Sequence record: LC519489.1
DNA length: 64,000 bases
Direction: 5' to 3' (one strand)
Source: Escherichia phage SP22
Shown here: positions 1 through 64,000 of the stretch, one piece after another
Position numbering within the stretch: the stretch's first letter is position 1
How the letters are laid out: the number at the start of each line of letters is the position of its first letter
Translations under genes and position numbers: made by a program
The notes under the pieces: model-generated
What the model saw: the letters and a program-made list of their open reading frames with translations, nothing else
Told to the model about the DNA's origin: nothing
Databases searched by the model: none

Positions 1-93
1 CTCCTTTGTAGAACAAGGCAGACCTACAGCTTTAAGTAAGATGGTACAGTAATCCATACAACAAGTCAAGAACTATTGCAAGTTAAAAAAGTT

Positions 94-118
94 GTTGACA
101 AAGTACTTGACAAGGTGT
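94..118 (+). promoter_or_regulatory. Conserved 25-nt element GTTGACAAaGTACTTGACAAGGTGT (two tandem TTGACAA half-sites); candidate early promoter/operator
   Basis: Near-identical copy (24/25) at 42283-42307 at the head of the other plus-strand early block; -10 hexamers downstream are weak and not conserved. Confidence 0.4.
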
Positions 119-154
119 AGGCTTATAAATACTTAGAAGATAACTTAAAAGGTT

Positions 155-225
155 CCTCTAAAAAGGCTATTTAAACAGATATCTTTCTGGATATCTATCT
201 TTTATCTTAAAAGCCTTTTAAGAGG
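155..225. repeat. Nested inverted repeats upstream of first ORF (outer 13-bp arms 155-167/213-225, inner AGATATC/GATATCT 177-183/190-196)
   Basis: Arms reverse-complementary by eye (outer 12/13, inner 7/7). Confidence 0.45.
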
Positions 226-244
226 TCTTATAAGAGGCATACCA

Positions 245-616
245 ATGAAAAACAGAACAAACAAAGGCCAGTTTAAAAAAGGCCAGTCTGGAAACCCATC
301 TGGAAGACCAAAAGGCTCTCGTAACAAAAGCTCACTTGTAAAAGCTCAACTGACCATTGATAATTCTGCTGAGTTTGCTGCAAAACTGTTTGAGGCGATT
401 GTTACAAGGGACGCTGCTAAGCTTGCAGAGTTCGGGTTAAACACTGACGACGTAACCATCAAGAGCATGATTGAGGTCGGTAAAACTATCATGACTCACT
501 CAGCAGGTGAGATGAAAGCAATTGCAGCAGACACTAAGAAAACCCCTGATAACGGCGGTCAACCTCAGACAGATAACAAACCAACGTTCTCTGCTGTAGC
601 GACTCTCAAAAAATAA
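245..616 (+). CDS. DUF5681-like hypothetical protein
   Basis: N-terminal KGQSGNPSGRPKG motif recalled as DUF5681 signature; ORF track. Confidence 0.45.
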   Translation: MKNRTNKGQFKKGQSGNPSGRPKGSRNKSSLVKAQLTIDNSAEFAAKLFEAIVTRDAAKLAEFGLNTDDVTIKSMIEVGKTIMTHSAGEMKAIAADTKKTPDNGGQPQTDNKPTFSAVATLKK

Positions 617-696
617 TTTTAAAAGGTGTTGACAGACTCTACAAAGTTGTTCTAAAGTCTGTCACATCAAACAACAATGAGAGAAGAGAGTAAAAT

Positions 697-2112
697 ATGA
701 GCAAGTTATTTAAACATGCGCACCTTCATGCAGGTCGAACTGAAAATGGTGCTGTAAACCATACTTCATCAATGTCTGCTCTGGTAGACTTCTACAAAGC
801 CGCTGGCTCAAGCCGTAGCAATGTAGAAATCTTACCAGACCTGTTCTACAAAGCTTTGCGTGAGGATGTTGATGTTGCAGTTCGTATTTTGCTTCACATG
901 CGAGATGTACGAGAAGGTATGGGTGAGCGTAAAGCCTTCAGAACTGTTTTACTTCAAGCAATCGAAGATAAAGTTTTAGAGCCTACACAGGTTCTTCGTA
1001 TTATGGATAAGATTGCAGAACTTGGTCGTTTTGATGACTTCAAAATCTTCGTAGGTACTCGTTTTGAGACAGATGCCTTCAAACATTTAGAAGCAGCATT
1101 ACTAGACCCTGAAACAGCAGGTTTAGCAGCCAAGTGGTTACCACGAGTAAAACCACGACACAAACAGTTTGTAAAACGTTTCTGCAAGTTTGCTAACTTA
1201 AGTGAGAAAGAGTACCGCACACTGTTGTCTGCACTTTCTGATACGGTTGAGCAAAAAATCTCTGCTAATGAGTTCGGTAAGATTGACTACAGCAAGATTC
1301 CTTCACTCGCTGCTGCACGTTACCAAAAACTCTTTAACCGTAAAGATGGAGAACGCTACAAAGCTTACATTGAGTCCTTATCAAAAGGTGAGACTAAGAT
1401 TAACGCTGGTGCTGTTTACCCATACGATGTGATTAAATCTATCAAGTATGGTAATGCAGATGTTGCTAATGAGCAGTGGAAAGCACTACCAAACTGGATG
1501 GCAGAGGGTGAAAACATCTTGTGTATGACTGATGTCTCAAGCTCGATGTCTTGGGTAAATCTTGGTTCAATCACTGCTCTTGATATTGGTGTATCTCTTG
1601 CCTTGTATGTAGCAGAACGCAACACAGGATGCTTTAAGGACGAGTTAATGGTCTATTCAACAAACCCTCATTTCATTGAACTGAGTGGTGATTTGAAAAA
1701 CCGTCATCGTCAGGTGATGCGTCATGTTGAATATGGCTCAACTAACTTACAAGCAGCTTTTGACCGTATTCTTGAGACAGGTAAGAGAAACAACTTGACT
1801 CAGAAAGATATGCCAAGTAAGCTTATCATCTTCTCTGATATGGAGTTCAATCAGGTTGATGGTGCAAATGGTCGTACAAACTTTGAAGAAATTCGCAGTA
1901 AGTACAAAAAAGCTGGATATGAGATGCCACAACTGGTATTCTGGTACTTAGCAAACCGTAATGGTACTTGCGAAGTGTCTGTTAAGGATAACGGTGTAGC
2001 AATGGTATCAGGGTTCTCTCCAGCCACTTTAAAAGCTCTGCTTGGTGGTGAGAAGTTTGACCCAATCAGCGTAATGCTCAAAGCAGTAATGATTGACCGT
2101 TACATCTGGTAA
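697..2112 (+). CDS. vWA-domain protein with alpha-helical N-terminal region (DUF2828/TROVE-like)
   Basis: MIDAS-type DVSSSMS motif and LIIFSDMEF strand in C-terminal half; RDVREGMGER motif N-terminal; 471 aa. Confidence 0.5.
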   Translation: MSKLFKHAHLHAGRTENGAVNHTSSMSALVDFYKAAGSSRSNVEILPDLFYKALREDVDVAVRILLHMRDVREGMGERKAFRTVLLQAIEDKVLEPTQVLRIMDKIAELGRFDDFKIFVGTRFETDAFKHLEAALLDPETAGLAAKWLPRVKPRHKQFVKRFCKFANLSEKEYRTLLSALSDTVEQKISANEFGKIDYSKIPSLAAARYQKLFNRKDGERYKAYIESLSKGETKINAGAVYPYDVIKSIKYGNADVANEQWKALPNWMAEGENILCMTDVSSSMSWVNLGSITALDIGVSLALYVAERNTGCFKDELMVYSTNPHFIELSGDLKNRHRQVMRHVEYGSTNLQAAFDRILETGKRNNLTQKDMPSKLIIFSDMEFNQVDGANGRTNFEEIRSKYKKAGYEMPQLVFWYLANRNGTCEVSVKDNGVAMVSGFSPATLKALLGGEKFDPISVMLKAVMIDRYIW

Positions 2113-2130
2113 AAAGTTTTAAAAAGGGTA

Positions 2131-2159
2131 TTGACAATGTGTTTAATACCCTTTAATAT
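2131..2159 (+). promoter_or_regulatory. Sigma70-like promoter TTGACA-N17-TAATAT heading the tRNA array, embedded in hairpin AGGGTATT/AATACCCT (2124-2151)
   Basis: Hexamers and 17-nt spacing read directly; flanking 8-bp inverted repeat. Confidence 0.4.
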
Positions 2160-2382
2160 GTTCTACATAGAAACGAAATGAGAGCTTTTCTAAGATACTG
2201 AAAAATATTTTAAAAAAGTTCTTGACAACTACTAAAAAATAATGTTAAAGTGGTTACATAGAGTTTGAAAATGACAGTACTGACCGGAACATCGAAAGAT
2301 GGGTACTGCGCCGGGGTTTTACACCCTCCCAGCCTGAGAGCGGGATAACCAAAGGAAAGACCGAATTTATTAAAAAGTTTAT

Positions 2383-2459
2383 CTCTGTTTAGCTCAGCTT
2401 GGTAGAGCGTTCCGTTTGGGGCGGTAAGGCCGGAGGTTCAAGTCCTCCAACAGAGACCA
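2383..2459 (+). tRNA. tRNA-Pro(TGG)
   Basis: Acceptor ctctgtt/aacagag, D-arm AGCTCAGCTTGGTAGAGC, anticodon loop TTTGGGG, T-loop TTCAAGT, CCA encoded. Confidence 0.7.
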
Positions 2460-2466
2460 AATTAAT

Positions 2467-2544
2467 GTTCCAGTAGACAAAATGGTAAAGTCACCACTCT
2501 TTCAAAGTGGATATTTGAGGGTTCAAATCCCTTCTGGAACGCCA
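2467..2544 (+). tRNA. tRNA-Glu(TTC)
   Basis: Acceptor gttccag/ctggaac, anticodon stem ccact/agtgg, loop CTTTCAA, T-loop TTCAAAT, CCA encoded. Confidence 0.7.
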
Positions 2545-2635
2545 GTTTTGACAGAAGACCAATTACAGCAAACTTAATCTTATTCATCTGAAGGTAAATC
2601 GGACAAAGAAGAGATTTGGTTTGGTCATTAAGAAT

Positions 2636-2712
2636 TGCGGGTATAGAGAAAGGGCGTCTCACATGTCTCATTAGCATGGTATCGGCAGGTTCGACTCCTG
2701 CACCCGCCTCCA
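2636..2712 (+). tRNA. tRNA-Met(CAT) type, with U1-C72 mismatch or extra nucleotide before the D-stem
   Basis: Anticodon stem catgt/gcatg, loop CTCATTA, D-stem gaga/tctc, T-arm gcagg-TTCGACT-cctgc, CCA encoded; acceptor register ambiguous. Confidence 0.6.
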
Positions 2713-2789
2713 ATTTTGCAGAAGACCGTATTCAGCAACAAAATACTTTTTGCGGATAAAAGAAAAAACACGGTCTGGCAATGTATTAA

Positions 2790-2866
2790 GGTTAGGAAGC
2801 ACATAAGGTATGTGCGGTCGCCTGTTAAGCGAATGGCACAGGGTTCGAATCCCTGACTAACCGCCA
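2790..2866 (+). tRNA. tRNA-Asn(GTT)
   Basis: Acceptor ggttagg/actaacc, anticodon loop CTGTTAA, T-arm caggg-TTCGAAT-ccctg, CCA encoded. Confidence 0.7.
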
Positions 2867-2935
2867 AATTTAGGAGAGAAGCGATTGCTCACCGATTTGT
2901 AAGGTGCAAGTCCTTAGCCTGAATAGAAATTAAAT

Positions 2936-3023
2936 GTGTCGTTATCCCGTAGATGGTAGCGGTGGGGACTGTAAATCCCTTGTCATTGAGACTCGGTAGG
3001 TTCGACTCCTACACGGCACACCA
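2936..3023 (+). tRNA. tRNA-Tyr(GTA), type II (long variable arm)
   Basis: Acceptor gtgtcgt/acggcac, anticodon stem gggga/tccct, loop CTGTAAA, about 15-nt variable arm, T-loop TTCGACT, CCA encoded. Confidence 0.65.
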
Positions 3024-3029
3024 AATAAA

Positions 3030-3106
3030 GGTTATGTAGTTTAACTGGTTAAAATACTCCCCTGTCACGGGAGATGATGAGGGTTCAAATCCCTTCGTAA
3101 CCGCCA
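3030..3106 (+). tRNA. tRNA-Asp(GTC)
   Basis: Acceptor ggttatg/cgtaacc, D-stem gttt/aaat, anticodon stem ctccc/gggag, loop CTGTCAC, T-loop TTCAAAT, CCA encoded. Confidence 0.75.
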
Positions 3107-3318
3107 AATTATAATAAGTATTTCAAAATGATGTTTTGAGAGGGCTATTTAGCCCCTCCCTTAAAGAGTTCTTACGAGTATTCTTTAAAGGAGCAGAAGA
3201 CCAAATTCAGCAAGTACGTATGAAATTTTCAAGCCAATTTAATTTTGAAAAAATTTAAAACTTGGTCTGGCTCAACAAATTTACAGAAGACCGTTTACAG
3301 CAAACTTTAAACAATCTA

Positions 3319-3392
3319 TTTCTCCGGTAAAGAAAAGGCGAAGGTTCGATTCCTTCACTCGGCAGATGTCGAGTTGGTGTAATGGTAGCACT
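3319..3392 (+). tRNA. Circularly permuted tRNA-Thr(GGT)-like locus: 3' portion (anticodon arm, T-arm, acceptor 3' strand; 3319-3364) lies upstream of 5' portion (acceptor 5' strand, D-arm; 3368-3392)
   Basis: Anticodon arm tttct-CCGGTAA-agaaa, T-arm gaagg-TTCGATT-ccttc, 3' strand actcggc, linker, 5' strand gtcgagt (7/7 pairs incl. one G-U), D-arm gtgt-AATGGTA-gcac; no partner halves in the conventional order nearby. Confidence 0.35.
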
Positions 3393-3564
3393 TAAGATGA
3401 TAAACAACGGTCTGGTAATTATCTTTGTAGATAAGTTATTAAGCTTACCTGTGAGTATGCGACCACAAAGGGTGAAATGGTAAATTCTAGATTTAAACCC
3501 AACAATGCACATCGCTACAGACCTTAAGCAAGTCTGGGTAGCTTATCTACAAAGATAATTTAAT

Positions 3565-3640
3565 GGAAGTGTAGCAGAATGGTGATGCGGCAGACTTTTA
3601 ATCTGACAGGCGATGGGTTCGAATCCCTCCACTTCTACCA
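3565..3640 (+). tRNA. tRNA-Lys(TTT)
   Basis: Acceptor ggaagtg/cacttct, anticodon loop CTTTTAA, T-loop TTCGAAT, CCA encoded; T-stem has a bulge (gatggg/ccctc), shared with the Lys(CTT) paralogue. Confidence 0.65.
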
Positions 3641-3644
3641 ATAT

Positions 3645-3721
3645 GGTTCAGTCGCAGATAAGGTAATGCAGGGGTTTCATAAGCCCTATGAATGTGGGTT
3701 CGATTCCCATCTGAACCTCCA
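3645..3721 (+). tRNA. tRNA-Met(CAT) type (elongator Met or Ile2 not distinguishable)
   Basis: Acceptor ggttcag/ctgaacc, anticodon stem ggggt/gccct, loop TTCATAA, T-arm gtggg-TTCGATT-cccat, CCA encoded. Confidence 0.7.
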
Positions 3722-3722
3722 A

Positions 3723-3798
3723 GCTGGTATAGTTAAGAAGGTTATAACACTCCCCTGATAAGGGAACATCGGTGGTTCGATTCCACCTACCAGTACCA
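3723..3798 (+). tRNA. tRNA-Ile(GAT)
   Basis: Acceptor gctggta/taccagt, D-stem gtta/taac, anticodon loop CTGATAA, T-arm ggtgg-TTCGATT-ccacc, CCA encoded. Confidence 0.75.
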
Positions 3799-3813
3799 AT
3801 TTCAATAAAGTTG

Positions 3814-3842
3814 TTGACATTGAGATGTGACTACTTTATAGT
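3814..3842 (+). promoter_or_regulatory. Sigma70-like promoter TTGACA-N17-TATAGT inside the tRNA array
   Basis: Hexamers and spacing read directly; followed by about 290 nt with no tRNA or ORF. Confidence 0.5.
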
Positions 3843-4136
3843 AACTGAAAATGATTCAGCATATGTATAATTCAAACACCAATACATGAGCGTTAGACGT
3901 AACACAATGTGGGGAAATTTGTTGTACATATTCTGAATAGTTTTCGTTGCGTAGCGTCTATTTTGCAAATTTAAAATAAATGCAAACGACAATGTTTTTC
4001 TGGCAGTAGCTTGATAGGCTAAACACCAGTGAGGTCTTCCAATCCCTCATCAAAGAATTTGGCGTACTCGCCCACGGTATGATTAATAAGGTGGGCATCT
4101 TTAAGGGCTTTCTAAGAGAGTCTTTAAAGATAATTA

Positions 4137-4218
4137 CGGGGCGTATCTCAGCGGTCTTCTAAACCGCCGTTAACCGAGTAAGTGGAGTATGCGGGTTCGA
4201 GTCCTGCCGCCTCGACCA
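4137..4218 (+). tRNA. Atypical tRNA-like gene, anticodon TCT (Arg), no recognisable D-arm and a 23-nt extra region; possible pseudo-tRNA
   Basis: Acceptor cggggcg/cgcctcg, perfect hairpin gcggt-CTTCTAA-accgc, T-arm gcggg-TTCGAGT-cctgc, CCA encoded; only 7 nt between acceptor and anticodon stem. Confidence 0.35.
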
Positions 4219-4232
4219 ATTTTGGAGAAATC

Positions 4233-4580
4233 ATGAAAACTTGTATTAGGTGCAAACTTAGCAAGGATGAAAATGATTTCTACATGAAAGATGGTAAGAG
4301 AACTCATTCATACTGTAAAAAGTGTGTTAATGAGCAAACCATAGAAAGACAAAGAGCACTTAAACTTTCAGCTATTGAGTACAAAGGTGGGGTTTGTCAT
4401 GATTGTGGTAAAAGGTATCATCCAGCAGTGTATGACTTCCATCATTTGAATCCTTCAGAGAAAGATTTTAACATTGGTCATAGAAAAAGTCTGAAGTTCT
4501 CTCAAGAACTAAAAGATGAACTTGACAAATGTGTTTTGCTATGTTCAAATTGCCATAGGGTAAGACATGCAAAGTATTAG
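4233..4580 (+). CDS. HNH homing endonuclease
   Basis: HNH motifs (YDFHHLNPSEKDFNIGH ... LLCSNCHRVRH); start placed at ATG after GGAG; upstream extension in the ORF track overlaps the tRNA-like gene. Confidence 0.7.
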   Translation: MKTCIRCKLSKDENDFYMKDGKRTHSYCKKCVNEQTIERQRALKLSAIEYKGGVCHDCGKRYHPAVYDFHHLNPSEKDFNIGHRKSLKFSQELKDELDKCVLLCSNCHRVRHAKY

Positions 4581-4717
4581 TTAGCAGATTGCTTAGACGA
4601 CCTTATCGGGTCTCCGTGTAAGGAGGTGGTCTGTATCTCATGTTTTCCAGAACATGTAAATAATCTGAGAAGGGGCTTTACAGTGTTGCGAAAATACGGT
4701 AAGCTTCGAATTACAAT

Positions 4718-4800
4718 ATGGGACGATGTTAAGACTCTAAGGCATGAGCAACGGCCTCCAAAACCGTTTCAAAGGGGTTCAACTCCTCCGTCCCATGCCA
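4718..4800 (+). tRNA. tRNA-Trp(CCA)-like with a 7-nt insertion between acceptor and D-arm
   Basis: Acceptor atgggac/gtcccat (7/7), D-arm ctc-TAAGGCAT-gag, anticodon loop CTCCAAA, T-loop TTCAACT, CCA encoded; would complete the 20-amino-acid set. Confidence 0.45.
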
Positions 4801-4813
4801 AAGTCTTATTAGG

Positions 4814-4901
4814 GGTAGGTAGCGGCTAATGGCAGCCAAACAGTCTTGAAAACTGTTGCCACTGTAGAGATACGGTGAGGGTTCGACTCCTTTACTTACC
4901 G
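4814..4901 (+). tRNA. tRNA-Ser(TGA), type II
   Basis: Acceptor ggtaggt/acttacc, D-arm ggc-TAATGGCA-gcc, anticodon stem acagt/actgt, loop CTTGAAA, long variable arm, T-loop TTCGACT; CCA not encoded. Confidence 0.65.
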
Positions 4902-5057
4902 CCTAATAAGATTTATACCGTCCATGCTTGCTCGCATTTTCGGTTTATCCTCGTGTATTGGTTGTACACACTGATAAAGCACCTAGTAGGTGTCACGGAG
5001 AAGAGATAATATCAAGCTCTCCAAAGGTTCTAGTCACCGGATTAAACAAGACTATGC

Positions 5058-5079
5058 AAAGACCAAATTAGGTCTTTTT
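5058..5079 (+). terminator. Weak rho-independent terminator-like hairpin (AAAGACC/GGTCTTT + T-run)
   Basis: Inverted repeat and T-tract read directly; AT-rich stem. Confidence 0.3.
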
Positions 5080-5171
5080 AGAGGGCTTCTAAGGTTATTA
5101 CAGCTTGTTGTGGAACCTTGTTGCTTAGGTTCTTAGAAGTTCTCTAAAAAGATTTAATGGGAGATTGACAC

Positions 5172-5624
5172 ATGGCACGTAGCAGTTTGACTAAAGATAT
5201 TCTTGAACCTTTAGTAAAGGATTCAGTATCATTCAGAGAAGTACTTATTAAGCTTGGGAGAAAACCAGCAGGTGGTTCTCAGTCACATCTAAAGCGTGTT
5301 ATAGAGAAGTTTGAAATAGACACTTCTCATTTCCTCGGACAAAAGGCTGGTAAGGTTAAAACTGTACCAAAAAGAAAGCCTGAAGAAATACTAATTCTGC
5401 GTGAATCTGGTGAAAGAGCTAGGTCTTCACAACTAAGAAGAGCTTTAATAGCCTCTGGTGTCGAATACAAATGCTCTAAATGTGGTCAGTTACCGTATTG
5501 GTTGGGTAACCCTCTAACTCTTGATGTTGACCACATTAACGAGAACTGGTTAGATGATAGAAAAGAGAATCTTCGGTTCTTGTGTCCAAATTGCCACAGT
5601 CAATTCTCAAGACATTTGATTTAA
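5172..5624 (+). CDS. HNH homing endonuclease
   Basis: HNH motif LDVDHINENWLDDRKENLRFLCPNCH; GGGAG RBS upstream. Confidence 0.7.
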   Translation: MARSSLTKDILEPLVKDSVSFREVLIKLGRKPAGGSQSHLKRVIEKFEIDTSHFLGQKAGKVKTVPKRKPEEILILRESGERARSSQLRRALIASGVEYKCSKCGQLPYWLGNPLTLDVDHINENWLDDRKENLRFLCPNCHSQFSRHLI

Positions 5625-5625
5625 T

Positions 5626-5702
5626 GCACCTATAGCCCAACTGGTAGAGGCAGCAGACTTAGAATCTGCTCAGTGTGAGTTCGAATCTCTCTAGGTGTAC
5701 CA
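5626..5702 (+). tRNA. tRNA-Leu(TAG) by anticodon, type I length (short variable arm)
   Basis: Acceptor gcaccta/taggtgt, anticodon stem gcaga/tctgc, loop CTTAGAA, 5-nt variable region, T-loop TTCGAAT, CCA encoded. Confidence 0.6.
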
Positions 5703-5709
5703 AATTAAT

Positions 5710-5785
5710 GCAGGTGTAGCAAAATGGTTATGCGGCTGACTCTTAATCAGTAAGACGATGGGTTCAATTCCCTCCACCTGTACCA
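5710..5785 (+). tRNA. tRNA-Lys(CTT)
   Basis: Acceptor gcaggtg/cacctgt, anticodon stem ctga/tcag, loop CTCTTAA, T-loop TTCAATT, CCA encoded. Confidence 0.65.
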
Positions 5786-5791
5786 AACATT

Positions 5792-5867
5792 GGGGATGTA
5801 GTTTACATGGTTAAAACATAAGTTTTGCAAACTTAAGTACAGGGTTCAATTCCCTGCTTCTCCACCA
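5792..5867 (+). tRNA. tRNA-Ala(TGC)
   Basis: G3-U70 wobble pair present (Ala identity element), D-stem gttt/aaac, anticodon stem taagt/actta, loop TTTGCAA, T-arm caggg-TTCAATT-ccctg, CCA encoded. Confidence 0.75.
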
Positions 5868-5873
5868 ATTAGT

Positions 5874-5948
5874 GCATCCATAGTTTAAACGGGAAAATTA
5901 CAGTCTTCCAAACTGAGGTTGAGGGTTCGATTCCCTCTGGATGCTCCA
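5874..5948 (+). tRNA. tRNA-Gly(TCC)
   Basis: Acceptor gcatcca/tggatgc, anticodon loop CTTCCAA, T-arm gaggg-TTCGATT-ccctc, CCA encoded. Confidence 0.75.
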
Positions 5949-5962
5949 AATTAAGGTGTGAT

Positions 5963-6376
5963 ATGAAAATATGTAGTACTTGCAGAATACCAAAAGATGA
6001 AAGCTTATTCCATAAGAATAAGAACAAGAAAGATGGTCTTCAAAGTCAATGCAAAGACTGTGCAAGACTTCGTGATGCAAAGAGTTATCAAGCAAATGAT
6101 AAAAGGAAAGAGGCTATCAAAAGCACTCGTAACTTCAAGAGGGAGTATAATAAAACTCTAGCTAGAAGGTACAAAGCTTTATGCAAATGTCATATATGTG
6201 GTGAGAAAGAACCAGCTGCACTGGATTTACACCATACAGACCCTTCCCAGAAAGATTTGAATCCTGCATCACTTTATTCATACTCCACAAAAAGATTAAA
6301 AGATGAAATCAGAAAGTGTATCGTCTTGTGTGCTAACTGTCACAGAAAAGTACACGCTGGTATCATACAAGTTTAA
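5963..6376 (+). CDS. HNH homing endonuclease
   Basis: HNH motifs LDLHHTDPSQKDLNPA ... VLCANCHRKVH; Cys-rich N-terminus. Confidence 0.7.
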   Translation: MKICSTCRIPKDESLFHKNKNKKDGLQSQCKDCARLRDAKSYQANDKRKEAIKSTRNFKREYNKTLARRYKALCKCHICGEKEPAALDLHHTDPSQKDLNPASLYSYSTKRLKDEIRKCIVLCANCHRKVHAGIIQV

Positions 6377-6377
6377 T

Positions 6378-6454
6378 GCTGCTTTCGTATAATTGGCTAT
6401 TACACATCCCTTGTAAGGATGGAAATGCAGGTTCGAGTCCTGTGAGCAGCACCA
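6378..6454 (+). tRNA. tRNA-Thr(TGT)
   Basis: Acceptor gctgctt/gagcagc, anticodon stem catcc/ggatg, loop CTTGTAA, T-arm gcagg-TTCGAGT-cctgt, CCA encoded. Confidence 0.75.
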
Positions 6455-6550
6455 ATTTAGAGGTCAAGTGAAAGACCGCTTTGAGTCAACTGAAGACCGT
6501 AACAAATCCCACGGAGTTGAGTTAGCGGCACAACTTCAGACCTCTTTCAT

Positions 6551-6625
6551 ACTCGCTTAGTTTATATGGTAAAACATCACCCTTACAAGATGAAGAAAAA
6601 GGTTCAAGTCCTTTAGTGAGTACCA
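6551..6625 (+). tRNA. tRNA-Val(TAC)
   Basis: Acceptor actcgct/agtgagt, D-arm gttt-ATATGGTA-aaac, anticodon loop CTTACAA, T-arm aaagg-TTCAAGT-ccttt, CCA encoded. Confidence 0.7.
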
Positions 6626-6626
6626 T

Positions 6627-6704
6627 GTTCCAGTATCCCAATTGGCAGAGGATGCAAGCTCAAACCTTGTACTAGTGACGGTTCGAATCCGTCTTGGAAC
6701 ACCA
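6627..6704 (+). tRNA. tRNA-Leu(CAA) by anticodon, short variable arm
   Basis: Acceptor gttccag/ttggaac, anticodon stem gcaag/cttgt, loop CTCAAAC, 6-nt variable region, T-arm gacgg-TTCGAAT-ccgtc, CCA encoded. Confidence 0.6.
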
Positions 6705-6709
6705 ATTTT

Positions 6710-6785
6710 GCAGGATTAGTTCAAATGGATAGAGCAACAGTCTACGAAGCTGTTAATAGGGGTTCGAATCCCTTATCCTGCGCCA
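6710..6785 (+). tRNA. tRNA-Arg(ACG)
   Basis: Acceptor gcaggat/atcctgc, D-arm gttc-AAATGGATA-gagc, anticodon loop CTACGAA, T-loop TTCGAAT, CCA encoded. Confidence 0.75.
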
Positions 6786-6804
6786 ATTTAAAGAGGCTAT
6801 TTAG

Positions 6805-7362
6805 ATGAGATATTTGAAGTATGCTTCATGGATTTTCTTAGCTTTGTTAGAACCATTTGCAGCAATCTTAGCAGTTATCTTAGCACCTTTCGTAGTCCCA
6901 TTCTACAGTGAGAAGAAAGGACACTTACCTTTCGGCTTCAGATGGATGGAGACATATGACAACCCAATTGATGGTGATAAAGGGCATGTCGAACGATGGG
7001 CTAAGATTAGAAAGATTGGCAAGCTTGGTGTCTATATGCAGAGAGTCGGTTGGCTCTGGAGAAACAAAGCTTATAACTTCTCTTACCATGTGTTAGGAAG
7101 AGATGTAAAAGATGTTACTAAGTGGAAAGGCAATATCAACGTAAGTTCTAACCCTGAAGATAATCAGACAGGTTATCTCCTAATGTGGAACAGCAATGCT
7201 TGGGGATTATTCGCTTTTATCCCATCAATTAAAGTCTTTGGTAAACAATTTTACTGGAGAATTTATATTGGGTGGAAGCTAAAAAGTGTTGTCCCAGAAG
7301 AAAGAGCATTCTCAAGGGAAAGAGTTATGTTGGCATTCTTTATTCATCCACTAAGAAAGTAA
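6805..7362 (+). CDS. Hypothetical membrane protein (N-terminal hydrophobic segment, Trp-rich)
   Basis: ORF track; AGAGG RBS upstream; no motif recognised. Confidence 0.5.
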   Translation: MRYLKYASWIFLALLEPFAAILAVILAPFVVPFYSEKKGHLPFGFRWMETYDNPIDGDKGHVERWAKIRKIGKLGVYMQRVGWLWRNKAYNFSYHVLGRDVKDVTKWKGNINVSSNPEDNQTGYLLMWNSNAWGLFAFIPSIKVFGKQFYWRIYIGWKLKSVVPEERAFSRERVMLAFFIHPLRK

Positions 7363-7370
7363 AGATTTAA

Positions 7371-7446
7371 AGGGGATTAGTTTACAAGGTTAAAACCTCG
7401 GTCTTTGAAATCGAAGAAGTTGGTTCAATTCCAACATCCCCCGCCA
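7371..7446 (+). tRNA. tRNA-Gln(TTG)
   Basis: Acceptor aggggat/atccccc with unpaired A1-C72 (weak 1-72 pair is typical of tRNA-Gln), anticodon loop CTTTGAA, T-arm gttgg-TTCAATT-ccaac, CCA encoded. Confidence 0.7.
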
Positions 7447-7448
7447 AT

Positions 7449-7527
7449 GCTCCATTACTCCAATTGGCAGAGAGGCCAGACTTAAAATCTGTGTTATGTA
7501 TCGGTTCGAATCCGATATGGAGTACCA
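7449..7527 (+). tRNA. tRNA-Leu(TAA) by anticodon, short variable arm
   Basis: Acceptor gctccat/atggagt, anticodon stem caga/tctg, loop CTTAAAA, about 8-nt variable region, T-arm atcgg-TTCGAAT-ccgat, CCA encoded. Confidence 0.6.
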
Positions 7528-7532
7528 AATTT

Positions 7533-7608
7533 AGCGGTATAGCATAACTGGCAATGCAGCAGTCTCTGAAGCTGTCTTATTAAGGTTCAAATCCTTATGC
7601 CGCTGCCA
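7533..7608 (+). tRNA. tRNA-Gln(CTG)
   Basis: Acceptor agcggta/tgccgct (A1-U72), anticodon loop CTCTGAA, T-arm taagg-TTCAAAT-cctta, CCA encoded. Confidence 0.7.
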
Positions 7609-7639
7609 CTTCTAAGGGTTCTTACGAGAGTCCTTAAAT

Positions 7640-7715
7640 GTGGCCTTATCATAAATGGTAATGACCCATGCTGTGAACATGGTCTATACGGGTTCAAATC
7701 CCGTAGGTCACCCCA
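7640..7715 (+). tRNA. tRNA-His(GTG)
   Basis: Acceptor gtggcct/aggtcac, D-arm tcat-AAATGGTA-atga, anticodon stem ccatg/catgg, loop CTGTGAA, T-arm acggg-TTCAAAT-cccgt, CCA encoded; no G at -1. Confidence 0.75.
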
Positions 7716-7720
7716 ATTTA

Positions 7721-7797
7721 TAGTCCAAGTAGCTTATATGGTTAAAGCGCGTGTCTGAAAAACATGAGAAGAGGGTTCAAATCCCACTGGACTACCA
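7721..7797 (+). tRNA. tRNA-Phe(GAA)
   Basis: Acceptor tagtcca/tggacta, D-arm gctt-ATATGGTTA-aagc, anticodon stem cgtgt/acatg, loop CTGAAAA, T-loop TTCAAAT; two extra nt at the acceptor/D junction. Confidence 0.65.
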
Positions 7798-7813
7798 ATT
7801 TCAAAGGTGCTTA

Positions 7814-8548
7814 ATGAAAGAGATGACAGAACAAGGTAAGGAGATTTTTAATCTCTTAAAAACCGGTAAAGGGTTTTCTAATCCCCTTATTACTGGTGCA
7901 GCAGTTCTCGGTGGAACCGTAGCTGCCTCTACATCACTTGTAAGCTCTATTAGCTCTGTAACAGACCCTACAATAAAAGATAAGCTTGTTGCTGCTGGAC
8001 TTACAACAGTCCTGCTTAACAGCTTTACAACGAGTCTGACAAGCACTACATCAACTACCAAAACACTGACAGATTACGGTCAAAAATCTATTGATGAGTT
8101 TTCATCACGTATGCAGGTAGCAAAAGGCTATTCTAATGTTATGGGTGCAGCAGGAGAGCAGGTTGGTTGTACACCATTTAGTGGTATTATGGGTGTTGCT
8201 ACAGAGTATGGTCAAAAAGCTATTGACACGATTAACAGTGCACTAGATGGTGTTAATGATGTATTAAGTGACTTACAAGATGCTATTGACAAAGGTCTTG
8301 ATACTATTTCTGATTTAGCTAACCAAGCTGTTAGTAAGATTAATGAAGGTATTTCGAAGATTACAGCTTATGCAGATGAAGTTGTGCAGATGATTGAAGA
8401 AGAAGCTGCTCTTATTGCAGAGTACCTTAAAACGAATATCAATGGGTTCTTAGCAGGTATCTTACCAGACTGGTTTGATGATGCTTGTAAAACTGGTGTA
8501 ATTGATACTATTGCAACACCAGAAATGAAGAACGCATTACAGAAATAA
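7814..8548 (+). CDS. Hypothetical protein (Ser/Thr-rich N-terminal region)
   Basis: ORF track entry 7751-8548 overlaps tRNA-Phe; start moved to ATG after AAGGTG. Confidence 0.5.
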   Translation: MKEMTEQGKEIFNLLKTGKGFSNPLITGAAVLGGTVAASTSLVSSISSVTDPTIKDKLVAAGLTTVLLNSFTTSLTSTTSTTKTLTDYGQKSIDEFSSRMQVAKGYSNVMGAAGEQVGCTPFSGIMGVATEYGQKAIDTINSALDGVNDVLSDLQDAIDKGLDTISDLANQAVSKINEGISKITAYADEVVQMIEEEAALIAEYLKTNINGFLAGILPDWFDDACKTGVIDTIATPEMKNALQK

Positions 8549-8549
8549 T

Positions 8550-8642
8550 GGAAGATTAACCCTAAAAGGTAAGGGAGCAGTTTGCTAAACTGCCAGTAGC
8601 TGAGAAATCGGTGTACCAGTTCAAGTCTGGTATCTTCCTCCA
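8550..8642 (+). tRNA. tRNA-Ser(GCT), type II
   Basis: Acceptor ggaagat/atcttcc, D-stem ccc/ggg, anticodon stem gcagt/actgc, loop TTGCTAA, long variable arm, T-arm accag-TTCAAGT-ctggt, CCA encoded. Confidence 0.7.
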
Positions 8643-8646
8643 ATTT

Positions 8647-8722
8647 GAATCCGTGACAGAAATGGTTATGTGCCTGTCTGCAAAACAGGTTTATAAGGGT
8701 TCGAGTCCCTTCGGATTCTCCA
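8647..8722 (+). tRNA. tRNA-Cys(GCA)
   Basis: Acceptor gaatccg/cggattc, anticodon stem cctgt/acagg, loop CTGCAAA, T-arm aaggg-TTCGAGT-ccctt, CCA encoded. Confidence 0.75.
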
Positions 8723-8884
8723 AGTTATTTTACTCTCTCTCAATTAAAATAATAATAATGCCCTGCTATAAGTATTCTTCCTTTCGCTACCGAAGAGTAT
8801 TTTTAGACAGGGCTTTTTTACAGAGTTATACTTTATAAGAAGACTTATACAGTATGTCTCTGACGTACATTGTGGTTTCTCCTT

Positions 8885-8908
8885 GACGGTCTCTGTACCG
8901 TCTTTTTT
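8885..8908 (+). terminator. Rho-independent terminator (GACGGT-ctctgt-ACCGTC + T6) closing the tRNA array
   Basis: Perfect 6-bp stem and T-run read directly; a second GC hairpin + T-run at about 8760-8819. Confidence 0.6.
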
Positions 8909-8944
8909 AAGGGGAAACATGGTTAACTATTTGGAGAAAACATA

Positions 8945-9145
8945 ATGAGCGAGACCGTTTATAAAGAACTTTACGAAGCTAACAAGAAGCTAGAATTTAT
9001 GCAGAACACTATCATGGCAATTGCAGACAGATTATCTGTAGCAACAGGTATTGATATTCAAGAAGCGTCTATGGATGCACTTCTTGATGCTGTTGATGCA
9101 AAGTTCGAAGTTAAGAAAGAAGAGACTGCTACAGACTCTGAATAA
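8945..9145 (+). CDS. Small hypothetical protein preceding terminase
   Basis: ORF track; position only. Confidence 0.4.
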   Translation: MSETVYKELYEANKKLEFMQNTIMAIADRLSVATGIDIQEASMDALLDAVDAKFEVKKEETATDSE

Positions 9146-9166
9146 TTCTATTTGCGGAGGTGCTTA

Positions 9167-10768
9167 ATGGACTTAAATGCTGTTAAGCAGAAGCGAGTGG
9201 AAGATGTTAGGAAAGTCCTAGCTGGAGAGTTGGGGCTTTCTGATGAAGTAAAAGAAATTATCAAATCATTCGGTAAAGACCCCTCTAAATTCCTTCCAAC
9301 TCAAATTCTGACTTTATTAAGATACACACCAGACCAAGTTAGACTTATCTTCAAATTGATGACTGATAAGAACTATGTAGCCCCTCAGCCGGGTTCTCAA
9401 GAGGTCTTTTTAAATACTAATGCTGACTTGGTTCTCTATGGTGGTGCTGCTGGTGCTGGTAAGACTGCTGCATTGTTAATGGACTCTTTAAGGTTTATTG
9501 AAGACCCTAACTATAATGCTGTATATTTCCGTCGAAATACAACACAGTTACAAGGTGGTTTATGGCCTGCTGCAAAGAAACTATTTGGTAAGTTTGGTGG
9601 CGTTCCTCACGAGCAGAAGATGACTATCACATTCCCTTCTGGGGCAACTATCAAGTTCACCTACCTAGAACTTGAAAAGCACGCTGAAGGTCATCAGGGT
9701 ATTGAGTACTCAGCTATCTACTTTGACGAAGGTACGCACTTCTCTGCTTCACAGATTTCATACCTACAGACTCGTCTGCGTTCTGGTGCTGAAGGTGATT
9801 CATACATGAAGATTTCTATGAACCCAGATAGAGACCATTTCATTTACGATTGGGTAGAACCATTCTTAGATGAAGAAGGTTACCCAGACCCTGAAAAGTG
9901 TGGTCGTATCCGTTGGTATGTTATGAACGATGGTGTGATGGTTTCTGATTGGGAGAGAGACAAGATTCTTGAAATGTTTCCTCTTGAGATTCCTCAGACA
10001 TACACCTTCATCTCTGGTACGATTGATGATAACCCAATTCTTGACTTCTTAGAACCTAAATATCGTGGTAAGTTGGAAAACAACACACCTGTAAACGTTG
10101 CAAGACTTCGTTTCGGTAACTGGAAGGCTCGTGCAGAAGGTTCAAACTATTGGCAAAGACAATGGTGTGAAATTGTTGATTCACTCCCAGAAGATGTATT
10201 CGATGTCAGAGCATGGGACTTAGCAGCAACTTTACCATCTGAGATTAACCCTAATCCAGACTGGACAGCAGGTGTTAAGATGGGTAAATCTAAAAAAGAC
10301 GGTTGCTATTATATCATTGATGTAGTAAGATTTAGAGATAGACCCTCTGGAGTCGAAACACAAATTAATTTGACTGCTGAAAGTGACGGTAAGCGAACTG
10401 GTATTTTTATCCCTCAAGACCCAGGCGCTGCTGGTAAATCCTACGCAACATCCCTCATCAGGAAACTTGCCGAGAAAGGTTATCGAGCAAGAGCTAAACC
10501 AACAAATAAAGATAAAGTTACCCGATTTGCGGGGTTTTCTGCTGCTTCTGAAGCTGGACTTGTAAAAGTCTTGAGAGGTAGTTGGAATGAAGCTTACTTC
10601 CAAGAACTTGAAGGCTTTTGTGGTGATGGTAAAACTAAAGATGACCAAGTGGATGCTACCAGTGATGCTTTCAACAGTCTTAACGAAGTTAAATTATTCA
10701 AGCCACCATCAATGGGCGCTCACACAGACTTAGTGAGAGGAAACCCATATGAGGGGCTTAGACGTTGA
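9167..10768 (+). CDS. Terminase large subunit
   Basis: Walker A LYGGAAGAGKT, Walker B-like AIYFDEG, C-terminal nuclease-like region; start placed at ATG after GGAGG. Confidence 0.85.
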   Translation: MDLNAVKQKRVEDVRKVLAGELGLSDEVKEIIKSFGKDPSKFLPTQILTLLRYTPDQVRLIFKLMTDKNYVAPQPGSQEVFLNTNADLVLYGGAAGAGKTAALLMDSLRFIEDPNYNAVYFRRNTTQLQGGLWPAAKKLFGKFGGVPHEQKMTITFPSGATIKFTYLELEKHAEGHQGIEYSAIYFDEGTHFSASQISYLQTRLRSGAEGDSYMKISMNPDRDHFIYDWVEPFLDEEGYPDPEKCGRIRWYVMNDGVMVSDWERDKILEMFPLEIPQTYTFISGTIDDNPILDFLEPKYRGKLENNTPVNVARLRFGNWKARAEGSNYWQRQWCEIVDSLPEDVFDVRAWDLAATLPSEINPNPDWTAGVKMGKSKKDGCYYIIDVVRFRDRPSGVETQINLTAESDGKRTGIFIPQDPGAAGKSYATSLIRKLAEKGYRARAKPTNKDKVTRFAGFSAASEAGLVKVLRGSWNEAYFQELEGFCGDGKTKDDQVDATSDAFNSLNEVKLFKPPSMGAHTDLVRGNPYEGLRR

Positions 10769-10784
10769 TAGCTAGGTGAGAAGA

Positions 10785-12251
10785 ATGGCAGATATTACAG
10801 AAACACAAGAAAGCTTACCACCATTTAGAATGGGTGAAGTAGGTTCTTTGGGTCTGAAGGTTAAGAATGGAAGAATCTATGAAGAACCTCGTCAGGCACT
10901 AAGGTTCCCTGAAAGTATTAAAACTTTCCAATTAATGATGCGTGACCCTGCTGTAGCAGCATCTGTAAATATTATTAAGATGTTTGTCAGAAAAGTCAAC
11001 TGGAGATTCGTACCTCCAAAGGGAAAAGAGCAAGACCCTAAAATGCTTGAAAGAGCAGACTTCTTTAATTCTTTAATGGATGACATGGAGCATGATTGGG
11101 CAGATTTTATTAACTCTGTAATGTCATTCTGCACTTATGGGTTCTGTGTTAACGAAAAGGTTTATAAGAAACGTCAGGGTAAAAAAGGAAAGTACCAGTC
11201 AAAATTTGATGATGGTCTAATTGGGTGGGCTAAATTACCAATCAGAAACCAGTCAACACTTGATAAGTGGTATTTTGACGAAGACTTTAGAAAAGTTACT
11301 GGTGTTAGACAGAATCTGAGAAATGTTTCACATATTGCTGGAGCAATCAATCTCGGAGAAAGACCACTAACAAGAAAACTTCCACGAGCTAAATTCATGC
11401 TGTTTAAGTATGACGATGAATATGGAAATCCAGAAGGTCGTTCACCATTACTTAATGCTTATGTACCGTGGAAATATAAAGTACAGATTGAAGAGTATGA
11501 AGCTGTTGGTGTTTCAAGAGACTTAGTAGGTATGCCAAAGATTGGTTTACCACCAGACTATCTGGATGAAAATGCAGAACCTGAAAAGAAAGCTTTCGTA
11601 CAATACTGCAAAACTGTTGTTAATGATATGATTGCTAACGACAGAGCAGGTTTAATCTGGCCTAGATATATCGACCCAGATACTAAAGAGGATATCTTTG
11701 AGTTCTCATTAGTTTCTAGACAGGGTGCTAAAGCATACGATACAGGCTCTATTATTGATAGATATTCCAAGCAGATTATGATGGCATTTATGTCAGATGT
11801 TCTTGCTATGGGTCAGTCAAAATATGGTTCATTCTCTCTTGCAGATTCTAAGACAAGCCTATTAGCAATGTCAGTAGATATTCTGCTGAAGCAAATTAAG
11901 AACGTAATTAACCGTGATTTAGTTGCACAAACTTATGCTCTTAATATGTGGGATGATGAAGAACATGTACAAATCACATATGATGATATCGAAACTCCAG
12001 ACCTTGAAGCAATTGGTTCTTATATTCAGAAGACTGTTGCAGTAGGTGCTTTGGAAGTTGACAAAGAGCTATCTAACAAACTTAGAGAGCATATTGGTCT
12101 TCCTCCTGCTGATGAGTCTCAGCCAGTATCTGAAAAACTTTCTCCAAATAGCCAAAGCCGTTCAGGAGATGGTTATAAGACCGCTGGAGAAGGTACTGCA
12201 AAGACACCTTCAGCGAAAGACCCAAGCACAGCAAATAAGGCAAATAAATAA
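10785..12251 (+). CDS. Portal protein (putative)
   Basis: About 490 aa directly downstream of terminase; alternative GTG start at 10776. Confidence 0.6.
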   Translation: MADITETQESLPPFRMGEVGSLGLKVKNGRIYEEPRQALRFPESIKTFQLMMRDPAVAASVNIIKMFVRKVNWRFVPPKGKEQDPKMLERADFFNSLMDDMEHDWADFINSVMSFCTYGFCVNEKVYKKRQGKKGKYQSKFDDGLIGWAKLPIRNQSTLDKWYFDEDFRKVTGVRQNLRNVSHIAGAINLGERPLTRKLPRAKFMLFKYDDEYGNPEGRSPLLNAYVPWKYKVQIEEYEAVGVSRDLVGMPKIGLPPDYLDENAEPEKKAFVQYCKTVVNDMIANDRAGLIWPRYIDPDTKEDIFEFSLVSRQGAKAYDTGSIIDRYSKQIMMAFMSDVLAMGQSKYGSFSLADSKTSLLAMSVDILLKQIKNVINRDLVAQTYALNMWDDEEHVQITYDDIETPDLEAIGSYIQKTVAVGALEVDKELSNKLREHIGLPPADESQPVSEKLSPNSQSRSGDGYKTAGEGTAKTPSAKDPSTANKANK

Positions 12252-12751
12252 TGGCTGAAGTTATCTCTATTTCAAATGCTACACGAGTGCATTCGTATAG
12301 GGGTGTTCTTATCATTACTGATGAGTTATCTGTAGAGGCTGGCTCAAGGGTCAGCCTTTCAGGTTATGTTAGTGATGGTGGAATCTCTGACGTTTTCACT
12401 ATTTGTAGGTTACTTGATGCACCAATGAGTGGAAAACCGTTTATTTCAGGAAATTGTAGTGAAATTGTTAAAATTCCATTTGACAGTTCATGCCTTTTGG
12501 GTGTAAAGTTATATAACTGCGAGAATAAACGTATCAATGTTAATAGCATTGAAGCCGCTTTCATTACCCTCGATACTGCATTTCAATCCCCAATGACAGT
12601 TAACAAAGAAACAAACAGACTTGAATACATTTTTTCACAAAATGATTACAAAGTACTTGTCAAAGGTAAAGTATATGATATGATTGTAAATGTGGTAGAT
12701 GAATCTGGTAACCATTCAACAGTCCTTAAACAAAAAGTAAGGTTTAATTAA
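12251..12751 (+). CDS. Hypothetical virion protein
   Basis: ORF track; start codon overlaps portal stop. Confidence 0.45.
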   Translation: MAEVISISNATRVHSYRGVLIITDELSVEAGSRVSLSGYVSDGGISDVFTICRLLDAPMSGKPFISGNCSEIVKIPFDSSCLLGVKLYNCENKRINVNSIEAAFITLDTAFQSPMTVNKETNRLEYIFSQNDYKVLVKGKVYDMIVNVVDESGNHSTVLKQKVRFN

Positions 12752-13083
12752 TGGGAACATTAACTATTGATGGTAAGAATAAAATCCTCGCCACGCTAAC
12801 CCCAACGACTATTATTTTACACAATGTAGACCCAACGGCAGACCCTACAGCAAATAAGGTTACTCAGCCAGTGGCTATTTATTTTTCTGAACCGGATAAT
12901 GGCTTAATTGCCTCAGAAGACACAGTTAATATTACTGTTCCAGCTTCTGCAACGGTCTCACACTATAGCTTGTGGGATGCTAACGATAAATGCGTGGCAA
13001 CTGGTACTCTTAGCAAACCTCAATTCTTTGCTGAAGAAGGTATCTATGTTATCTCTTCAGTCTCTGTAGATTTAAACAAATAG
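12751..13083 (+). CDS. Hypothetical virion protein
   Basis: ORF track; position. Confidence 0.45.
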   Translation: MGTLTIDGKNKILATLTPTTIILHNVDPTADPTANKVTQPVAIYFSEPDNGLIASEDTVNITVPASATVSHYSLWDANDKCVATGTLSKPQFFAEEGIYVISSVSVDLNK

Positions 13084-13094
13084 GGTGAGTAAAA

Positions 13095-14441
13095 ATGAGT
13101 TCGAATATCTTCAGACTTGCTGATAGATTATTCAACCAACCTTTACTAGCCACTGAATCATTAGCTCACTCAGCAGCAACTTATGTGAATAACAGATTGC
13201 TGGGTGATGTCCAAGCAGCAGTAAACTTTGATAAACCTAAAGGTGAAGCAAGAAGTCTTTTAAAAGTAAAAGATGATATTGCTATTATCCCTATTATGGG
13301 TGGCTTAACCCATCGTATGACATTCATTGATGCAATGTGTACTGGTGGTTTAAGCTCTTATGAAGGTTTACGTAGAGGCTTTGACGAAGCTTTAGCAGAT
13401 GAGTCAATCAAGACTATTGTTCTGCATATTGATTCTGGTGGTGGTGAAGCTTCAGGTTGCTTTGAATTAGCACGTCACATTATGGCTTCAAGAGGCCAAA
13501 AGAAAATTATTGCTTATGTAGATGAGTTCGCTTGTTCCGCTGCATATGCTCTTGCATCTTCTGCTGAAGAAATTATTGCATCACCAGATGCAGATGTTGG
13601 TTCTATTGGTGTAATCATGGTTCATCAGGAATTAACTAAGGCATTTGAAAAGAATGGCGTAACAATTAACGTCATCAAAGCTGGTGAGTTTAAAGGTATG
13701 GGTTCACCATTCCAAGCACTTTCAGAAGAAAGCAAAGAAAGACTTCAAAAGAGAATTAATGATACCTACGCAACCTTCACAGGTTTTGTAGCTGAATCTC
13801 GTAATCTCTCTGAAGAAGCTGTAAAGAATACTGAGGCGAATGTTTATTCTGCTCAGGAAGCTCTTGAACTTGGTTTAATTAACTCAATCATGTCTCAAGA
13901 TGATTTCTTAAATTACTTACAAGGTTCTGAAGAGGCTCCTGTAAGTTTAAACGTTAACAATTCAGGTGAAGAAATGACTGAACAAGAAAAGCAAGAACTA
14001 GAAGCTTTGCGTCTTCAGGTTGCTCAAATGAAAGCTAAAGAACAGGAAGCTGCTTTGTCAGATTTGACTAATAAGATTTCTGCTTCTGCTGAAGCTTTTG
14101 GATTTGATGCAAAAGAAGCTGCAACGACTATTTTAGGTGCTGGTCTTGATAACCCTCTGAGTGTTCTGTTTATGAATGCTATGGAAGGTGCTAACCAGAA
14201 ACTTAATGAAACTATCGCGTCCCATGCTTCTGCAATGGAAGAAAAAGAATCAGAAATTACCAAGCTGAAAGAAACTGCTGGTGCTGTTCTTGAACATTCC
14301 AACGCTATGGAAGAAGTGGGTAATGACGGCGAAGCTGATTTGGTTGAAGAAGAAAAAGAACCAGCTAAGAATGCTTCCGAAGACACCGCTGAACAACGCA
14401 AACTGGCTCTCCAGAATGCTCTAAAATCTCTTATCAAATAA
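13095..14441 (+). CDS. Prohead protease, S49 (SppA/ClpP-like) family, with Glu/Ala/Lys-rich scaffold-like C-terminus
   Basis: Motifs IVLHIDSGGGEASG and ACSAAYALASSA; coiled-coil-like acidic C-terminal third. Confidence 0.7.
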   Translation: MSSNIFRLADRLFNQPLLATESLAHSAATYVNNRLLGDVQAAVNFDKPKGEARSLLKVKDDIAIIPIMGGLTHRMTFIDAMCTGGLSSYEGLRRGFDEALADESIKTIVLHIDSGGGEASGCFELARHIMASRGQKKIIAYVDEFACSAAYALASSAEEIIASPDADVGSIGVIMVHQELTKAFEKNGVTINVIKAGEFKGMGSPFQALSEESKERLQKRINDTYATFTGFVAESRNLSEEAVKNTEANVYSAQEALELGLINSIMSQDDFLNYLQGSEEAPVSLNVNNSGEEMTEQEKQELEALRLQVAQMKAKEQEAALSDLTNKISASAEAFGFDAKEAATTILGAGLDNPLSVLFMNAMEGANQKLNETIASHASAMEEKESEITKLKETAGAVLEHSNAMEEVGNDGEADLVEEEKEPAKNASEDTAEQRKLALQNALKSLIK

Positions 14442-14452
14442 GGAACACAACA

Positions 14453-14830
14453 ATGGCATATCAAGGTTTTACTAAGTTAGGTAAAAGAGAACCTCTGAAT
14501 GATATCATTCTTTGGGAACAGGTTACCCCAACAGGCCACTCTCGTAAAGAGTACACTCCGGTTGCTTCAACAGAATACCGTGTAGGTGAAGTTCTGAAAG
14601 CAGACGGTACTAAAGTTACAGCAGGGCAAGAAGCTCAGGCTGATTCTGTATGTATCGTTAACTTCTATGCAGACCTGCAACTGTCTTACCACGGTCAGTT
14701 GAAAGTTGTTGGTATTTACCGCGACGCAGAGCTAAAAGACCTGCTTACTCTTGAGTCAGGTGTTGATGCTGCCGCAGTCAAGACAGCTCTGGCTGCTAAA
14801 GGTATCGATTTCGTACCAACTGGCCTGTAA
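14453..14830 (+). CDS. Hypothetical head protein
   Basis: Between protease and capsid gene; position only. Confidence 0.45.
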   Translation: MAYQGFTKLGKREPLNDIILWEQVTPTGHSRKEYTPVASTEYRVGEVLKADGTKVTAGQEAQADSVCIVNFYADLQLSYHGQLKVVGIYRDAELKDLLTLESGVDAAAVKTALAAKGIDFVPTGL

Positions 14831-14863
14831 TAACAATAATAAGACATTCTGGAGAATTTTACA

Positions 14864-15973
14864 ATGTTGACTAATTCTGAAAAAAGCAGATTTTTCCTTG
14901 CTGACCTGACTGGTGAAGTCCAGTCTATCCCAAATACTTATGGGTATATTTCCAACTTAGGTCTGTTCCGTTCAGCACCAATCACCCAAACTACTTTCCT
15001 TATGGACTTGACTGATTGGGATGTTAGCTTGCTTGATGCGGTAGACCGCGATAGCCGTAAAGCAGAGACTAGCGCACCTGAGCGTGTTCGTCAAATCAGC
15101 TTCCCAATGATGTATTTCAAAGAAGTTGAAAGCATCACTCCTGATGAAATTCAGGGTGTACGTCAGCCAGGCACTGCAAACGAACTGACTACTGAAGCTG
15201 TAGTACGTGCTAAGAAGCTGATGAAGATTCGTACCAAGTTCGATATTACTCGTGAGTTCCTGTTTATGCAAGCTCTGAAGGGTAAAGTTGTTGATGCTCG
15301 TGGTACTCTGTATGCTGACCTGTACAAGCAGTTCGACGTTGAGAAGAAGACTGTTCACTTCGACCTCGACAATCCTAATGCTGACATCGACGCTGCTATT
15401 GAAGAACTGCGTATGCACATGGAAGACGAAGCTAAGACTGGCACTGTAATCAACGGTGAAGAAATTCACGTAGTTGTTGACCGTGTATTCTTCAGCAAAC
15501 TGGTTAAGCATCCTAAGATTCGTGACGCTTATCTTGCACAGCAGACTCCGCTGGCTTGGCAACAGATTACTGGTTCTCTGAGAACTGGTGGTACTGACGG
15601 CGTTCAGGCTCACATGAACACTTTCTACTATGGTGGTGTTAAGTTTGTCCAGTACAACGGTAAGTTCAAAGACAAGCGCGGTAAGGTTCACACTCTGGTT
15701 AGCATTGATGGTGTTACTCAGGATGGAACTGTAGGTGTAGGACACGCTTTCCCTAACGTTTCTATGCTGGGTGAAGCAAACAACATCTTCGAAGTGGCAT
15801 ATGGTCCATGTCCTAAGATGGGTTATGCAAATACGCTTGGTCAGGAACTGTACGTATTTGAATACGAAAAAGACCGTGACGAAGGTATCGACTTTGAAGC
15901 TCACTCTTACATGCTGCCATACTGTACTCGTCCTCAGTTGCTGGTAGACGTTCGTTCTGACGCTCAAGGCTAA
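14864..15973 (+). CDS. Major capsid protein (putative)
   Basis: 369 aa downstream of protease; GGAG RBS; overlapping antisense ORF rejected. Confidence 0.6.
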   Translation: MLTNSEKSRFFLADLTGEVQSIPNTYGYISNLGLFRSAPITQTTFLMDLTDWDVSLLDAVDRDSRKAETSAPERVRQISFPMMYFKEVESITPDEIQGVRQPGTANELTTEAVVRAKKLMKIRTKFDITREFLFMQALKGKVVDARGTLYADLYKQFDVEKKTVHFDLDNPNADIDAAIEELRMHMEDEAKTGTVINGEEIHVVVDRVFFSKLVKHPKIRDAYLAQQTPLAWQQITGSLRTGGTDGVQAHMNTFYYGGVKFVQYNGKFKDKRGKVHTLVSIDGVTQDGTVGVGHAFPNVSMLGEANNIFEVAYGPCPKMGYANTLGQELYVFEYEKDRDEGIDFEAHSYMLPYCTRPQLLVDVRSDAQG

Positions 15974-15994
15974 TATTCTTAAGGAGGGTTATGA

Positions 15995-16444
15995 ATGTGC
16001 TATACAGGCGACCCAGCCAATAACCCTCTTGATAGAGTAAGAATCCTCTGCACAGACACCAATAATGATGAAATTCTTATTGAACAGTCTGTGCTAGAGT
16101 GGTTCTATCTAGAATCTGGAAAGGATGAAAAGAAAGCAGCCATCAAAGCTCTTAAATATTTACTCTTTCAAGTAGCCAAGATGGGAGATGAGAAGGTTGG
16201 TGGTGTTTATTTACGTAACTCTTCCAGATTCAAATCTCTGAAAGCTGTTTATGACGACCTTGTTAAAAGCTCTGTTTCAGGACTACCCTATGCAGGTGGT
16301 ATTAATCAGTGTGATATTGATATGCGTCGTCAAAATCCTTGCTCTGTCAAGAAATACACAGAATATGGTGATGCTGCCAGATACGAAGGCAGAGATTACT
16401 GCAACCGTGTTAATGGCGTATTTATTATCGAGCGAGATGAATAA
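15995..16444 (+). CDS. Hypothetical head-completion/connector protein
   Basis: ORF track; position. Confidence 0.4.
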   Translation: MCYTGDPANNPLDRVRILCTDTNNDEILIEQSVLEWFYLESGKDEKKAAIKALKYLLFQVAKMGDEKVGGVYLRNSSRFKSLKAVYDDLVKSSVSGLPYAGGINQCDIDMRRQNPCSVKKYTEYGDAARYEGRDYCNRVNGVFIIERDE

Positions 16445-16926
16445 TGGTTAAAAGGGTTATTCACCCCGCTAGAGCAAAATTAGTCGGGGCTATGAAGAAC
16501 TTGCAAACGGCTAATGCTCAAGTTGGGTATTTTCAAGAACAAGGTCAACATAGCTCTGGTTTTTCTTATCCTGCTTTAATGTATTTACAAGAAGTTATTG
16601 GGGTTCCCTCAGCTTCTGGTAAAGTATATCGTAGGTTGTTTGAAATCACTATGATGCTAAACAGACAGACCTTGTTAGAGCAGACTAAGAAGAATCTATA
16701 TAAGCAACTTAGCAGTCTCAACACAGACCCTTCAAATACCTTAGAAGCATTTGCAAAGAATGCTCAAAAGGCAATTAAAAGAGGTTTTGGTAATTCTGCT
16801 ATCCTCCCTCCTAACGCACCTTCCACAGTCAAGAAAAAAGGCTTTAATGCACCTCTTGTTGAGACAGGTGACTTAAGGGATAACCTTGCTTATAAAATTT
16901 CTACTAAGAAGGGTATTAAAAAATGA
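16444..16926 (+). CDS. Hypothetical head-tail joining protein
   Basis: ORF track; position. Confidence 0.4.
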   Translation: MVKRVIHPARAKLVGAMKNLQTANAQVGYFQEQGQHSSGFSYPALMYLQEVIGVPSASGKVYRRLFEITMMLNRQTLLEQTKKNLYKQLSSLNTDPSNTLEAFAKNAQKAIKRGFGNSAILPPNAPSTVKKKGFNAPLVETGDLRDNLAYKISTKKGIKK

Positions 16927-17324
16927 GACTCTTAAACAGACACAGCTTTGTAGTAAAGCGCAAAGCCTCTGAAGATGGTTATTACAATGATGATGGTGAT
17001 TGGGTAGCTTCACAAGATATTGTAGAGGTTAACTGTAAAGGTAATATCCAGCCATATATCAAAGGTTCTGTAAAGAATGGTACACAGATTGCTTTACCGG
17101 AAGGTATCAGACTTACCGATACAAGAATCCTGTATACTACATATAAACTTAGAACTTCAGATGATGTAGAGTGGAATGAGTCTGACATTGTTATGATTGA
17201 TGGTCATGAGTATGAAGTATTTATGACTATGGATTGGTCACAGCAATTAGCCCATACGTCCCATTATGAATATATCATTATTAGAAGGGATAAAATGAAT
17301 GCAGTTAGAAACAGCAGAACTTGA
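16923..17324 (+). CDS. Hypothetical tail-completion protein
   Basis: ORF track; start overlaps previous stop. Confidence 0.4.
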   Translation: MRLLNRHSFVVKRKASEDGYYNDDGDWVASQDIVEVNCKGNIQPYIKGSVKNGTQIALPEGIRLTDTRILYTTYKLRTSDDVEWNESDIVMIDGHEYEVFMTMDWSQQLAHTSHYEYIIIRRDKMNAVRNSRT

Positions 17325-17898
17325 AAAAGGTCTAGTTAGAACCTTAGTGGATGTTATTGGTCACAGACTAGCTCGTGATAAAAATAATAGACCAAATGTA
17401 ATTAGAGCTTACCCTTCTGATAACTCAAATGACAAAGGTTTAAAACCTGACCAGCCATTTATTACCGTATATTGTCAAGATGCTGCAACACCTTATGGTT
17501 GGGTTCTTGATAAGTTTGTTGAGGATGATGTAGTTTGCTATAGAATTGCTTTTCAAATTCCAGTATTAATTACGGTAAATGGTAAAGGTGCTCACAGTAT
17601 TATGCTTGAGCTTAAACAACGATTAGAGATGAGTTCAGTCAGAGATTTAATTCTTGAAGAGACAGGAGCTACAGTTTTAGACACTGGAGCTATCCCAAAT
17701 GACTACACTTATCTTAATACAGATTTCGAAAATTCTGCACCTCTTGTTGTAACTCTTGTAAAAAATTCAGTCCTGAAAGATGAACGTGGAAGTATTATTG
17801 AGCGTGTCATTGTTGATGGTGAATTAGTTTACGAAGAAGGACAAGAGCCACCAGAATATACTATCCATCTAGATGTAGACTCCAAAGGGGTAAAATAA
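17299..17898 (+). CDS. Hypothetical tail-completion protein
   Basis: ORF track; position. Confidence 0.4.
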   Translation: MQLETAELEKGLVRTLVDVIGHRLARDKNNRPNVIRAYPSDNSNDKGLKPDQPFITVYCQDAATPYGWVLDKFVEDDVVCYRIAFQIPVLITVNGKGAHSIMLELKQRLEMSSVRDLILEETGATVLDTGAIPNDYTYLNTDFENSAPLVVTLVKNSVLKDERGSIIERVIVDGELVYEEGQEPPEYTIHLDVDSKGVK

Positions 17899-19251
17899 AT
17901 GTGGAATCCAATTGTTAATGTAGATATTACATTGAACACCGCAGGAACTACAAGAGAAGGTTTTGGGCTGCCACTATTTTTAGCTTCAACAGATAACTTT
18001 GAAGAAAGAGTCCGTGGTTACACTTCCTTAACTGAAGTTGCTGAAGATTTCGATGAAAATTCTGCTGCATATAAGGCTGCTAAACAACTTTGGAGTCAGA
18101 CTCCTAAAGTAACTCAGCTTTATATTGGTAGACGTGCTATGCAGTACACTGTATCAATTCCTGATGAGGTTACTGAGAGCACCGATTATTCTTTAACTGT
18201 AGCTGTGGGCGGTGGAGTTTCTCAGCCATTCCAGTATACAGCACAGACATCAGATACCGCTGAGAAGGTGTTGCAGCAGCTTAAAACACAAATTGAAGCA
18301 GAACCTTCTGTAAAAGACCTTGTTACTGTCAATGTAACTGGTTCTGGTGGTTCAGCAACAATGGTAATCACCAAAGCTGGTGTCAACGACTTCGTGAAGG
18401 TTACTACTACAGCACAAACAGTGTCAATTGCAAGTACAACTGCTGACACAGCATCGACTGCTCTGGCAGCTATTGAAGCGTATTCAACTGACTGGTATTT
18501 CATTGCAGCAGAAGACAGAACTCAACAGTTTGTCTTAGCAATGGCTTCTGAGATTCAAGCTCGTAAGAAGATTTTCTTTACAGCTAACTCCGATGTAGCA
18601 GCACTGCAAGGTACAGAATTAGCCAGTGCAAATGATGTTCCAGCACAACTTGCTAAGAATAAGTACACTCGCACAGTTTGCTTGTGGCATCACACAGCAG
18701 CAGAAGACTATCCAGAAATGGCATACATCGCTTATGGTGCTCCATATGATGCAGGTTCAATTGCTTGGGGTAACGCACAGCTAACTGGCGTAGCTGCTTC
18801 TCTACAGCCATCTAATCAGAGACCTCTGACAAGTATTCAGAAGTCAGCTTTAGATGCACGTCACTGTAACTTTATTGACCTTGATGGTGGTGTTCCAGTG
18901 GTTCGTAGAGGGATTACTTCTGGTGGGGAATGGATTGATATCATCCGTGGTGTTGACTGGTTAGAATCAGACCTGAAAACTTCTCTGAGAGACTTGCTAA
19001 TTAACCAGAAGGGTGGTAAGATTACTTATGATGATACTGGTATTACCCGTATTCGTCAAGTCATTGAAACCTCTCTGCAAAGAGCAGTCAACAGAAACTT
19101 CCTGTCATCTTACACAGTTAATGTTCCTAAAGCCTCTCAAGTTGCTTTGGCAGACAAGAAAGCTCGTATCCTGAAAGATGTTACCTTCGCAGGTATCTTA
19201 GCAGGGGCTATCTTGGATGTTGACTTGAAAGGTACAGTGGCTTACGAATAA
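17899..19251 (+). CDS. Tail sheath protein (putative)
   Basis: 450 aa immediately upstream of a tube-sized ORF, chaperone pair and tape measure (myovirus order). Confidence 0.55.
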   Translation: MWNPIVNVDITLNTAGTTREGFGLPLFLASTDNFEERVRGYTSLTEVAEDFDENSAAYKAAKQLWSQTPKVTQLYIGRRAMQYTVSIPDEVTESTDYSLTVAVGGGVSQPFQYTAQTSDTAEKVLQQLKTQIEAEPSVKDLVTVNVTGSGGSATMVITKAGVNDFVKVTTTAQTVSIASTTADTASTALAAIEAYSTDWYFIAAEDRTQQFVLAMASEIQARKKIFFTANSDVAALQGTELASANDVPAQLAKNKYTRTVCLWHHTAAEDYPEMAYIAYGAPYDAGSIAWGNAQLTGVAASLQPSNQRPLTSIQKSALDARHCNFIDLDGGVPVVRRGITSGGEWIDIIRGVDWLESDLKTSLRDLLINQKGGKITYDDTGITRIRQVIETSLQRAVNRNFLSSYTVNVPKASQVALADKKARILKDVTFAGILAGAILDVDLKGTVAYE

Positions 19252-19266
19252 TAGAGGTAAATTGGA

Positions 19267-19713
19267 ATGGCTATGTATCAGCAATATTCCCCTAAAGACG
19301 TTGTGTGTAGCTGGAATGGTATTGCCATTGAAGGCTTTGCCCCAGACTCATTCTTACGTCTACAGAGAACATCACCACTTGTGACACCAGTTGTAGGTGC
19401 AGGTGGTCAGGTTGCTCTGACAAGAAATGCAGACAAGACAGGTACTATTGAGATTGAGCTAATGCAGACTTCTCTCTCTAATCAGATGCTTTCTGCAATT
19501 CAAGCTAAACAAGACAATATGGAACTTGAAGAAGATATCTCTTCTAACTTCGTAATCTACGACCCATCAGGCTCTGTTCTGGCAACTGGTATTAATGCTT
19601 GGTTGCAGGAATTACCACAGATTGAACTTGGTCGTGACCAGAACTCTAAAACTTGGATTTTTGGTTGTGAGAAGCTAGACTATACTTCTACAATTCCAGC
19701 GTCAAGTGTTTAA
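19267..19713 (+). CDS. Tail tube protein (putative)
   Basis: 148 aa after sheath gene; strong terminator downstream. Confidence 0.5.
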   Translation: MAMYQQYSPKDVVCSWNGIAIEGFAPDSFLRLQRTSPLVTPVVGAGGQVALTRNADKTGTIEIELMQTSLSNQMLSAIQAKQDNMELEEDISSNFVIYDPSGSVLATGINAWLQELPQIELGRDQNSKTWIFGCEKLDYTSTIPASSV

Positions 19714-19725
19714 TAAATCCTATAA

Positions 19726-19757
19726 GGGGGAGACTTTAAAAGGTCTTCCCCTTTTTT
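19726..19757 (+). terminator. Rho-independent terminator after tube gene
   Basis: GGGGGAGAC / GTCTTCCCC stem followed by T6. Confidence 0.6.
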
Positions 19758-19785
19758 GTTTCTTTTAAAGTATTAAGGAATCACA

Positions 19786-20184
19786 ATGAAAACAGAATCT
19801 AGAGTAATTAATGGTAAGAAAGTAAATATCGTTCTGCTTGGGGCAAGAGATGGTATTAAGATGTCTATGAAGTTGGGTAAAATTGTTGTTCCAACATTTG
19901 CACAGATGCTGTCAAGCCTGACTGATAAAGATAAGAAAGAAGCTCCAATGGTTCCATTTAAAGAACTTGTTGAAGCTTGTTTTGACAGAATTGAAGAAAT
20001 TAACCTTGAAGAAATGGCTACCATGTTATTTCAAGGGGCAACTGTTGATGACTTCCCACTTAATATTGATACATACTTCCAAGCAAACTACGGTGAATTT
20101 ATTGATTACTTAGCATTTGCGCTGGAGGCAAACTTCGGAAGTTTTTTCGAAGCAAGCATTTTCAAAAGCCTAACTTCTCAGTAA
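19786..20184 (+). CDS. Tail assembly chaperone (G-like)
   Basis: Upstream of tape measure; slippery heptamer T_TTT_TTC at 20142-20148 near 3' end. Confidence 0.5.
   Translation: MKTESRVINGKKVNIVLLGARDGIKMSMKLGKIVVPTFAQMLSSLTDKDKKEAPMVPFKELVEACFDRIEEINLEEMATMLFQGATVDDFPLNIDTYFQANYGEFIDYLAFALEANFGSFFEASIFKSLTSQ
20142..20148 (+). promoter_or_regulatory. Candidate -1 programmed frameshift site (T TTT TTC) joining 19786-20184 to 20187-20426
   Basis: Heptamer in X_XXY_YYZ register of the upstream ORF; -1 frame open from here into the downstream ORF. Confidence 0.45.
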
Positions 20185-20186
20185 AC

Positions 20187-20425
20187 ATGGGTAACACTCT
20201 ACAGACACCACTAACTGATGCTGCTGTAGAGGCAACCTATGAAGAAGCAGACGAGATGAAATTTGTGCTTGCTATTTATGGTATGGAAGGGTGTAAAGAA
20301 ACACTTGACCAACTCTTTGCTATGACATTCTCTGATTTATTATCATTGAGACAATTTCTTGAAATTCAGAGGTCGTATAAAGAGGAAATTGCTTACAACG
20401 AACTTAGAAGAGCAGGAAAAATGTA

Positions 20426-20426
<1 letters not shown>
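20187..20426 (+). CDS. Tail assembly chaperone extension (GT-like, likely expressed by frameshift)
   Basis: Frame is -1 relative to 19786 ORF; immediately precedes tape measure. Confidence 0.45.
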
Positions 20427-25789
<5,363 letters not shown>

Positions 25790-25790
<1 letters not shown>

Positions 25791-27259
25791 TGGCAGGATT
25801 AACTACAACAGGATTACAAACTCTAAGATATCAGGAAATTTTTGATAATATCAAATCAAGACTTCTTAGAGATATTTCACCCAACCTTGACGTTTCTGAA
25901 GATAGTCAATTAGGACTCTTCCTAGCTTCAATTGCAAGGTCTTTAGCTGATACTCATGAGATTCTATCAGAAATCTACGATGGAGGTACAATTGATAAGG
26001 CTGAAGGGTTTAACCTTGATGATATTACAGCTTTAAATGCGGTATACAGATATGTTGCTCAGGCAACAAGAGGTCAAGTTGAGTTTACTGGAACGACTGG
26101 TGCTACCATTCCTTCAACAACAAGGTTAAGAAGTACTGCCGGAAACATCTTTTATCCAGTTAATAATATTACCCTTACTCCATCATATTGTGTTGAAGCT
26201 ATCCTTGAAGTTAACTCTTTACGAACTGATGCAGATTATGTTATTATTATTGATAACGTCATTTTCTCATATAAACCAACCTCATCAGACACAATCACCA
26301 CGCTTCTAACAAAATTAGCAGAAGCTATTAATGGTGGTATTGTAGCAAAAGCAGAAGTCATTAATGATGGAGCCGCACTAAGAGTCTATAAAGACGAGGG
26401 TGATATCATTGCAAGAACAAATCCTATGGTTGTCACTGCAACAACGTTTCTGACCTTTACAAAAATTACAACTATTTCAGATGTAGTAGCTGAAGAGGTT
26501 GGTGCTACCCCTGCTTTGGCTGGTACGCTTATTGAGATTGAGACAACTGTTGATGGTCTTGACAGTATTTATAACAGGTATGACTTAACAACTGGTAGAA
26601 ACGAAGAAACTGACACAGAACTTAGACAGAGATATTTAGAATCTTTAGCAGTTACTGGTGTAGGGACTTTGGATGCAATTGTAGCTGCTGTTAAAAGAGT
26701 TCAAGGTGTCTCAGATGCTTCAGGTGTTGAGAATGATACTGAAGAGACAAGCTCAGAAGGTCTTCCACCAAAATCTTTTAAGATTGTTGTAGTTGGTGGT
26801 CAAAATGATAATGTTGCTCAAGCAATCTGGGATACAAAACCTGCTGGTATTAGAGCTTATGGCTCAATTTTTGGTACAGCCCATGATTTAGGTGGATTGG
26901 CACATAATATTTATTTTAGCAGACCAACACCAAAATACGCATTTGTTAAAGTCTCTTACTCTTTATATGATGAAGAAAGCTTGACAATCCCTGAAGAGGA
27001 TATCAGAGACAGCATTGTACAAGGTATTAATGCTTATGGGAGAACTCTTAAGGTTGGTAATGATGTTATCCCTAACAGAATCTATGGATATATCTATGAC
27101 GTAATTAAAGGTATTGAGATTAATGAGGTTAAAGTAGCCTTATCAAACAGCCAATCAGTCCCACCTAGTGACGGGCAGTATACTACAGCAAGAATTACTG
27201 TTGACGGTGACCAATATACTGTTTGGGAAAGCAGCCAGTATACCATCACTAAGGAGTAA
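25790..27259 (+). CDS. Baseplate J-like protein (putative)
   Basis: 489 aa, position in baseplate cluster. Confidence 0.45.
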
Positions 27260-27261
27260 TA

Positions 27262-28116
27262 ATGTTTGAAAAGATTGATAGTGTTTATTACAAAACACTT
27301 GATGAAAGGACTGTAACACAGTTTAAAGATAAATTTATCTATACAAGTATCTTGAAAGCAATCACTGATGAATTACAAACTCTAGAGGATGTTTGCTGGC
27401 AGATGCACACAGAGAGAAATATCAGGACGTCAGTAGGCCAACAGCTTGATAACATTGGCTCACTGATTAAAGTTCCTAGACCTTTAGGTGCAGATGATGA
27501 AACATATAGGGCTATGCTTTATATTCAAATCTTCCTAAGACGCTCTGACACCACCCCAACATTCTTGCAAAAAGCAATTATGACGCTATACGGTGCAACT
27601 TTCTCTCAGATTTTTGAGCATATTACTCCTAAGACTGGTGGTATCGTTATCCGTATCAACACTAGAAAAAGCGTTCTAGATGCTGCATATACACTGTCAA
27701 AGATTTCTGCAACAACTACTGGCTCCGCTGTTATCTTAAGAGATGTTACTTTAAATGGGACTGCTTGGACACCTGTAGAGGTTGCTGATTCATCACTTGC
27801 TATTGTTGATGATAAAGAGAACTGGTTTGTAACTGATGCTAACAGAGGTCTTGTCACAAATAACACTGGTGGCTCTCTGGAGTCCAACTTAGTAGGTAGT
27901 CTTGCAGATGCTGGTGTTATTGATGGTTACTTTAGGGTTGACAGAACAGCAAACTCACAGAGTGATGATTATATGACTGTAGATAGGTCCAATAATAGTG
28001 GTTATTTCATCGTTGGTAAAGAAGCTATTGCAGGTGGTGCATATGGAATCATGGCTGAGGTTGCACAAATTGTCAAAGGCAGAAAAGATAAATCACAACA
28101 AGAAGGAAATTCTTAA
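27262..28116 (+). CDS. Baseplate/tail fibre attachment protein (putative)
   Basis: Position. Confidence 0.4.
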
Positions 28117-28418
28117 TGGCAGTTTTAAATTGGTCTACAAATGAAGTAGATACTGATGGTAACCAGTTAAAAGTTTTACCACCACCGGAAGTTCAAGAGA
28201 CAGGTCTTTTAAAGGGTGAACCTATGGGTAGACAGTGGTTCAACTATATTATCAACTACCTGCTTAATAAAGTAAACGGCACTGTTGGTGAAGTTCGCTC
28301 ATATGCAACTGAGCAACCAGATTTAGTGGCTAATGGATGGAATCTGATTAAATCTGAGACAGGGACTGCATCAACAAGTACAGGAAACCTTTACACATAT
28401 GAATATGTAGGAGCTTAA
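28116..28418 (+). CDS. Hypothetical tail protein
   Basis: ORF track. Confidence 0.4.
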
Positions 28419-28420
28419 TA

Positions 28421-29596
28421 ATGGCAGTAGGTGAAATTCAAATTAGTGCCTTGCCACAAGCGGCCTTACCAGTTGATTTAAGTGATATCTTCCATCTTAA
28501 GCAAGGTGTTGAGGATAAAAGATGTACGCTTGAACAGTTGTTAGCACCTCACGCATCTTTGAGGAATAATCCTCATGGTGTAACCAAATCGCAAGTGGGT
28601 CTTGATAATGTTATTAACTCTCTCCAATTAGTTGCAGCTAATAACTTGTCAGACATTGTGAATGTTGCTGAGGCAAGAGCAAATCTACAAATTATGTCGT
28701 CAGAGGAAGTGAATAACTTAATTCAGCAACATATTGACGACAAAAGTAACCCACACAATACAACGAAAGCGCAGGTCGGTTTAAGTAATGTTCAGAACTG
28801 GACAACATCTAATCTGTACAATGAAGATGCTGATAAGTACGCTACCGCGAGAGCAGTGAATAATTTATACAAAGCTATTCAAGCATCATATCCAGTAGGG
28901 ACTATTCATCTATCTGTTAACTCTGCTAACCCATCAACTTACTTGCTTTGTGGAGGTACTTGGGAGTTAGTTTCTAAAGGTAGAGCACTAGTTGGTTATG
29001 ATACAGATTCTAGACCTGTTGGTTCAATGTTTGGTTCTCAGACTGTAGCATTAACGAATAATAATTTACCAGCACACACACACTCTATCTATCTAACAGG
29101 TGGTGGTCATACACACTCTGCAAGTGTATCTATCTCTAGTTTTGATTATGGTTCAAAGAGTACATCAACTTTTGACTACGGTACAAAAACGACTAATAGT
29201 ACTGGTGCTCATACTCACACGTTTAGTGGTACAACAAGTAATGCTGGTAACCACAACCATAGAGTACCTATGAGGGGTAATGATAGGGGCGGTACAAATG
29301 CTATTACTGCATCTGCTGATGCTGGTGTTGGTAATGCTATGTATACTGATTTAGCTGGTGCTCACACCCATAGCTTCTCAGGCACAACTGCATCATCTGG
29401 TGCTCATAGCCATACTGTTGCAATTGGTGCTCACAGCCACACTGTTAATATTGGTTCACACAGTCATACTGGCACTGTTACTGTTTCTAGCTCTGAGCAT
29501 ACACACTCAGGGACATCTGGTTCTGTTGGTGGTGGTCAAGCTTTCAGTGTTGAGCAACCATCTTTTGTAGTATATGTGTGGCAGAGAACAGCTTAA
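28421..29596 (+). CDS. Tail fibre protein with C-terminal His-x-His repeat array
   Basis: Repeated GAHSHTV / HTHS motifs; C-terminus resembles that of the next ORF (ends W-x-RTA). Confidence 0.6.
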   Translation: MAVGEIQISALPQAALPVDLSDIFHLKQGVEDKRCTLEQLLAPHASLRNNPHGVTKSQVGLDNVINSLQLVAANNLSDIVNVAEARANLQIMSSEEVNNLIQQHIDDKSNPHNTTKAQVGLSNVQNWTTSNLYNEDADKYATARAVNNLYKAIQASYPVGTIHLSVNSANPSTYLLCGGTWELVSKGRALVGYDTDSRPVGSMFGSQTVALTNNNLPAHTHSIYLTGGGHTHSASVSISSFDYGSKSTSTFDYGTKTTNSTGAHTHTFSGTTSNAGNHNHRVPMRGNDRGGTNAITASADAGVGNAMYTDLAGAHTHSFSGTTASSGAHSHTVAIGAHSHTVNIGSHSHTGTVTVSSSEHTHSGTSGSVGGGQAFSVEQPSFVVYVWQRTA

Positions 29597-29642
29597 TTTC
29601 TTTACAGGGGTTTTGTAGCCCCTTTTAAGAGGAAAATTTATA

Positions 29643-32012
29643 ATGGCAGATTACAAATTGAGTCAATTAAACTCAATCGACACAATTCGTTCAGAAGACC
29701 TATTGCACATCAGAGTTAAGAAAAGACCTGAAATGTTGGGTGACGAAGACCGTAGAATGACCTATCAAGACTTCTTAGCTTCCTTCAAACTAGAAAGGTT
29801 TGTTCAGATTGCTGGGAGTACTATGACGGGAGACTTAGGTATTGTCAAGTTACTTTACGGTGGTAAGGCAGTATTTGACCCAACAGGCTCTTCTGAGATT
29901 ACTATTGGGGATATTTTAAAGACTTTTAAAATTAACTCAAATGGGCTTAAACTCACTATTGCAGATGCCACAAGGTCGGCAACTGTTTATCATACTTTGA
30001 ATAAACCAAGCCCTAATGAACTTGGTATGAGAACTAATGAAGAGAATGATGCAAGATATGCAAGGCTTGCTGTTACAAACACATTCTCTGGAACTCAGAA
30101 CATTCAAGGTGATGCTAACTTACTTCGTCTTAGAAACCAGAATGCAAATAATGCGCAATATATTGAGGGTGTGAACTTAGATGGTTCAGCTAGATGGTGG
30201 GTTGGTATTGGTAGTAATGGCTCTGATGAAGTAAAACTGTACAATAACAAATACAACTCAGCTTTGACTATTGCAAGCAATATCTCTGTTAATAAGTCTT
30301 TAGCAATCACTGGTCAAGTTCAACCTTCAGACTTCTCTAACTTAGATGCTAGATACTTCACTCAGACAGTTGCTAATCAGAGATTTGCACAGTTAGCTGG
30401 TAATAACACTTTTACAGGTGCTAACACATTTAGGACTATGAGTGTTATTTCAAATGCTGCTGCTATCACACTGCAATGTGCATCAGCAAACGAATCCCTG
30501 TATCTACTTGCAAAAGATTATGAAGGTGGAAACTTATGGTATCTTGGTAAAGGTAGTTCAGGTGCTGGTGTAACTATCTACAACTATACCACTAACACCT
30601 CTTTGGTCTTAGATGCTGCTGGGGTATCAGCAAATAAAAATGTCAGAATCACTGGTCAAGTTCAACCTTCAGATTGGGCTAACATTGACTCTAGATATAT
30701 TCCGGCAGCAACATTAAGCACGATTGCAAGAACTAATGCACAAAATACTTTTAATGGTGTACAGAAAGTTGTTACGGATGATGAAGCCCTAATTGTGAAA
30801 AACTCTACTCAGAACAGACCATTGTATATCCGTGGTGTGGACACTGCTAATGTTTCAAGATGGTGGGTAGGTGTTGGTGGGGCAGATACTAATGACGTGA
30901 CACTAAATAACAGTTTTTCTGGAACTCAGTTAGTTTTAGGTAACTCATCTGCAAGTATCAACAAAACACTAACTCTAACTGGACAGATTCAACCTTCAGA
31001 TTTCTCTAACTTAGATGCTAGATACTACGTTAAATCTGCAACAGATGCAAAGTACTTATGGTCATCAGCCAGAGCTTTGGTGGAGGAGTCTGATGGTGGT
31101 GTGGCTTGGAACCAACCTTCAGGAATTTATGCAGAGACTATCAATGGTGGTGGTTCAAGCCGTTTAGTCTTACACCTATTCGCTAATATGTTAGCATCAA
31201 CACCAACTGCACAATTAAGATTTGATTACAGGAATAGTGGTTTATGGTATAGAACAGCCAGAGATAGGTATGGTTTTGAGGCTGAATGGTCTAAGGTTTA
31301 CACTGAAGCTCAGAAACCAACACCTTCAGAAATTGGTGCATACACTAAAGCAGAGACTGACCAGAAGATTGCAGAGGCGATTAGTGACTCTACAGACCTG
31401 AATAAAATCTATCCAGTAGGTATTGTAACGTGGTTTAACAGTAATGTTAACCCTAATACAGCACTTCCTGGATTAACTTGGACGTACCTGAACAATGGTG
31501 TTGGTAGAACTATTAGAATTGCAGCAGCAAATGGTTCAGATGTTGCTACAACTGGTGGTTCAGACTCTGTAACGTTGTCTGTCGGTAACTTACCTTCACA
31601 TACACATAGCTTCTCTGCTACCACTTCATCATTTGATTATGGTACTAAGACAACAAATACGACTGGCAACCATGCTCATGATAGAGGTAACATGGAAATC
31701 TCTGGTGTGTTTGGTTGGTTCAGAAGTGACAATGGTGCATTTTACACTGCGAGTGGTGCGTTTGTGATGGGTAGTAGTCAGGCTTCACATGGCTTCACAG
31801 GCTCTAACTTCACTTACGGTGCTCCTGTTGATTTCCACGCGTCAAGAACTTGGACAGGTGTAACTAATACAACCGGTAACCACGCTCACAGCGTCGGTAT
31901 TGGTGCTCACAACCACACAGTTAGCGGTAACACTGGTGGTACAGGTTCTGGTTCAGCATTTAGTGTTACTAACCAGTTCTACAAGTTAATGGCTTGGGTG
32001 AGAACTGCTTAA
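29643..32012 (+). CDS. Long tail fibre protein with internal repeats and C-terminal His-x-His array
   Basis: Three copies of ITGQVQPSD(F/W)SNLD(A/S)RY; C-terminal NHAHSVGIGAHNHTV. Confidence 0.65.
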   Translation: MADYKLSQLNSIDTIRSEDLLHIRVKKRPEMLGDEDRRMTYQDFLASFKLERFVQIAGSTMTGDLGIVKLLYGGKAVFDPTGSSEITIGDILKTFKINSNGLKLTIADATRSATVYHTLNKPSPNELGMRTNEENDARYARLAVTNTFSGTQNIQGDANLLRLRNQNANNAQYIEGVNLDGSARWWVGIGSNGSDEVKLYNNKYNSALTIASNISVNKSLAITGQVQPSDFSNLDARYFTQTVANQRFAQLAGNNTFTGANTFRTMSVISNAAAITLQCASANESLYLLAKDYEGGNLWYLGKGSSGAGVTIYNYTTNTSLVLDAAGVSANKNVRITGQVQPSDWANIDSRYIPAATLSTIARTNAQNTFNGVQKVVTDDEALIVKNSTQNRPLYIRGVDTANVSRWWVGVGGADTNDVTLNNSFSGTQLVLGNSSASINKTLTLTGQIQPSDFSNLDARYYVKSATDAKYLWSSARALVEESDGGVAWNQPSGIYAETINGGGSSRLVLHLFANMLASTPTAQLRFDYRNSGLWYRTARDRYGFEAEWSKVYTEAQKPTPSEIGAYTKAETDQKIAEAISDSTDLNKIYPVGIVTWFNSNVNPNTALPGLTWTYLNNGVGRTIRIAAANGSDVATTGGSDSVTLSVGNLPSHTHSFSATTSSFDYGTKTTNTTGNHAHDRGNMEISGVFGWFRSDNGAFYTASGAFVMGSSQASHGFTGSNFTYGAPVDFHASRTWTGVTNTTGNHAHSVGIGAHNHTVSGNTGGTGSGSAFSVTNQFYKLMAWVRTA

Positions 32013-32091
32013 TCACTTGTTGACTGATTGTTAAGATGGTGTTAATATTCTTTATAGGTATTCTCACCATCTTGGCTGATGAGGTGATTAA

Positions 32092-32289
32092 ATGCCTACA
32101 ATCCTAGCAATTCTTCTAAAAAATCTAGGTAGCTTCTTCTGGAAACTCGTTTTATCCCTTCTAAGTGAATACATGATTGAGAAAGTGTTCTTCAGACTTG
32201 CAAGATATCTTGCGAGTAAAACAGATACACCTATTGATGATGAGTTCGTAGATAACTTAGAAAAAGCTTTTAAGGGGGAGAATAAATGA
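32092..32289 (+). CDS. Small hypothetical membrane protein
   Basis: Hydrophobic N-terminus; ORF track. Confidence 0.4.
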   Translation: MPTILAILLKNLGSFFWKLVLSLLSEYMIEKVFFRLARYLASKTDTPIDDEFVDNLEKAFKGENK

Positions 32290-32657
32290 AGTGGCTAGAG
32301 GAAGCTTTTAAAAATAATATTGGTGCAATTGTAGTTGGTATTTTTAGTGTTATTGGGATGTATACCACCATGCAAGTTTCGGATGGTAAGCAAGAAGTGT
32401 CTGTCACAACAAAGTTACAACAGCTAGATAATTATTCCAAAAGTAACTATTCAGCTATTCGTGATTTACAGTCTGACATGAGACTGATTCAGCTAGGGAT
32501 GGAGAACCAGAAAGTTCAGTTAGAGAATGTTAAGGGTGAGAATGCAAAACTTACCAAAACTCTTGATAAATTCTCTGACAGTGTGAACAATCTGGCTCAA
32601 TCAGTATCAGCCTTGCAAGCTATTACTGAAAAGAACACAAAGAATACTGAAAAATAA
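32286..32657 (+). CDS. Hypothetical membrane-anchored coiled-coil protein
   Basis: One hydrophobic segment then helical Gln/Lys-rich region. Confidence 0.4.
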   Translation: MKWLEEAFKNNIGAIVVGIFSVIGMYTTMQVSDGKQEVSVTTKLQQLDNYSKSNYSAIRDLQSDMRLIQLGMENQKVQLENVKGENAKLTKTLDKFSDSVNNLAQSVSALQAITEKNTKNTEK

Positions 32658-32664
32658 AATTTTA

Positions 32665-32692
32665 AGGCTCCCGTAAAAAGGAGCCTTTTTTG
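32665..32692. terminator. Bidirectional rho-independent terminator between convergent modules
   Basis: AGGCTCC-cgtaaaa-GGAGCCT hairpin flanked by A-run and T-run. Confidence 0.65.
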
Positions 32693-32694
32693 TT

Positions 32695-33594
32695 TTATTT
32701 ACCTACTGATAAAGGTGCTTCAATTTTTCCTGCATGTTGGTAATTATTAATACCACCGATAAAATCACTTGCAGTGAGATGTTTTAAGTCACTTAAAGTG
32801 TTAAGTGGGATACCAATCTCAAAAGTTGGTGCATGGAACTCTTCATTGTTCATCAGTTCATAAACCTGTTTCATATGGTTCTGATAAATCTGAGTATCTC
32901 CAAAGACTCCTATCAAGTACCGTGGAGTGTATCCAGTCATCTTACAAAGAACTTCCAGAATAAAGCCGTAAGATGCAATGTTAAATGGAAGTCCTAAAAA
33001 GGTGTCTACAGAACGCTGATACCATTGCAAATCTACTTCACCTTCATTAGTAATGTAAATCTGAAACAGAACATGACAAGGTGCTAAAGCCATTGAGTTT
33101 GCTGCGATATCTGCTGCATTCCAAGCATTAACAAGCATGTATCTGTCTGTGATATCACCCTTCATCTTCGTTACTAAGGTCTCTAGCTGGTCTACAACAC
33201 AACCGTTATGACCTTCAAAGTTTCTCCACTGAACTCCATAGATTCTCCCACCTGCATCCTCTAACCAATCTTGTTCAGAAGAATAATTAGAGCTTAACCA
33301 ACGTTTAAAATCATCTGACCAGATAGTCCAGCGTTCTCCGTCATTTTCATCCCAAGTACGGTAACGAAGTTCACCCAGCTTATTCTCACCATTCAGGAAC
33401 CATAAAGCCTCCCCAATAACTTGCCGTGTAAACACCTGTTTAGATGTTAAGAGCGGGAAACCAGTCCTCATATCAAAACGAAACTGAGGTGGAGCAAAAG
33501 CAGAGATAACATCTCCAGTTCGTGTAGTACGCAGTTCACCAACGGATAAAACATGGTTCAGGATATTTTTGTAACTTGTATCTGCTTGTGACAT
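32695..33594 (-). CDS. thyA: Thymidylate synthase
   Basis: Active-site ALAPCH motif; 299 aa. Confidence 0.85.
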   Translation of the reverse strand: MSQADTSYKNILNHVLSVGELRTTRTGDVISAFAPPQFRFDMRTGFPLLTSKQVFTRQVIGEALWFLNGENKLGELRYRTWDENDGERWTIWSDDFKRWLSSNYSSEQDWLEDAGGRIYGVQWRNFEGHNGCVVDQLETLVTKMKGDITDRYMLVNAWNAADIAANSMALAPCHVLFQIYITNEGEVDLQWYQRSVDTFLGLPFNIASYGFILEVLCKMTGYTPRYLIGVFGDTQIYQNHMKQVYELMNNEEFHAPTFEIGIPLNTLSDLKHLTASDFIGGINNYQHAGKIEAPLSVGK

Positions 33595-33595
33595 A

Positions 33596-34141
33596 TCAAA
33601 AGTGTCCTTTTACTTGTGGAACATAAATTTCAAAAGTTGCTTTACCATCCTCTGATGGTTTTGACTGTACCTTTGTAAACACACGGTTATCATACAGCTT
33701 CTCAAAGAAGTTTTCAAAAGGTAAATGCACAGTGGCCTCTTCAGTAACTTTATGGAAAACAGTATGGAACACCACACTAGCATACGGTAAAGCATTGACA
33801 AGGATATCTGCACCACCAATTACAAAGACATCTTCATCAATAGAGCTATCAAGATACTTCAAAAATGCTCCAAATGACTCTTTACTGGCTTTAGCATACA
33901 TTACATCATCTTTGCCAAAGTCTATGCCTAAGTATGGTACAGAATTTGTTAAGATGAGGTTTGCACGTTCTGGTAAAGGTTTACTACCCAGAGTCTTAAA
34001 AGTCTCATTACCCATGACTACTAAGTTATTTTTAGTGAGTCTCTTAAACTCTTGCATGTCCTGTTTATGTCGAGGCCACGGCATACCAGTCGGTGTACCA
34101 AATTCACCGTTTTCACCACTTGCAAATATTAGCTTAATCAT
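33596..34141 (-). CDS. Dihydrofolate reductase
   Basis: GMPWP and VVMGNETFKTLG motifs; adjacent to thyA. Confidence 0.75.
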   Translation of the reverse strand: MIKLIFASGENGEFGTPTGMPWPRHKQDMQEFKRLTKNNLVVMGNETFKTLGSKPLPERANLILTNSVPYLGIDFGKDDVMYAKASKESFGAFLKYLDSSIDEDVFVIGGADILVNALPYASVVFHTVFHKVTEEATVHLPFENFFEKLYDNRVFTKVQSKPSEDGKATFEIYVPQVKGHF

Positions 34142-34398
34142 TTTGTAAACCCTTTCTTAATGAACCAGTTAATAACATTCTTCACAGCTTTATTGCTGTG
34201 GTAGATTAAGTGTGGTGTAGGTTGGTATGAACCATAGGCCCAGAATGATAGATGCTCACCACAACCAACACATGTAGTACTTTCTTCAGCTATATGGCCA
34301 TTAACAATCACATGAACTTCACCTTGTAAGTCTGTACACCCACAATGTGGACATCGGATAGGTGTTCCGTCAGGCTCATAGCAGTGTTCAATTTTCAT
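34138..34398 (-). CDS. Zinc-ribbon protein
   Basis: CPHCGC ... CVGCGEH cysteine pairs. Confidence 0.45.
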   Translation of the reverse strand: MKIEHCYEPDGTPIRCPHCGCTDLQGEVHVIVNGHIAEESTTCVGCGEHLSFWAYGSYQPTPHLIYHSNKAVKNVINWFIKKGFTK

Positions 34399-34914
34399 TT
34401 ATTTAACCTCAAAAACTGGTTCAAGAACCAATATAAAGTCTACACAGTCATCTTCTTCATCCAGAATACCATCAAAGTTCTTAGGAACGAAGTCGAAGAG
34501 GCTCATCACAAAACAGTCAGAAGTAACCTTTATAGTTCCCCCCATGTTCTCTACAGTTAACACTGTACGACTTTCTTTTACCTCCCTCAGAAGATTACCC
34601 ACAAAGTCATCTAAGAAGTACTTCATCAATGACTTGAAACCTTTAGGGTAATCTGTACCAGAGTATGTTTCAATCTGAGGCACAAGCTTAACATTTATAC
34701 TAGTCTTTGTTAAGAATGCACTAGAGAACATACTATCAGGTAGCTTACAAACAGTCTTTCCAGTACCTTCATGTTCAATCTCAACAAAACCAGCTTCATC
34801 GCCACATGTAACTATTTTAAAAGATGCTTCATTCTCATACTGTGAAGCCATAAACTTTTTAAGCATCTCTTTAAGGAAGTCTGCATGAGCATCTTGTAAG
34901 AAGATATCAATCAT
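34399..34914 (-). CDS. Hypothetical protein
   Basis: ORF track. Confidence 0.45.
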   Translation of the reverse strand: MIDIFLQDAHADFLKEMLKKFMASQYENEASFKIVTCGDEAGFVEIEHEGTGKTVCKLPDSMFSSAFLTKTSINVKLVPQIETYSGTDYPKGFKSLMKYFLDDFVGNLLREVKESRTVLTVENMGGTIKVTSDCFVMSLFDFVPKNFDGILDEEDDCVDFILVLEPVFEVK

Positions 34915-34927
34915 AGTTAATCACCTA

Positions 34928-35287
34928 TTATGGGAACAAGCACTTAATGTCGTCGTTTTTGAAAACAAAACTCGTGTAGTTGTGACCATCAACATCCAAC
35001 CAAACAGCCTGAACATCTACACCGTCAAGATTATGGTAAAGCTCTTTGATGAAGTGGTCTTTTACAATCTGACTACTAGTGGTTTCCAGCTTAATGTTCG
35101 AGATTGCTGAACCTACAGCCATGTAGCCCATGACACGTTTCTTCTCAGTGTGCTTAATCTTACCATCTTTGTAAGCCATAATGAGATTGGAAAGAATTTT
35201 TACACCGTAGTACTTTTCAAGGTGAGTAGGTGCACCATAAAAGCCTAATGCGAAGTTTTCAGAGTGGATAATGTTTTCACGTTTCAT
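34928..35287 (-). CDS. Hypothetical protein
   Basis: ORF track. Confidence 0.45.
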   Translation of the reverse strand: MKRENIIHSENFALGFYGAPTHLEKYYGVKILSNLIMAYKDGKIKHTEKKRVMGYMAVGSAISNIKLETTSSQIVKDHFIKELYHNLDGVDVQAVWLDVDGHNYTSFVFKNDDIKCLFP

Positions 35288-35288
35288 A

Positions 35289-35618
35289 TTAATCTGCCAA
35301 CCTTAAATTGAAATTAACACCAAATTTTTCACACACTTCCAACATATACTCAAGAGAGACATTCCCAGTGAGGTGGATTATGTTGGATACACGAGCTTGA
35401 GAGATACCACAAATTTTAGCGACTTGTTCTTGAGAAAGACCTCTGGATTTAATCTCTCTCTTAAAACGATGTGCAACGAAGTCTCTCATTTCGTCTACAT
35501 CCATTGGACAAATATAACTCTCCATTTCAGCCTCTCTATCAGCCTCCCAATCATCTTGTGGAGCATAAGGGTCAAAAACCTCATTCATCTTTCTTCTTCC
35601 GTTTACGTGAAGTATCAA
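35289..35618 (-). CDS. Helix-turn-helix (XRE-like) DNA-binding protein
   Basis: LSQEQVAKICGISQARVSNI motif. Confidence 0.5.
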   Translation of the reverse strand: MILHVNGRRKMNEVFDPYAPQDDWEADREAEMESYICPMDVDEMRDFVAHRFKREIKSRGLSQEQVAKICGISQARVSNIIHLTGNVSLEYMLEVCEKFGVNFNLRLAD

Positions 35619-35793
35619 TTAATGAGTCTATGTTTGTAGCTCTGACCTTTTCACGTTCATCATTAAGATAATCATCAAGAGCCTTTTCAATCTGTGAATC
35701 ATCTTGACAGATGACTGTAAAGACTGTAAAGCCGTCTGTATCGTCAATTATCTTACCATAACCGCTTCTGGGATGTAACTTTTTAAGAGCCAT
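35581..35793 (-). CDS. Hypothetical protein
   Basis: ORF track. Confidence 0.35.
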   Translation of the reverse strand: MALKKLHPRSGYGKIIDDTDGFTVFTVICQDDSQIEKALDDYLNDEREKVRATNIDSLIDTSRKRKKKDE

Positions 35794-35794
35794 A

Positions 35795-36178
35795 TCAAAT
35801 ACCTGTGCAGCTTCTGTTTTCTAAGAAATACTCAACACCATACATAGCTTTTTGCATCAAATCTTCTTTAAACTGGATACGGTGGTTGAGCATCGCCTGT
35901 ACATCAATATCATCATGGTGCTTCTCTTTAATATTTGCAGATTGCAGGAAATACTCTGCAAGAACGCGATATTGATAGTCAGTCACCTTATCAGTCATCT
36001 CTGTCAAAGACTCTTCAGAAATTGGTTTTAGTAGCTCACCATTAGCTAGAGCAACACCTTTTACAATCTGACAAGTATCCTCTGGGACACCTGATAAGTT
36101 CACATTTGGCAGTTCTGTTGCATTGACTGGTAAATTCATTGCCATAATCATTGCAGCAGCTAATAAAATCTTTTTCAT
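35795..36178 (-). CDS. Secreted/periplasmic hypothetical protein
   Basis: Signal-peptide-like N-terminus MKKILLAAAMIMAMNLPVNA. Confidence 0.45.
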   Translation of the reverse strand: MKKILLAAAMIMAMNLPVNATELPNVNLSGVPEDTCQIVKGVALANGELLKPISEESLTEMTDKVTDYQYRVLAEYFLQSANIKEKHHDDIDVQAMLNHRIQFKEDLMQKAMYGVEYFLENRSCTGI

Positions 36179-36459
36179 AATGACCTCAAAGTTATATTAA
36201 ATTTTGTATTACGTTGAGTATAAAAATAAGCTATAACACCTGACTTGTCAACAGATTTTATAGCTTATTTGGCAGATTTTTTATAAGGCTACTGCCATCC
36301 TTCCATACCAGACTACACCATGCAAGACCAGACTTCACATCACCTTACCGTGCAATACATTACTTAAAAACCCTCTTAGAAGACTCTTAAGTGATGCTGG
36401 TGAGTACCTGTTGGTTTATGCTGCTCAGTATACTCACCAAATTTTCTATGTCAACAACT

Positions 36460-36606
36460 TTATATAAAAGCCCTGATAACTATATGTGTTACAAAACAGA
36501 AGATTGTGAACAAGACACCCATTGCAAAGGATGTGTTCAAAAGTTTACTTGTTATGTAAGATAACACAAAGACAACTAATGCAAACAGAATGATTGTGCT
36601 TAACAT
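36460..36606 (-). CDS. Small hydrophobic peptide (48 aa, two predicted membrane helices), not in ORF track
   Basis: Hand translation of minus strand: MLSTIILFALVVFVLSYITSKLLNTSFAMGVLFTIFCFVTHIVIRAFI. Confidence 0.3.
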   Translation of the reverse strand: MLSTIILFALVVFVLSYITSKLLNTSFAMGVLFTIFCFVTHIVIRAFI

Positions 36607-36609
36607 AGT

Positions 36610-37749
36610 TTACTCATAATCCCTAATAACTAGCCCAACAGGGAACTGTAAAGACCCTTTACGAGTCATCTTCTGGAACTGAACCGTTAAAGGTTTCCCG
36701 ATAAACTCATCAGGATGCTCAGCAAGGTACTGTTTCTTCTCATGAGTAGTCTTCCATGAGACATCTACAAAGACGTTAGGAAGAGTCTCTACAACGAACT
36801 TGCCATGACCACGTTTATCGGTCTTTACACCAGTCACTTTAAACTCTTCAGTGTGCATCTTCTTGTGCTTAATCAAGAAGTATGAACGGTGACCACACTC
36901 GTAGAAGGAGTCTTCAGAGATTGAACGGTACATTGCACCTTCAAACTTAGCTTCAACCCACTTATCATGAGCTTCATCAAACTCTTCCCAAGAATTTACA
37001 CGACGAGACTTAACAGGAACAACTTTACAGCCATCCCTGAAGTCATTCAATGGTGAAGTCTCAATGATATCTCTACGCTCAGGCCACGTCTTAGTACTGT
37101 CACAGATATCATACCAGTAAAACTTGAGTAGGTGTCTGTCAGGATTGTCTTCATTTTTAATCATGGAGACGATATCTTCTAAGTCCCACCCATGAGCATA
37201 AATCTCTCCATCAAATTCATCAACATCTTTGTGGAGCCTTAACATTACCATAATGTCAGGTATTAGTTCAGTAGGGATTTTGTAAACAGTATTCTCACGA
37301 GAATATGCTGTAAATACACTGCCAATACTCAAGTGCCTTGAAATCCTACAACGGACACCATCAAGTTTCGGTTGAGCATCAGCAGGGAACTTCAGATACT
37401 TTGCATGGCTAACCTTTGCAGCATCATGAGCAAGCTGTACACCTACCTTCTCGGTATTCTGTGCAGACTCTTTTGTGTAAGCATAACCTTTGCGGTCAAC
37501 CTGCTTTTTATACTTTGCAGCAACTTCAAAGAGAGCTTGCTGTTCAGCGTTACGCTCATTCTTTTTACCGATGTTTTTAGGTTCTGCTGTATACTCTTCA
37601 AACATCATCTTGCCATTTTCTTTACCATACGTGGTAACAACTTTGTCACCTACAGCAACACATGACCAGACGTTGAAGGAGCCATCTTTATTTTGTTTGT
37701 ACAGAATTGTCATTTTTAACCTCTGAATGATACCAAGTATAACAAGCAT
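36610..37749 (-). CDS. ATP-dependent DNA ligase
   Basis: Adenylation KxDG motif (PKLDGVRC); 379 aa. Confidence 0.7.
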   Translation of the reverse strand: MLVILGIIQRLKMTILYKQNKDGSFNVWSCVAVGDKVVTTYGKENGKMMFEEYTAEPKNIGKKNERNAEQQALFEVAAKYKKQVDRKGYAYTKESAQNTEKVGVQLAHDAAKVSHAKYLKFPADAQPKLDGVRCRISRHLSIGSVFTAYSRENTVYKIPTELIPDIMVMLRLHKDVDEFDGEIYAHGWDLEDIVSMIKNEDNPDRHLLKFYWYDICDSTKTWPERRDIIETSPLNDFRDGCKVVPVKSRRVNSWEEFDEAHDKWVEAKFEGAMYRSISEDSFYECGHRSYFLIKHKKMHTEEFKVTGVKTDKRGHGKFVVETLPNVFVDVSWKTTHEKKQYLAEHPDEFIGKPLTVQFQKMTRKGSLQFPVGLVIRDYE

Positions 37750-37906
37750 TACATGCGTAAAGCTCTAAGTCATTTTTATCTGGTTTATGGAAACAGTTTG
37801 ACCCACAACGACACCGGAATAGCTTACCATCAACACGAAGAATGAATGTTTCAAGCTCACCATCTTCTGTAAGAACTGCGTTCTTAAATTTATCTTCTAC
37901 AGTCAT
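37688..37906 (-). CDS. Small zinc-finger protein
   Basis: CRCGSNC ... CNAC cysteine pairs. Confidence 0.4.
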   Translation of the reverse strand: MTVEDKFKNAVLTEDGELETFILRVDGKLFRCRCGSNCFHKPDKNDLELYACNACYTWYHSEVKNDNSVQTK

Positions 37907-38208
37907 TTTCTCTTACCACCAATCTCTACGTCGATAACCTGAACATCACCAGCAACATCAAACTTATGGATGATGCTTTCCACAGTGTAAGTCCAACCCT
38001 CGATGCGAACCAACTCACCTTCTCGTGGGACGATTGGGTTACGTTGAGCTACGGTTGTAGTGGAGTGAACAACATCATAACAATAGATATAGTTTACTAG
38101 GACTTCCATCGTGAAAACCTCACTCAATAACCGTAGTGTGTGATTGACCATTTTTCCCATAACTATAAGATGTTGTTGTTTGAGAGTTTGGACATCTGAC
38201 AACAACAA
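37903..38208 (-). CDS. Hypothetical protein
   Basis: ORF track. Confidence 0.4.
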   Translation of the reverse strand: MLLSDVQTLKQQHLIVMGKMVNHTLRLLSEVFTMEVLVNYIYCYDVVHSTTTVAQRNPIVPREGELVRIEGWTYTVESIIHKFDVAGDVQVIDVEIGGKRK

Positions 38209-38377
38209 TATCTCTGCTTATGGCATCACCATGTAACTTATAGACTTTGCAATCTTGCATCTCTGGTGGGAGGCTATAAGAAGCGTTTTTGTCCTCGTAA
38301 GAGGGGTTGCAGCCAGATAGAAAAATTACTCCAAGTGCAACCATTGCTTTCACACAACTCTTAACCTTATTGTTCAC
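38120..38377 (-). CDS. Small lipoprotein (putative)
   Basis: Signal peptide ending in lipobox-like LSGC. Confidence 0.4.
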   Translation of the reverse strand: MNNKVKSCVKAMVALGVIFLSGCNPSYEDKNASYSLPPEMQDCKVYKLHGDAISRDIVVVRCPNSQTTTSYSYGKNGQSHTTVIE

Positions 38378-38509
38378 GATAGTCTACCTCTCTGTATGTT
38401 TTTAAATAGTGAGTAATGAGTTCTGGTAATTCACTACGTTTAACGTTTGAACGAAGAAGTGTCCAGTCAAAACCTTTACCAACCCTTCCCCAGAGACTGT
38501 ACATTTTCT

Positions 38510-38743
38510 TCATAGCAACTCCAGAATATCAATACGCTCGCCTTTGAGTACTCCAGTACGGTCTTTTGCAATCTTACCTTCAACAATAAGAATGTGTGTA
38601 GACCTTAAAGTGTCGCTGTTAAAGGTTTTTACGAACCTACTAGGCATGACTACAATGCACATCTCCTGAATCAACTCTGGAGTATAGCAGTTGTCGTGAA
38701 GTTGCTGAATAACGTCTGCAAGTGTCATTTTTGATGCCTCCAA
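38510..38743 (-). CDS. Hypothetical protein
   Basis: ORF track. Confidence 0.4.
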   Translation of the reverse strand: MEASKMTLADVIQQLHDNCYTPELIQEMCIVVMPSRFVKTFNSDTLRSTHILIVEGKIAKDRTGVLKGERIDILELL

Positions 38744-38934
38744 TACTCAATATCAATAAGTTCTTGTGCAATGCTTTTAAGGTTACCTTTCAAGAAAAAC
38801 TTCTCAGAACCTGAAAGAGATGAATTGTCAATTAACCTGTTCATCCTCTCAAACAACTTCTGCTTACGATTCTTGATAGTCTCTTTTGAAGCACCTTTCA
38901 TCATCGCTGCATGGGTTCTTCCACGGTGGCTCAT
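38725..38934 (-). CDS. Hypothetical protein
   Basis: ORF track. Confidence 0.35.
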   Translation of the reverse strand: MSHRGRTHAAMMKGASKETIKNRKQKLFERMNRLIDNSSLSGSEKFFLKGNLKSIAQELIDIEYWRHQK

Positions 38935-38985
38935 AAGCCCTCCTATATAAGATATAGTATAAGGTACTCTTCCATGAGCACCTTG

Positions 38986-39552
38986 TCAACTTAGTTTTGC
39001 AAACTCTCCGTGGAGTTTAATAGCAGCTTCACAGTAAGCTTTATGGGCTTCTTCAGGCGTGTCATAGTAACCTAATGACATCTTTTTACCTTTATAGCTT
39101 ATTTGCGCAACCCACCTACCAGACTTCTTCTTCAGGCTTACACCTTTATAGCCTGATTTATTGGTGGATAGTTTGCTTTTATTCCAAGCACTTTGGCAGT
39201 CATCTGCTTCTCTTAAGTTTACAACCCTGTTATCAAGAGAGTCCCCATTAATATGGTCAATAACACCTTTCGGTAGCCTACCATACACGTACAGCCATGC
39301 GAGTCTGTGTGCTTTATGTGCTTTCTTGTCAAAATAGATAGTAATCTGCTTATGACCAGTTGAGTCAATCTGGATGCTCCCCGCTACCTGTCCGGCGTAC
39401 TTACTATTAAAGACTTTAACAGCCCTTGAGTCACCATCTCTACGAAGCCAAGTAAAGACCCCTGTTTCGGGGTCATAGTGTAGTAGTTCCTTTAAACGTT
39501 CTTGTGTAATCATTTTGTCACCATTAATGCACTTCCAACCACGATTTACCAA
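38986..39552 (-). CDS. HNH homing endonuclease with AP2-type DNA-binding domain
   Basis: HNH motif IDHINGDSLDNRVVNLR plus AP2-like YKGVSLKKKSGRWVAQISYKGKKMSLGYYDTPEEA; overlaps 3' end of polymerase gene. Confidence 0.6.
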   Translation of the reverse strand: MVNRGWKCINGDKMITQERLKELLHYDPETGVFTWLRRDGDSRAVKVFNSKYAGQVAGSIQIDSTGHKQITIYFDKKAHKAHRLAWLYVYGRLPKGVIDHINGDSLDNRVVNLREADDCQSAWNKSKLSTNKSGYKGVSLKKKSGRWVAQISYKGKKMSLGYYDTPEEAHKAYCEAAIKLHGEFAKLS

Positions 39553-42253
39553 CCTTACCAGTACCAGTTACCAGTGTTTCACTCTTTAGTCCTAAGTTCT
39601 TAGAGGCTTGCCCGTAATACCAATCAGTGACAGCCTTCACCTCTGCCGTCATACTTTCTGGACATTCCCAACTTGTCTCGTCGTGATAGGAGCACAATAA
39701 ACGAGCACCTATAGCTGGTTTACGACCGTTCAACTTCATCAAACCTTCGTCAATCATACGACGGCAAGCAAGGTTAATTGCCTCGTTCTGAATCTGACTT
39801 TCCGAACCCATGAGCAAATAATTCAACAGTTTGTGTGGAGATTTACACCACAACCAAGCTCCAGCAACCTTTACAAAACCTCCTTTAGAGATTGCAGCAG
39901 TCTTACCAAACACCTCTTCAAGTGCCTTTTTAGTTGCTTTGTAGTCAGCTTCCAAGTCATCTAGCAGCTTCTTAATTTTAGGCAAACGAATAAAGTAAGT
40001 CTGTTTAGTCAGCGCACCTTCCTGAGTAGTTGCAGCTTTAATCGTCTTAGCAAACTTCTCATCCCCTGCACCGAACAGTAGTGCATAGATACCATTCTTA
40101 GCTTTCTTACGACCTTTACTAATCTCATGAAGAAGATTCTCATCCTGCGTTGCACGACAAGTCAAGATATCCTGCTCATCATTCAAGCTAAAGTAAATAC
40201 TGTTCAGTGTGTGTGCATCAGTCCCTGAATAGACAACGTATAGGTCATTCTCAGAGTCATAGCGAAGGTACTTATCAATCTCTGGGTTGAGGTACTCATC
40301 AAAGTGTTTGCAGTAATAGCGTCCATCTTCTTGACGAATGAACTCAATTTCTTCTTTACCTTGCGTTACCGCTTTGGTGAAGTCTTTATCACCCATAAAG
40401 TTACAAAGAAGAACTAGCTGGGCTGAGTTCATATCTACAGAGACAACGTTAGTACCTTCCTCACAAATCCACACTGCCCTCATTGGTTCCCCATAGACAG
40501 CAGCACCAGACGGTACGTTTACAATACCATATTGTGTCATACGTCCAGTTGAAGTACCAAACACCATTGCACCAGCACTAAGGCGACCATCAGGACGAAT
40601 CTGGTTCAACCAACCTTTTTCATCATCCTTTGAGTTCTCAATAGTTCTGCGTCGGTGCATCAAAGTATAGTACTTAGCAATCTTCTGTCCAAGCTCACCT
40701 TCAATCGTATCATAAGATGATTCAGTAAGTTTTGGTGAAGTACGGATTAAGCAAGGCTCAAGCAAATCTGTGTACTTCTTCACAGACCAGTTATGCTCAA
40801 TGTACTGTACACCTTCATGTTCAACATAGCTCAAACCACACTGCTCAACCATTTCCTGCCACTTAGGATGTTTTGTAATCATCTTTTTATTGTCTTTGAA
40901 ACGACAAACTTTGACAGGGCGACCGTCTGAGTCTTTCTTGTAGTTCCAGTCATCTGGAATCCAACCAACTGATTTCAAGTAGTCTTTAACAACTGCTACC
41001 TGAGTCATACGAGAAACTTCAAAATCAATTGGTGTATATGGTGCATCAATCAAACCTGTGTAGCGACTTGACTCAAGTTCAAAGTGGTTAACAACGTGAC
41101 TGTTATAGTACTTCACAGTTTTGACTGTTTTCACTGGCTTCCAGTCTTTGCATTTCTTACCAATCTTTGCATTCAACTCATTGCAAATTGCACGAGCATC
41201 CTTCATTGCTACAAAGCCTTCCTTGTACTCTTCACCAGTTACAGAGTTGGTTGGTGTATAGCAATTTCTCTTTTCAATGTTAAAAATCTTTGTAGTTGGC
41301 TTACCAAATGGTTTGATTTCGTATGTCTGCATCTCACCGTTACGCACCTGTTGACGGTACTTCGTCTTAGGATACTTGGTGATTCTCTTCAACCCATCTG
41401 CATGACCAAATGTTTCAACATACTCATTCCAAGCCTTTGCAAACTCTTCACCAGTTACTTTACCTTTGGTCTTAATAGTTGGAGGTAGATGTGGTTCAAC
41501 CTCTGAAGCAAGCTCATTAGTCAACTTGTCAAGTTCCTTTACATGGAACTCCATAAGCTCTTTATCAGCTTTCCAACCATTGATAGCTTGCTGGCTCATC
41601 CAGAAAGATGTTTCTTTAGCTCGCATGTAGGTTTCATAAGTATCTATGCCACACTTCTTAAGCTTGAGATACTCATTATCAAGTGCTCGTTTAGTTTTGG
41701 CGTTAATACGAATATCTTCTACAACACGGGTGAAGATTTCTGCATTCCACACACCCCAATGCTCAATCTCTGGCTTACGAACACCGACACGAGCACCCCA
41801 TGCAGCCAAACCATGAGCACCTTTATAACCCTTTGGAGTTGGTCTATCCATCCACTGAACACGAGACTGGATAAGAGAATCCTGAAAGAAATTACTCCAC
41901 GGCTTACATTTTGGATTATCAAAGTTCCATAAATCCGGTGCAATGTGATTGAAGACCCACCAGTCATAACCGAGGCCGTTATGGATACAAAGTCGTTTTG
42001 CCTTTAACGCAAACTCAACACCTTCACGTAAACCACCCTTAATGTACTTAGTGTACTTGTGACCGAGGATAGGTTCATCTGTAAAGACCCATACAGGTGG
42101 CTCTTCATCGTCAGATTTATAATCTGCGAAAGCCATTACGTGAACTTTAGTGAACTCAAGGAGTAAACCATCAGTTTCTGTATCACCAACTAAATGTAAG
42201 TTTTTAAAATCTACGTTTTCCATTTTTACTCCCTCTAAAATCATTAACCTCAT
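39524..42253 (-). CDS. DNA polymerase, family A (Pol I-like) with 3'-5' exonuclease domain
   Basis: Exo I VGDTETDGL; motif A DMNSAQLVLL; motif B RKKAKNGIYALLFGAG; motif C YHDE. Confidence 0.85.
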   Translation of the reverse strand: MRLMILEGVKMENVDFKNLHLVGDTETDGLLLEFTKVHVMAFADYKSDDEEPPVWVFTDEPILGHKYTKYIKGGLREGVEFALKAKRLCIHNGLGYDWWVFNHIAPDLWNFDNPKCKPWSNFFQDSLIQSRVQWMDRPTPKGYKGAHGLAAWGARVGVRKPEIEHWGVWNAEIFTRVVEDIRINAKTKRALDNEYLKLKKCGIDTYETYMRAKETSFWMSQQAINGWKADKELMEFHVKELDKLTNELASEVEPHLPPTIKTKGKVTGEEFAKAWNEYVETFGHADGLKRITKYPKTKYRQQVRNGEMQTYEIKPFGKPTTKIFNIEKRNCYTPTNSVTGEEYKEGFVAMKDARAICNELNAKIGKKCKDWKPVKTVKTVKYYNSHVVNHFELESSRYTGLIDAPYTPIDFEVSRMTQVAVVKDYLKSVGWIPDDWNYKKDSDGRPVKVCRFKDNKKMITKHPKWQEMVEQCGLSYVEHEGVQYIEHNWSVKKYTDLLEPCLIRTSPKLTESSYDTIEGELGQKIAKYYTLMHRRRTIENSKDDEKGWLNQIRPDGRLSAGAMVFGTSTGRMTQYGIVNVPSGAAVYGEPMRAVWICEEGTNVVSVDMNSAQLVLLCNFMGDKDFTKAVTQGKEEIEFIRQEDGRYYCKHFDEYLNPEIDKYLRYDSENDLYVVYSGTDAHTLNSIYFSLNDEQDILTCRATQDENLLHEISKGRKKAKNGIYALLFGAGDEKFAKTIKAATTQEGALTKQTYFIRLPKIKKLLDDLEADYKATKKALEEVFGKTAAISKGGFVKVAGAWLWCKSPHKLLNYLLMGSESQIQNEAINLACRRMIDEGLMKLNGRKPAIGARLLCSYHDETSWECPESMTAEVKAVTDWYYGQASKNLGLKSETLVTGTGKVGKSWLEVH

Positions 42254-42282
42254 ACATTACTGCAAAAAATTATAAAAAGCAA

Positions 42283-42307
42283 GTTGACAATGTACTTGAC
42301 AAGGTGT
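42283..42307 (+). promoter_or_regulatory. Second copy of conserved element GTTGACAAtGTACTTGACAAGGTGT at head of plus-strand early block
   Basis: 24/25 identical to 94-118; lies in the divergent region between polymerase and the 42480 operon. Confidence 0.4.
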
Positions 42308-42479
42308 TAATCTTTGCGAAGTGGGTTTTACTTAAAAGGTTACTTAACAGTTTAACTATACAGATACTTTAAAACTCTTAAAAGATTATTTAATAGCTTT
42401 TAAAAAGCTTTAAAGTATAACGTATAGAATACGTTAAGATAAAAGATTAAAACTTAATAGTTACTTAAAAGAGGCTTAC

Positions 42480-42902
42480 ATGCAGAAAATGTTTGTTCAC
42501 CCAGACATAGCTGACTTTGTTAGAGCTTTGCAGAAGTTGGAAGAACTTGACATTGCTGCTCAACGGGAATATGCTCACCATCACAGGAGAATGGTTGATA
42601 TACAACATGAAATAGAGTTGTCTGAAAACTATGAAGATGACTTAAAATGCTCTGTATTTGAGCATATGAAAGATGTTGCTACAGCGAGACGTAAAGCTAA
42701 AGACACAGTTGCTTTACTAGATTCTCTTAAAAAGAGGTTGCAAAGTGGTACAGACCTGTGTAATCTAGCGTCACTGATTAATGATGTTGAAACTTCTTGG
42801 GATAGACATTACTATCCACGTTCTGAAAAGACACTTGACTTTTCTTCATCCGAAAACTTAAAATGTTCTAGAAAGAAACTTAACCAACTGAGAGAGAAAT
42901 AA
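42480..42902 (+). CDS. Hypothetical early protein
   Basis: First ORF after conserved element. Confidence 0.45.
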   Translation: MQKMFVHPDIADFVRALQKLEELDIAAQREYAHHHRRMVDIQHEIELSENYEDDLKCSVFEHMKDVATARRKAKDTVALLDSLKKRLQSGTDLCNLASLINDVETSWDRHYYPRSEKTLDFSSSENLKCSRKKLNQLREK

Positions 42903-42903
42903 T

Positions 42904-43704
42904 ATGAATATCGATGTAGAAAAGATGCTTGAAGAGAAAGGTGTTGATGAAGCATTCTTAATCAATGCCGTAGAAAGCATGGCTATGATTCTTCGTGGTA
43001 ACAACTACACAGAACAGTTTATGCCTGCAAGCTATAACTTGCCTGAAGACAAGTCTGATAACGGTGCTTTTGCAGAACAGGTCAACATGATGTTAACAGA
43101 CACTACACTTGCTCTGGCATCTATTGCGGTTGGTGTTGATGCACTTGCTGAGTTCATTTTTTATGAAATGCAAAAGAATGACTATATCAGGATGTCAGAC
43201 GAAGATAAGGAACTGTTGCTGACTAAGGACACTGATTTCATTATTGATACGCTTATCTCATCAACGAGTGCTGTTATGGCTGTTCTTGAGAAGCGTATGG
43301 AAGAGAAACTTTCACGATATGAAAAACTTGATTGGGGCGTAGAAGAATTAAACCCACGAATCAAAGAGATTATCCAGCAAACTAAAGAGTCTTTGGAAGA
43401 AGCTGTTGAAAATGACTCTGTAGCTGACATTGAACCACTTCAGGTGAAAGTTGCACTGATGATTCCAGCTATCTCTACGATGATGAATATCGTTGCACTA
43501 ATCCAACTGTCACAGATGATGGGTGTGAGTATTGAGTTCATTGAGGAAATGACTGGTGGCGTTAGTATGCAAGCAATCAATGATGTTCTGGTGAATATTG
43601 GTGCTTCAATCATTGAAGAGAAGCTACGCATTAACTTCGGTGATGATTTTGTGAAGCAAATCTCAGCTATGGCTGAAAAAGAGTCTGCTGACCAACTGCA
43701 CTAA
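42904..43704 (+). CDS. Hypothetical acidic early protein
   Basis: Asp/Glu-rich; ORF track. Confidence 0.45.
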   Translation: MNIDVEKMLEEKGVDEAFLINAVESMAMILRGNNYTEQFMPASYNLPEDKSDNGAFAEQVNMMLTDTTLALASIAVGVDALAEFIFYEMQKNDYIRMSDEDKELLLTKDTDFIIDTLISSTSAVMAVLEKRMEEKLSRYEKLDWGVEELNPRIKEIIQQTKESLEEAVENDSVADIEPLQVKVALMIPAISTMMNIVALIQLSQMMGVSIEFIEEMTGGVSMQAINDVLVNIGASIIEEKLRINFGDDFVKQISAMAEKESADQLH

Positions 43705-43722
43705 GTCTTTATAAATCTTACA

Positions 43723-43747
43723 AGCCTCCTTAGTTGGGGGCTTTTTA
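43723..43747 (+). terminator. Rho-independent terminator
   Basis: AGCCTCC / GGGGGCT stem + T-run. Confidence 0.5.
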
Positions 43748-43765
43748 GTAATTAAGGGAGATAAA

Positions 43766-44509
43766 ATGAGTAATATTATCGCATTTACTGGAAAGGCACG
43801 TTCTGGAAAAGACACCTCATGTTCTATTGTGAAGAACATCTTAGAGGATGAGTATGGCTACAATGTTGCTGTAATGGCCTTTGCAGACAACCTTAAACTG
43901 TCTGCATCAAAGATATTTGACCTGACTTGGAATGACCTGTATGGTGAAACTAAAGAGACTCCACAGGTATTTGACTTATCATATCCTGAACTGATGTTTA
44001 AAGTTACGGAAGCTATGGAGTTCACCTTCAGAGATGAACGTTACCATATGGACTTCAAGCTTATGTCAGAGTTAACCGGACGATTAATCATGGAGCTTAA
44101 GAAGGTTGCTAAACCTACCCTATTAACACGTCTGGGATTTAGTAAAAAGTATAAATTCTCATCAAGACAAATTCAACAGATTTGGGGTACTGAAGTTGTC
44201 CGTAAAGTAATGGGCGACAAGTTCTGGTCTAAAGACCTTGAAAAAAGAATGGTTAGATTCCATGAAATGTGCTCACTTAGAAATCAATATGGTTTTGTCT
44301 TAATCAGTGATTTAAGATTTGACTCTGAAGCTGAATGGCTGAGTAGATTTGCACACCAAACTATTGAAGTAAAAAGAGACAATGTGGACAAAGTTTCATC
44401 ACATGTTTCAGAAAATGGGATTTCTACAAAATATGAGCGTGACATTATTCATAATAATGGTACTCTTGCAGACCTTGAGAACAAGCTAAGAGCCATCATT
44501 AAAGTTTAA
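43766..44509 (+). CDS. Deoxynucleoside monophosphate kinase (putative)
   Basis: N-terminal P-loop FTGKARSGKDT, resembling recalled T4 gp1 motif. Confidence 0.5.
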   Translation: MSNIIAFTGKARSGKDTSCSIVKNILEDEYGYNVAVMAFADNLKLSASKIFDLTWNDLYGETKETPQVFDLSYPELMFKVTEAMEFTFRDERYHMDFKLMSELTGRLIMELKKVAKPTLLTRLGFSKKYKFSSRQIQQIWGTEVVRKVMGDKFWSKDLEKRMVRFHEMCSLRNQYGFVLISDLRFDSEAEWLSRFAHQTIEVKRDNVDKVSSHVSENGISTKYERDIIHNNGTLADLENKLRAIIKV

Positions 44510-44517
44510 AAGAGAGA

Positions 44518-44718
44518 ATGAAGATGAGAGTAAAAGACAATTTTAAAGTTATTGACCACCGTTTAGTGGAACTCTCATCTCTTTCCAATGAGGTAATGAT
44601 TGAACGTCTTAAGAGAGTTGAATCACGAAGGAAAGAGATTGCAGATGAAATTCATGAACTGGACAAGATTGAAAATGGATTGAAGGCAGAACTACAACGA
44701 AGAGGTGCTAATGTCTAA
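44518..44718 (+). CDS. Small hypothetical protein
   Basis: ORF track. Confidence 0.35.
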   Translation: MKMRVKDNFKVIDHRLVELSSLSNEVMIERLKRVESRRKEIADEIHELDKIENGLKAELQRRGANV

Positions 44719-46696
44719 AGGTCGTAAATTGAAAGAGGCTGGTCAGTTTATTGGTCATTGCGCATGTCCACGTTGTGGTTCATCAGATGCTGGTTCAATC
44801 TATCATCATGACGATGGTTCTTATTCAATGACTTGCTTTAGTTGTAACAAAGGTTTCCCAGAGTGGGATTTTGATAAAGGACAAATCGTGAGCACTTATT
44901 CTACTGGTTCAGACAATAAAAACCGTACTTTCCGTGGAATGGATTTAGACGATGTGAAAGAAAACCTTGAAGCGATGGACTTGAAAGACAGGAAGATTCC
45001 TGCAAAAGTTCTTGAGCGTTTGGGTATCAAGGTTGACATTGACAGTGACGGTGAAATTGATGCGCACTTCTATCCAACTTACAAACGTAATGAAGATGGT
45101 AAGCTAGAACATGTTGGCTACCGTGTACGTCACCGTTACCCAGAAGACCATCCAAAAGAGCACCTACGTGGTAAGCTAAAAGACTTTTCTGGTGGTGTTG
45201 GAGACATTAAAGGTGAACTGGCAATGTTCGGCTCATGGATTGCTCCAGAAGGTGGTAACCGTCTATTCATCTGGGAAGGTGAGATGGAATGTGCGACAGC
45301 AATCTATATGACTTCTCTTGCGATTAAGGACAAATCTCGTCGTAAGAATTACTGTCATGTATCTGTTCCGTCAGGTGCAAACATCAAGTCTATCAAAGAT
45401 AACTATCAGTACATCACATCATTTGATGAAATTTACTTGTGCTTTGATAACGATGAAGCAGGTGCTAAAGCTACCAAAGAGGCTGCTGGTATCTTACCTA
45501 TTGAGAAGGTTCGTTTATTCCAGTATCCAGAGGGTGTAAAAGACCTTAACGAATGGTGGACAAAGTTCTATAAAGAGAAAGACACAGTTCTGGAAGGATT
45601 TAAGCAGCGTATCTACAACGCACCTCGTTATTGCCCTGCTGGTATCAAGAACTTTGCAGATGGTTTTGAGGCAATGAAGAATCGTGGTCAGATTCCATTG
45701 ATTCCTTTCCCAGAATCTTTCGGGGATTTGAACAGACTGACTTACGGTGGTTATGGTTTGGGTGAGATTACAACTATTGCAGCACCATCTTCAGTAGGTA
45801 AGTCAGCTTACACTCGTGAGATGATTTATTCAGCTTGGAAAGAAACTGATTATAATATCGGTGTAATTCCTGTAGAAGATACTTACGAAGAACTTATGGA
45901 AATGCTCTGTGCAATCCACCTGAGCAAGCAGATTTCTGAGATTCCTTATGACGAACGTGATTGGGATGAACTAAAAGGGGCACACGCAGAACTGTCTAAA
46001 GGTCGTCGTATCCACATCGTTGACCATCAAGGGGCAATTGACCAAGATAACCTGCTGGAATTTGTTGACTATCTTGTTAACAGTTTAGATTGCAAGATTA
46101 TCATTCTTGACCCTATCACGTTAGCTCTGTCACGTTCAGATACGGATGAAGAGGAAGTTTTGTCTGAGCTATTGCGTCGTTGCAAACGCTACCAGTATGC
46201 GCAGGTAAACGTATGTCACGTTCGTAAGAGTGCAGGTGGTCAGAAAGCTAACTCTGAAGGTGGGGATATCTCTGAAGAGGATATCAAGGGTTCTGGTGCG
46301 TATTTCCAGATTTCCATGAATAATATTTTGTTAATGCGTAACAAGGTTGACCCAGACCCTGTTAAGAAAAACTTGACAAAAATCAAGTTAACTAAATGTC
46401 GTCGTCACGGTAAGTCAACGGGTATTGCTGGTCATACTTGGTACAATCCAGATACAGGGCGTCTCATTAAAGCATCTGGTTGTGGGGTTGACATTGATGG
46501 TGCAGCAGAAAATATCCGTCAACAGTTTGGTATTGGTGAGGCTGAAGACCATTACGATGACTCTTTGCCACATTATGAGGATGAAGTGTTTGACCGTGAG
46601 ACTGGTGAAGTCTATACTGATGAGCAGCGTCAAAGCTCAACGATTCCACCTGTATTAAGTGAGGATGCAGATGACTGCCCGTTCGAAACTGAGTGA
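44705..46696 (+). CDS. Primase-helicase (T7 gp4-like)
   Basis: N-terminal zinc ribbon CPRCGSS ... CFSCNKG, TOPRIM-like FDNDEAGAKAT, Walker A APSSVGKSAYT. Confidence 0.8.
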   Translation: MLMSKGRKLKEAGQFIGHCACPRCGSSDAGSIYHHDDGSYSMTCFSCNKGFPEWDFDKGQIVSTYSTGSDNKNRTFRGMDLDDVKENLEAMDLKDRKIPAKVLERLGIKVDIDSDGEIDAHFYPTYKRNEDGKLEHVGYRVRHRYPEDHPKEHLRGKLKDFSGGVGDIKGELAMFGSWIAPEGGNRLFIWEGEMECATAIYMTSLAIKDKSRRKNYCHVSVPSGANIKSIKDNYQYITSFDEIYLCFDNDEAGAKATKEAAGILPIEKVRLFQYPEGVKDLNEWWTKFYKEKDTVLEGFKQRIYNAPRYCPAGIKNFADGFEAMKNRGQIPLIPFPESFGDLNRLTYGGYGLGEITTIAAPSSVGKSAYTREMIYSAWKETDYNIGVIPVEDTYEELMEMLCAIHLSKQISEIPYDERDWDELKGAHAELSKGRRIHIVDHQGAIDQDNLLEFVDYLVNSLDCKIIILDPITLALSRSDTDEEEVLSELLRRCKRYQYAQVNVCHVRKSAGGQKANSEGGDISEEDIKGSGAYFQISMNNILLMRNKVDPDPVKKNLTKIKLTKCRRHGKSTGIAGHTWYNPDTGRLIKASGCGVDIDGAAENIRQQFGIGEAEDHYDDSLPHYEDEVFDRETGEVYTDEQRQSSTIPPVLSEDADDCPFETE

Positions 46697-46796
46697 TAGT
46701 TAAGTCTATACTGATGAGCAGCGTCAAAGCTCAACGATTCCACCTGTATTAAGTGAGGATGCAGATGACTGCCCGTTCGAAACTGAGTGATAGTTA
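46609..46796 (+). repeat. Perfect tandem direct duplication, 2 x 94 bp (46609-46702 and 46703-46796), spanning the helicase stop codon
   Basis: Second copy read as identical to the first by eye. Confidence 0.7.
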
Positions 46797-46860
46797 CAAA
46801 AGAGAGGGGTTCATACCCTTCTTTGAAGAAAAAAGTTTAAATAAATTTCAGGAAGAGTGT

Positions 46861-46889
46861 TTGACAAAGGTTGATAGGTTCTATAGAAT
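46861..46889 (+). promoter_or_regulatory. Sigma70-like promoter TTGACA-N17-TAGAAT
   Basis: Hexamers and spacing read directly; upstream of small basic ORF 47043-47192. Confidence 0.45.
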
Positions 46890-47042
46890 GCTCTACATGA
46901 AATGTGATGGGGGTGTTGAGGTAGAAGAAAAGTTCCATCACAGCATAATCACAGTCACTATTACTATACCTAAACATAATATTGGTTGGCTGTTTATAAT
47001 GAAAGAAAATGTGTTTGAATATCAAGTATATCGGAGAATATC

Positions 47043-47192
47043 ATGAAACACTCTAAAGCATTTGAAAAAGTTTTTGGGGACTCTTTAAAAGCCACTGCTG
47101 GAAAACCAGCAAAATACTATGAAGAAAAACGTGTAAGAACTGGAAAAACTGCACGTAAAGCAGCTTCTAAAGATAAGCACAACTTCCAGTAA
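47043..47192 (+). CDS. Small basic protein (49 aa), not in ORF track
   Basis: Hand translation MKHSKAFEKVFGDSLKATAGKPAKYYEEKRVRTGKTARKAASKDKHNFQ; GGAG about 9 nt upstream. Confidence 0.35.
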   Translation: MKHSKAFEKVFGDSLKATAGKPAKYYEEKRVRTGKTARKAASKDKHNFQ

Positions 47193-47199
47193 TTAATGT

Positions 47200-47228
47200 T
47201 TGACAATAGAGTATCAACAAATTAGAAT
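47200..47228 (+). promoter_or_regulatory. Sigma70-like promoter TTGACA-N17-TAGAAT
   Basis: Hexamers and spacing read directly; upstream of 47265 ORF. Confidence 0.5.
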
Positions 47229-47264
47229 TGGTACTCTTCATAAATTGAGATAGAGGTTTAAATA

Positions 47265-48122
47265 ATGTCTAAAGTTGTTAAAATGAAAGCTCCGGTAGAG
47301 AAGTACAACGGTACTGAACGTCAAACTCTGCGTTACCTGCTGAAAGATGTCTGGTTTTATTACCTGAATACTTCACCACGTCCTGGAAAAGGTAAGTCTA
47401 TTGATAAGAAATTCCCAGGAAAAGATTGTAACTACAGCGTATCAATTCTGGCAGAAGACGGTAACAAACTGTTTAAAGAGTTTACTAAGTCTAAGAAAAA
47501 TCCAGAAGGATGGGATAAAGTTACTACTGAAGCAGTTGATGCAGACGACTTCGAAGAGAAGTTTGGTTGTAAACCACCTTTTGAAGCAGACACTTACTAC
47601 ATCTTGAAAGTAAGTCGTGCAGCAGCTTATAAAGACGGTGCTGTATGGACAGCTAAACAGTCATTCCCTGTGATGCTGATTGAAGAAGTAAATGGTAAGC
47701 GTGTAGCTGTTAAACAGCCGATGAAGAAAATCAAAGCTCAAGCATCTGATAAACATGAAGATGACAAGAACTATGATGTAATTCATCCAGATATTGCAGT
47801 CGGTAACGGTTCTTTTGGTAGTGTGATTCTTTCTACTCACTTCTACACTTTTGAGAACAATGTTCTGACAAAACCTATTCAGGAACAGTTTATCATTGAT
47901 ACTCTTGTACCTTACACTGGTGGTAACGGTGCTAATGGTGAACCTGAACTGGATGAAGATGAACTGGCTATGCTTGGTCTTGATGGTGTTGAAGATAACG
48001 GTGAAATCACTGAAGAAGACGCAACAGACCATAAACCTTCGAATGCTTCTGATGATGGTGACGATGAAGACTTGCCAGACCCAGATGACGAAGAAGATGA
48101 AGACTTCGATACAGAAGACTAA
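47265..48122 (+). CDS. Hypothetical protein with strongly acidic C-terminal tail (possible ssDNA-binding protein)
   Basis: C-terminal DDGDDEDLPDPDDEEDEDFDTED; position among replication genes. Confidence 0.35.
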   Translation: MSKVVKMKAPVEKYNGTERQTLRYLLKDVWFYYLNTSPRPGKGKSIDKKFPGKDCNYSVSILAEDGNKLFKEFTKSKKNPEGWDKVTTEAVDADDFEEKFGCKPPFEADTYYILKVSRAAAYKDGAVWTAKQSFPVMLIEEVNGKRVAVKQPMKKIKAQASDKHEDDKNYDVIHPDIAVGNGSFGSVILSTHFYTFENNVLTKPIQEQFIIDTLVPYTGGNGANGEPELDEDELAMLGLDGVEDNGEITEEDATDHKPSNASDDGDDEDLPDPDDEEDEDFDTED

Positions 48123-48141
48123 TCTCTAAAAGTTACTTTAA

Positions 48142-48168
48142 AGCCCTGTACTCAGTATGGGGCTTTTT
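48142..48168 (+). terminator. Rho-independent terminator
   Basis: AGCCC / GGGCT stem + T5. Confidence 0.45.
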
Positions 48169-48184
48169 CATATGGAGAGCCATA

Positions 48185-49225
48185 ATGGAGAAGTACACAT
48201 TAACAAAACTTCCCGATTCAGTTACACATGTTTTTATTGACTCTGACAGTATTGCCTACAAAGGTGCTTGTGTAGTTGAGAAAGCAAAATATAAATATGT
48301 CAATAAACTCACAGCAGAAGAATCTGAGCCATTTGATAATGCGAAAGATGCTGCAAGATGGTTAGCAGACCAGAGAATCCTTGTGGAAGAACTTGGCCTG
48401 ACATTTGATGAAGATGAATGGGAAAGACAGACTTGGAAAGAAGCTAAGAGTGAAAAAGAAGCTATCATGGCTACTCAACAGGTGCTTCAGGAATGGCTTA
48501 AGGTTGTTGGGAAAGAAAGAACTTGGGTAGGTTATTTAACAGAGAAAGGTGTACATAAACATAAAGACATTAAAGGTCTTGAGCACCAATATCAAGGTAA
48601 CCGTAAAGATGCTGTCACACCAACACACTTAGTTGCTTGTCGTGAATACCTTCTGTCAAGACCAGAGTTTAAGCTCTTAAAGGGGGGCTTCGAAGCCGAT
48701 TCAATCGTAATCGCTAAAGCTGAAAAGATGGGTAAGAAAGCTGCTCTTATGAGTATTGACAAAGACCTTCGACAAGCTGAAGGAACTTATTGTATTGATA
48801 TGACTTATGAAAAGTCACCACTAATTTTTATTGCTGACAATAATGTTGGTGATATCTGGGATTGCCCTATCAAATCAAAACCAAAAGCTGCAAAAACAGT
48901 TGGCGTAGGTTTTAAATTCTTGTGTTATCAGGCTGTTGCTGGAGATAATGCAGACAACTACTTCGGCCTAAAAGGTGCTGGTAAAGTAGCTGTGATGAAT
49001 GCTTTAGAGGGTAAAGAGACCTACAAAGAGTGTCTTGACGCTATCTATGAACTTTATGCTAAAAAAGATTCTTATACCTATGTGTCATGGGATGGACAGA
49101 CTGTTACCAAAACACCATTAGAGTTAATGGAACAGCATTTCTGGATAGCATATCAAGAGAGAAATCCAAAAGACAATTTCTCTTTCAAGAAATATAATTG
49201 GGAGCCGTGTATGAATGAAGATTAA
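48185..49225 (+). CDS. 5'-3' exonuclease / flap endonuclease (putative)
   Basis: N-terminal FIDSDSIAYKG and helix-3-turn-helix-like GDNADNYFGLKGAGKVA. Confidence 0.55.
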   Translation: MEKYTLTKLPDSVTHVFIDSDSIAYKGACVVEKAKYKYVNKLTAEESEPFDNAKDAARWLADQRILVEELGLTFDEDEWERQTWKEAKSEKEAIMATQQVLQEWLKVVGKERTWVGYLTEKGVHKHKDIKGLEHQYQGNRKDAVTPTHLVACREYLLSRPEFKLLKGGFEADSIVIAKAEKMGKKAALMSIDKDLRQAEGTYCIDMTYEKSPLIFIADNNVGDIWDCPIKSKPKAAKTVGVGFKFLCYQAVAGDNADNYFGLKGAGKVAVMNALEGKETYKECLDAIYELYAKKDSYTYVSWDGQTVTKTPLELMEQHFWIAYQERNPKDNFSFKKYNWEPCMNED

Positions 49226-49712
49226 AGGATTTGGCAATTGCCCTACCTACGGTCATTGGGTATCTTTATGTGGGGAAGTTGACCCCACTAAACATTTTGG
49301 CTTTGTCTATTTAGTGCACTGTAAGAAGACTGGACAATATTATATCGGAAAGAAACAGCTTAACAGTGTGACAAAAAGAAAAGTTGCTGGGAAGACTCGG
49401 AAGAAGGTAGTCACTAAGGAGAGTGATTGGATGACTTACGAAACCTCTTCTGAGTATATTAAAAAAGATATTGAAAGCTTTGGAAAAGAATCTTTTGATT
49501 TTTACATTATTCAAACCTACTACACAAAAGGTGGTCTAGTCTATGGTGAAGCAAACCTTCAACATAAATTCGATGTAATGACAAAAAGGATTGACTCGAA
49601 GCTCAGGCTCTTCTACAATGCCAATATTGCAGCAATTAAGTTTATTACTAAAGAAACTTATGAAGATGCTGAAAAAAGAATCCATAAGGTAATGAAAGCA
49701 AATTATGCTTGA
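49215..49712 (+). CDS. GIY-YIG nuclease
   Basis: FVYLVHCKKTGQYYIGKK motif. Confidence 0.55.
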   Translation: MKIKGFGNCPTYGHWVSLCGEVDPTKHFGFVYLVHCKKTGQYYIGKKQLNSVTKRKVAGKTRKKVVTKESDWMTYETSSEYIKKDIESFGKESFDFYIIQTYYTKGGLVYGEANLQHKFDVMTKRIDSKLRLFYNANIAAIKFITKETYEDAEKRIHKVMKANYA

Positions 49713-49718
49713 TAACTA

Positions 49719-49982
49719 TTGAGAGAGAATAAAATGTTTAACAAAAGCAAAGCTGTGAGTCATGTAGCAAAAGTTGACAGCAAGATTGAAGAACTTGAGC
49801 GCATTCTTGCAAATGCTAGAGAGTCAATAATTAAAGAAGTTGAAGCTGTTGAATCTCAAATGCAACACCTAATGCTTAAACGTCAAGAGCTACGTGAGCA
49901 TCTAGAATATATCGAAACACGAGAGCTAAAGGTTAACAGATATTTTAAGGAGCCAAAATGTTTAACTCAAGAGAATCAGTAA
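49719..49982 (+). CDS. Hypothetical protein
   Basis: ORF track. Confidence 0.4.
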   Translation: MRENKMFNKSKAVSHVAKVDSKIEELERILANARESIIKEVEAVESQMQHLMLKRQELREHLEYIETRELKVNRYFKEPKCLTQENQ

Positions 49983-50713
49983 AAAACTGGAATCTTCGTT
50001 GTGGAAACACTCAAAAACAACCTTACAGTAATGAGTATTGGGAATCTTTGAAATCTCAATCTCTGTGTATGCTTGAAGAAGCAAAAGAGCTTGTAAAAGC
50101 AATTGAAGAGAAAGACCCCATTGAGACACTGGATGCTCAGGCAGATTTGCAATATGTTCTTGACGGTTTGATTTACCTGTCACAACATGACCATAACGGT
50201 GCTATGAAAGCTGTTTGCCATAATAATGACCTGAAGTACACAGACGATTATGAAGAAGCTTTAAAACGTCTTGCAGACATTGAAAAGCGCACTGGTCAAG
50301 AGTGTATTATCAGAATGTCAGTTGTTGATGGTAAAGAATGGTATGCGATTGTTCGTGCAGCCGATGGGAAGATTATGAAGCAATCAAATCTCCCTAAAGT
50401 ACAGCTTGGTGAATACATTGTAGAACTTGAAAGCCAAGAACTTTTTGTGGTAGTATCTGAGACATGCGTTATCTGCAAAGGTATTGTAGATAGCTTAAAG
50501 GATTTGGGTGTAGATGGTTTTGTAGAAGTTAATCCAATTACCTCTAAAGCAGATAAAGATTTCTGTAAAGAGAATGGACTATGGATTGCAGATATTGTCT
50601 ACTATGATGGTGAGCAGTTCCATGTAACCTCATACCCGAAACTGAATTATGATGCTAATAACCTGAAGTGTTGGTTAAAAGGGGTTGGTTATAATGGATT
50701 CACAGAACATTAA
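49958..50713 (+). CDS. Hypothetical protein
   Basis: ORF track; no firm motif. Confidence 0.4.
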   Translation: MFNSRESVKNWNLRCGNTQKQPYSNEYWESLKSQSLCMLEEAKELVKAIEEKDPIETLDAQADLQYVLDGLIYLSQHDHNGAMKAVCHNNDLKYTDDYEEALKRLADIEKRTGQECIIRMSVVDGKEWYAIVRAADGKIMKQSNLPKVQLGEYIVELESQELFVVVSETCVICKGIVDSLKDLGVDGFVEVNPITSKADKDFCKENGLWIADIVYYDGEQFHVTSYPKLNYDANNLKCWLKGVGYNGFTEH

Positions 50714-51017
50714 TAAAGAGGGTGTGGCTCAGAAGAGCCACTTCTCAAACTACAATATTTCTATGACGGTGTTTATGAATGACCCGTTACTAGAAAAATA
50801 TGGTGAGACTCCAGATACACTTCTGGACAATGAACAAGTTTTAAAAGCAGTCCTGTACAAATATGGGATTGATATTGAGAAAGAGTATTCTTTTGAAATC
50901 TGTCAACACAGGAATACTTTCGGTAAAGTTGTAATGGCTCCACTCTTCATGGGTGTAGAAAGAACTGACTATGGTTGGTTATATCTAAAAAGAAACTTGG
51001 AGAAATACCGTGTTTAA
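50685..51017 (+). CDS. Hypothetical protein
   Basis: ORF track. Confidence 0.4.
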   Translation: MVIMDSQNINKEGVAQKSHFSNYNISMTVFMNDPLLEKYGETPDTLLDNEQVLKAVLYKYGIDIEKEYSFEICQHRNTFGKVVMAPLFMGVERTDYGWLYLKRNLEKYRV

Positions 51018-51345
51018 AGCAAAGAAGTTAGATTACGATGCCATTATCTCTGGTGCTAAATTAGGTGTTGACAGTCTCGGACGGGACGTTAAACACGGAG
51101 ACACAGTTATGTACTGTGATGACCGAAGAGGAAGAAGTGCAATCTTGTTTGGAAAAGTTGTATGTAAAATACGCGGTAATTATGTTGTTTCAGATATGGA
51201 TGGCAACGTCGCACAAAAGCTCAAAATAATCATGGATTGCAAGACTCCATCATGGCTCTTAAATTGTATGCACGCTTCGTCTATCACAAAAGTAAGTGAT
51301 AAGTTTTACGATATGTGGCAGAATGAGCAAATTTTCAAGATTTAA
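51010..51345 (+). CDS. Hypothetical protein
   Basis: ORF track. Confidence 0.4.
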   Translation: MFKAKKLDYDAIISGAKLGVDSLGRDVKHGDTVMYCDDRRGRSAILFGKVVCKIRGNYVVSDMDGNVAQKLKIIMDCKTPSWLLNCMHASSITKVSDKFYDMWQNEQIFKI

Positions 51346-51351
51346 ACTAGG

Positions 51352-51373
51352 GAGCCTCTTCGGAGGCTCTTTT
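51352..51373 (+). terminator. Rho-independent terminator
   Basis: GAGCCTC-ttcg-GAGGCTC + T-run. Confidence 0.6.
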
Positions 51374-51391
51374 CATCTGTAGGATTCGAAA

Positions 51392-53626
51392 ATGATTAAG
51401 ACAATTAAAAAATCAAATGGTACAGTAGTAAGCTTTGACCCAGAAAGACTGAATAAGTGGGCATCATGGGCAGATAAACGTGGAATTATCTGGTCAGAAG
51501 TCACTATGGAAGCTATGAAACGTGTCTATGAAGGTTGCACTACAAAAGAGATGCACCAAGCCATGATTGATGTTTGTGTTGATAAACAAACTCAAGAGTA
51601 CTCAGATATGGCTGGACGGCTACTTCTAGGGATTATCTACAAAGAAGCCTTTGGAGGCTTTACTAAGGTTCCTACGCTGATTACCTTCGTTAAAAATATG
51701 GAGAGAGCAGGACTTTGGGAGAAGATGGATTATTCACAGGAAGAGCTTGAATACCTGCAAGGTTACATCGTGCACTCAAAAGATATCTCTTACGGTTATG
51801 CAGTCTTGAAACAGTTCAGAGACAAGTATGGTATCCGAGATATTAAAACGGGAAGACTGTTTGAGTCACCACAATTTATGTTCATGGGTATGGCTATGAA
51901 AGCCTTTGAGAAGCAACCAAAGCACCGTAGACTGCAAGATGTTATCAAGCTGTACACTTACTTATCTGACCTGAAGATTAACGCTCCTACGCCCTATTTA
52001 AACGGGTTAAGAGCAACTAAATCAGGTTATGCGTCATGCTGTTTGATTAAGGCAAATGATACTGCTGAGTCTCTTGGTATTGCTGCAAAGGTTGCTTATG
52101 ATATGACCACAAAGCAAGCTGGTATTGGTATGCTGATGGAGACACGTACTATTGGTGATGGTATCCGTCAAAATACGATTGAGCACATGGGTAAACTACC
52201 TTATTACAAGCTTGTACGTTCATCTGTAGAGGCAAACAAACAGAAGAGTCGTGGCGGTTCAGCTAATAACTTCTACACTGCTCTAGACCCGCAGATTGAA
52301 GATTTACTGCGTTTGAAACACCCTACAACGGTTCCTTCTAAACGTATTAATGAGATGGACTATTCATTCGGCACAAACGATTATTTCTGGCAGTGTGTTC
52401 AGTATGATACAGATTGGTTGCTATTCTCTTACAAAGATGCACCAAAACTCTATGACATGTTCTACACAGCATCTGCTGATGAGTTTGCTATGGCAGTTGG
52501 TCACGCAGTACATTCAGGAGTTAAGCACAGACGAGTAAAGGCTCGTGAAATTGCCAAGCTGTTTATTCAACAGCGTTATGCTACAGGTCGTGTGTATCCA
52601 TTCTTCACTAACAATGCGAACACACATACACCATTTAAAGAACCATTGAAGATGTCAAATCTTTGTATGGAAATTGTGTTGCCAGTGTATGGTTTTGAGA
52701 AAGAGACAGACCTTTACAGAGACGATGCTGTGAAAGAGGATGGTGAGGTGGCTCTTTGCTTCCTAGCTAGTTTGGTTGCAGGGAGAATTTCAGAAGATGA
52801 ATACGCTGACGTTGCTTATTATGCTCTTGCAATGGTTGACTCCGTTATTGACCTTATGGATTATCCGTATCCGTCGATGCGTAACCATGTTCAGAAGCGT
52901 CGTTCTGTTGGGATTGGCCTTACAAATGTGGCTCATTACCTTGCGAAGAACTACGTGAACTACTCTTCACGAGCAGGTAAAACGAAACTTCATGAACTGG
53001 CAGAGATGCACTCTTACTATCTGCATGAAGCCTCTCTGAGACTTGCTAAAGAGCGTGGCGTTCCAGAATACATGAAGTTCACTAAGTATCCTGAAGGTTG
53101 GGTTCCTCCAAAGACAGCTAACAAGAAGATTGATGAAAAGCATGATGCAAAACTACGATATGATTGGGATGACTTAGCACAACGTATCAAAGAAAATGGT
53201 GGAATCCGAAACTCTGTATTAGAAGCTTACATGCCTAATGAGAGTTCTTCACTAGCAACTAACACGACAAATGGCTTGTACCCAATTCGTGACTTTATTT
53301 TAACTAAAAAGTCTGCAACTGGTAACGTACTGTTTATTGTTCCAGATTATGAAGAGTTGAAGTATGTCTATGAAATTGCTTGGGATATTGACACCTTTGA
53401 TATGATTGATTGTTATGCAATTGTTCAAAAGTTCACTGGTCAAGCTATCTCTTCAGATTTCTATGTTGACTACGCAAAAGCTAAGAAGGTATCATTGGCT
53501 CAAGCTTTGAAGTACATGATTTATGCCAACTCGGTAGGTATGAAAACCATGTACTACCTTAACAGCCGCATTGGTGTAGGTAAATCTGCACTGCAAGATG
53601 CTTATTGCGAGGGTTGTGGTGTTTAG
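51392..53626 (+). CDS. nrdA: Ribonucleotide reductase class Ia, alpha subunit
   Basis: N-terminal ATP-cone-like region, SNLCMEI active-site motif, C-terminal CEGCG. Confidence 0.85.
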   Translation: MIKTIKKSNGTVVSFDPERLNKWASWADKRGIIWSEVTMEAMKRVYEGCTTKEMHQAMIDVCVDKQTQEYSDMAGRLLLGIIYKEAFGGFTKVPTLITFVKNMERAGLWEKMDYSQEELEYLQGYIVHSKDISYGYAVLKQFRDKYGIRDIKTGRLFESPQFMFMGMAMKAFEKQPKHRRLQDVIKLYTYLSDLKINAPTPYLNGLRATKSGYASCCLIKANDTAESLGIAAKVAYDMTTKQAGIGMLMETRTIGDGIRQNTIEHMGKLPYYKLVRSSVEANKQKSRGGSANNFYTALDPQIEDLLRLKHPTTVPSKRINEMDYSFGTNDYFWQCVQYDTDWLLFSYKDAPKLYDMFYTASADEFAMAVGHAVHSGVKHRRVKAREIAKLFIQQRYATGRVYPFFTNNANTHTPFKEPLKMSNLCMEIVLPVYGFEKETDLYRDDAVKEDGEVALCFLASLVAGRISEDEYADVAYYALAMVDSVIDLMDYPYPSMRNHVQKRRSVGIGLTNVAHYLAKNYVNYSSRAGKTKLHELAEMHSYYLHEASLRLAKERGVPEYMKFTKYPEGWVPPKTANKKIDEKHDAKLRYDWDDLAQRIKENGGIRNSVLEAYMPNESSSLATNTTNGLYPIRDFILTKKSATGNVLFIVPDYEELKYVYEIAWDIDTFDMIDCYAIVQKFTGQAISSDFYVDYAKAKKVSLAQALKYMIYANSVGMKTMYYLNSRIGVGKSALQDAYCEGCGV

Positions 53627-53681
53627 TTTTAACAATTATGAGGGTCGTAAAAGACCCTCTAAAAATAACTTTGGAGAGACC

Positions 53682-53939
53682 ATGAAAGATTTAATAGAAA
53701 AACATGAGCGACCTATATACTTGCTCCACAAGCCTCGGAAAACGATGTACTATGTGAGTAGCACAGACATGATGATAAAACAAAATGATGACTCATGGGT
53801 TGCTGGTATCTCTTACATCTCTACAGCAGATGGTAAAATCTACGCAAGACCTTATGAGATGTTTAACAAAGAAAATTGGGAAGTTTTAGACAGAAAACAA
53901 GCCTTAGAAATGATAAAGAAAGGAGAAATCACACTATGA
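53682..53939 (+). CDS. Small hypothetical protein between nrdA and nrdB
   Basis: ORF track entry 53598 starts inside nrdA; start moved to ATG after GGAGAG. Confidence 0.4.
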   Translation: MKDLIEKHERPIYLLHKPRKTMYYVSSTDMMIKQNDDSWVAGISYISTADGKIYARPYEMFNKENWEVLDRKQALEMIKKGEITL

Positions 53940-55009
53940 TTAACCAGCACCCAATCTTTTTAGGTGGTGAGAGAAAAACTTTTGACTCACTTAATAAGCA
54001 CTACCCAAAAATCTTTGAACTTTATAAACAACAAAAAGCACAAGACTGGTCAGAAGATGAGTTCCCTTTTGAACAATCACGTCTTGATTTTGAGAGTGTC
54101 CCAGCATCAATGTCAGGTGTAATGCTTGAGATTCTTAAGTGGCAATGGGAAGCAGATACTCAAGTTGCTAAGAGCTTGGCATTCGCCTTTGCACCATTCA
54201 TCTCTGATGACATCTATGCAACTGCAATTATGAAGCAGTCTGAGATTGAAAACCTACATGCTCTTACTTACTCAGAGATTGTAAGGCAATGTATTAAAAA
54301 CCCTGAAACAATCTTAGATGAGATTAACCAGAATGTTGCTGTGCAAGACCGATTAAAAACTGTGAATCGTGTTCTTGAAGAATTACTGGATGAAGGCATA
54401 AACTATCGTCTCAGTTATGTGCGTGACTCACTTCTGGACAAAGACCCATTACACTTTCATAAAGTGATTCTAAAAGGTCTATTTGCAGTGACTGCACTTG
54501 AAGGCATTTCCTTCATGGCATCCTTTGCATGTACCTTTGCACTTGATGCTCAGGATAAATTTCAGGGTATTGCTCAAGCTGTCCAGAAAATTATGCTTGA
54601 TGAAATCCTTCACACCAAGATTGATATTGAAGTTTTAAAAGAAACTTTAAGAGATGATGAGTGGCAGAAAGCTTTTCAACAAATTCTTCCAGAGATTAAA
54701 GTAATCTTAGATGAAGTAGTTGAAAGTGAAGAGAAATGGTCGTATTATATCTTCTCCGAAGGACGTGCTGTAGTTGGCTTAAATACAAAACTTCTTCATG
54801 AGTGGGTTTACTATAATGCTGCCCCACTGTATGATATGTTTGGCATTCTCAGAGATTTTGTAGCTCCTAAAGAACCACCTTTGAAGTATATGATTAAGAA
54901 GATGGAAATTGATAAAGAGCAGAATGCTAATCAGGAGCAACAGAACGGTGCGTACCTGTTGAATACTGTTGTAGATGATTTGAATAGTGGATTTTTAGAG
55001 GTTCCTTAA
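53936..55009 (+). CDS. nrdB: Ribonucleotide reductase class Ia, beta subunit
   Basis: Di-iron/tyrosyl-radical family pattern; start at MINQHP after AAGGAG. Confidence 0.8.
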   Translation: MINQHPIFLGGERKTFDSLNKHYPKIFELYKQQKAQDWSEDEFPFEQSRLDFESVPASMSGVMLEILKWQWEADTQVAKSLAFAFAPFISDDIYATAIMKQSEIENLHALTYSEIVRQCIKNPETILDEINQNVAVQDRLKTVNRVLEELLDEGINYRLSYVRDSLLDKDPLHFHKVILKGLFAVTALEGISFMASFACTFALDAQDKFQGIAQAVQKIMLDEILHTKIDIEVLKETLRDDEWQKAFQQILPEIKVILDEVVESEEKWSYYIFSEGRAVVGLNTKLLHEWVYYNAAPLYDMFGILRDFVAPKEPPLKYMIKKMEIDKEQNANQEQQNGAYLLNTVVDDLNSGFLEVP

Positions 55010-55251
55010 TGACTTATGTGATTTACTCCAAAACTGGATGCCCTCAGTGTGAGACTGCAAAGAATTTTGCAAAAGCTCGTGGTATTGACCATGTTGTGAG
55101 AATGTTAGGGCAGGACTATGAACTGTCAGACCTGATGGATATTGCACAGATGCCAGTTCGTCAGATGCCATTCATCATGAAAACTGATGGACAAAACCTA
55201 AAACCTGTTGGGACGCTACAGAATTTTATGGCAGAGGTGAATAATGCTTAA
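55009..55251 (+). CDS. Glutaredoxin-like protein (NrdH-type)
   Basis: CPQC redox motif near N-terminus; 80 aa. Confidence 0.6.
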   Translation: MTYVIYSKTGCPQCETAKNFAKARGIDHVVRMLGQDYELSDLMDIAQMPVRQMPFIMKTDGQNLKPVGTLQNFMAEVNNA

Positions 55252-55450
55252 ACGCATTTGGGAAGGTTTGGTTGTCGATGCACCAGCTATTGTGATTGGT
55301 ATGCTGATTGTTAACCTATTTACTGATTTTGAACAAGGTTCATTGTTTGGGGCCATGTTACTATGGGTTATCTTTGAAATATTAGAGATACAGCTAGGCA
55401 TCACTGAAAAACTGAGAAAACTCGTTTCTAAGTTTTCTAAAAAGATTTAA
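55244..55450 (+). CDS. Small membrane protein
   Basis: Hydrophobic; ORF track. Confidence 0.4.
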   Translation: MLKRIWEGLVVDAPAIVIGMLIVNLFTDFEQGSLFGAMLLWVIFEILEIQLGITEKLRKLVSKFSKKI

Positions 55451-55457
55451 AATGAAA

Positions 55458-55479
55458 GGGTCTCTTCGGAGACCTTTTT
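55458..55479 (+). terminator. Rho-independent terminator
   Basis: GGGTCTC-ttcg-GAGACC + T5. Confidence 0.6.
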
Positions 55480-55498
55480 AGCATGTAAAGGGGCAATA

Positions 55499-57643
55499 AT
55501 GAACAAAGTACAGATTATTAAAAAGAATGGCTCACTTGAAGAACCTGATATCAAAAAAGTTTTAGCAGCAGTCACAAAGTCAGCTAACAGAGTTGGTTAT
55601 AAAGAGCTTCCACCAGATGTTACTCAAGCTCTTGAGTCAGCATTTATGAGGATTCTGGTAAAGTCCACTAAGCAGAATAATTTGCTTATCTCGGTAAATG
55701 ATATTCACAGTATTGTTGAAGGTGCTTTGGCAGAAGTTAATCACGAGATTTATGAGTCTTACTCAACATATAGAAATTACCGTAAAGAAGTTGCTCAAAA
55801 TTGGGATGAACTCTACCAGAAGACCAAAGATACACTCTTCTTAGGTGACAGAGAGAATGCTAACTTTGACAGCAGTTTAATTTCTACAAAAGGTTCAATT
55901 ATTCGTGGTTATCTGACTAAAGAAATCTTTAAACAGTACCATTTAACACCAGAGGAACTTGAAGCCATTGAAAAAGGGTTTATCTATATCCATGATTTAA
56001 GAGACCTAATCTTTGGTGGTATCAACTGTTGCCTGTTTGACATTGGTAAAGTCCTGAAAGGTGGCTTTGAAATGTCTGGCATCGAATATTGTGAACCAAA
56101 GTCTGTGCTGTCGGCCTTACAGGTTATTGGTGACGTAGTTCTTTCAGCAACTGCACAGCAATTTGGTGGCTTTACTTTAGCAGAGATTGATAAGGTACTT
56201 GTACCGTATGCTAAGAAGTCTCTACGCTATCATGCTGAGAAAGCAGCATCTTATGGTATTCCTAAAGAACATTACCACAATTATGTCATGGAGCAGCTAC
56301 AGATTGAACTAACTCAAGGTTTCCAGTCACTTGAAATGAAACTAAATACCGTACCTTGTAGCCGTGGGGATTTTGCATTTACAACTTTGACATTCGGGTT
56401 ACTTGACTCAGATATGTCTAATGAAGATAACCGACTGCAATATATGATTGCAAGTACTCTCCTAGATGTTCGTATGAATGGACAAGGTAAGAGCAAGAAA
56501 CCTGTTGTATTCCCTAAACTGGTTTATATTTATGACCAGAAGAGACATAATGAGAATATCTGTCAAGGCCACCTGTACAGTAAAGCTATAGAGTGTTGCT
56601 CTAAAGCGATGTATCCAGATTTCTTAAGTGTATCTGGTCATGGTGCTGTAGCAGAAGCTTTTGAGCGTTCTGGCAAGGTAATCTCGCCGATGGGTTGTAG
56701 AGCCTTCTTATCTCCATATCTTAACGAGGATGGGGAAGAGTTCTACGTTGGTCGTGCTAACATTGGTGCTGTATCTTTGAACTTACCAATGATTTACCAG
56801 TATTCTAAAGAGAATGGTTTAGATTTCTGGAAAGAGCTTGATAAGTACCTAGAGATGATTCGCAGCTTCCACAAGAAACGCTACGAAATGATTGCTAATA
56901 TGCCAGCAAGTTCTAACCCTCTTGCATTCACACAAGGTGGTCTGTACAAAGGGACTAAGAAACCTACTGACAAGGTTGGTTGGGATATCGTGAAGTCCTT
57001 CACAGCTTCTTTTGGGGTTACTGCTCTTGATGAGCTATCTGTTCTTGCTGAGGGTAAACGACTTCATGAAGTTGGAAGCTATAGTTTTGCATACGATGTT
57101 CTGGCGTACATCAACATGAAAACTGAAGAGTTTAAAAATGAAGATGGTTTCTTATATGCAGTCTATGGCACTCCAGCAGAATCACTTTGTGGAACTCAGC
57201 TAAAACAGTTCAGAGATATGTTTGGCGTTATCAAAGGTGTTTCTGATAAAGAATACTTTACAAATAGTTTCCATATGAATGTTGCAGCAGACATTACACC
57301 ATTTGAGAAGCAGGACTTAGAAGAACCCTTCTTCCATATCTGTAGAGGCGGCAGAATCCAGTATGTAAGGGTAGCTAACCCAGAAAACTTGCCAGCACTT
57401 AAAAGTTGTATTACCAGAGGGATGTTGAAGGGTTTTTATCAGGGACTTAACTTTGACTTAGCAATCTGTGAACATTGTGGTAACAGACCAAAATCAGATG
57501 TTGAAGAGTGTGAAGTTTGTCACTCACATGATATCTCTGTGATTAACAGGGTGTGCGGATATCTTGGGTGGACTAAGATTAAAGGTGAATCTCGAATGAA
57601 TGATGCAAAAATCGCTGAGATTCGTGACAGAGTTTCTATGTAA
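55499..57643 (+). CDS. nrdD: Anaerobic ribonucleotide reductase (class III)
   Basis: C-terminal Zn site CEHCGN ... CEVCHSHD and glycyl-radical motif RVCGYLG. Confidence 0.85.
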   Translation: MNKVQIIKKNGSLEEPDIKKVLAAVTKSANRVGYKELPPDVTQALESAFMRILVKSTKQNNLLISVNDIHSIVEGALAEVNHEIYESYSTYRNYRKEVAQNWDELYQKTKDTLFLGDRENANFDSSLISTKGSIIRGYLTKEIFKQYHLTPEELEAIEKGFIYIHDLRDLIFGGINCCLFDIGKVLKGGFEMSGIEYCEPKSVLSALQVIGDVVLSATAQQFGGFTLAEIDKVLVPYAKKSLRYHAEKAASYGIPKEHYHNYVMEQLQIELTQGFQSLEMKLNTVPCSRGDFAFTTLTFGLLDSDMSNEDNRLQYMIASTLLDVRMNGQGKSKKPVVFPKLVYIYDQKRHNENICQGHLYSKAIECCSKAMYPDFLSVSGHGAVAEAFERSGKVISPMGCRAFLSPYLNEDGEEFYVGRANIGAVSLNLPMIYQYSKENGLDFWKELDKYLEMIRSFHKKRYEMIANMPASSNPLAFTQGGLYKGTKKPTDKVGWDIVKSFTASFGVTALDELSVLAEGKRLHEVGSYSFAYDVLAYINMKTEEFKNEDGFLYAVYGTPAESLCGTQLKQFRDMFGVIKGVSDKEYFTNSFHMNVAADITPFEKQDLEEPFFHICRGGRIQYVRVANPENLPALKSCITRGMLKGFYQGLNFDLAICEHCGNRPKSDVEECEVCHSHDISVINRVCGYLGWTKIKGESRMNDAKIAEIRDRVSM

Positions 57644-57797
57644 AACTTGACATGGTGGTGTGAGTCTTGATAGGCTTACATCACCTTTTTATTTGGATGT
57701 TAGATATGGCAGAGAGTATTATTGGGTTGTTCATAGGTTCTGTCTTACTAGGGTTCTTTTTAGGACTCTCTTATTGTGAATTAAGAGGCAAGTTAAA

Positions 57798-57998
57798 ATG
57801 TTTAAAATATCAAAAGCGTTGATATACATTCTCCACATTCTAATCTTCTTCTTTGGGGTTAGTGTTATGGTATGGGGTTTTTCAGACCCACAATGGAGTT
57901 TCGCATATCAGGGTCAGATGGATTTATGGTCATGCTTCAAACCATTTTTAGGGTTAGTCATAGCATTCAGTGCATTGCCAACTAAGGTGAAATTATGA
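57798..57998 (+). CDS. Small membrane protein
   Basis: Hydrophobic; ORF track. Confidence 0.4.
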   Translation: MFKISKALIYILHILIFFFGVSVMVWGFSDPQWSFAYQGQMDLWSCFKPFLGLVIAFSALPTKVKL

Positions 57999-58390
57999 TT
58001 AAGTTGAACAAAAAACAGTTAGAGTGGATTAAAGATTATACCTCAGAGTGTGGCTCTTGCGAAAAGAATCACGTAAGATATTCAACATTCCATACGACCT
58101 TCACATTGTACATCAGCGACAACGTTCTAAGTGATTCCGTAGAAGACGGTGTAGCATTGCCTAATGAATTGCTTGACAAATTAGCTGTAGTCACTGGAAC
58201 TTGGTCTGAAGAAGATGGTCACGAACTATCTGGTGATGTTGTCTTCTACAGTCTTGAAAATATCATGAATCCAGAGTACGTCATGCTAATGACTTGCGCA
58301 CAAGACTGTGTGCCATTACAAAACTTCATTAAAGAACACTGTGAAGAATTTATTACTAAACAGGTTCCTTGTCAGGTGGTGTTTGAATGA
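57995..58390 (+). CDS. Hypothetical protein
   Basis: ORF track. Confidence 0.4.
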   Translation: MIKLNKKQLEWIKDYTSECGSCEKNHVRYSTFHTTFTLYISDNVLSDSVEDGVALPNELLDKLAVVTGTWSEEDGHELSGDVVFYSLENIMNPEYVMLMTCAQDCVPLQNFIKEHCEEFITKQVPCQVVFE

Positions 58391-58686
58391 GTAAAACAAT
58401 TCGAAGAAAAGGTTTAAAGAACGTTCATGGACTTTATGAGTGGAGAAATGAGGTACGTAACAGAGAAAATGCTTCAGAGGCCTACTACCACTCTGATATG
58501 ATGTCCAGAAAAGGTGGCTCTTATGACTTTACAAGCCAACCTTGTAGAGAGATTAAGAAGGCCACTAAACGTCTTACAAGAACACAAATAAGGCAGCTTT
58601 CTAAGACATCCTTCTTAGATGAAGATTTTGATATTGATAGCAAGTCTCCAAAGAAAGCCGCTAAGAACACTTATATGTATTGGTGA
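58387..58686 (+). CDS. Hypothetical protein
   Basis: ORF track. Confidence 0.4.
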   Translation: MSKTIRRKGLKNVHGLYEWRNEVRNRENASEAYYHSDMMSRKGGSYDFTSQPCREIKKATKRLTRTQIRQLSKTSFLDEDFDIDSKSPKKAAKNTYMYW

Positions 58687-58695
58687 GGTAACTAG

Positions 58696-59181
58696 ATGAA
58701 TTACATGGAGATTCGACCATTTGACACAGCTAATGGTGAAGGGGTTCGTGTAAGCCTCTTCGTAGCTGGTTGTAAGCATCACTGTGAAGGTTGCTTTAAC
58801 AGGGAGTCTTGGAAGTTTAATGCTGGTAAAGAGTTCACTTATGCAAACCTCTATGGCATCATTAAATTAATGGATGATAATGCCGTCAGTGGGTTGTCAA
58901 TACTTGGTGGAGAACCTCTGGATGATAGAAATATCCAAGAGGTTACCAACATATGCAAACGTATTAAAACCGTTTACCCAGAAAAATCTATCTGGCTATG
59001 GACAGGTTTTCAGTTACACGAAAAAATTCACCTTGATGTGATGAAATATGTTGACGTGGTGATTGATGGTAAGTATGATTCATCTAAACCAACAGTTAAA
59101 CCGTATCGTGGTTCAGATAACCAAAACCTCTGGAGAAAAGAGTACGGATGGCAAGGTGATTGTCAGTGGAGAGCAGAGTGA
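58696..59181 (+). CDS. nrdG: Anaerobic RNR activating protein (radical SAM)
   Basis: CKHHCEGC (Cx3Cx2C) motif near N-terminus. Confidence 0.75.
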   Translation: MNYMEIRPFDTANGEGVRVSLFVAGCKHHCEGCFNRESWKFNAGKEFTYANLYGIIKLMDDNAVSGLSILGGEPLDDRNIQEVTNICKRIKTVYPEKSIWLWTGFQLHEKIHLDVMKYVDVVIDGKYDSSKPTVKPYRGSDNQNLWRKEYGWQGDCQWRAE

Positions 59182-59277
59182 TTATTCTGGCAGATGGACT
59201 AAGGTATAACTCCAATTGGTATCACTGAAGAAGAACTTCATAAGTTCTGTATTAAACTTTAATGAGAGAGACTAAAA

Positions 59278-59544
59278 ATGGGAATTTTAGGTAATATGAA
59301 AGCTGGATTCTTGAAGGCACTGGAAAAAGCAGCAGCAATTGTTTCTATGACTGGAAAGCAGGTCGGTGTAGATGCTTCAGCGGTTGCACAGGTTCTTGCA
59401 AGCCAAATTGAACAGCAGCCTTACATCTACGTAGGACGTGGTAAAGGTGGTAAGAAACAAGCCCACCGCCAATCTGGTGCAGCAGCTATTAAACGAGCAG
59501 CTAAAAAAGCTCGTAACCGTAAACGTAATAAGAAGGCTAAATAA
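59278..59544 (+). CDS. Small protein with basic C-terminal tail
   Basis: C-terminal KRAAKKARNRKRNKKAK. Confidence 0.4.
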   Translation: MGILGNMKAGFLKALEKAAAIVSMTGKQVGVDASAVAQVLASQIEQQPYIYVGRGKGGKKQAHRQSGAAAIKRAAKKARNRKRNKKAK

Positions 59545-59546
59545 TC

Positions 59547-59867
59547 ATGAGCAAAGTTTATAACACTCGTAAATTACAGATTTTCGTACTGTGCCAGTTT
59601 ATGGCTAAAGAATACAACTTCTACTATTGTGGTACAGGTTTTATTAGTGATGATGATGGCTCATACCTCCCATTCAAAGAAGCTGTAAAACTCTTTAATG
59701 AAGAGAAAAGCTCTAAGAAAGATATTGAAAAGGTTAAGCTAACTTACAGCAAGAAAGATAAGAAGATTATCTGCCTAGATAACTTTGTAAAAGTTACTGG
59801 AAAAGCAAAAGAGCTTATGGATGAGAGTGAGATTCCATTCACAAGCCTCTTGAAAGTAGCTCAGTAA
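59547..59867 (+). CDS. Hypothetical protein
   Basis: ORF track. Confidence 0.4.
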   Translation: MSKVYNTRKLQIFVLCQFMAKEYNFYYCGTGFISDDDGSYLPFKEAVKLFNEEKSSKKDIEKVKLTYSKKDKKIICLDNFVKVTGKAKELMDESEIPFTSLLKVAQ

Positions 59868-59880
59868 ACAGAGACTATAG

Positions 59881-59904
59881 GGGAACTGTAAAGGTTCCCT
59901 TTTT
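59881..59904 (+). terminator. Rho-independent terminator
   Basis: GGGAAC-tgtaaa-GGTTCCC + T5. Confidence 0.6.
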
Positions 59905-59918
59905 ATTTTGGAGGTAAA

Positions 59919-60434
59919 ATGTATCTGTCAAACCTGAAACGTTCGGTTGCAATGTCAGTTCTAAGACTCAGCTTTGATGAGCGTCAAGAGTTTATAGACT
60001 CCCACAAATATGACCCTTCAAATTCTAATCACATGGTTCTTTGGAATCGTGATAACTTCCGTGAAAGAGCACTTGTCCGTTATTACCCACACTACACAAT
60101 AGATAACCTGTATGAATGGTGTGTTGTGAAGAACACCATTGCAACACTGAACAATCTTTGCAGGTATACGGGTAAGCAAACATTTACATTAGGTCATCAC
60201 AAACCTGTTACAAAAGGTGGTGAACATCACTGTGCAAACTGGTTTATCCAAACTAAAGCTGATAACCAGAAGCAAGGAGATAGCCTCCTAAGTATCCCTA
60301 AGATGACCTATGAAGAGCAAGAGAAATATATCAAAAATAATATGCCAGATGTGCTTGACAACAACTATACAGATTTGGCAATATCTCTCCTGTTGAAGTT
60401 CGAGACAGTTTATAGGGCAACTTATAATGGCTAA
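59919..60434 (+). CDS. HNH-like endonuclease (putative)
   Basis: LGHHKPVTKGGEHHCANWF motif. Confidence 0.4.
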   Translation: MYLSNLKRSVAMSVLRLSFDERQEFIDSHKYDPSNSNHMVLWNRDNFRERALVRYYPHYTIDNLYEWCVVKNTIATLNNLCRYTGKQTFTLGHHKPVTKGGEHHCANWFIQTKADNQKQGDSLLSIPKMTYEEQEKYIKNNMPDVLDNNYTDLAISLLLKFETVYRATYNG

Positions 60435-60705
60435 AGAAAAGTGGGAGATTTTACCATTAGTCAGTGAAGGAGGTAATGGTTGTGAAATGTACATGATACG
60501 TGGTCATGTTCCAGAGCCAATTGCACTTGAGATGGTAAACAACTTTACAGATGGTTCTTACAAAGACTTAGGCGAACCAACTGTCAAGCAACAATGGGTT
60601 AAACCTGTACCAGACAGCACAGGTAACTGTAGTGTACTTTATCACGTTGTAGACCCTGCAAAATGCAAATCTGCAATGGCAGTAACAAACGTAACTTTTG
60701 ATTGA
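60427..60705 (+). CDS. Hypothetical protein
   Basis: ORF track. Confidence 0.4.
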   Translation: MAKEKWEILPLVSEGGNGCEMYMIRGHVPEPIALEMVNNFTDGSYKDLGEPTVKQQWVKPVPDSTGNCSVLYHVVDPAKCKSAMAVTNVTFD

Positions 60706-61598
60706 GAGAGAAAACTATGAAAACATCTATCCGTGTTACAGTTCATTCACCAACTAAAGGAACTCATGAAGAAGAGTTTAACATCATCCAATTTCCTTCT
60801 GGTGAGATTGGTGGACACTTTTCGCCAGAGTTTGTTGATTTCACTGCTTATGCAGCATCATCCATCAACAATGTGATTATGATTGTAAAAGGTTATGATA
60901 AGGATACATTGTTTGCTGTGGCACTTGCTAAAGAAGCAATTGATGATTTAATTCCTCATGATTATGCTTTAAAGACTGTCATCTTTTACTACTTACCAAA
61001 TGCACGTTATGACCGTCACATGTTTAAAGGCGACGCAGCAGCTTTAAAGGTTTTTGCTAAACAGGTAAATGCAATGGGATTTGGTGCAGTCTGTGCAGTT
61101 GACCCTCACAGCTATGTACCAGATAACCTGTTTAACTGCTTCCAGAGTATTCCTCAAAAGGAAATTGCAGTCCACTATGCAAATGACCCACTGATTGATT
61201 ACTTAGTAGCCCCAGATGCAGGTGCTGCTAAGAAGATTGCAGAGACTGCTAAAGAGGTGGATAAACCATATATCACAATGTCTAAAGTACGCAACCTTAA
61301 GACTGGTGAAATTACTGGTATGCGAATCCTTGATGATGTTGATTTGACAGATAAAACCGTCATGATTCTGGATGATATCTGTGATGGTGGTCGAACCTTC
61401 ATAGAAGCAGCTAAACATCTTCGTGAAGCAGGTGCAAAACGTGTGGAACTCTATGTAACACACGGTATCTTCTCTAAAGATGTTGAAAACCTTCTTGACA
61501 ATGGCATTGACCACATCTACACTACAAACTCTTTAGGGGAAGCTAAAGACCGTGGCTTAACACATTATGGTCAAGTTACTGTAGCAAACCTTGATTGA
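60702..61598 (+). CDS. prs: Ribose-phosphate pyrophosphokinase-like protein (Prs family; could instead be an ADP-ribose pyrophosphate synthetase homologue)
   Basis: PRPP-binding-type motif VMILDDICDGGRT; 298 aa; adjacent to NAMPT-like gene. Confidence 0.6.
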   Translation: MREKTMKTSIRVTVHSPTKGTHEEEFNIIQFPSGEIGGHFSPEFVDFTAYAASSINNVIMIVKGYDKDTLFAVALAKEAIDDLIPHDYALKTVIFYYLPNARYDRHMFKGDAAALKVFAKQVNAMGFGAVCAVDPHSYVPDNLFNCFQSIPQKEIAVHYANDPLIDYLVAPDAGAAKKIAETAKEVDKPYITMSKVRNLKTGEITGMRILDDVDLTDKTVMILDDICDGGRTFIEAAKHLREAGAKRVELYVTHGIFSKDVENLLDNGIDHIYTTNSLGEAKDRGLTHYGQVTVANLD

Positions 61599-61607
61599 AA
61601 CTTTATA

Positions 61608-61628
61608 GGGGCTTAAAAGCCCCATTTT
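61608..61628 (+). terminator. Terminator-like hairpin between Prs-like and NAMPT-like genes
   Basis: GGGGC-ttaaaa-GCCCC + ATTTT. Confidence 0.45.
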
Positions 61629-61643
61629 GAGAGAGATTAAAAG

Positions 61644-63425
61644 ATGACTAAATCACTTTATGCAGTACCAGCAGGTTTAAACGCAGATGCTTACAAATCT
61701 GGTCATGTTTACCAGTACCCTAGTGCAACAGAGTACTTGATGTTCAACCTGACACCACGTAGTGACAAATGGTTTAACAGCCCCTTAGCAATTGATGGTG
61801 TAGTAGCTTTTGGTATTCAACGTTTCGTTAAAGATTACTTGATAGACCACTGGAACGCCACTTTCTTTGAACGTGATAAAAAAGAAGCCATTGATGAAAT
61901 CTTAGAAGTCATGAATGGTGTTCTGGGTAAAGATGCTATCGGTCGAGAGCATTGGGAAGCACTTCACGACTTAGGTTATCTACCAGTTGAAGTATACGCT
62001 GTAGAAGAAGGTACAGTTGTTCCTATGCGTGTACCAATGATTGTCTTCCAGAACACTGTTTCAGGTTTCCATTGGGTAGCGGGATATCTGGAAGATGCTT
62101 TCTCTGCTGAGATTTGGAAGGCTTGCACCATTGCAACTATTGCATTGCATTATAAACGCATCTGTAAGAAGTGGGCTGACCTTACTTGCGACAATGACTT
62201 ACATTTACCTTATCAGTGCCATGACTTTGCTATGCGTGGTATGTCCGGCTTTACTGATGACGCATTTAACGCTGTAGGCCACTTAACCAGCTTTAAAGGA
62301 ACTGATAGCTTTCCTGCTGTGTATACGGCTAAACGAATCTATGGACAGTCCTACCCAATCTCTGATATTGGTAGTTCTGTACCAGCCACTGAACACTCTG
62401 TAATGTGTGCAAACATTGCTTGGGAAGGTGGTAATGAGTTGGTTGAAGAAGAAAGACGCTTTAAAGGTGAGTTGCAAACCTTCCGTCGCTTCTTAACAGA
62501 AACTTATCCAACTGGTATTGCAAGTGTTGTTTCAGACACTTATAACTTCTGGAGAACTGTGTCAGAAATCTTACCAGCACTCCGTAAAGAAATTATGGAA
62601 CGTGATGGCAAACTGGTAATTCGTCCTGACTCTGGAGACCCTGTACACATTGTCACAGGTTATAAAGCAATCCACTTAGAGTGTGCTAAAAAGGCTTATT
62701 ATGAGCACCTAAGCAATCTGGAAGCCAGTGACACAATGCTGAATGCTGTTCTGAACATGAAGCTTGAAAACATCAGCTATGGTATTGCTGGATGGCTACT
62801 GTCAGAAGGCTACGAAATGGTTGTTGACAGAGAAGACTTTGAAGTTGCTGATACAGTGATGTTGAAGAACGCTTATATGGTTGGTTCTGCAAACGTTGTA
62901 ACACGCCCTGTAGCAGAGGTTGATGGAGCTATTAAGACCTTGTATAACATCTTTGGAGGAACTATCAACTCTAAAGGTTTTAAGGTACTGGATGAGCACA
63001 TTGGACTTATCTATGGTGACTCTATCACGTTGGAACGTGCAAACGAAATCCTGAAGCGTCTGTATGAAATGGGGTTTGCAAGCTCTAACGTGGTGTTTGG
63101 TGTAGGCTCTTACACTTACCAGTACATGACTCGTGACACCTTTGCATTTGCTGTCAAAGCAACTCTTGCAAGCATTGGTGGCAAAGAGATTATGCTTGCA
63201 AAAGACCCTAAAACAGATAGTGGTGTTAAGAAATCTGCCTTTGGTGGTGTAGCACCTATGTGGGATGGTGAGAATTTGAAAGCTGTAGATGGCTATGGAT
63301 TCCAGAGCTTTGCAGATGCACTTGAACATCCAGCTTGTGCTTTACGTTTAGTCTTTAGCGACTCTGAGCAGTACGGTTACACAACTCTTGGTGATATTCG
63401 AAATAATATTGACAATCAGCTTTAA
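61644..63425 (+). CDS. nadV: Nicotinamide phosphoribosyltransferase-like protein (NadV/NAMPT family), 593 aa
   Basis: N-terminus DAYKSGHVYQYP resembles NAMPT; longer than typical NAMPT (about 470-500 aa from memory). Confidence 0.7.
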   Translation: MTKSLYAVPAGLNADAYKSGHVYQYPSATEYLMFNLTPRSDKWFNSPLAIDGVVAFGIQRFVKDYLIDHWNATFFERDKKEAIDEILEVMNGVLGKDAIGREHWEALHDLGYLPVEVYAVEEGTVVPMRVPMIVFQNTVSGFHWVAGYLEDAFSAEIWKACTIATIALHYKRICKKWADLTCDNDLHLPYQCHDFAMRGMSGFTDDAFNAVGHLTSFKGTDSFPAVYTAKRIYGQSYPISDIGSSVPATEHSVMCANIAWEGGNELVEEERRFKGELQTFRRFLTETYPTGIASVVSDTYNFWRTVSEILPALRKEIMERDGKLVIRPDSGDPVHIVTGYKAIHLECAKKAYYEHLSNLEASDTMLNAVLNMKLENISYGIAGWLLSEGYEMVVDREDFEVADTVMLKNAYMVGSANVVTRPVAEVDGAIKTLYNIFGGTINSKGFKVLDEHIGLIYGDSITLERANEILKRLYEMGFASSNVVFGVGSYTYQYMTRDTFAFAVKATLASIGGKEIMLAKDPKTDSGVKKSAFGGVAPMWDGENLKAVDGYGFQSFADALEHPACALRLVFSDSEQYGYTTLGDIRNNIDNQL

Positions 63426-63439
63426 AAGTATATGATAAG

Positions 63440-63461
63440 AGGCTCCTACGGGAGCCTTTTT
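63440..63461 (+). terminator. Rho-independent terminator
   Basis: AGGCTCC-tacg-GGAGCCT + T-run. Confidence 0.6.
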
Positions 63462-63478
63462 AATTTCTGGAGAAGATT

Positions 63479-63814
63479 ATGAAAATCAAAGAGATGAACA
63501 TCAACATTGTCTTAGAAGAACGTTGGGAGAATATTAAGAAACCTGAAGATGGTAAAAAGTTCCTTAACAAAATTTTAGTAGCAGCTAAAGAAGAACTGAA
63601 TGGCAAGATTGCAGCAGCAGTCACAATAAAAGTTTGTGTAAAAGGTCTTCCAGACAACCACCAATTTGCGCTTGACGAGTTTAAAAAAAGCTTCTACAAT
63701 CCAAACAAACAGATGCTTGAAAGTAACTTTGCAGTATCTACAAGTATCGTCCATGACAGAAGCTTTATCCTTTACAAAAATATGAGAGGTGAGTCATGCA
63801 AGCATATTGGATAG
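63479..63814 (+). CDS. Hypothetical protein
   Basis: ORF track. Confidence 0.4.
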   Translation: MKIKEMNINIVLEERWENIKKPEDGKKFLNKILVAAKEELNGKIAAAVTIKVCVKGLPDNHQFALDEFKKSFYNPNKQMLESNFAVSTSIVHDRSFILYKNMRGESCKHIG

Positions 63815-64000
63815 AAATTTTACTGTCACTTGGTAGCGTAGCAGTATTTGTTTACCTTCTTTGCAAGTACTTTGCAGAACACAAGAAGTGTGACTACTGC
63901 AATGGGGAAGGGTATACAAGAGCAGGTTGTTGCCCTATGTGTGGTGGTTCTGGTAAAATGTTTAATAAGTAATTTAACAGTAAACTAAGAGGAAAGTATT

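What the first reader, a model, noticed from the sequence alone, without database searches (positions are those of the whole stretch)
3319..3392. Circularly permuted tRNA-Thr(GGT)-like locus
A complete tRNA 3' portion (anticodon arm tttct-CCGGTAA-agaaa, variable region, T-arm gaagg-TTCGATT-ccttc, acceptor 3' strand actcggc) is followed after a short linker by a matching 5' portion (acceptor strand gtcgagt, 7/7 pairs, and D-arm gtgt-AATGGTA-gcac). No partner halves exist in the conventional order nearby. This is the arrangement of permuted tRNA genes known from a few eukaryotic algae; in a phage it is either a novel split/permuted tRNA or the remnant of a tandem tRNA duplication with reciprocal deletions.
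Basis: seen in the sequence. Interest (0 to 1): 0.75.

Follow-up and report, generated by a model that had tools for sequence, protein, structure and literature searches.

The report
Phage Y-RNA-like permuted tRNA mimic
The "permuted tRNA" is real, but it is most likely the tRNA-shaped half of a small non-coding RNA that partners with the Ro60-like protein encoded just upstream, giving a candidate RNA partner for a widespread phage protein already linked to countering a bacterial defence.

Summary
At 3319-3391 an anticodon-like hairpin, T arm and acceptor 3' strand are followed, after a 4-nt loop, by the matching acceptor 5' strand and D arm. The window is a Felixounavirus tRNA cluster.

It is not a decayed duplication. 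Relatives keep all five helices through compensatory changes: on a model-fitted alignment, 96.7% of cells pair and 25 of 28 pairs change on both sides. It is probably not a decoding tRNA either, because orthologues carry different "anticodons" (GGU, GCU, UCU, AUC, GUU). The window has C33, and close relatives have a 6-nt loop.

The tRNA-like body sits inside a helix (3288-3294 with 3407-3413) followed by a conserved ACAGCAA motif. This is the layout of YrlA-type bacterial Y RNAs. The gene 1.2 kb upstream (697-2112, DUF2828+DUF7788) models as a Ro60 fold.

The same helix-plus-(A/U)CAGCAA modules flank homologues of this gene, on its strand, in very different phages. Some carry the tRNA-like insert, including a Mycobacterium phage (81.6 bits). 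The window holds four such modules and a fifth variant.

Verdict: a new variant of the YrlA-type Y RNA, with a divergent Ro60-like partner and a different motif. RNA-protein binding and expression are inferred, not shown.

The parts
697..2112 (+). Gene for a 471-aa Ro60-like protein (helical-repeat domain plus von Willebrand A domain). It is the orthologue of Bas63 gp130.
   Evidence: Pfam hits DUF2828 and DUF7788. The AlphaFold2 model has pLDDT 88.4 and pTM 0.87. The ten best Foldseek PDB hits are all Ro60/TROVE proteins, full length, E about 1e-7, TM 0.47-0.61. Its position matches bas63_0130.
2552..2625 (+). Module M1: helix plus ACAGCAA motif, no tRNA-like insert, in the tRNA-Glu/tRNA-Met spacer.
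   Evidence: R1 scores 28.3 bits and R2 24.9 bits. The sequence is CAGAAGACCAAUUACAGCAA...UUGGUUUGG.
2719..2779 (+). Module M2: helix AGACCGU/ACGGUCU plus UCAGCAA, no insert, in the tRNA-Met/tRNA-Asn spacer.
   Evidence: R1 scores 39.5 bits, E 1.5e-5. R2 scores 39.4 bits.
3194..3271 (+). Module M3: helix AGACCAA (3198-3204) with UUGGUCU (3262-3268), motif UCAGCAA (3207-3213), small internal hairpin.
   Evidence: Sequence and fold are. Homologous hits occur in relatives: L020 5369-5443 at 35 bits, and L089 6196-6272 at 29.9 bits and 27.6 bits. The module is conserved in alignment A1. In the window itself neither covariance model reported M3, so it rests on sequence, fold and those homologues.
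3284..3416 (+). Module M4: the full Y-RNA-like unit that contains the finding.
   Evidence: R1 scores 132.9 bits and R2 118 bits. The minimum-free-energy fold gives the same five helices.
3288..3294 (+). 5' strand of the enclosing helix (AGACCGU). It pairs with 3407-3413 (ACGGUCU), and an eighth pair 3295-3406 is possible.
   Evidence: 6 of 7 pairs change on both sides across 21 sequences. The G-C second pair is invariant.
3297..3303 (+). Conserved single-stranded motif ACAGCAA, proposed as the protein-recognition site.
   Evidence: The motif is enriched on the gene's strand next to DUF2828 genes: 1.18 per kb against 0.13-0.18 per kb, in 39 of 65 loci, Poisson P 6e-34. It is conserved in alignment A6.
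3319..3335 (+). Anticodon-arm-like hairpin (the 'V' stem-loop in YrlA terms), loop CCGGUAA.
   Evidence: All 5 pairs change on both sides, and 86% of cells are paired. The loop triplet differs between orthologues.
3340..3356 (+). T arm: GAAGG-UUCGAUU-CCUUC.
   Evidence: 100% of cells are paired and 4 of 5 pairs change on both sides.
3357..3374 (+). Acceptor-like hairpin: ACUCGGC, loop AGAU, GUCGAGU.
   Evidence: All 7 pairs change on both sides. Sf13 has GGCGUGU/ACACGUU and Mordin GAAGGGU/ACCCUUC.
3377..3391 (+). D arm: GUGU-AAUGGUA-GCAC, preceded by U8 and G9 (3375-3376).
   Evidence: 95.7% of cells are paired and 3 of 4 pairs change on both sides.
3407..3413 (+). 3' strand of the enclosing helix (ACGGUCU), followed by the conserved GG.
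   Evidence: Same evidence as for 3288-3294. The 3' flank CUG is near-invariant in alignment A6.
3416..3562 (+). A further structured RNA: a long outer stem of about 24 bp around a branched core. An inner hairpin CAGACC-UUAAGCAA-GUCUGG (3518-3537) looks like a minimal version of the module.
   Evidence: The fold of the whole spacer gives z = -3.6. The outer stem shows compensatory changes in NBSal004, Sf13 and Mordin. The inner hairpin covaries in L089 (CAGUCC...GACUGG).

Best explanation
Window 3284-3416 encodes a Y-RNA-like non-coding RNA of the YrlA type, made of two modules.

Module (a) is a helix formed by the two ends (AGACCGU with ACGGUCU). It has near-invariant AAG and CUG flanks and a single-stranded ACAGCAA just 3' of the 5' strand. 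I propose that this is the binding site for the Ro60-like protein encoded at 697-2112.

Module (b) is a complete tRNA-shaped domain in permuted order: anticodon-like hairpin, T arm, closed acceptor hairpin, D arm. I propose that it presents a tRNA elbow and body to tRNA-binding factors.

The RNA would be made as part of the tRNA-cluster transcript and released by the enzymes that process the neighbouring tRNAs. It is one of four paralogous helix-plus-CAGCAA modules in the cluster (M1-M4), with a fifth variant. Only M4 carries the tRNA mimic.

By analogy with Ro60/Y RNA particles, the RNA would gate the protein or tether it to an effector or substrate related to tRNA. This would serve phage RNA quality control, RNA repair or counter-defence.

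Shown here: the structure, its conservation, and its association with the gene family. Inferred: binding to the protein, expression and processing, and the biological role.
For: Structure:
- The minimum-free-energy fold gives the five helices.
- On an 11-sequence model-fitted alignment, 97.3% of cells pair and 24 of 28 pairs change on both sides. The covariation score is 0.745 against 0.227 shuffled (0 of 500 shuffles reach it) and 0.09-0.18 for slid partners.
- On 21 sequences the figures are 96.7%, 25 of 28, and 0.593 against 0.154, with slid partners at most 0.10.
- All six lineages tested become ARAGORN tRNAs when un-permuted in silico.

Partner protein:
- The upstream gene models confidently, and its ten best PDB matches are all Ro60/TROVE proteins.
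- Its Bas63 orthologue gp130 was independently reported as Ro60-like and as a counter to the Ppl defence (preprint 10.1101/2024.10.10.617714).

Association:
- All 83 R2 hits with E <= 0.05 in 560 kb, both strands searched, lie on the gene's strand.
- Full-length elements lie directly beside the gene in phages whose protein is only 33-46% identical. These are L079 4575-4708, L036 4387-4511, L029 2860-2986 and L041, and Mycobacterium phage BobsGarage 4505-4633 (81.6 bits, about 100 nt after its annotated 'Ro-like RNA binding protein', no tRNA genes annotated in the 7.4-kb stretch fetched).
- The (A/U)CAGCAA motif is about 7-fold enriched next to the gene, on its strand only.

Layout: it matches published YrlA, which has a T stem-loop, then an acceptor-like stem-loop, then a D stem-loop, inside a helix that holds the Ro60 site (PMC4201824; 10.1101/312249).
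Against: - No expression, processing or binding data exist for this RNA.
- The published YrlA 5'-strand motif GNCGAAN0-1G is absent, and Rfam reports no family here beyond a weak tRNA hit.
- The protein is related to Ro60 only by predicted fold. It has no Pfam TROVE hit, and sequence and profile searches of the PDB find no Ro60.
- Bas63 gp130 alone, expressed from a plasmid or from T7, restored plaquing on a Ppl strain. That activity therefore does not need these phage RNAs.
- Natural isolates lack part or all of M4 (SP116, ESCO49, L089), so it is dispensable at least in some settings.
- In Felix-like phages the element lies 1.2 kb from the gene, inside a tRNA cluster on the same strand. Part of the strand bias is therefore expected from the cluster itself.
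- The covariation counts were made on alignments fitted to the model, which leans them towards the structure.
Confidence: 0.72

Rival explanations
1. A selected tRNA mimic or processing signal that works without the Ro60-like protein. It could be a punctuation element for RNase P or RNase E in the polycistronic tRNA precursor. It could also be a free-standing decoy for host tRNA-binding or tRNA-cleaving factors.
For: It sits inside a tRNA cluster. The 7-bp acceptor stem stacked on the T arm is the classic minimal RNase P substrate, and 6 of 16 acceptor loops begin NCCA. gp130 counters Ppl without these RNAs.
Against: The same element with the same ACAGCAA helix lies immediately beside the Ro-like gene where no tRNA genes are annotated nearby (BobsGarage). 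It also lies right after the gene in L079 and L036. The helix-plus-motif module without any tRNA-like part is the commonest neighbour of the gene, which a pure tRNA-processing role does not explain.
Confidence: 0.13
2. A true permuted or split tRNA gene. After cleavage in the acceptor loop and CCA addition, the two pieces would form an aminoacylatable tRNA-Thr(GGU) that decodes ACC/ACU.
For: All tRNA parts are present, and the un-permuted sequence is called tRNA-Thr(GGU). The phage otherwise has only tRNA-Thr(UGU). Mycobacterium smegmatis YrlA, with a 7-bp acceptor stem, is cut by RNase P and receives CCA (PMC4201824). Some relatives encode NCCA in the loop.
Against: - The window has C33, and VSe102 and SP116 have a 6-nt loop.
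- Syntenic orthologues have GCU (without the long variable arm of a tRNA-Ser) or UCU. More distant ones have AUC or GUU.
- The Mordin hairpin is degenerate.
- The anticodon-like stem and D arm are joined only through long linkers and an extra conserved helix.
- The acceptor sequence is not conserved.
Confidence: 0.05
3. A non-functional remnant of two tandem tRNA genes that suffered reciprocal deletions, that is, a pseudogene.
For: Some GenBank records label it 'tRNA-OTHER' or 'putative tRNA pseudogene'. The junction looks like a tRNA-tRNA boundary, and some relatives keep NCCA. Some isolates have lost it.
Against: Every helix is kept by compensatory substitutions across lineages whose partner protein is only 33-57% identical. 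The element recurs next to the same gene family in unrelated phage groups. No relative examined carries an intact conventional tRNA at this site.
Confidence: 0.02

Closest known systems
YrlA-type bacterial Y RNAs (Salmonella Typhimurium, Mycobacterium smegmatis, some mycobacteriophages; Chen et al. 2014, PMC4201824; Wang et al. 2018, bioRxiv 10.1101/312249)
   Same: Both are encoded on the same strand near a Ro60-type gene. Both have a helix formed by the 5' and 3' ends with a conserved motif on the 5' side. In both, a tRNA-like domain carries the T arm 5' of the D arm with a closed acceptor-like hairpin between them, described as 'circularly permuted tRNAs'. Like M. smegmatis YrlA, this element has a 7-bp acceptor stem. 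Paralogues without the tRNA-like part exist, as with YrlB.
   Different: The partner protein is DUF2828/DUF7788, and its relation to Ro60 shows only in the fold. The motif is (A/U)CAGCAA rather than GNCGAAN0-1G. The hairpin before the T arm has full anticodon-arm geometry (5 bp, 7-nt loop, 4-nt variable region). The enclosing helix is separated from the tRNA body by 14-15-nt linkers instead of continuing as the anticodon stem. The element is embedded in a phage tRNA cluster with at least four paralogous modules. No Rfam family matched, though I did not verify that Rfam holds a YrlA model.
Yrl1/Yrl2 of Thermus phage phiLo with phiRo60 (PMC12135203)
   Same: Both are phage-encoded Ro60-fold proteins with small stem-bulge RNAs encoded beside the gene. 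phiRo60 (PDB 9KOP, 9L5Y) is the top structural match of the window's protein.
   Different: The phiLo RNAs carry the CGAA motif, and a search of that paper found no mention of a tRNA-like domain or of YrlA. In phiLo, binding and a complex with PNPase were shown experimentally. Nothing has been shown here.
Circularly permuted tRNA genes of Cyanidioschyzon merolae and other algae (from my own knowledge; also alluded to in 10.1101/312249)
   Same: The 3' half lies upstream of the 5' half, joined by a short linker across the acceptor stem.
   Different: The algal genes are processed through a circular intermediate into ordinary decoding tRNAs with a conserved anticodon. Here the anticodon-like triplet is not conserved and the ends run into an extra conserved helix.
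tRNA-like domain of tmRNA, including two-piece (permuted) tmRNA
   Same: Both are tRNA mimics with a T arm and acceptor stem. Permuted tmRNA genes also place the acceptor 3' strand upstream of the 5' strand.
   Different: tmRNA has no D stem or anticodon arm, carries a G3-U70 alanine identity pair and a tag reading frame, and works with SmpB. None of these applies to 3284-3416. A separate tmRNA-like stretch lies at 3847-4218.

Membership tests
YrlA-type Y RNA | tRNA-like domain ordered T stem-loop, acceptor-like stem-loop, D stem-loop | tested here: met
   The sequence shows it, the fold agrees, and covariation supports it.
YrlA-type Y RNA | Conserved elbow nucleotides: T loop UUCRANY, D loop with A14/G18/G19, and U before the D stem | tested here: met
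   The window has UUCGAUU, AAUGGUA and U3375. These are conserved in most of the tRNA-like rows of A6, with L079 (UGCAAAU, AAUAGAA) as the exception. The Levitt 15-48 pair is not clearly kept in the window, which has A15 with C48.
YrlA-type Y RNA | 5' and 3' ends pair to form the helix that carries the Ro60 site | tested here: met
   The helix is 3288-3294 with 3407-3413. 98% of cells are paired and 6 of 7 pairs change on both sides.
YrlA-type Y RNA | GNCGAAN0-1G motif on the 5' strand | tested here: not met
   The 5' strand carries ACAGCAA instead. A GGCGAAG string at 3337-3343 lies at the junction before the T stem and is not conserved: VSe102 has GGAGAAG and REP5 has GGUGAAG.
YrlA-type Y RNA | Encoded within about 4 kb of a Ro60 (TROVE) gene, on the same strand | tested here: inconclusive
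   The element is on the same strand, 1.17 kb downstream of 697-2112. That protein matches Ro60 by predicted fold but not Pfam TROVE and not by PDB sequence or profile search.
YrlA-type Y RNA | Bound by the Ro60 protein in cells, and modified by TruB and DusA | not testable with these tools
   This needs immunoprecipitation and modification mapping.
Canonical decoding tRNA | Conventional cloverleaf recognised by tRNA finders | tested here: not met
   ARAGORN finds none. Rfam tRNA scores 24.7 bits, below the 29-bit threshold. A tRNA is called only after artificial un-permuting.
Canonical decoding tRNA | 7-nt anticodon loop with U33, and an anticodon conserved among orthologues | tested here: not met
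   The window has C33. VSe102 and SP116 have a 6-nt loop. Orthologues carry GGU, GCU, UCU, AUC or GUU.
Permuted tRNA gene (algal type) | 3' half upstream of the 5' half, joined across the acceptor stem | tested here: met
   The sequence shows it and un-permuting gives a tRNA call.
Permuted tRNA gene (algal type) | Processing through a circular intermediate to a contiguous, aminoacylated tRNA | not testable with these tools
   This needs RNA-end mapping. The extra helix, linkers and variable anticodon argue against it.
Ro60/TROVE protein (for the partner gene) | Helical-repeat ring followed by a von Willebrand A domain | tested here: met
   The AF2 model has helices from about residue 28 to 263, then an alpha/beta domain from 274 to 450. 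The ten best Foldseek hits are all Ro60/TROVE proteins.
Ro60/TROVE protein (for the partner gene) | Sequence-level match to the TROVE family | tested here: not met
   Pfam gives only DUF2828 and DUF7788. phmmer and a 40-sequence profile find no Ro60 chain in the PDB.

The most novel reading that the evidence does not exclude
DUF2828 Ro-like proteins and helix-plus-(A/U)CAGCAA RNAs may form a large phage ribonucleoprotein family that I did not find described. The protein is encoded in 709 of the 50,697 phage records searched. In this reading the permuted tRNA module is an active tRNA decoy or adaptor. Each lineage would imitate a different tRNA, anticodon loop included (Thr, Ser, Arg, Asp, Asn). 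In lineages that encode NCCA in the acceptor loop, RNase P would cut the RNA into a two-piece, CCA-ended mimic. The particle would then intercept or sense host nucleases or defence systems that attack tRNAs, or channel damaged tRNAs to repair.
Probability: 0.15. Interest if true: 0.85.

Novelty: new variant of a known kind. Interest (0 to 1): 0.64.

Why it matters
- **A concrete RNA partner.** A 2024 preprint showed that the Bas63 orthologue of the upstream gene is Ro60-like and counters the Ppl defence. It guessed that "some tRNA genes" might be its Y RNAs. This analysis points instead to specific, unannotated RNAs in the tRNA spacers, with a defined helix-plus-ACAGCAA signature. That makes binding and function directly testable.
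- **A wider Y RNA/Ro60 paradigm.** The same pattern appears next to a divergent protein family spread across phages of Gram-negative, Gram-positive and actinobacterial hosts. It uses a different recognition motif.
- **Support for the dimeric-tRNA origin of Y RNAs.** The elements show retained NCCA at the junction and complete tRNA bodies, as that origin model predicts.
- **Annotation fixes.** These stretches are currently labelled as tRNA pseudogenes, as a 131-nt "tRNA-Thr", or as small reverse-strand ORFs.

Tried and rejected
- ARAGORN in standard, intron (-i) and tmRNA (-m) modes found nothing in 3107-3564 or 3701-4400. I could not reproduce the 131-nt tRNA-Thr annotated in phage REP5.
- Rfam scans at gathering and permissive thresholds, on the window and on 21 related loci, gave no family for these RNAs.
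- Sequence (phmmer) and profile searches of the PDB with the protein found no Ro60. Only the fold search did.
- The supplementary tables of Chen et al. 2014, which list the 22 phages with YrlA, are not held. The 2020 Annual Review (PMC10870794) is not held either. I therefore could not check whether any DUF2828-type phage was already listed.
- My loose pattern scan for T arm/hairpin/D arm was too noisy to use. tRNA dimers (L051, L054, Campylobacter phage) appear as false positives both in that scan and in the covariance models.
- The apparent insertion in phage S19cd was an artefact of how BLAST pieces were joined.
- The promoter and terminator scan of 2100-4300 gave no more sites than shuffled sequence and none within 3107-3564 on the + strand. 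The transcription unit is therefore undefined.

Full report
**Context.** The window is a FelixO1-like phage (Felixounavirus, Ounavirinae). The region around the finding is 95-99% identical to about 200 such genomes. ARAGORN finds 25 tRNA genes between 2383 and 8722, all on the + strand. The finding lies in the 458-nt gap between tRNA-Asp (3030-3106) and tRNA-Lys (3565-3640).

**Observation.** The sequence is as described. It reads: a 5-bp hairpin with loop CCGGUAA (3319-3335), AGGC, a T arm (3340-3356), ACUCGGC (3357-3363), loop AGAU, GUCGAGU (3368-3374), UG, and a D arm (3377-3391). No tRNA finder calls a gene here. Rfam's tRNA model reaches only 24.7 bits, below its 29-bit threshold, by forcing non-pairing upstream bases into an acceptor stem. 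If the halves are joined in the conventional order, ARAGORN calls tRNA-Thr(GGU) at default settings.

**It is under selection, not a remnant.**
- Aligning the spacer with Mooglevirus relatives shows the acceptor hairpin rewritten with full compensation. The window has GUCGAGU/ACUCGGC, Sf13 has GGCGUGU/ACACGUU, and Mordin has GAAGGGU/ACCCUUC.
- Syntenic loci whose upstream protein is only 54-57% identical keep the element after tRNA-Asp with different T, acceptor, anticodon-like and enclosing helices. These are L090 6953-7085 and L092 6700-6826.
- I built a covariance model from seven Ounavirinae sequences (R1). It found full-length matches in much more distant phages.
- On that 11-sequence alignment, 97.3% of cells pair and 24 of 28 pairs change on both sides. 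The covariation score is 0.745, against 0.227 for shuffles (0 of 500 reach it) and 0.09-0.18 for slid partners.
- With a second model (R2) and 21 sequences, the figures are 96.7%, 25 of 28, and 0.593 against 0.154.
- These alignments are fitted to the model, which favours the structure. However, the compensatory changes are also plain in the unfitted MAFFT alignments.

**It is probably not a decoding tRNA.**
- The window has C at position 33.
- The close relatives VSe102 and SP116 have a 6-nt loop.
- Mordin's hairpin is degenerate.
- Orthologues un-permute to "Thr GGU", "Ser GCU" (without a long variable arm), "Arg UCU", "Asp AUC" and "Asn GUU".
- The D arm and the anticodon-like stem are not free ends. 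They continue through 14- and 15-nt linkers into a helix, 3288-3294 with 3407-3413, which itself covaries.

**What encloses it.** The minimum-free-energy fold of 3283-3420 is: enclosing helix, hairpin, T arm, acceptor hairpin, D arm. This is the published layout of YrlA Y RNAs. In these, a helix made by the two ends carries the Ro60 site, and the tRNA-like domain has the T stem-loop 5' of the D stem-loop with a closed acceptor-like stem-loop between (PMC4201824). [quoted passage not shown] It also cites a model in which they arose from dimeric tRNA transcripts (10.1101/312249).

**The neighbouring gene.**
- ORF 697-2112 (471 aa) hits Pfam DUF2828 and DUF7788.
- An AlphaFold2 model built on 40 homologues is confident, with pLDDT 88.4 and pTM 0.87. 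It shows a helical-repeat domain followed by an alpha/beta domain.
- Its ten best Foldseek matches in the PDB are all Ro60/TROVE proteins over their full length: Thermus phage phiLo Ro60, Deinococcus Rsr, and Xenopus and human Ro60. E-values are about 1e-7 and TM scores 0.47-0.61. Isolated von Willebrand A domains come next.
- Sequence and profile searches do not detect this relationship.

**A recurrent RNA signature next to this gene family.**
- Homologues of the protein are encoded in 709 phage records. They include Vibrio, Aeromonas, Campylobacter, Listeria, Staphylococcus, Enterococcus, Bacillus and Mycobacterium phages. In the mycobacteriophages the gene is annotated "Ro-like RNA binding protein".
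- In 65 non-Ounavirinae viral contigs, the heptamer (A/U)CAGCAA occurs at 1.18 per kb on the gene's strand within 350 nt upstream or 600 nt downstream of the gene. This compares with 0.13 per kb on the other strand and 0.17-0.18 per kb elsewhere. It is present in 39 of 65 loci (Poisson P about 6e-34).
- The motif sits just 3' of the 5' strand of a 6-9-bp helix whose 3' strand is followed by UG or GG. There are often two such modules in tandem.
- All 83 R2 matches with E <= 0.05 in 560 kb lie on the gene's strand.
- A subset carries the tRNA-like insert right beside the gene: L079 4575-4708 (105.6 bits), L036 4387-4511, L029 2860-2986, L041 and L047.
- Most tellingly, Mycobacterium phage BobsGarage carries it at 4505-4633 (81.6 bits). 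This lies in the unannotated gap after its Ro-like gene, with no tRNA genes annotated in the 7.4-kb stretch fetched. It is conserved in 42 mycobacteriophages.
- In the alignment, the helix base (A-U, then an invariant G-C) and the flanks AAG...CUG are nearly constant. This suits a sequence-specific protein site.
- Rfam has no family that matches any of these RNAs.

**In the window.** The signature occurs four times with near-identical ends (CAGAAGACC ... GGUCUGG). These are M1 2552-2625, M2 2719-2779, M3 3194-3271 and M4 3284-3416. A fifth, minimal version (CAGACC-UUAAGCAA-GUCUGG, 3518-3537) lies inside a larger structured RNA at 3416-3562, whose stems also covary. Only M4 carries the tRNA mimic. 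The others resemble YrlB-type partners.

**Mechanism proposed.**
- M4 is a bipartite RNA. The helix-plus-ACAGCAA end binds the Ro60-like protein, and the tRNA-shaped end engages tRNA-binding factors. This follows the Y RNA precedent of gating Ro60 or tethering it to an effector.
- Six of 16 acceptor loops begin with NCCA directly after the 3' strand: Mordin, L090, two in L041, a second element in L079, and a second in L092 (binomial P about 1e-7).
- This fits an origin from tandem tRNA genes. Together with the 7-bp acceptor stem, it makes RNase P cleavage and a CCA end plausible in those lineages, as shown for M. smegmatis YrlA. For the window's 4-nt AGAU loop, cleavage is uncertain.
- The setting is a tRNA cluster here. 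In a Listeria phage the homologous gene lies in the same 7.5-kb stretch as a gene annotated "tRNA splicing ligase" (RtcB-like), as well as tRNA genes and a near-threshold ROOL RNA match. This points to tRNA damage, repair or counter-defence as the arena.
- All of this is inference. Binding, expression and role are untested.

**Caveats.**
- The published YrlA motif GNCGAAN0-1G is not present.
- The protein is Ro60-like by fold only.
- gp130 counters Ppl without these RNAs.
- SP116 has lost the acceptor and D half through a T-arm to T-arm deletion with tRNA-Lys. ESCO49 lacks M3-M4, and L089 lacks M4. The tRNA-like module is therefore accessory.
- I could not see the supplementary phage list of Chen et al. 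2014. Some DUF2828-type elements may already have been catalogued there.

**Verdict.** The finding is real and selected. Its best reading is a YrlA-like, circularly permuted tRNA mimic belonging to a Y-RNA-like partner of a divergent phage Ro60. That makes it a new variant of a known kind, not a novel split tRNA and not a deletion scar.

Noticed in passing
window 3847-4218 (+): A possible divergent tmRNA-like gene. Rfam gives sub-threshold hits to tmRNA_permuted (3847-4014, 22.2 bits) and tmRNA (4137-4218, 22.1 bits, E 4.6e-7). The second hit shows an acceptor stem, T arm and encoded ACCA. A tag-like frame at 3982-4014 reads GCA AAC GAC AAU GUU UUU CUG GCA GUA GCU UGA UAG, or ANDNVFLAVA** (compare E. 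coli ANDENYALAA). The frame is conserved in the Ounavirinae loci whose stored sequence extends that far, including L089, with synonymous and stop-to-stop changes and one Val-to-Ala change (L018). ARAGORN calls nothing here.
   Followed up: partly
L041 4895-5015 and 5025-5137: Two conventional-order tRNA-like genes (Rfam tRNA 56.9 and 40.9 bits) in which a hairpin of about 50 nt carrying UUCAGCA replaces the anticodon arm. This is the mirror image of the permuted design, with the acceptor open and CCA encoded and the motif helix closed. A permuted copy follows them.
   Followed up: partly
L079 5328-5428: A helix-plus-UUCAGCAA module encloses a conventional-order tRNA body that lacks an acceptor stem (Rfam tRNA positions 5-66, 55.7 bits). 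It is a third way of combining the module with a tRNA shape.
   Followed up: no
L095 1428-1979 (Listeria phage AG20): A ROOL RNA match just under threshold (90.1 against 99.1 bits). It lies about 1 kb upstream of the Ro-like gene. In the same 7.5-kb stretch are tRNA genes, short ACAGCAA modules at 2707-2887 and a gene annotated 'tRNA splicing ligase', RtcB-like.
   Followed up: no
window 3255-3512 (-) and 3281-3391 (-); Bas63 bas63_0137/0138; VSe102 vse102_041: Small reverse-strand ORFs annotated as hypothetical proteins in relatives overlap the structured RNAs. One- to four-base indels among close relatives would shift their frames, so they are probably spurious.
   Followed up: partly
window 3137-3193 (+): Two conserved hairpins, GAGAGGGCU-AUUU-AGCCCCUC and CCUUAAAGA...UCUUUAAAGG, directly precede M3. 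They are kept with changes in L089. Their role is unknown. One relative annotates a promoter in this stretch.
   Followed up: no
L007 (SP116) 1149-1294; L006 (ESCO49); L089 6135-6421: Natural deletion variants. SP116 fuses the element's T arm to the T arm of tRNA-Lys, losing the acceptor and D half, the 3416-3562 RNA and most of tRNA-Lys. ESCO49 lacks tRNA-Asp through the D arm. L089 keeps M3 and the long-stem RNA but has no M4.
   Followed up: partly
window 4182-4580, 5172-5624, 5963-6376 (+): Three small Cys/His-rich ORFs are interspersed among the tRNAs. Two give sub-threshold Pfam HNH hits (21.0 and 17.0 bits against a 21.4-bit cut-off). They are probably homing-endonuclease-like genes that help shuffle the tRNA region.
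   Followed up: partly
L018 (phiSUSP1) 4911-4974; L002/L003 606-672: These relatives carry simple CAGAAGACCGUUUACAGCAA...ACGGUCUGG modules in a tRNA spacer upstream of the Asp-Lys gap. The 5' and 3' ends match M4, which suggests modules are duplicated and exchanged within the cluster.
   Followed up: no

What the first reader, a model, noticed from the sequence alone, without database searches (positions are those of the whole stretch)
3393..4136. Promoter-driven non-coding stretches inside the tRNA array with no tRNA or credible ORF
Region 3393-3564 (172 nt) and the approximately 290 nt downstream of the TTGACA-N17-TATAGT promoter at 3814-3842 contain inverted repeats (for example TAGACG ... 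CGTCTA at about 3891/3954) but no tRNA fold and only very short ORFs. A third spacer at 6455-6550 is bracketed by AGAGGTC ... GACCTCT and contains the degenerate GAAGACCGT motif. These are candidate small RNAs or processing substrates.
Basis: seen in the sequence. Interest (0 to 1): 0.45.

Follow-up and report, generated by a model that had tools for sequence, protein, structure and literature searches.

The report
Phage Y-like and tmRNA-like RNA genes
The "empty" gaps in this Felix-O1-type phage's tRNA cluster are genes for conserved structured RNAs: partners for a Ro60-like protein, and a promoter-driven RNA that carries a ribosome-rescue (tmRNA-type) tag message but has no tRNA-like end. 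None of these is annotated or, as far as I could find, described.

Summary
The window is a Felixounavirus.

- **3393-3420** is the 3' end of a 128-nt YrlA-type Y RNA (3287-3414). It is a circularly permuted tRNA-like domain on a 6-bp stem followed by UUACAGCAA. Three shorter RNAs (2555-2624, 2722-2777, 3197-3269) share this handle. A Ro60-fold protein gene lies just upstream (697-2112).
- The same handle flanks homologous genes in distant phages and MAGs: 62 and 34 hits on the gene strand, 0 on the opposite strand. It also mirrors Dictyostelium Class I RNAs.
- **3421-3557** is a conserved 137-nt RNA closed by a covarying 19-bp stem. Its function is unknown.
- **3843-4136** is driven by a conserved promoter and belongs to an RNA family found in 658 phage records from many unrelated lineages. 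All 13 examined lineages keep a 10-codon tmRNA-type tag frame (here ANDNVFLAVA*), an H5-like hairpin and a covarying pseudoknot. None has a recognisable tRNA-like domain.
- **6455-6550** is nearly invariant across three genera and remains unexplained.

All evidence is comparative; expression was not tested.

The parts
697..2112 (+). Context gene: Ro60-fold protein (DUF2828 + DUF7788/vWA), the presumed protein partner of the Y-like RNAs
   Evidence: Pfam DUF7788 E 1e-42 and DUF2828 E 4e-29. PHROG 850 'RNA-binding protein'. AF2 model pLDDT 81. The 11 best PDB matches are all full-length Ro60/TROVE chains, E 7e-9 to 8e-7, TM 0.5-0.64. The Bas63 homologue gp130 was reported as Ro60-like and as a counter of the ppl defence (PMC11482910).
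2555..2624 (+). E1, short Y-like RNA: AAG, stem GACCAA/UUGGUU, UUACAGCAA, 3' UGG
   Evidence: Direct-repeat family D3. Model R1, built only from distant phages, scores it 27.1 bits, E 2.5e-4.
2722..2777 (+). E2, short (56 nt) Y-like RNA: AAG, stem GACCGU/ACGGUC, AUUCAGCAA, 3' UG
   Evidence: R1 36.6 bits, E 1e-6. Full-length sub-threshold match to Rfam Dicty_Class_I_RNA, 24.0 bits against a gathering score of 41.5.
3197..3269 (+). E3, short Y-like RNA with the same handle
   Evidence: R1 24.8 bits, E 9.5e-4. Conserved in relatives.
3287..3414 (+). E4, YrlA-type Y RNA. Handle 3289-3294/3407-3412 followed by UUACAGCAA. Anticodon-like hairpin 3319-3335. T arm 3340-3356. Closed acceptor stem 3357-3363/3368-3374. 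D arm 3377-3391. Its last 22 nt are the start of the flagged interval.
   Evidence: The MFE fold gives exactly this layout. In 8 Ounavirinae, 97% of cells are paired, the acceptor stem is 100% paired, and 3 of its 7 pairs are compensatory. Distant counterparts hit Rfam YrlA at 39-43.5 bits.
3421..3557 (+). E5, a 137-nt RNA closed by a ~19-bp stem, with an inner hairpin CAGAC-CUUAAGCAA-GUCUG; function unknown
   Evidence: Inverted repeat I2, 22 nt, 95% complementary. z = -4.7. Two sequence types of equal length in Ounavirinae. RNAalifold predicts 26 pairs, 5 of them with compensatory changes. Found only in Ounavirinae.
3814..3842 (+). Sigma-70-type promoter of the tmRNA-like RNA
   Evidence: 11/12 match. 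Conserved in 14 loci. Similar promoters sit in front of the homologous RNA in Akira, Vi01 and L046.
3847..3945 (+). Optional 5' long-hairpin domain of the tmRNA-like RNA; its 3' strand ends in the family's conserved AGUUUUC
   Evidence: Present in the window, FelixO1 and L009; absent from 11 other loci. Present in 111 phage records. The core is 81% identical to the Chaseviridae phage phiEcoM-GJ1, with a covarying apical stem GUUA/UAAC vs CUUC/GAAG.
3937..4096 (+). Core of the tmRNA-like RNA. 5' AGUUUUCG. Hairpin 3947-3975. A-rich linker. Tag frame. H5-like hairpin 4000-4029. Hairpin 4030-4049 with loop UCUUCCAAUC. H-type pseudoknot with S1 4063-4068/4076-4081 and S2 4070-4075/4091-4096.
   Evidence: 658 phage records share it. 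13 lineages were aligned. H5, the UCUUCC hairpin and S1 all covary. The Rfam tmRNA model aligns AAAAUAAAUGCAAACGACAA at top posterior probability, but the hit scores only 16 bits.
3982..4014 (+). Tag reading frame GCA AAC GAC AAU GUU UUU CUG GCA GUA GCU UGA = ANDNVFLAVA*; there is no start codon in frame
   Evidence: A 10-codon frame AN(D/E)xxx(L/R)(A/M/V)(V/A/S)A* is kept in all 13 lineages. The last Ala uses all four GCN codons, Asn uses AAC/AAU and the stop is UAA/UGA. The other two frames are not conserved.
4097..4131 (+). 16-bp terminal hairpin of the leader, one of a recurrent CUUUAAGGG...CCUUUAAAG-type palindrome
   Evidence: Inverted repeat I8; conserved.
4137..4218 (+). 82-nt tRNA-like RNA with anticodon loop CUUCUAA (UCU), no D arm, G3.U70, A73 and an encoded CCA. 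It occupies the slot of a normal tRNA-Arg(UCU) in half of the relatives.
   Evidence: Sub-threshold tmRNA match to both ends, 22 bits. Not called by ARAGORN.
6455..6550 (+). Third spacer: nested hairpin GAGGUC.../...GACCUC with degenerate AAGACCG(C/U) motifs; function unknown
   Evidence: z = -3.3. Almost invariant in 9 loci from 3 genera. Found in 259 records, essentially all Ounavirinae. Not matched by model R1.

Best explanation
The flagged gaps are genes for structured RNAs that sit among the phage's tRNA genes. Processing of the flanking tRNAs most likely cuts them out of the same transcripts; that step is inferred.

(1) Y-like RNAs. Positions 3393-3420 are the 3' end of a YrlA-type Y RNA (3287-3414). 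This is a circularly permuted tRNA-like domain (T arm, acceptor stem closed by a loop, D arm) carried on a handle. The handle is AAG, a 6-bp terminal stem whose first pair is G-C, then UUACAGCAA, with CUG at the 3' end. Three shorter RNAs carry the same handle. I infer that the handle is the binding site of the Ro60-fold protein encoded 1.2 kb upstream. I also infer that the resulting particles act as Ro60/Y-RNA particles do elsewhere: gating the protein and tethering it to a nuclease or another partner, here probably for RNA surveillance or counter-defence.

(2) 3421-3557 is a separate conserved RNA closed by a 19-bp stem. My best guess is a processing or stability element, such as an RNase III substrate, or another small RNA.

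(3) tmRNA-like RNA. 3843-4136 has its own promoter and carries the mRNA-like half of a tmRNA. The elements, in order, are:
- an upstream hairpin and an A-rich linker;
- a GCA resume codon and a 10-codon tag (ANDNVFLAVA);
- a stop codon in the loop of an H5-like hairpin;
- a further hairpin and a pseudoknot.
It has no tRNA-like domain. The pattern of codon changes says the tag is translated. I therefore infer that it serves as a template on stalled host ribosomes, giving the phage its own tag. How it is delivered without a tRNA-like domain is not known.
For: Identity and context.
- The window is a Felixounavirus.
- The protein has a Ro60 fold.

The handle.
- Four copies lie in the window.
- A strict pattern scan gave 62 hits on the gene strand against 0 on the other strand in 74 distant viral loci chosen by protein similarity only. 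Shuffles gave about 0.35. The hits carry 36 different stem sequences.
- The same scan gave 34 against 0 in 80 GTDB loci.
- A model built only from distant phages recovers E1, E2 and E3 in the 64-kb window at E 1e-6 to 1e-3.

E4.
- The MFE fold is the permuted cloverleaf.
- The acceptor stem has three allelic versions, all fully paired.
- Long elements with the same handle in distant phages hit Rfam YrlA at 39-43.5 bits.

E5.
- The terminal stem covaries.

The tmRNA-like RNA.
- It occurs in 658 phage records across Ounavirinae, Ackermannviridae, Schitoviridae, Chaseviridae and several unclassified groups.
- The tag frame and its codon pattern are conserved.
- H5, a hairpin and the pseudoknot stem covary.
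- There are partial tmRNA model matches.
- It is not the host ssrA: only 338 of 5426 E. coli genomes match, and those matches lie in chromosomal sites without annotated features (probably prophages) and on ~110-kb plasmids (probably phage-plasmids).
- In a distant phage (L046), a tag RNA, a CAGCAA-bearing tRNA-like RNA, two short Y-like RNAs and the Ro60-like gene lie side by side.
Against: - There is no expression, end-mapping or binding data. All evidence is comparative.
- No element reaches an Rfam gathering score. E4 does not hit YrlA at all.
- The canonical Ro60-binding motif GNCGAA is absent.
- Elements in the model-building alignment were selected for pairing, so its 100% paired figure is by construction. 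The strand asymmetry is the real test.
- A tmRNA half without a tRNA-like domain has no known way onto the ribosome.
- The neighbouring 82-nt tRNA-like RNA shows no more complementarity to it than shuffles do, and it looks like a decoder.
- Third-position variation in the last tag codon lies in the H5 stem, so structure could explain part of it.
- E5 and 6455-6550 have no assigned function.
Confidence: 0.65

Rival explanations
1. The tmRNA-like RNA is not translated. It acts as a decoy that mimics the mRNA-like part of host tmRNA. It would soak up a factor that recognises that part (S1, SmpB tail, RNase R), or otherwise block host trans-translation during infection.
For: No tRNA-like domain is present in cis. 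There is precedent for phage tmRNA fragments that inhibit tmRNA: the mycobacteriophage DS6A TLD-only RNA (PMC4131195, PMC11915505). The sequence around the resume codon is the most conserved part.
Against: A mimic of host tmRNA should track the host tag (ANDENYALAA). Instead the phage tags differ from it and from each other, while keeping length, frame, stop and amino-acid classes. Asn and Ala codons change synonymously.
Confidence: 0.2
2. The stretches are decayed pseudogenes: a rearranged tRNA-Thr (E4), a fossil tmRNA fragment (3843-4136) and a degraded tRNA-Arg (4137-4218). They would have no function of their own.
For: REP5's annotators called a 131-nt 'tRNA-Thr GGT' over part of E3/E4. 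The 93-nt 5' hairpin is an indel. No element reaches a curated score threshold.
Against: Compensatory changes keep the stems paired. The tag frame is intact in 13 lineages. The same RNAs recur in unrelated phage families. The handle recurs with 36 different stems. Pseudogenes would not do this.
Confidence: 0.07
3. They are only spacers and leaders of the polycistronic pre-tRNA: processing signals for RNase P, E or III with no life after cleavage.
For: They lie between tRNA genes on the same strand. E5 has a 19-bp stem of the size RNase III cuts. Palindromic hairpins recur at spacer ends.
Against: A processing signal does not need a conserved tag reading frame, a permuted tRNA-like domain, or a sequence motif shared with loci that have no tRNAs nearby. 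Several distant handle-bearing elements flank the Ro60-like gene without tRNAs.
Confidence: 0.05
4. They are relics of mobile DNA: miniature inverted-repeat elements, or target and co-conversion tracts of the HNH homing endonucleases that pepper the array.
For: Three HNH genes lie in the array. The 93-nt hairpin is present or absent at one exact site and has a relative in an unrelated phage family. The tRNA-Arg slot has two alleles, and in the window an HNH gene follows directly.
Against: In phiEcoM-GJ1 and Vi01 the hairpin sits in the same place relative to the same downstream RNA, so it is part of that RNA rather than an independent insertion. No extra copies exist in the window. This explanation does not account for E1-E5 or the tag frame.
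Confidence: 0.03

Closest known systems
Bacterial YrlA / Y RNAs bound by Ro60 (Rsr); Rfam RF02553; Chen et al. 2014, PMC4201824
   Same: Encoded within 4 kb of a Ro60-fold gene and on the same strand. There is a 5'/3' terminal stem. The tRNA-like domain has near-invariant T and D arms, and the stem-loop between them sits in the acceptor position. It comes together with shorter RNAs that lack the tRNA-like part, as YrlB does.
   Different: The protein is the DUF2828 branch, not a TROVE-annotated Ro60. The GNCGAA motif is replaced by UUACAGCAA directly after a 6-bp stem. The window's RNA does not match the Rfam model. The RNAs are embedded in a tRNA array.
Dictyostelid Class I RNAs (Rfam RF01414; Kjellin et al. 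2021, PMC7919456)
   Same: AAG start. A 6-bp terminal stem whose first pair is G-C and whose sequence varies freely. An adjacent motif (C)CUUACAGCAA with the same invariant positions. A variable A/U-rich middle. A 3' CUG(U). Median length about 60 nt.
   Different: Reported as unique to Dictyostelia, with a DUSE promoter and an RRM protein (CIBP) as the known binder. The phage motif lies one nucleotide closer to the stem. Rfam scores of 24-27.5 bits are below the gathering score of 41.5. Whether this is common descent, a shared protein partner or convergence is untested.
tmRNA (SsrA), one-piece and permuted two-piece forms (Rfam RF00023, RF04321)
   Same: A-rich linker and GCA resume codon. 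A 10-codon tag starting AND and ending in small hydrophobic residues. A stop codon in the loop of a hairpin. Flanking hairpins and a pseudoknot. A long basal helix where permuted tmRNAs carry P2.
   Different: No tRNA-like domain with free acceptor ends. Not called by ARAGORN. Scores of 16-29 bits against a gathering score of 47. The tag ends LAVA/LMAA/RVAA instead of ALAA. It is carried by phages of many families rather than by the host.
Mycobacteriophage DS6A 'TLD-only' tmRNA (PMC4131195, PMC11915505)
   Same: A phage carrying only one half of a tmRNA.
   Different: DS6A keeps the tRNA-like half and lacks the tag. The RNA here keeps the tag half and lacks the tRNA-like domain.
Phage T4 stable RNAs species 1 and 2 (rnaC, rnaD) in the tRNA cluster (from my own knowledge, not checked here)
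   Same: Small stable RNAs of unknown function encoded within a phage tRNA gene cluster and released by tRNA-type processing.
   Different: No sequence comparison was made. No Ro60-like gene or tag frame is known there.

Membership tests
Y RNA / YrlA | Encoded near a Ro60 orthologue, on the same strand, within 4 kb | tested here: met
   The ORF 697-2112 has a Ro60 fold. E1-E4 start 0.4-1.2 kb downstream on the same strand.
Y RNA / YrlA | Long stem formed by the 5' and 3' ends | tested here: met
   A 6-8 bp terminal stem in E1-E4. It covaries across 18 distant elements.
Y RNA / YrlA | Ro60-binding motif GNCGAA(N)G near the 5' end | tested here: not met
   Absent. UUACAGCAA occupies the equivalent place.
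Y RNA / YrlA | tRNA-like domain: T arm and D arm with an acceptor-position stem-loop between them | tested here: met
   E4.
Y RNA / YrlA | Rfam RF02553 gathering score (69 bits) | tested here: not met
   No hit for E4, even at E up to 10. Distant counterparts score 39-43.5 bits.
Y RNA / YrlA | Physical binding to the Ro60 protein | not testable with these tools
   Needs RIP or EMSA.
Dictyostelid Class I RNA | Short terminal stem with an invariant 5' G paired to the C of 3' CUGU, preceded by AA | tested here: met
   AAG + GACCGU/ACGGUC + UG in the window. The first pair is G-C in 18 of 18 distant elements, followed by UG. The true RNA ends were not mapped.
Dictyostelid Class I RNA | 11-nt motif CCUUACAGCAA next to the 5' stem strand (invariant U3, C6, C9, A10, A11) | tested here: met
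   E1 and E4 have 5 of 5 invariants; E2 and E3 have 4 of 5. The spacing is one nucleotide shorter.
Dictyostelid Class I RNA | Rfam RF01414 gathering score (41.5 bits) | tested here: not met
   24.0 bits (E2), 14.7 (E4), 27.5 (L083).
Dictyostelid Class I RNA | DUSE promoter about 60 nt upstream; dictyostelid genome | tested here: not met
   Phage genome with sigma-70-type promoters.
tmRNA | tRNA-like domain: acceptor stem with G3.U70, T arm, 3' CCA, formed by the RNA's ends | tested here: not met
   No T arm in 3843-4136. ARAGORN finds no tmRNA in the window or in 7 homologous loci.
tmRNA | Tag reading frame with a resume codon, no start codon, an in-frame stop and a hydrophobic C-terminus | tested here: met
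tmRNA | Stop codon presented in hairpin H5 | tested here: met
   CUGG...CCAG hairpin 4000-4029 with UGA in the loop. It covaries with CUGA...UCAG.
tmRNA | Pseudoknot PK1 upstream of the tag, and further pseudoknots downstream | tested here: inconclusive
   Upstream I see only a hairpin. Downstream there is one H-type pseudoknot with compensatory changes in S1 and in S2 (read from the sequences).
tmRNA | Rfam gathering score (47 bits) | tested here: not met
   16 and 22 bits in the window; 25.7-29.2 bits in Akira and SP-076.
tmRNA | Alanylation, SmpB binding, tagging of stalled nascent chains | not testable with these tools
   Needs biochemistry or proteomics.

The most novel reading that the evidence does not exclude
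The promoter-driven RNA is a 'half tmRNA' that hundreds of enterobacterial phages carry. It is a tag template with no tRNA-like domain of its own. It would be loaded onto stalled host ribosomes in trans, by host tmRNA-SmpB machinery or by a separately encoded tRNA-like RNA. The phage could then append its own C-terminal tag (...LAVA). It would work alongside a Ro60-like protein whose RNA handle is the same as that of Dictyostelium Class I RNAs.
Probability: 0.25. Interest if true: 0.9.

Novelty: new variant of a known kind. Interest (0 to 1): 0.8.

Why it matters
- **Annotation gap.** Phage tRNA arrays are usually annotated as tRNAs plus junk. Here the 'junk' encodes at least two RNA systems that touch central host machinery.
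- **A testable Ro60-like system.** A Ro60-like protein with a defined RNA handle gives a direct experimental entry to a protein that a knockout screen already linked to counter-defence (Bas63 gp130 against ppl). It would also extend Y-RNA biology to the DUF2828 protein family, which also occurs in plants.
- **Dictyostelium Class I RNAs.** The handle's match to these RNAs offers a testable lead for a class whose mechanism has been open since 2004.
- **Phage interference with ribosome rescue.** A tmRNA-type tag template without a tRNA-like domain, present in more than 650 sequenced phages and in E. coli prophages and phage-plasmids, would be a new way for phages to interfere with or exploit ribosome rescue. 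Current tmRNA finders miss it.

Tried and rejected
- **PDB sequence search.** Searching the ORF by sequence against PDB found nothing. Only the fold search showed Ro60.
- **Extra model hit.** Model R1 hit 59735-59801 at 14.5 bits. It lies inside ORF 59547-59867, so I treated it as chance.
- **Model coverage.** R1 does not match E5, 3843-4136 or 6455-6550. Those are not members of the handle class.
- **4137-4218 as the missing tRNA-like domain.** Initial support: G3.U70, A73, CCA and a tmRNA-model match to both ends. I dropped it as the main reading for three reasons. Six lineages keep an invariant anticodon loop CUUCUAA on a covarying stem. It is allelic with a normal tRNA-Arg(UCU). Its best duplex with the tag RNA is no better than shuffles.
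- **Permuted tRNA-like domain in the 5' hairpin.** I looked for one in the window's hairpin and in 'domain X' of other lineages. T arms exist in KP13-27, SP-076, KP591P1 and STGO-35-1, but with closed, extended 'acceptor' helices and A3-U70.
- **Small protein genes.** The AUG overlapping the resume codon opens a frame that is not conserved. There are no + strand ORFs of 40 aa or more. The minus-strand ORFs of 46-85 aa run against the direction of all neighbouring genes.
- **REP5's 'tRNA-Thr GGT'.** The proposed 5' acceptor strand does not pair (sequence).
- **Host origin.** blastn finds the tag RNA in only 338 of 5426 E. coli genomes, never at ssrA.
- **Literature.** No paper in the library describes these RNAs in Felix-like phages, or a tag-only phage tmRNA. 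One query was badly designed and uninformative. Avesson 2011 (the Class I RNA pull-down) and the supplement of Chen 2014 could not be read. I could not determine whether Dictyostelium DDB_G0281243 is a DUF2828 protein.
Full report
**What the window is**

Megablast places the region in the Felixounavirus group, at 94-98% identity to FelixO1, ECML-1, EcoM2 and about 300 other records. ARAGORN finds 25 tRNA genes between 2383 and 8722, all on the + strand. Three HNH endonuclease genes are interspersed among them.

The gene directly upstream of the array, 697-2112, matches Pfam DUF2828 and DUF7788 and PHROG 850 'RNA-binding protein'. A sequence search of PDB found nothing. An AlphaFold model built from 13 homologues has pLDDT 81. 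Its 11 best structural matches in PDB are all full-length Ro60/TROVE proteins from Xenopus, human, Deinococcus and Thermus phage phiLo (E 7e-9 to 8e-7). A preprint on the related phage Bas63 already noted that the homologue gp130 looks like Ro60 and counters the ppl defence. It speculated that 'some tRNA genes are possibly Y RNAs' (PMC11482910).

**Check of the observation**

The promoter at 3814-3842 is the best sigma-70 match in 9 kb and is conserved in 14 related loci. No tRNA is called and no credible ORF exists in the flagged stretches. The stretches fold much better than shuffles.

Two points do not hold:
- Position 3393 lies inside a tRNA-like element.
- TAGACG and CGTCTA are not partners in the fold. 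TAGACG also sits in a segment that most relatives lack.

**A repeated handle and a permuted tRNA-like RNA**

Four spacers begin with cAGAAGACC(G/A)nnUWCAGCAA and end with GGUCUGG (family D3). The fourth (3287-3414) folds, as its minimum-energy structure, into the following elements in order:
- a terminal stem;
- an anticodon-like hairpin;
- a canonical T arm (GAAGG UUCGAUU CCUUC);
- a 7-bp stem closed by a 4-nt loop;
- a D arm (GUGU AAUGGUA GCAC).

The order T arm, closed acceptor-position stem, D arm is the topology described for bacterial YrlA Y RNAs (PMC4201824). In eight Ounavirinae the closed stem exists in three versions: ACUCGGC/GUCGAGU, ACCCUUC/GAAGGGU and ACACGUU/GGCGUGU. All are fully paired, and three of the seven pairs change on both sides. 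The T and D arms are essentially invariant.

The flagged interval therefore starts 22 nt before the end of this RNA.

**The handle is a general companion of the Ro60-like gene**

I fetched 80 viral loci by protein similarity alone; 74 of them share only 40-45% identity. I scanned both strands for a strict pattern: G plus five bases, three bases, CAGCAA, and within 260 nt the reverse complement ending in C followed by UG.

| Set | Gene strand | Opposite strand | Shuffles |
|---|---|---|---|
| 74 distant viral loci (851 kb) | 62 | 0 | about 0.35 |
| 80 GTDB genome loci | 34 | 0 | not run |

The viral hits carry 36 different stem sequences, and 43 of the 74 loci have at least one hit. The hits lie next to the gene.

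The elements fall into three size groups:
- short ones with a median near 58 nt;
- 90-136-nt ones containing T and D arms;
- larger ones of 150-250 nt with other structured inserts.

In five distant loci, the long elements match Rfam YrlA below threshold, at 39-43.5 bits.

A covariance model built only from 18 distant short elements was run over the whole 64-kb window:

| Element | Bits | E-value |
|---|---|---|
| E2 | 36.6 | 1e-6 |
| E1 | 27.1 | 2.5e-4 |
| E3 | 24.8 | 9.5e-4 |
| 5' part of E4 | 17.0 | 0.09 |

One more weak hit lies inside an ORF, and I discard it. The 100% pairing in the model alignment is by selection. The strand asymmetry and the independent recovery are the real evidence.

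**Resemblance to Dictyostelium Class I RNAs**

The only non-tRNA Rfam family that these elements touch is Dicty_Class_I_RNA: E2 at 24.0 bits full length, E4 at 14.7 and L083 at 27.5, against a gathering score of 41.5.

The published hallmarks of that class are (PMC7919456):
- an AAG start;
- a 6-bp terminal stem of free sequence with an invariant first G-C pair;
- the adjacent 11-nt motif CCUUACAGCAA;
- a variable middle;
- a 3' CUGU;
- a length of about 60 nt.

These coincide with the phage consensus uAAG-GaUgc-UUACAGCAA...gcAuCC-UGu. The class is reported as unique to Dictyostelia.

Four proteins were pulled down with one Class I RNA. One of them, DDB_G0281243, has unknown function. I could not retrieve its sequence or the original paper. 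This is a lead, not a finding of homology.

**The 137-nt RNA, 3421-3557**

Immediately after E4 lies an element closed by a stem of about 19 bp. Relatives carry one of two sequence types of the same length. The terminal stem and a 3' hairpin keep pairing through compensatory changes: CAGAC/GUCUG, CAAAC/GUUUG and CAGACC/GGUCUG. The element is confined to Ounavirinae. It is not matched by Rfam or by the handle model. I cannot assign a function. The stem is long enough for RNase III.

**The promoter-driven RNA, 3843-4136**

Relatives show two layers. The first 93 nt (3846-3938) form a long hairpin. It is present in the window, FelixO1 and one other locus, and absent from eleven. The remaining 200 nt are about 95% conserved from Felixounavirus to Mooglevirus and form five hairpins.

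Searching the phage collection gave these results:
- The hairpin occurs in 111 records, including the unrelated Chaseviridae phage phiEcoM-GJ1.
- The 200-nt core occurs in 658 records. They include Vi01-like Ackermannviridae, the Schitoviridae phage SP-076, Akira, Skatevirus, SSU5 and Klebsiella and Enterobacter phages.
- In every case examined the RNA lies in unannotated intergenic DNA, usually beside tRNA genes.

In phiEcoM-GJ1 and Vi01 the long 5' hairpin is also present, in the same position. It is therefore an optional domain of the RNA, not an insertion of foreign DNA.

**A tmRNA-type tag frame**

In all 13 lineages an A-rich AUAAAU is followed by GCA AAY GAN and a stop exactly ten codons later. 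The tags are ANDNVFLAVA (window, Mordin), ANDAQFLAVA, ANDNTFLAVA, ANDDQFLAVA, ANEEMYLAVA, ANEDTYLAVA, ANDDVVLMSA, ANDDVILMAA, ANDDVVLMAA and ANDSEMRVAA.

The codon pattern points to translation:
- The last alanine uses all four GCN codons.
- Asn uses AAC/AAU.
- The stop is UAA or UGA.
- The other two frames are not conserved.
- The only nearby AUG opens a non-conserved frame.

The E. coli tag is ANDENYALAA (my knowledge).

Other conserved features:
- The stop codon sits in the loop of a hairpin that covaries (CUGG/CCAG against CUGA/UCAG).
- Downstream is a hairpin with loop UCUUCCRAYU and three covarying pairs.
- Further downstream is an H-type pseudoknot (window CGUACU-c-GCCCAC-GGUAUG-AUUAAUAAg-GUGGGC). 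S1 covaries in the alignment. S2 differs in every lineage yet stays complementary, for example GACGGGAG/CUCCCGUC in Vi01, GCUUCGA/UCGGAGC in GJ1 and UCCCUGA/UCAGGGA in STGO-35-1 (read).

The Rfam tmRNA model aligns AAAAUAAAUGCAAACGACAA with maximal posterior probability, but the hit as a whole scores only 16 bits. The permuted-tmRNA model gives 22-29 bits. All are below the gathering score of 47.

ARAGORN calls no tmRNA in the window or in seven homologous loci. Surveys of tmRNA genes list phage examples only in mycobacteriophages and Bacillus phage G, plus a TLD-only form in DS6A that inhibits tmRNA. The RNA is not a copy of host ssrA. Only 338 of 5426 complete E. coli genomes match, on chromosomal sites without annotated features that are probably prophages, and on plasmids of about 110 kb that are probably phage-plasmids.

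**Where is the tRNA-like domain?**

I could not find one. The 82-nt RNA just downstream (4137-4218) at first looked like it, because it has:
- no D arm;
- G3.U70, A73 and an encoded CCA;
- a 22-bit match of the tmRNA model to both of its ends.

However, half of the relatives have an ordinary tRNA-Arg(UCU) in that slot. The 82-nt form also recurs at 83-90% identity in 262 records of quite different phages. Across six lineages its acceptor and anticodon-like stems covary, while the loop CUUCUAA stays invariant. That is the signature of a decoder, though an odd one. Its best duplex with the tag RNA is no better than shuffles.

Other lineages carry a T arm in a flanking long-helix domain, but with closed ends and A3-U70. 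So the family has the mRNA-like half of a tmRNA and, as far as I can see, not the tRNA-like half. How such an RNA reaches the ribosome is the open question.

**A link between the two systems**

In the distant viral contig L046 the following lie in a row:
- a promoter;
- a hairpin followed by CUACAGCAAC;
- a tag frame (ANDSTYHMAAVA*);
- a tRNA-like RNA whose anticodon-arm position holds an insert with AUUACAGCAA;
- two short handle RNAs;
- the Ro60-like gene.

The co-location in two very different phages suggests the systems work together, but this is inference.

**The third spacer, 6455-6550**

It is almost invariant in nine loci from three genera and occurs in 259 records, essentially all Ounavirinae. 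It folds into a nested hairpin (z = -3.3). It carries two degenerate copies of the AAGACCG(U/C) start of the handle, but not the CAGCAA motif or the 3' partner, and the model does not match it. There is too little variation to test covariation. Its function is unknown.

**Verdict**

- The flagged DNA holds the tail of a YrlA-type Y RNA that belongs to a newly delineated handle class tied to DUF2828/Ro60-like genes.
- It holds a conserved long-stem RNA of unknown function.
- It holds a promoter-driven member of a widespread, unannotated family of tag-bearing tmRNA-like RNAs.

What is shown: conservation, covariation, genomic association and the coding pattern of the tag. What is inferred: protein binding, processing, translation of the tag and any role in counter-defence.

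Noticed in passing
window 4137-4218: An 82-nt tRNA-like RNA. It has anticodon loop CUUCUAA (UCU), no D arm, a 23-nt near-invariant 'variable' region, G3.U70, A73 and an encoded CCA. It is allelic with a normal tRNA-Arg(UCU) in relatives. It is present in 262 phage records of several families and is not called by ARAGORN. It could be charged with alanine or arginine.
   Followed up: partly
window 2722-2730, 3287-3295 vs 4152-4160: AGAAGACCG at the 5' end of the Y-like RNAs E2 and E4 is the exact reverse complement of CGGUCUUCU in the anticodon arm of tRNA-Arg(UCU) and of the 82-nt RNA. I have no explanation. The stems of the handle differ in other phages.
   Followed up: no
L046 5370-6001: A distant viral contig has, in a row: a tag RNA (ANDSTYHMAAVA*), a tRNA-like RNA with a UUACAGCAA-bearing insert at the anticodon-arm position, two short handle RNAs and the Ro60-like gene.
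   Followed up: partly
window 4720-4794: A tRNA-like sequence with an apparent CCA (Trp) anticodon and an irregular D region. ARAGORN misses it. It gives a weak tRNA-Sec model match (23 bits).
   Followed up: no
window 132-234, 3161-3190, 4097-4131, 5067-5158, 7610-7640: Recurrent palindromic hairpins of the type CUUUAAGGGyUUUCUAAGAGAGyCUUUAAAG at the ends of spacers. They may be processing, termination or protein-binding sites.
   Followed up: no
window 2256-2382: A 127-nt leader between the promoter at 2222-2251 and the first tRNA. It gives a weak sraL match (28.5 bits) and contains AAAGACCGAA, a handle-like start without a partner.
   Followed up: no
window 4233-4580, 5172-5624, 5963-6376: Three HNH endonuclease genes inside the tRNA array. 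Their presence varies between relatives and coincides with allele swaps of neighbouring RNA genes.
   Followed up: no
L171 560-660, L172 290-400 and 560-660, L176 470-600: In other lineages the tag RNA is flanked by a long-helix domain (GGUAAGAGCAUUG ... CAAUGCUCUUUCC) that encloses a T arm. It lies 5' of the core in some phages and 3' in others, which suggests domain shuffling or circular permutation within the family.
   Followed up: partly
L168 2294-2388 (phiEcoM-GJ1): A 95-nt tRNA with a large insertion in the D loop. The record annotates it as tRNA-Arg 'may contain an intron', while ARAGORN calls it tRNA-Leu(CAG).
   Followed up: no
window 4581-4813 and 4904-5171: Further non-coding stretches in the array, including a 27-nt inverted repeat at 5067-5093/5132-5158. 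I did not examine them.
   Followed up: no

What the first reader, a model, noticed from the sequence alone, without database searches (positions are those of the whole stretch)
4137..4800. Structurally aberrant tRNA-like genes flanking an HNH endonuclease gene
The gene at 4137-4218 has perfect acceptor, anticodon (UCU) and T arms but only 7 nt where the D-arm should be, plus a 23-nt extra segment; its 3' end abuts the HNH gene start. On the other side, 4718-4800 has a perfect 7-bp acceptor and canonical D, anticodon (CCA) and T arms but 7 extra nt between acceptor and D-arm. The second would be the only tRNA-Trp in the array. HNH genes at 5172 and 5963 are also wedged between tRNAs, suggesting endonuclease insertion has remodelled the array.
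Basis: seen in the sequence. Interest (0 to 1): 0.6.

Follow-up and report, generated by a model that had tools for sequence, protein, structure and literature searches.

The report
Rewired phage arginine tRNA family
Two oddly shaped tRNA genes in a Felix O1-like phage are real and conserved, and one belongs to a widespread, apparently undescribed phage family of arginine tRNAs in which the D-arm is replaced by a short helix enclosing the anticodon arm, contrary to the view that all tRNAs used in bacterial translation are cloverleaves.

Summary
The window is a Felix O1-like phage.

**Element A (4137-4218, anticodon UCU).** This is not a damaged tRNA. It belongs to a large, essentially phage-only family, with more than 75 distinct sequences found here in at least seven phage lineages. 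The canonical D-arm is absent. Instead, three to four nucleotides after U8-A9-U10 pair with nucleotides in the "extra segment". That pair formed in all 50 sequences of the first set, in seven sequence combinations. The resulting helix encloses the anticodon arm. It is followed by a D-loop-like AANUGGA motif. Of 76 structure-defined members, 75 carry arginine anticodons. AGA is the phage's commonest arginine codon, and no other AGA reader is encoded. A sister genus has a normal tRNA-Arg(UCU) in the same slot.

**Element B (4718-4800, anticodon CCA).** This is a tRNA-Trp restricted to Ounavirinae. It has an invariant 9-nt connector where 2 nt are normal, and compensatory changes occur in three stems.

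**HNH genes.** They did not create either structure. An HNH-free relative carries an identical element A. HNH cassettes do coincide with tRNA allele swaps elsewhere in the array.

Function is inferred, not shown. I found no prior description.

The parts
4137..4218 (+). Element A: rewired tRNA-Arg(UCU), 82 nt with encoded CCA
   Evidence: Sequence read. Rfam tRNA 31.7 bits with the D-arm deleted. Family covariance model R1 scores it 97.6 bits, against 34 bits or less for canonical tRNAs.
4137..4143 (+). A: acceptor stem 5' strand, pairing with 4208-4214 (G3:U70 in this copy)
   Evidence: All 7 pairs show compensatory changes across 50 family members. G3:U70 is present in only 7 of 50.
4144..4146 (+). 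A: invariant U8-A9-U10 linker
   Evidence: Invariant in all 50 aligned members. The linker is UAU in 75 of 81 hits of a descriptor that did not require it.
4147..4150 (+). A: 5' strand of helix 2 (CUC plus A), pairing with 4175-4178
   Evidence: CNN/NNG is paired in 50 of 50 members, in 7 combinations. Mutual information equals the full column entropy for columns 12-41 and 13-40. The fourth position, columns 14-39, also covaries: A.C, C.A, A-U, C-G, U.G.
4151..4167 (+). A: anticodon arm, 5 bp with loop CUUCUAA; anticodon UCU at 4158-4160
   Evidence: All 5 pairs show compensatory changes. Anticodons in the family are Arg in 75 of 76 members.
4168..4175 (+). A: asymmetric internal loop CGUUAACC between the anticodon stem and helix 2
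   Evidence: CGUUAA was fixed by the first search pattern. The second scan left it free and found other subtypes of 3 to 10 nt: CAUUAAYC, UGAAA, AGCC, UCA.
4176..4178 (+). A: 3' strand of helix 2 (GAG)
4179..4190 (+). A: D-loop-like connector UAAGUGGAGUAU; GG at 4184-4185 and A at 4186 correspond to G18, G19 and A20
   Evidence: UAANUGGA is shared by all Arg members. It matches the D-loop AAAUGGAUA of the window's canonical tRNA-Arg(ACG) at 6710-6785. The single Ile member has GGU here instead.
4191..4207 (+). A: T-arm GCGGG-UUCGAGU-CCUGC
4718..4800 (+). Element B: tRNA-Trp(CCA) with an expanded acceptor-to-D connector, 83 nt with encoded CCA
   Evidence: Ten variants are 99.5% paired, and 8 of 20 pairs carry compensatory changes.
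4725..4733 (+). B: invariant 9-nt connector GAUGUUAAG (2 nt in canonical tRNA); G4725 could pair with C4789 to give an 8/4 fold
   Evidence: Invariant in Felixounavirus, Mooglevirus and Arno18. The G8-C65 pair never varies, so it is untested.
4758..4760 (+). B: anticodon CCA, with a conserved C31.A39 (or C.C) mismatch closing the loop
4233..4580 (+). HNH endonuclease gene 1, inside a free-standing cassette of about 354 bp (roughly 4222-4575) that is absent from phage Mushroom
   Evidence: PHROG 2255, HNH, E = 1e-39. Pfam HNH is weak. Insertion boundaries come from BLAST against Mushroom.
5172..5624 (+). HNH endonuclease gene 2, ending 1 nt before tRNA-Leu(UAG)
   Evidence: PHROG 10822, E = 4.5e-66. 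ORF and tRNA positions.
5963..6376 (+). HNH endonuclease gene 3, a paralogue of gene 1 (36% identity), between tRNA-Gly and tRNA-Thr
2383..8722 (+). tRNA array (25 canonical tRNAs) that contains A and B
   Evidence: ARAGORN and Rfam.
4097..4131 (+). 16-bp perfect hairpin immediately 5' of element A; possible processing or termination signal
   Evidence: Fold at -17.6 kcal/mol, z = -4.4. Function not tested.
3814..3842 (+). Best sigma-70-like promoter match upstream of A (TTGACA-17-TATAGT)
   Evidence: 11 of 12 consensus positions match. This is a consensus match only.

Best explanation
**Element A.** It is a phage-encoded arginine tRNA with a rewired core.
- It keeps the parts that the translation machinery touches: a 7-bp acceptor stem, a purine discriminator, CCA, a canonical T-arm, and a canonical 5-bp/7-nt anticodon arm with U33 and an arginine anticodon.
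- The D-arm is replaced. After U8-A9-U10, three to four nucleotides (CNN+N) pair with nucleotides downstream of the anticodon arm. This forms a short helix that encloses the anticodon arm and probably stacks on it. That pairing is shown by covariation.
- The strand leaving this helix carries a D-loop-like sequence, AANUGGA(G)UA, and then enters the T-stem.
- Inferred: the GG of that sequence contacts the T-loop as G18/G19 do, so the L-shape is kept.
- Inferred: the following A takes the place of A20, which together with C35 is the main identity element for bacterial ArgRS (established knowledge). Host ArgRS would then charge the RNA.
- Inferred: the charged RNA reads AGA, the phage's commonest arginine codon and a rare one in E. 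coli and Salmonella.

**Element B.** It is the phage's tRNA-Trp. It keeps the TrpRS identity elements (CCA anticodon, G73, A1-U72) and all four arms. It carries a conserved 9-nt connector between the acceptor stem and the D-stem, and may fold with an 8-bp acceptor stem and a 4-bp T-stem.

**HNH genes.** They are free-standing mobile cassettes that land in the spacers beside tRNA genes. They did not generate either structure.
For: **Shown for element A**
1. Conservation across unrelated phages. A is 83-100% identical in Felixounavirus, Kolesnikvirus, Sugarlandvirus, Asteriusvirus, Mydovirus and Justusliebigvirus, and is recognisable in Streptomyces Karimacvirus.
2. Covariation. A scan that left the anticodon unconstrained gave 50 distinct members.
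   - 98.6% of cells are paired, and 18 of 20 pairs have double changes.
   - 0 of 500 shuffles reach the observed values, and slid controls pair at only 34-47%.
   - Helix 2 is paired in 50 of 50 members: CUC/GAG 31, CGC/GCG 7, CAG/CUG 4, CAC/GUG 3, CAU/AUG 2, CGG/CCG 2, CUU/AAG 1.
   - An unbiased mutual-information scan ranks columns 12-41 and 13-40 among the true pairs.
3. Arginine anticodons only.
   - First set: UCU 48, UCG 1, CCU 1.
   - Second scan, with anticodon and internal loop free: UCU 54, CCU 6, ACG 4.
   - Sequence-agnostic structural descriptor over 1.69 Mb: 75 of 76 Arg plus one Ile(GAU). A reversed-sequence control gave 0 hits.
   - The Ile member has GGU, not GGA, in the D-loop-like motif.
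4. The discriminator is a purine in 49 of 50 members, and CCA is encoded in 37 of 50.
5. Model R1 separates members (74 bits or more) from canonical tRNAs (34 bits or less).
6. Slot equivalence. Mooglevirus Sf16 has a canonical 76-nt tRNA-Arg(UCU) at the same position with homologous flanks.
7. Demand for an AGA reader.
   - AGA is 40% of arginine codons in the window's long ORFs. The median is 0.355 in 68 family-bearing loci.
   - The Felix O1 genome paper noted that an expected tRNA for AGA was missing (PMC3185647).
   - No other UCU tRNA is in the window. Only 4 of 84 family-bearing loci also hold a canonical tRNA-Arg(UCU).
8. Some phages carry two rewired Arg isoacceptors: L049 UCG+UCU, L059 CCU+UCU, L092 ACG+UCU.

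**Shown for element B**
- Compensatory changes in the D, anticodon and T stems across three Ounavirinae groups.
- It is the only tRNA-Trp in the window.
- VpaE1_ev78 has a canonical tRNA-Trp in its place.

**Shown for the HNH genes:**
Against: - No expression, processing, charging or decoding data exist for either RNA. Everything beyond the secondary structure is inference.
- ARAGORN misses both elements.
- RNAalifold predicts only three arms for family A and omits helix 2. A 3-4 bp helix closing a multiloop is weak thermodynamically. The single-sequence fold of A is no better than shuffles, z = 0.04.
- Recognition of a displaced A20 by ArgRS is untested. So is acceptance of a rewired core by EF-Tu, RNase P, modification enzymes and the ribosome.
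- Family members were collected with patterns that fix parts of the sequence. The whole collections could not be scanned with the covariance model, so diversity and anticodon range may be under-sampled. One Ile member shows the fold is not strictly Arg-only.
- Four family-bearing loci also hold a canonical tRNA-Arg(UCU), so the rewired form is not always the sole AGA reader.
- For B, only 10 closely related variants exist. The connector and the G8-C65 pair never vary, so the 8/4 fold is unproven.
Confidence: 0.7

Rival explanations
1. Element A and its family are tRNA mimics that do not decode. They could act as a decoy or sponge for a host nuclease or enzyme that targets tRNA-Arg, or as a ligand of the phage Ro-like protein encoded upstream.
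For: - The core is non-canonical and may not fit the ribosome or EF-Tu.
- The array lies next to a Ro-like gene and Y-RNA-like tRNA mimics.
- The anticodon loop CUUCUAA is the same as that of the host tRNA-Arg(UCU) (my knowledge), as a decoy would need.
Against: - The anticodon varies among four Arg anticodons while the scaffold stays the same. Some phages carry two isoacceptors. That fits decoding, not a decoy for a single target.
- The acceptor stem, purine discriminator, CCA and T-arm are all kept.
- A canonical tRNA-Arg(UCU) occupies the same slot in Mooglevirus.
- Family members occur in Asteriusvirus, Justusliebigvirus, Sugarlandvirus and Karimacvirus arrays. No link to a Ro-like gene was established for them.
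Confidence: 0.15
2. A and/or B are decaying pseudogenes: tRNA remnants damaged by indels, possibly through HNH endonuclease activity.
For: - Standard tRNA finders reject both.
- They flank an HNH gene.
- One family copy is visibly truncated (L103:1458-1540).
Against: - Compensatory substitutions occur in every helix of A and in three stems of B.
- The linkers are invariant.
- A is identical in the HNH-free phage Mushroom.
- The family is present in at least seven phage lineages.
Confidence: 0.03
3. Element A is a miniature tmRNA-like or alanine-accepting RNA, charged by AlaRS through G3:U70.
For: - The window copy has G3:U70 and A73.
- The Rfam tmRNA model aligns its ends to 4137-4218 at 22 bits.
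- Like the tRNA-like domain of tmRNA, it lacks a D-stem in the normal place.
Against: - G3:U70 occurs in only 7 of 50 family members.
- The tmRNA score is far below the gathering score of 47, and ARAGORN finds no tmRNA.
- There is no mRNA-like region.
- It has a full anticodon arm with Arg anticodons.
Confidence: 0.04
4. Element B has a specialised decoding role, for example enhanced reading of UGA as Trp, rather than being a plain tRNA-Trp.
For: - Changes at position 9 and in the D-stem (A9C, G24A Hirsh) and unpinned anticodon-stem pairs make tRNA-Trp(CCA) read UGA (PMC13092985).
- B has a grossly altered 8-9 connector, an A10.C25 mismatch and a conserved C31.A39 mismatch.
Against: - UGA ends 14 of 56 long ORFs in the window, so there is no sign of avoidance or reassignment.
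- No recoding site was identified.
- The idea rests on analogy only.
Confidence: 0.1
5. The oddities are sequencing or assembly errors.
For: None found.
Against: Identical or near-identical sequences occur in hundreds of independently sequenced phages and metagenomic contigs.
Confidence: 0.01

Closest known systems
Canonical bacterial and phage tRNA-Arg(UCU), e.g. E. coli argU, or the 76-nt tRNA-Arg(UCU) of Shigella phage Sf16 in the same array slot
   Same: - Acceptor stem, purine-73, CCA and T-arm.
- Anticodon arm with loop CUUCUAA.
- A D-loop-type AANUGGA motif carrying the A20-equivalent.
- Same genomic slot.
   Different: - No D hairpin between positions 10 and 25.
- The D-stem-like helix encloses the anticodon arm.
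- The D-loop-like sequence lies 3' of the anticodon arm.
- There is no ordinary variable loop.
- The sequence is otherwise unrelated to the Sf16 gene.
D-armless mitochondrial tRNA-Ser(AGY/AGN, anticodon GCU or UCU) of metazoa (PMC4013460, PMC9427863, PMC7609411)
   Same: - No conventional D-arm.
- Three-way junction.
- The anticodon reads AGN codons.
   Different: - The mitochondrial forms are eroded and lack the canonical T-loop/D-loop elbow. They need adapted synthetases and EF-Tu.
- The phage family keeps a canonical T-arm and a GG motif, carries Arg rather than Ser anticodons, and must work with ordinary bacterial factors.
- No sequence relationship.
tRNA-like domain of tmRNA
   Same: - Acceptor stem plus T-arm, with a single-stranded D-loop analogue.
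- A helix taking the direction of the anticodon stem.
- G3:U70 in the window copy.
   Different: - 82 nt, with no mRNA-like segment or pseudoknots.
- A true anticodon loop.
- G3:U70 is not conserved.
- Rfam scores it 22 bits against a gathering score of 47.
(8/4) and (9/3) allo-tRNAs and 8/4 tRNA-Ser/His of bacteria and phages (Mukai et al., PMC5389517)
   Same: - Non-canonical tRNAs found in phage tRNA clusters.
- Element B can be drawn with an 8-bp acceptor stem and a 4-bp T-stem.
   Different: - Those are Ser, His, Cys or Sec species, mostly with long variable arms.
- None is Trp or Arg.
- None has a 9-nt acceptor-D connector or a relocated D-loop.
Free-standing HNH homing endonuclease genes in phage tRNA regions (known from T5- and T4-like phages; my knowledge)
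   Same: Small HNH ORFs, each with its own ribosome-binding site, inserted in spacers between tRNA genes. They are present or absent between close relatives.
   Different: Cleavage sites and homing were not tested here. The Sugarland HNH next to its copy of the rewired tRNA is unrelated to the window's HNH.

Membership tests
tRNA (Rfam RF00005), for element A | 7-bp acceptor stem, discriminator, T-arm with a GTTCRA loop | tested here: met
   Covariation in both stems.
tRNA (Rfam RF00005), for element A | 5-bp anticodon stem and 7-nt loop with U33 and purine-37 | tested here: met
   Loop CUUCUAA. All 5 pairs covary.
tRNA (Rfam RF00005), for element A | D-arm hairpin between positions 10 and 25 | tested here: not met
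   Only 7 nt lie between the acceptor stem and the anticodon stem. The Rfam alignment deletes 15 model positions. The D-stem-like helix instead pairs 4147-4149 with 4176-4178.
tRNA (Rfam RF00005), for element A | Score at or above the curated threshold, or a call by a tRNA finder | tested here: inconclusive
   31.7 bits against a gathering score of 29 in the 731-nt search. In the 7.5-kb search the locus was listed only as a 22.1-bit tmRNA match of the same Rfam clan. ARAGORN makes no call in either standard or mitochondrial mode.
Arginine tRNA (ArgRS substrate), for element A | Arg anticodon with C35 and U36 or G36 | tested here: met
   UCU in the window. 75 of 76 family members carry UCU, CCU, ACG or UCG.
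Arginine tRNA (ArgRS substrate), for element A | A20 in the D-loop (the major E. coli ArgRS identity element; established knowledge) | tested here: inconclusive
   An A follows the GG in the relocated D-loop-like motif in all Arg members. The Ile member has U there. Whether ArgRS reads it could not be tested.
Arginine tRNA (ArgRS substrate), for element A | Aminoacylation with arginine and decoding of AGA | not testable with these tools
   Needs biochemistry or tRNA-seq.
tmRNA (RF00023), for element A | tRNA-like domain plus an mRNA-like tag ORF and pseudoknots; G3:U70 | tested here: not met
   82 nt only. 22 bits against a gathering score of 47. No ARAGORN tmRNA call. G3:U70 in 7 of 50 relatives.
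Tryptophan tRNA, for element B | CCA anticodon, G73, A1-U72 (E. coli TrpRS identity elements; established knowledge) | tested here: met
   Position 1-72 is A-U, G.U or G-C among the variants.
Tryptophan tRNA, for element B | Canonical cloverleaf with a 2-nt connector at positions 8-9 | tested here: not met
   The 9-nt connector GAUGUUAAG is invariant. ARAGORN accepts the gene only after 6 nt of it are deleted.
(8/4) tRNAs / allo-tRNA, for element B | 8-bp acceptor stem with a 4-bp T-stem | tested here: inconclusive
   G8-C65 can pair in all 10 variants but never varies. The minimum-free-energy fold uses 8 bp.
(8/4) tRNAs / allo-tRNA, for element B | Long variable arm; Ser, His or Sec-type identity | tested here: not met
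   The variable loop is 5 nt and the anticodon is CCA. The source paper lists no Trp species.
HNH endonuclease, for ORFs 4233-4580, 5172-5624 and 5963-6376 | HNH / zinc-finger catalytic motif recognised by profile models | tested here: met
   PHROGs HNH families at E = 1e-39, 4.5e-66 and 4.8e-41. Pfam HNH is only marginal, 16.7-21 bits against a cut-off of 21.4.
Homing endonuclease (mobile cassette), for ORF 4233-4580 | Presence/absence polymorphism with precise boundaries between close relatives | tested here: met
   Absent from phage Mushroom, with a clean junction. Cleavage and homing were not tested.

The most novel reading that the evidence does not exclude
Phages have evolved and spread a second, non-cloverleaf architecture for a working tRNA that functions with ordinary bacterial ArgRS, EF-Tu and ribosomes.
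- The D-stem is re-threaded so that it encloses the anticodon arm.
- The D-loop, including the A20 identity base, is moved to the 3' side of the anticodon arm.
- The fold is used almost only for arginine isoacceptors, with at least one isoleucine derivative.
- It may be selected because it escapes host factors that recognise the canonical D-arm or core, such as tRNA-targeting defence nucleases or modification enzymes.

A second, independent deviation sits in the same array: a tRNA-Trp with a 9-nt connector, possibly an 8/4 fold, and possibly a UGA reader.
Probability: 0.5. Interest if true: 0.9.

Novelty: new variant of a known kind. Interest (0 to 1): 0.8.

Why it matters
[quoted passage not shown] A 2020 review of non-canonical tRNAs lists no phage case (PMC7609411). 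If these RNAs are charged and used, they are a natural, abundant counter-example that works on unmodified bacterial machinery.

**What that would make testable:**
- How ArgRS reads A20 outside a D-loop.
- What the ribosome, EF-Tu, RNase P and modification enzymes really require of the tRNA core.
- Whether the fold could serve as a compact scaffold for orthogonal tRNA engineering.

**Annotation.** Most deposited genomes leave the gene unannotated or call it "tRNA-OTHER". The tRNA complement of Felix O1-like, phi92-like, Mydovirus, Sugarland-like, Asteriusvirus and some Streptomyces phages is therefore undercounted. The "missing" AGA tRNA noted for Felix O1 in 2010 is accounted for.

**Phage biology.** It raises the question of whether core rewiring is a counter-measure against tRNA-directed host immunity.

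Tried and rejected
- **Alanine or tmRNA-like identity through G3:U70.** Rejected: only 7 of 50 relatives have it, and tmRNA scores are sub-threshold.
- **A stem-loop inside the 23-nt segment (CCG/UGG, from the single-sequence fold).** Not supported. The covarying partner of the 5' linker is the first GAG, not a local hairpin.
- **Pairing of the 5' linker with the second GAG (GGAGUAU).** Rejected: that motif is invariant, while the first GNG covaries with the linker.
- **HNH as the cause of the structures.** Rejected.
- **Shared HNH as a vehicle for spreading element A.** The Sugarland HNH next to its copy is unrelated to the window's HNH.
- **Pairing partners for B's 9-nt connector (D-loop CAU, variable loop, 5' leader).** None is conserved in Arno18.
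- **Bacterial origin.** A scan of 596 Gb of bacterial and archaeal genomes gave only 4 true loci, all MAG contigs; at least two are tRNA-rich and all are probably phage.
- **Non-Arg hits from the loose regular expression (GAA, CTT, TTA).** These are chance matches in coding DNA with no T-arm.
- **Sub-threshold Rfam hits (tmRNA, permuted tmRNA) at 3847-4135.** Not followed up: low scores and no ARAGORN support.
- **Sequence match of the upstream DUF2828 protein to solved structures.** No hit.
- **Literature.** Eight full-text searches found no description of either architecture in phages.
Full report
**Context.** The window is a Felix O1-like myovirus (Felixounavirus). Region 3800-5200 is 93-98% identical to Felix O1, KEP2, mio and many others. 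A tRNA array of 25 ARAGORN-called tRNAs spans 2383-8722. It lies downstream of a DUF2828/DUF7788 protein gene (697-2112) and upstream of the large terminase gene.

*Element A (4137-4218)* has:
- a 7-bp acceptor stem with one G3:U70 wobble;
- only UAUCUCA where the D-arm should be;
- an anticodon arm with loop CUUCUAA (UCU);
- a 23-nt segment, a canonical T-arm, A73 and an encoded CCA.

ARAGORN misses it. The Rfam tRNA model reaches 31.7 bits (threshold 29) only by deleting the D-arm and inserting 20 nt.

*Element B (4718-4800)* has a 7-bp acceptor stem, nine nucleotides (GAUGUUAAG) instead of two before the D-stem, then D, anticodon (CCA) and T arms, G73 and CCA. It is missed by ARAGORN and by the Rfam tRNA model. 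ARAGORN calls it tRNA-Trp once six connector nucleotides are removed, or in mitochondrial mode.

The window has no other tRNA-Trp and no other UCU tRNA. Three HNH ORFs (4233-4580, 5172-5624, 5963-6376) sit between tRNAs.

**Element A is one member of a large family.**

BLAST showed it at 83-90% identity in tRNA arrays of unrelated phages:
- Klebsiella phage Sugarland (Demerecviridae);
- PBECO4 (Asteriusvirus, 348 kb);
- KpS8 (Mydovirus);
- phi92 and PHB05 (Justusliebigvirus);
- Erwinia Ep030 (Kolesnikvirus);
- more distantly, Streptomyces phage BoomerJR.

*First scan.* A pattern taken only from the "extra segment", with the anticodon unconstrained, found 82 viral contigs and 50 distinct full-length members.
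- On their alignment, 98.6% of cells pair and 18 of 20 pairs show double changes.
- No shuffle of 500 reaches the observed values, and slid controls pair at only 34-47%.

*The key result.* The three nucleotides after the invariant U8-A9-U10 (CNN) always pair with NNG inside the extra segment. This holds in 50 of 50 members, in seven combinations.
- An unbiased mutual-information scan ranks these two variable pairs among the true helices.
- It shows a fourth position that also covaries: A.C, C.A, A-U, C-G, U.G.
- RNAalifold does not predict this short helix. Its support is comparative, not thermodynamic.

*Covariance model.* A model built on this structure scores members at 74-102 bits and canonical tRNAs at 34 or less.

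**The family is arginine-specific and phage-specific.**
- Anticodons in the first set: UCU 48, UCG 1, CCU 1.
- A second scan left the anticodon and the internal-loop length free. It also showed several internal-loop subtypes of 3-10 nt. Its non-tRNA hits were chance matches in coding DNA.
- A sequence-agnostic structural descriptor was run on 1.69 Mb of fetched phage DNA. It found 76 distinct members not called by ARAGORN. Of these, 75 have Arg anticodons and one has Ile(GAU). A reversed-sequence control gave none.
- The Ile member shares the UAU linker and a UGAAA loop with the family, but has GGU where the Arg members have GGA.
- In 596 Gb of bacterial and archaeal genomes, the pattern plus the model found only four loci. 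All are MAG contigs; at least two are rich in tRNA-like hits, and all are probably mis-binned phage.
- Family genes sit in tRNA arrays, with a median of 8 tRNAs per fetched locus. Only 4 of 84 loci also hold a canonical tRNA-Arg(UCU).
- Some phages carry two rewired Arg isoacceptors.

**Functional context of element A.**
- In Mooglevirus Sf16, the same slot holds an ordinary 76-nt tRNA-Arg(UCU). The upstream hairpin and the downstream HNH gene are homologous to those in the window.
- AGA is the window's most used arginine codon: 40% of Arg codons, 17 per thousand. It is common in family-bearing contigs generally, with a median of 0.355.
- The Felix O1 genome paper remarked that a tRNA for Arg[AGA] would have been expected but was not found (PMC3185647).
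- AGA is a rare codon in E. coli and Salmonella (established knowledge).

**Proposed mechanism.**

*Shown:* the secondary structure is acceptor stem, UAU, helix 2 enclosing the anticodon arm through an asymmetric internal loop, a 12-nt connector, then the T-arm.

*Read directly from sequence:* the connector UAANUGGAGUAU contains the D-loop signature of arginine tRNAs. Compare AAAUGGAUA in the window's own tRNA-Arg(ACG) at 6710-6785.

*Inferred:*
- Helix 2 stacks on the anticodon stem and occupies the space of the D-stem, with reversed strand connectivity.
- The GG reaches the T-loop like G18/G19.
- The following A substitutes for A20, the major ArgRS identity base together with C35 (established knowledge).

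This would preserve the L-shape and every surface used by ArgRS, EF-Tu, RNase P and the ribosome. Why the rewiring is maintained is unknown. Escape from host factors that read the canonical core is a hypothesis only.

**Element B.**
- It occurs only in Ounavirinae: Felixounavirus, Mooglevirus and Pectobacterium phage Arno18.
- Ten variants pair at 99.5%. Compensatory changes occur in the acceptor, D, anticodon and T stems, in 8 of 20 pairs.
- The connector GAUGUUAAG is invariant, with two extra nucleotides in Arno18.
- G8 can pair with C65, which would give an 8-bp acceptor stem and a 4-bp T-stem. That pair never varies, so it cannot be tested here.
- A C31.A39 (or C.C) mismatch is conserved.
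- The TrpRS identity elements (CCA, G73, A1-U72) are present.
- VpaE1_ev78 carries a canonical 71-nt tRNA-Trp plus an HNH-like ORF at this place. The slot is therefore a tRNA-Trp slot.
- Changes at position 9, in the D-stem or in anticodon-stem pairs are known to let tRNA-Trp(CCA) read UGA (PMC13092985). B alters that same region, so a read-through role is conceivable. Stop-codon usage gives no support: TGA ends 14 of 56 long ORFs.

**HNH genes.**
- The gene at 4233-4580 is a free-standing cassette. Phage Mushroom lacks it, joins ...CCAATT directly to AGTTAGCAG..., and carries element A unchanged.
- Genes 1 and 3 are paralogues.
- The HNH beside Sugarland's copy of the rewired tRNA is unrelated.
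- HNH cassettes do coincide with allele swaps. Felix O1 has an extra HNH between tRNA-Met and a divergent tRNA-Ile allele, and VpaE1_ev78 has the Trp replacement.

Endonucleases therefore reshuffle the array, but they did not create the odd structures.

**Comparison with known systems.**
- A works like a tRNA-Arg but fails the cloverleaf definition, because it has no D hairpin.
- It resembles D-armless mitochondrial tRNA-Ser(AGN) and the tRNA-like domain of tmRNA only in lacking a conventional D-arm.
- It is not tmRNA: 22 bits against 47, and G3:U70 is not conserved.
- B resembles the 8/4 tRNAs reported from phages, which are Ser and His only (PMC5389517), but it is Trp and has a unique connector.
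- Eight full-text searches found no description of either form.
- A 2024 paper states that all known bacterial tRNAs are canonical cloverleaves.
- GenBank records leave A unannotated or label it "tRNA" or "tRNA-OTHER".

**Caveats.**
- There is no expression or charging evidence.
- Family sampling relied on patterns, not on an exhaustive model scan.
- Helix 2 is short.
- B's sample is small and closely related.
- The literature library is incomplete.

**Verdict.** The HNH-remodelling interpretation is rejected for the structures themselves. A is a member of a widespread, apparently undescribed, rewired arginine-tRNA architecture of phages. B is a lineage-restricted tRNA-Trp variant.

Noticed in passing
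window 3283-3413 (+): A circularly permuted tRNA-like RNA lies inside the array. An outer stem (GACCGUU/AACGGUC) encloses an anticodon-arm-like hairpin, a T-arm (GAAGG-UUCGAUU-CCUUC), a 7-bp acceptor stem closed by the tetraloop AGAU, and a D-arm (GUGU-AAUGGUA-GCAC). This is the architecture of the tRNA-like domain of bacterial YrlA Y RNAs (PMC4201824). The closed acceptor stem changes compensatorily in Sf16. No Rfam family reaches its threshold.
   Followed up: partly
window about 2549-2630, 2716-2781, 3190-3270, 3280-3415 (+): Four spacer modules each open with RCAGAAGACCNN and close with N'N'GGUCUGG. The two variable base pairs covary (AA/UU, GU/AC). This is repeat family D10. NCAGAAG resembles the GNCGAAN0-1G strand motif of bacterial Y RNAs. 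These may be several Y-RNA-like modules interleaved with tRNAs.
   Followed up: partly
window 697-2112 (+): The DUF2828/DUF7788 protein (PHROG 850, 'RNA-binding protein') has 33-35%-identical homologues in mycobacteriophages annotated 'Ro-like RNA binding protein'. Relatives also occur in Vibrio, Listeria, Staphylococcus and Campylobacter phages. It has no sequence match to solved structures. It is a likely partner of the Y-RNA-like modules downstream.
   Followed up: partly
L262:4483-4558 (-): One member of the rewired architecture carries an Ile anticodon (GAU). It has the same UAU linker and UGAAA internal loop as the family, helix 2 is ACC/GGU, and its D-loop-like motif is AGCCGGU (U instead of A after GG). 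The same contig also has a rewired tRNA-Arg(CCU).
   Followed up: partly
L049, L059, L092, L103: Some contigs carry two rewired Arg tRNAs with different anticodons: UCG+UCU, CCU+UCU, ACG+UCU. L103 has one variant with a shortened internal loop and one truncated copy lacking the T-arm at 1458-1540.
   Followed up: partly
window 4097-4131, 3156-3193, 5063-5160 (+): Long near-perfect hairpins lie in array spacers: 16 bp just 5' of element A (z = -4.4), one at 3156-3193 (z = -3.5), and a stem of about 30 bp before HNH gene 2 (z = -6.2). They could be RNase III, processing or terminator signals. Not investigated.
   Followed up: no
window 3814-4096 (+): The strongest promoter-like site of the region is TTGACA-17-TATAGT at 3814-3842. 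It is followed by about 250 nt of conserved non-coding sequence before the hairpin and element A. The only RNA-family matches there are sub-threshold tmRNA and permuted-tmRNA hits of 16-22 bits.
   Followed up: no
L001 (Felix O1) 1945-2499, against window 3645-3798: Felix O1 has an additional HNH gene (ORF44) between tRNA-Met and tRNA-Ile. Its tRNA-Ile is a divergent allele, and homology with the window stops exactly at the end of tRNA-Met. This suggests that an HNH gene and a tRNA move together as a cassette.
   Followed up: partly
L002 (VpaE1_ev78) 3335-3824: A canonical 71-nt tRNA-Trp plus a 134-aa ORF with weak HNH matches replaces element B.
   Followed up: partly
window 4581-4717 (+): The 137-nt spacer between HNH gene 1 and element B is highly conserved from Felixounavirus to Mooglevirus, with a 23-nt insertion in Sf16. 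It folds moderately well (z = -2.4). Function unknown.
   Followed up: no
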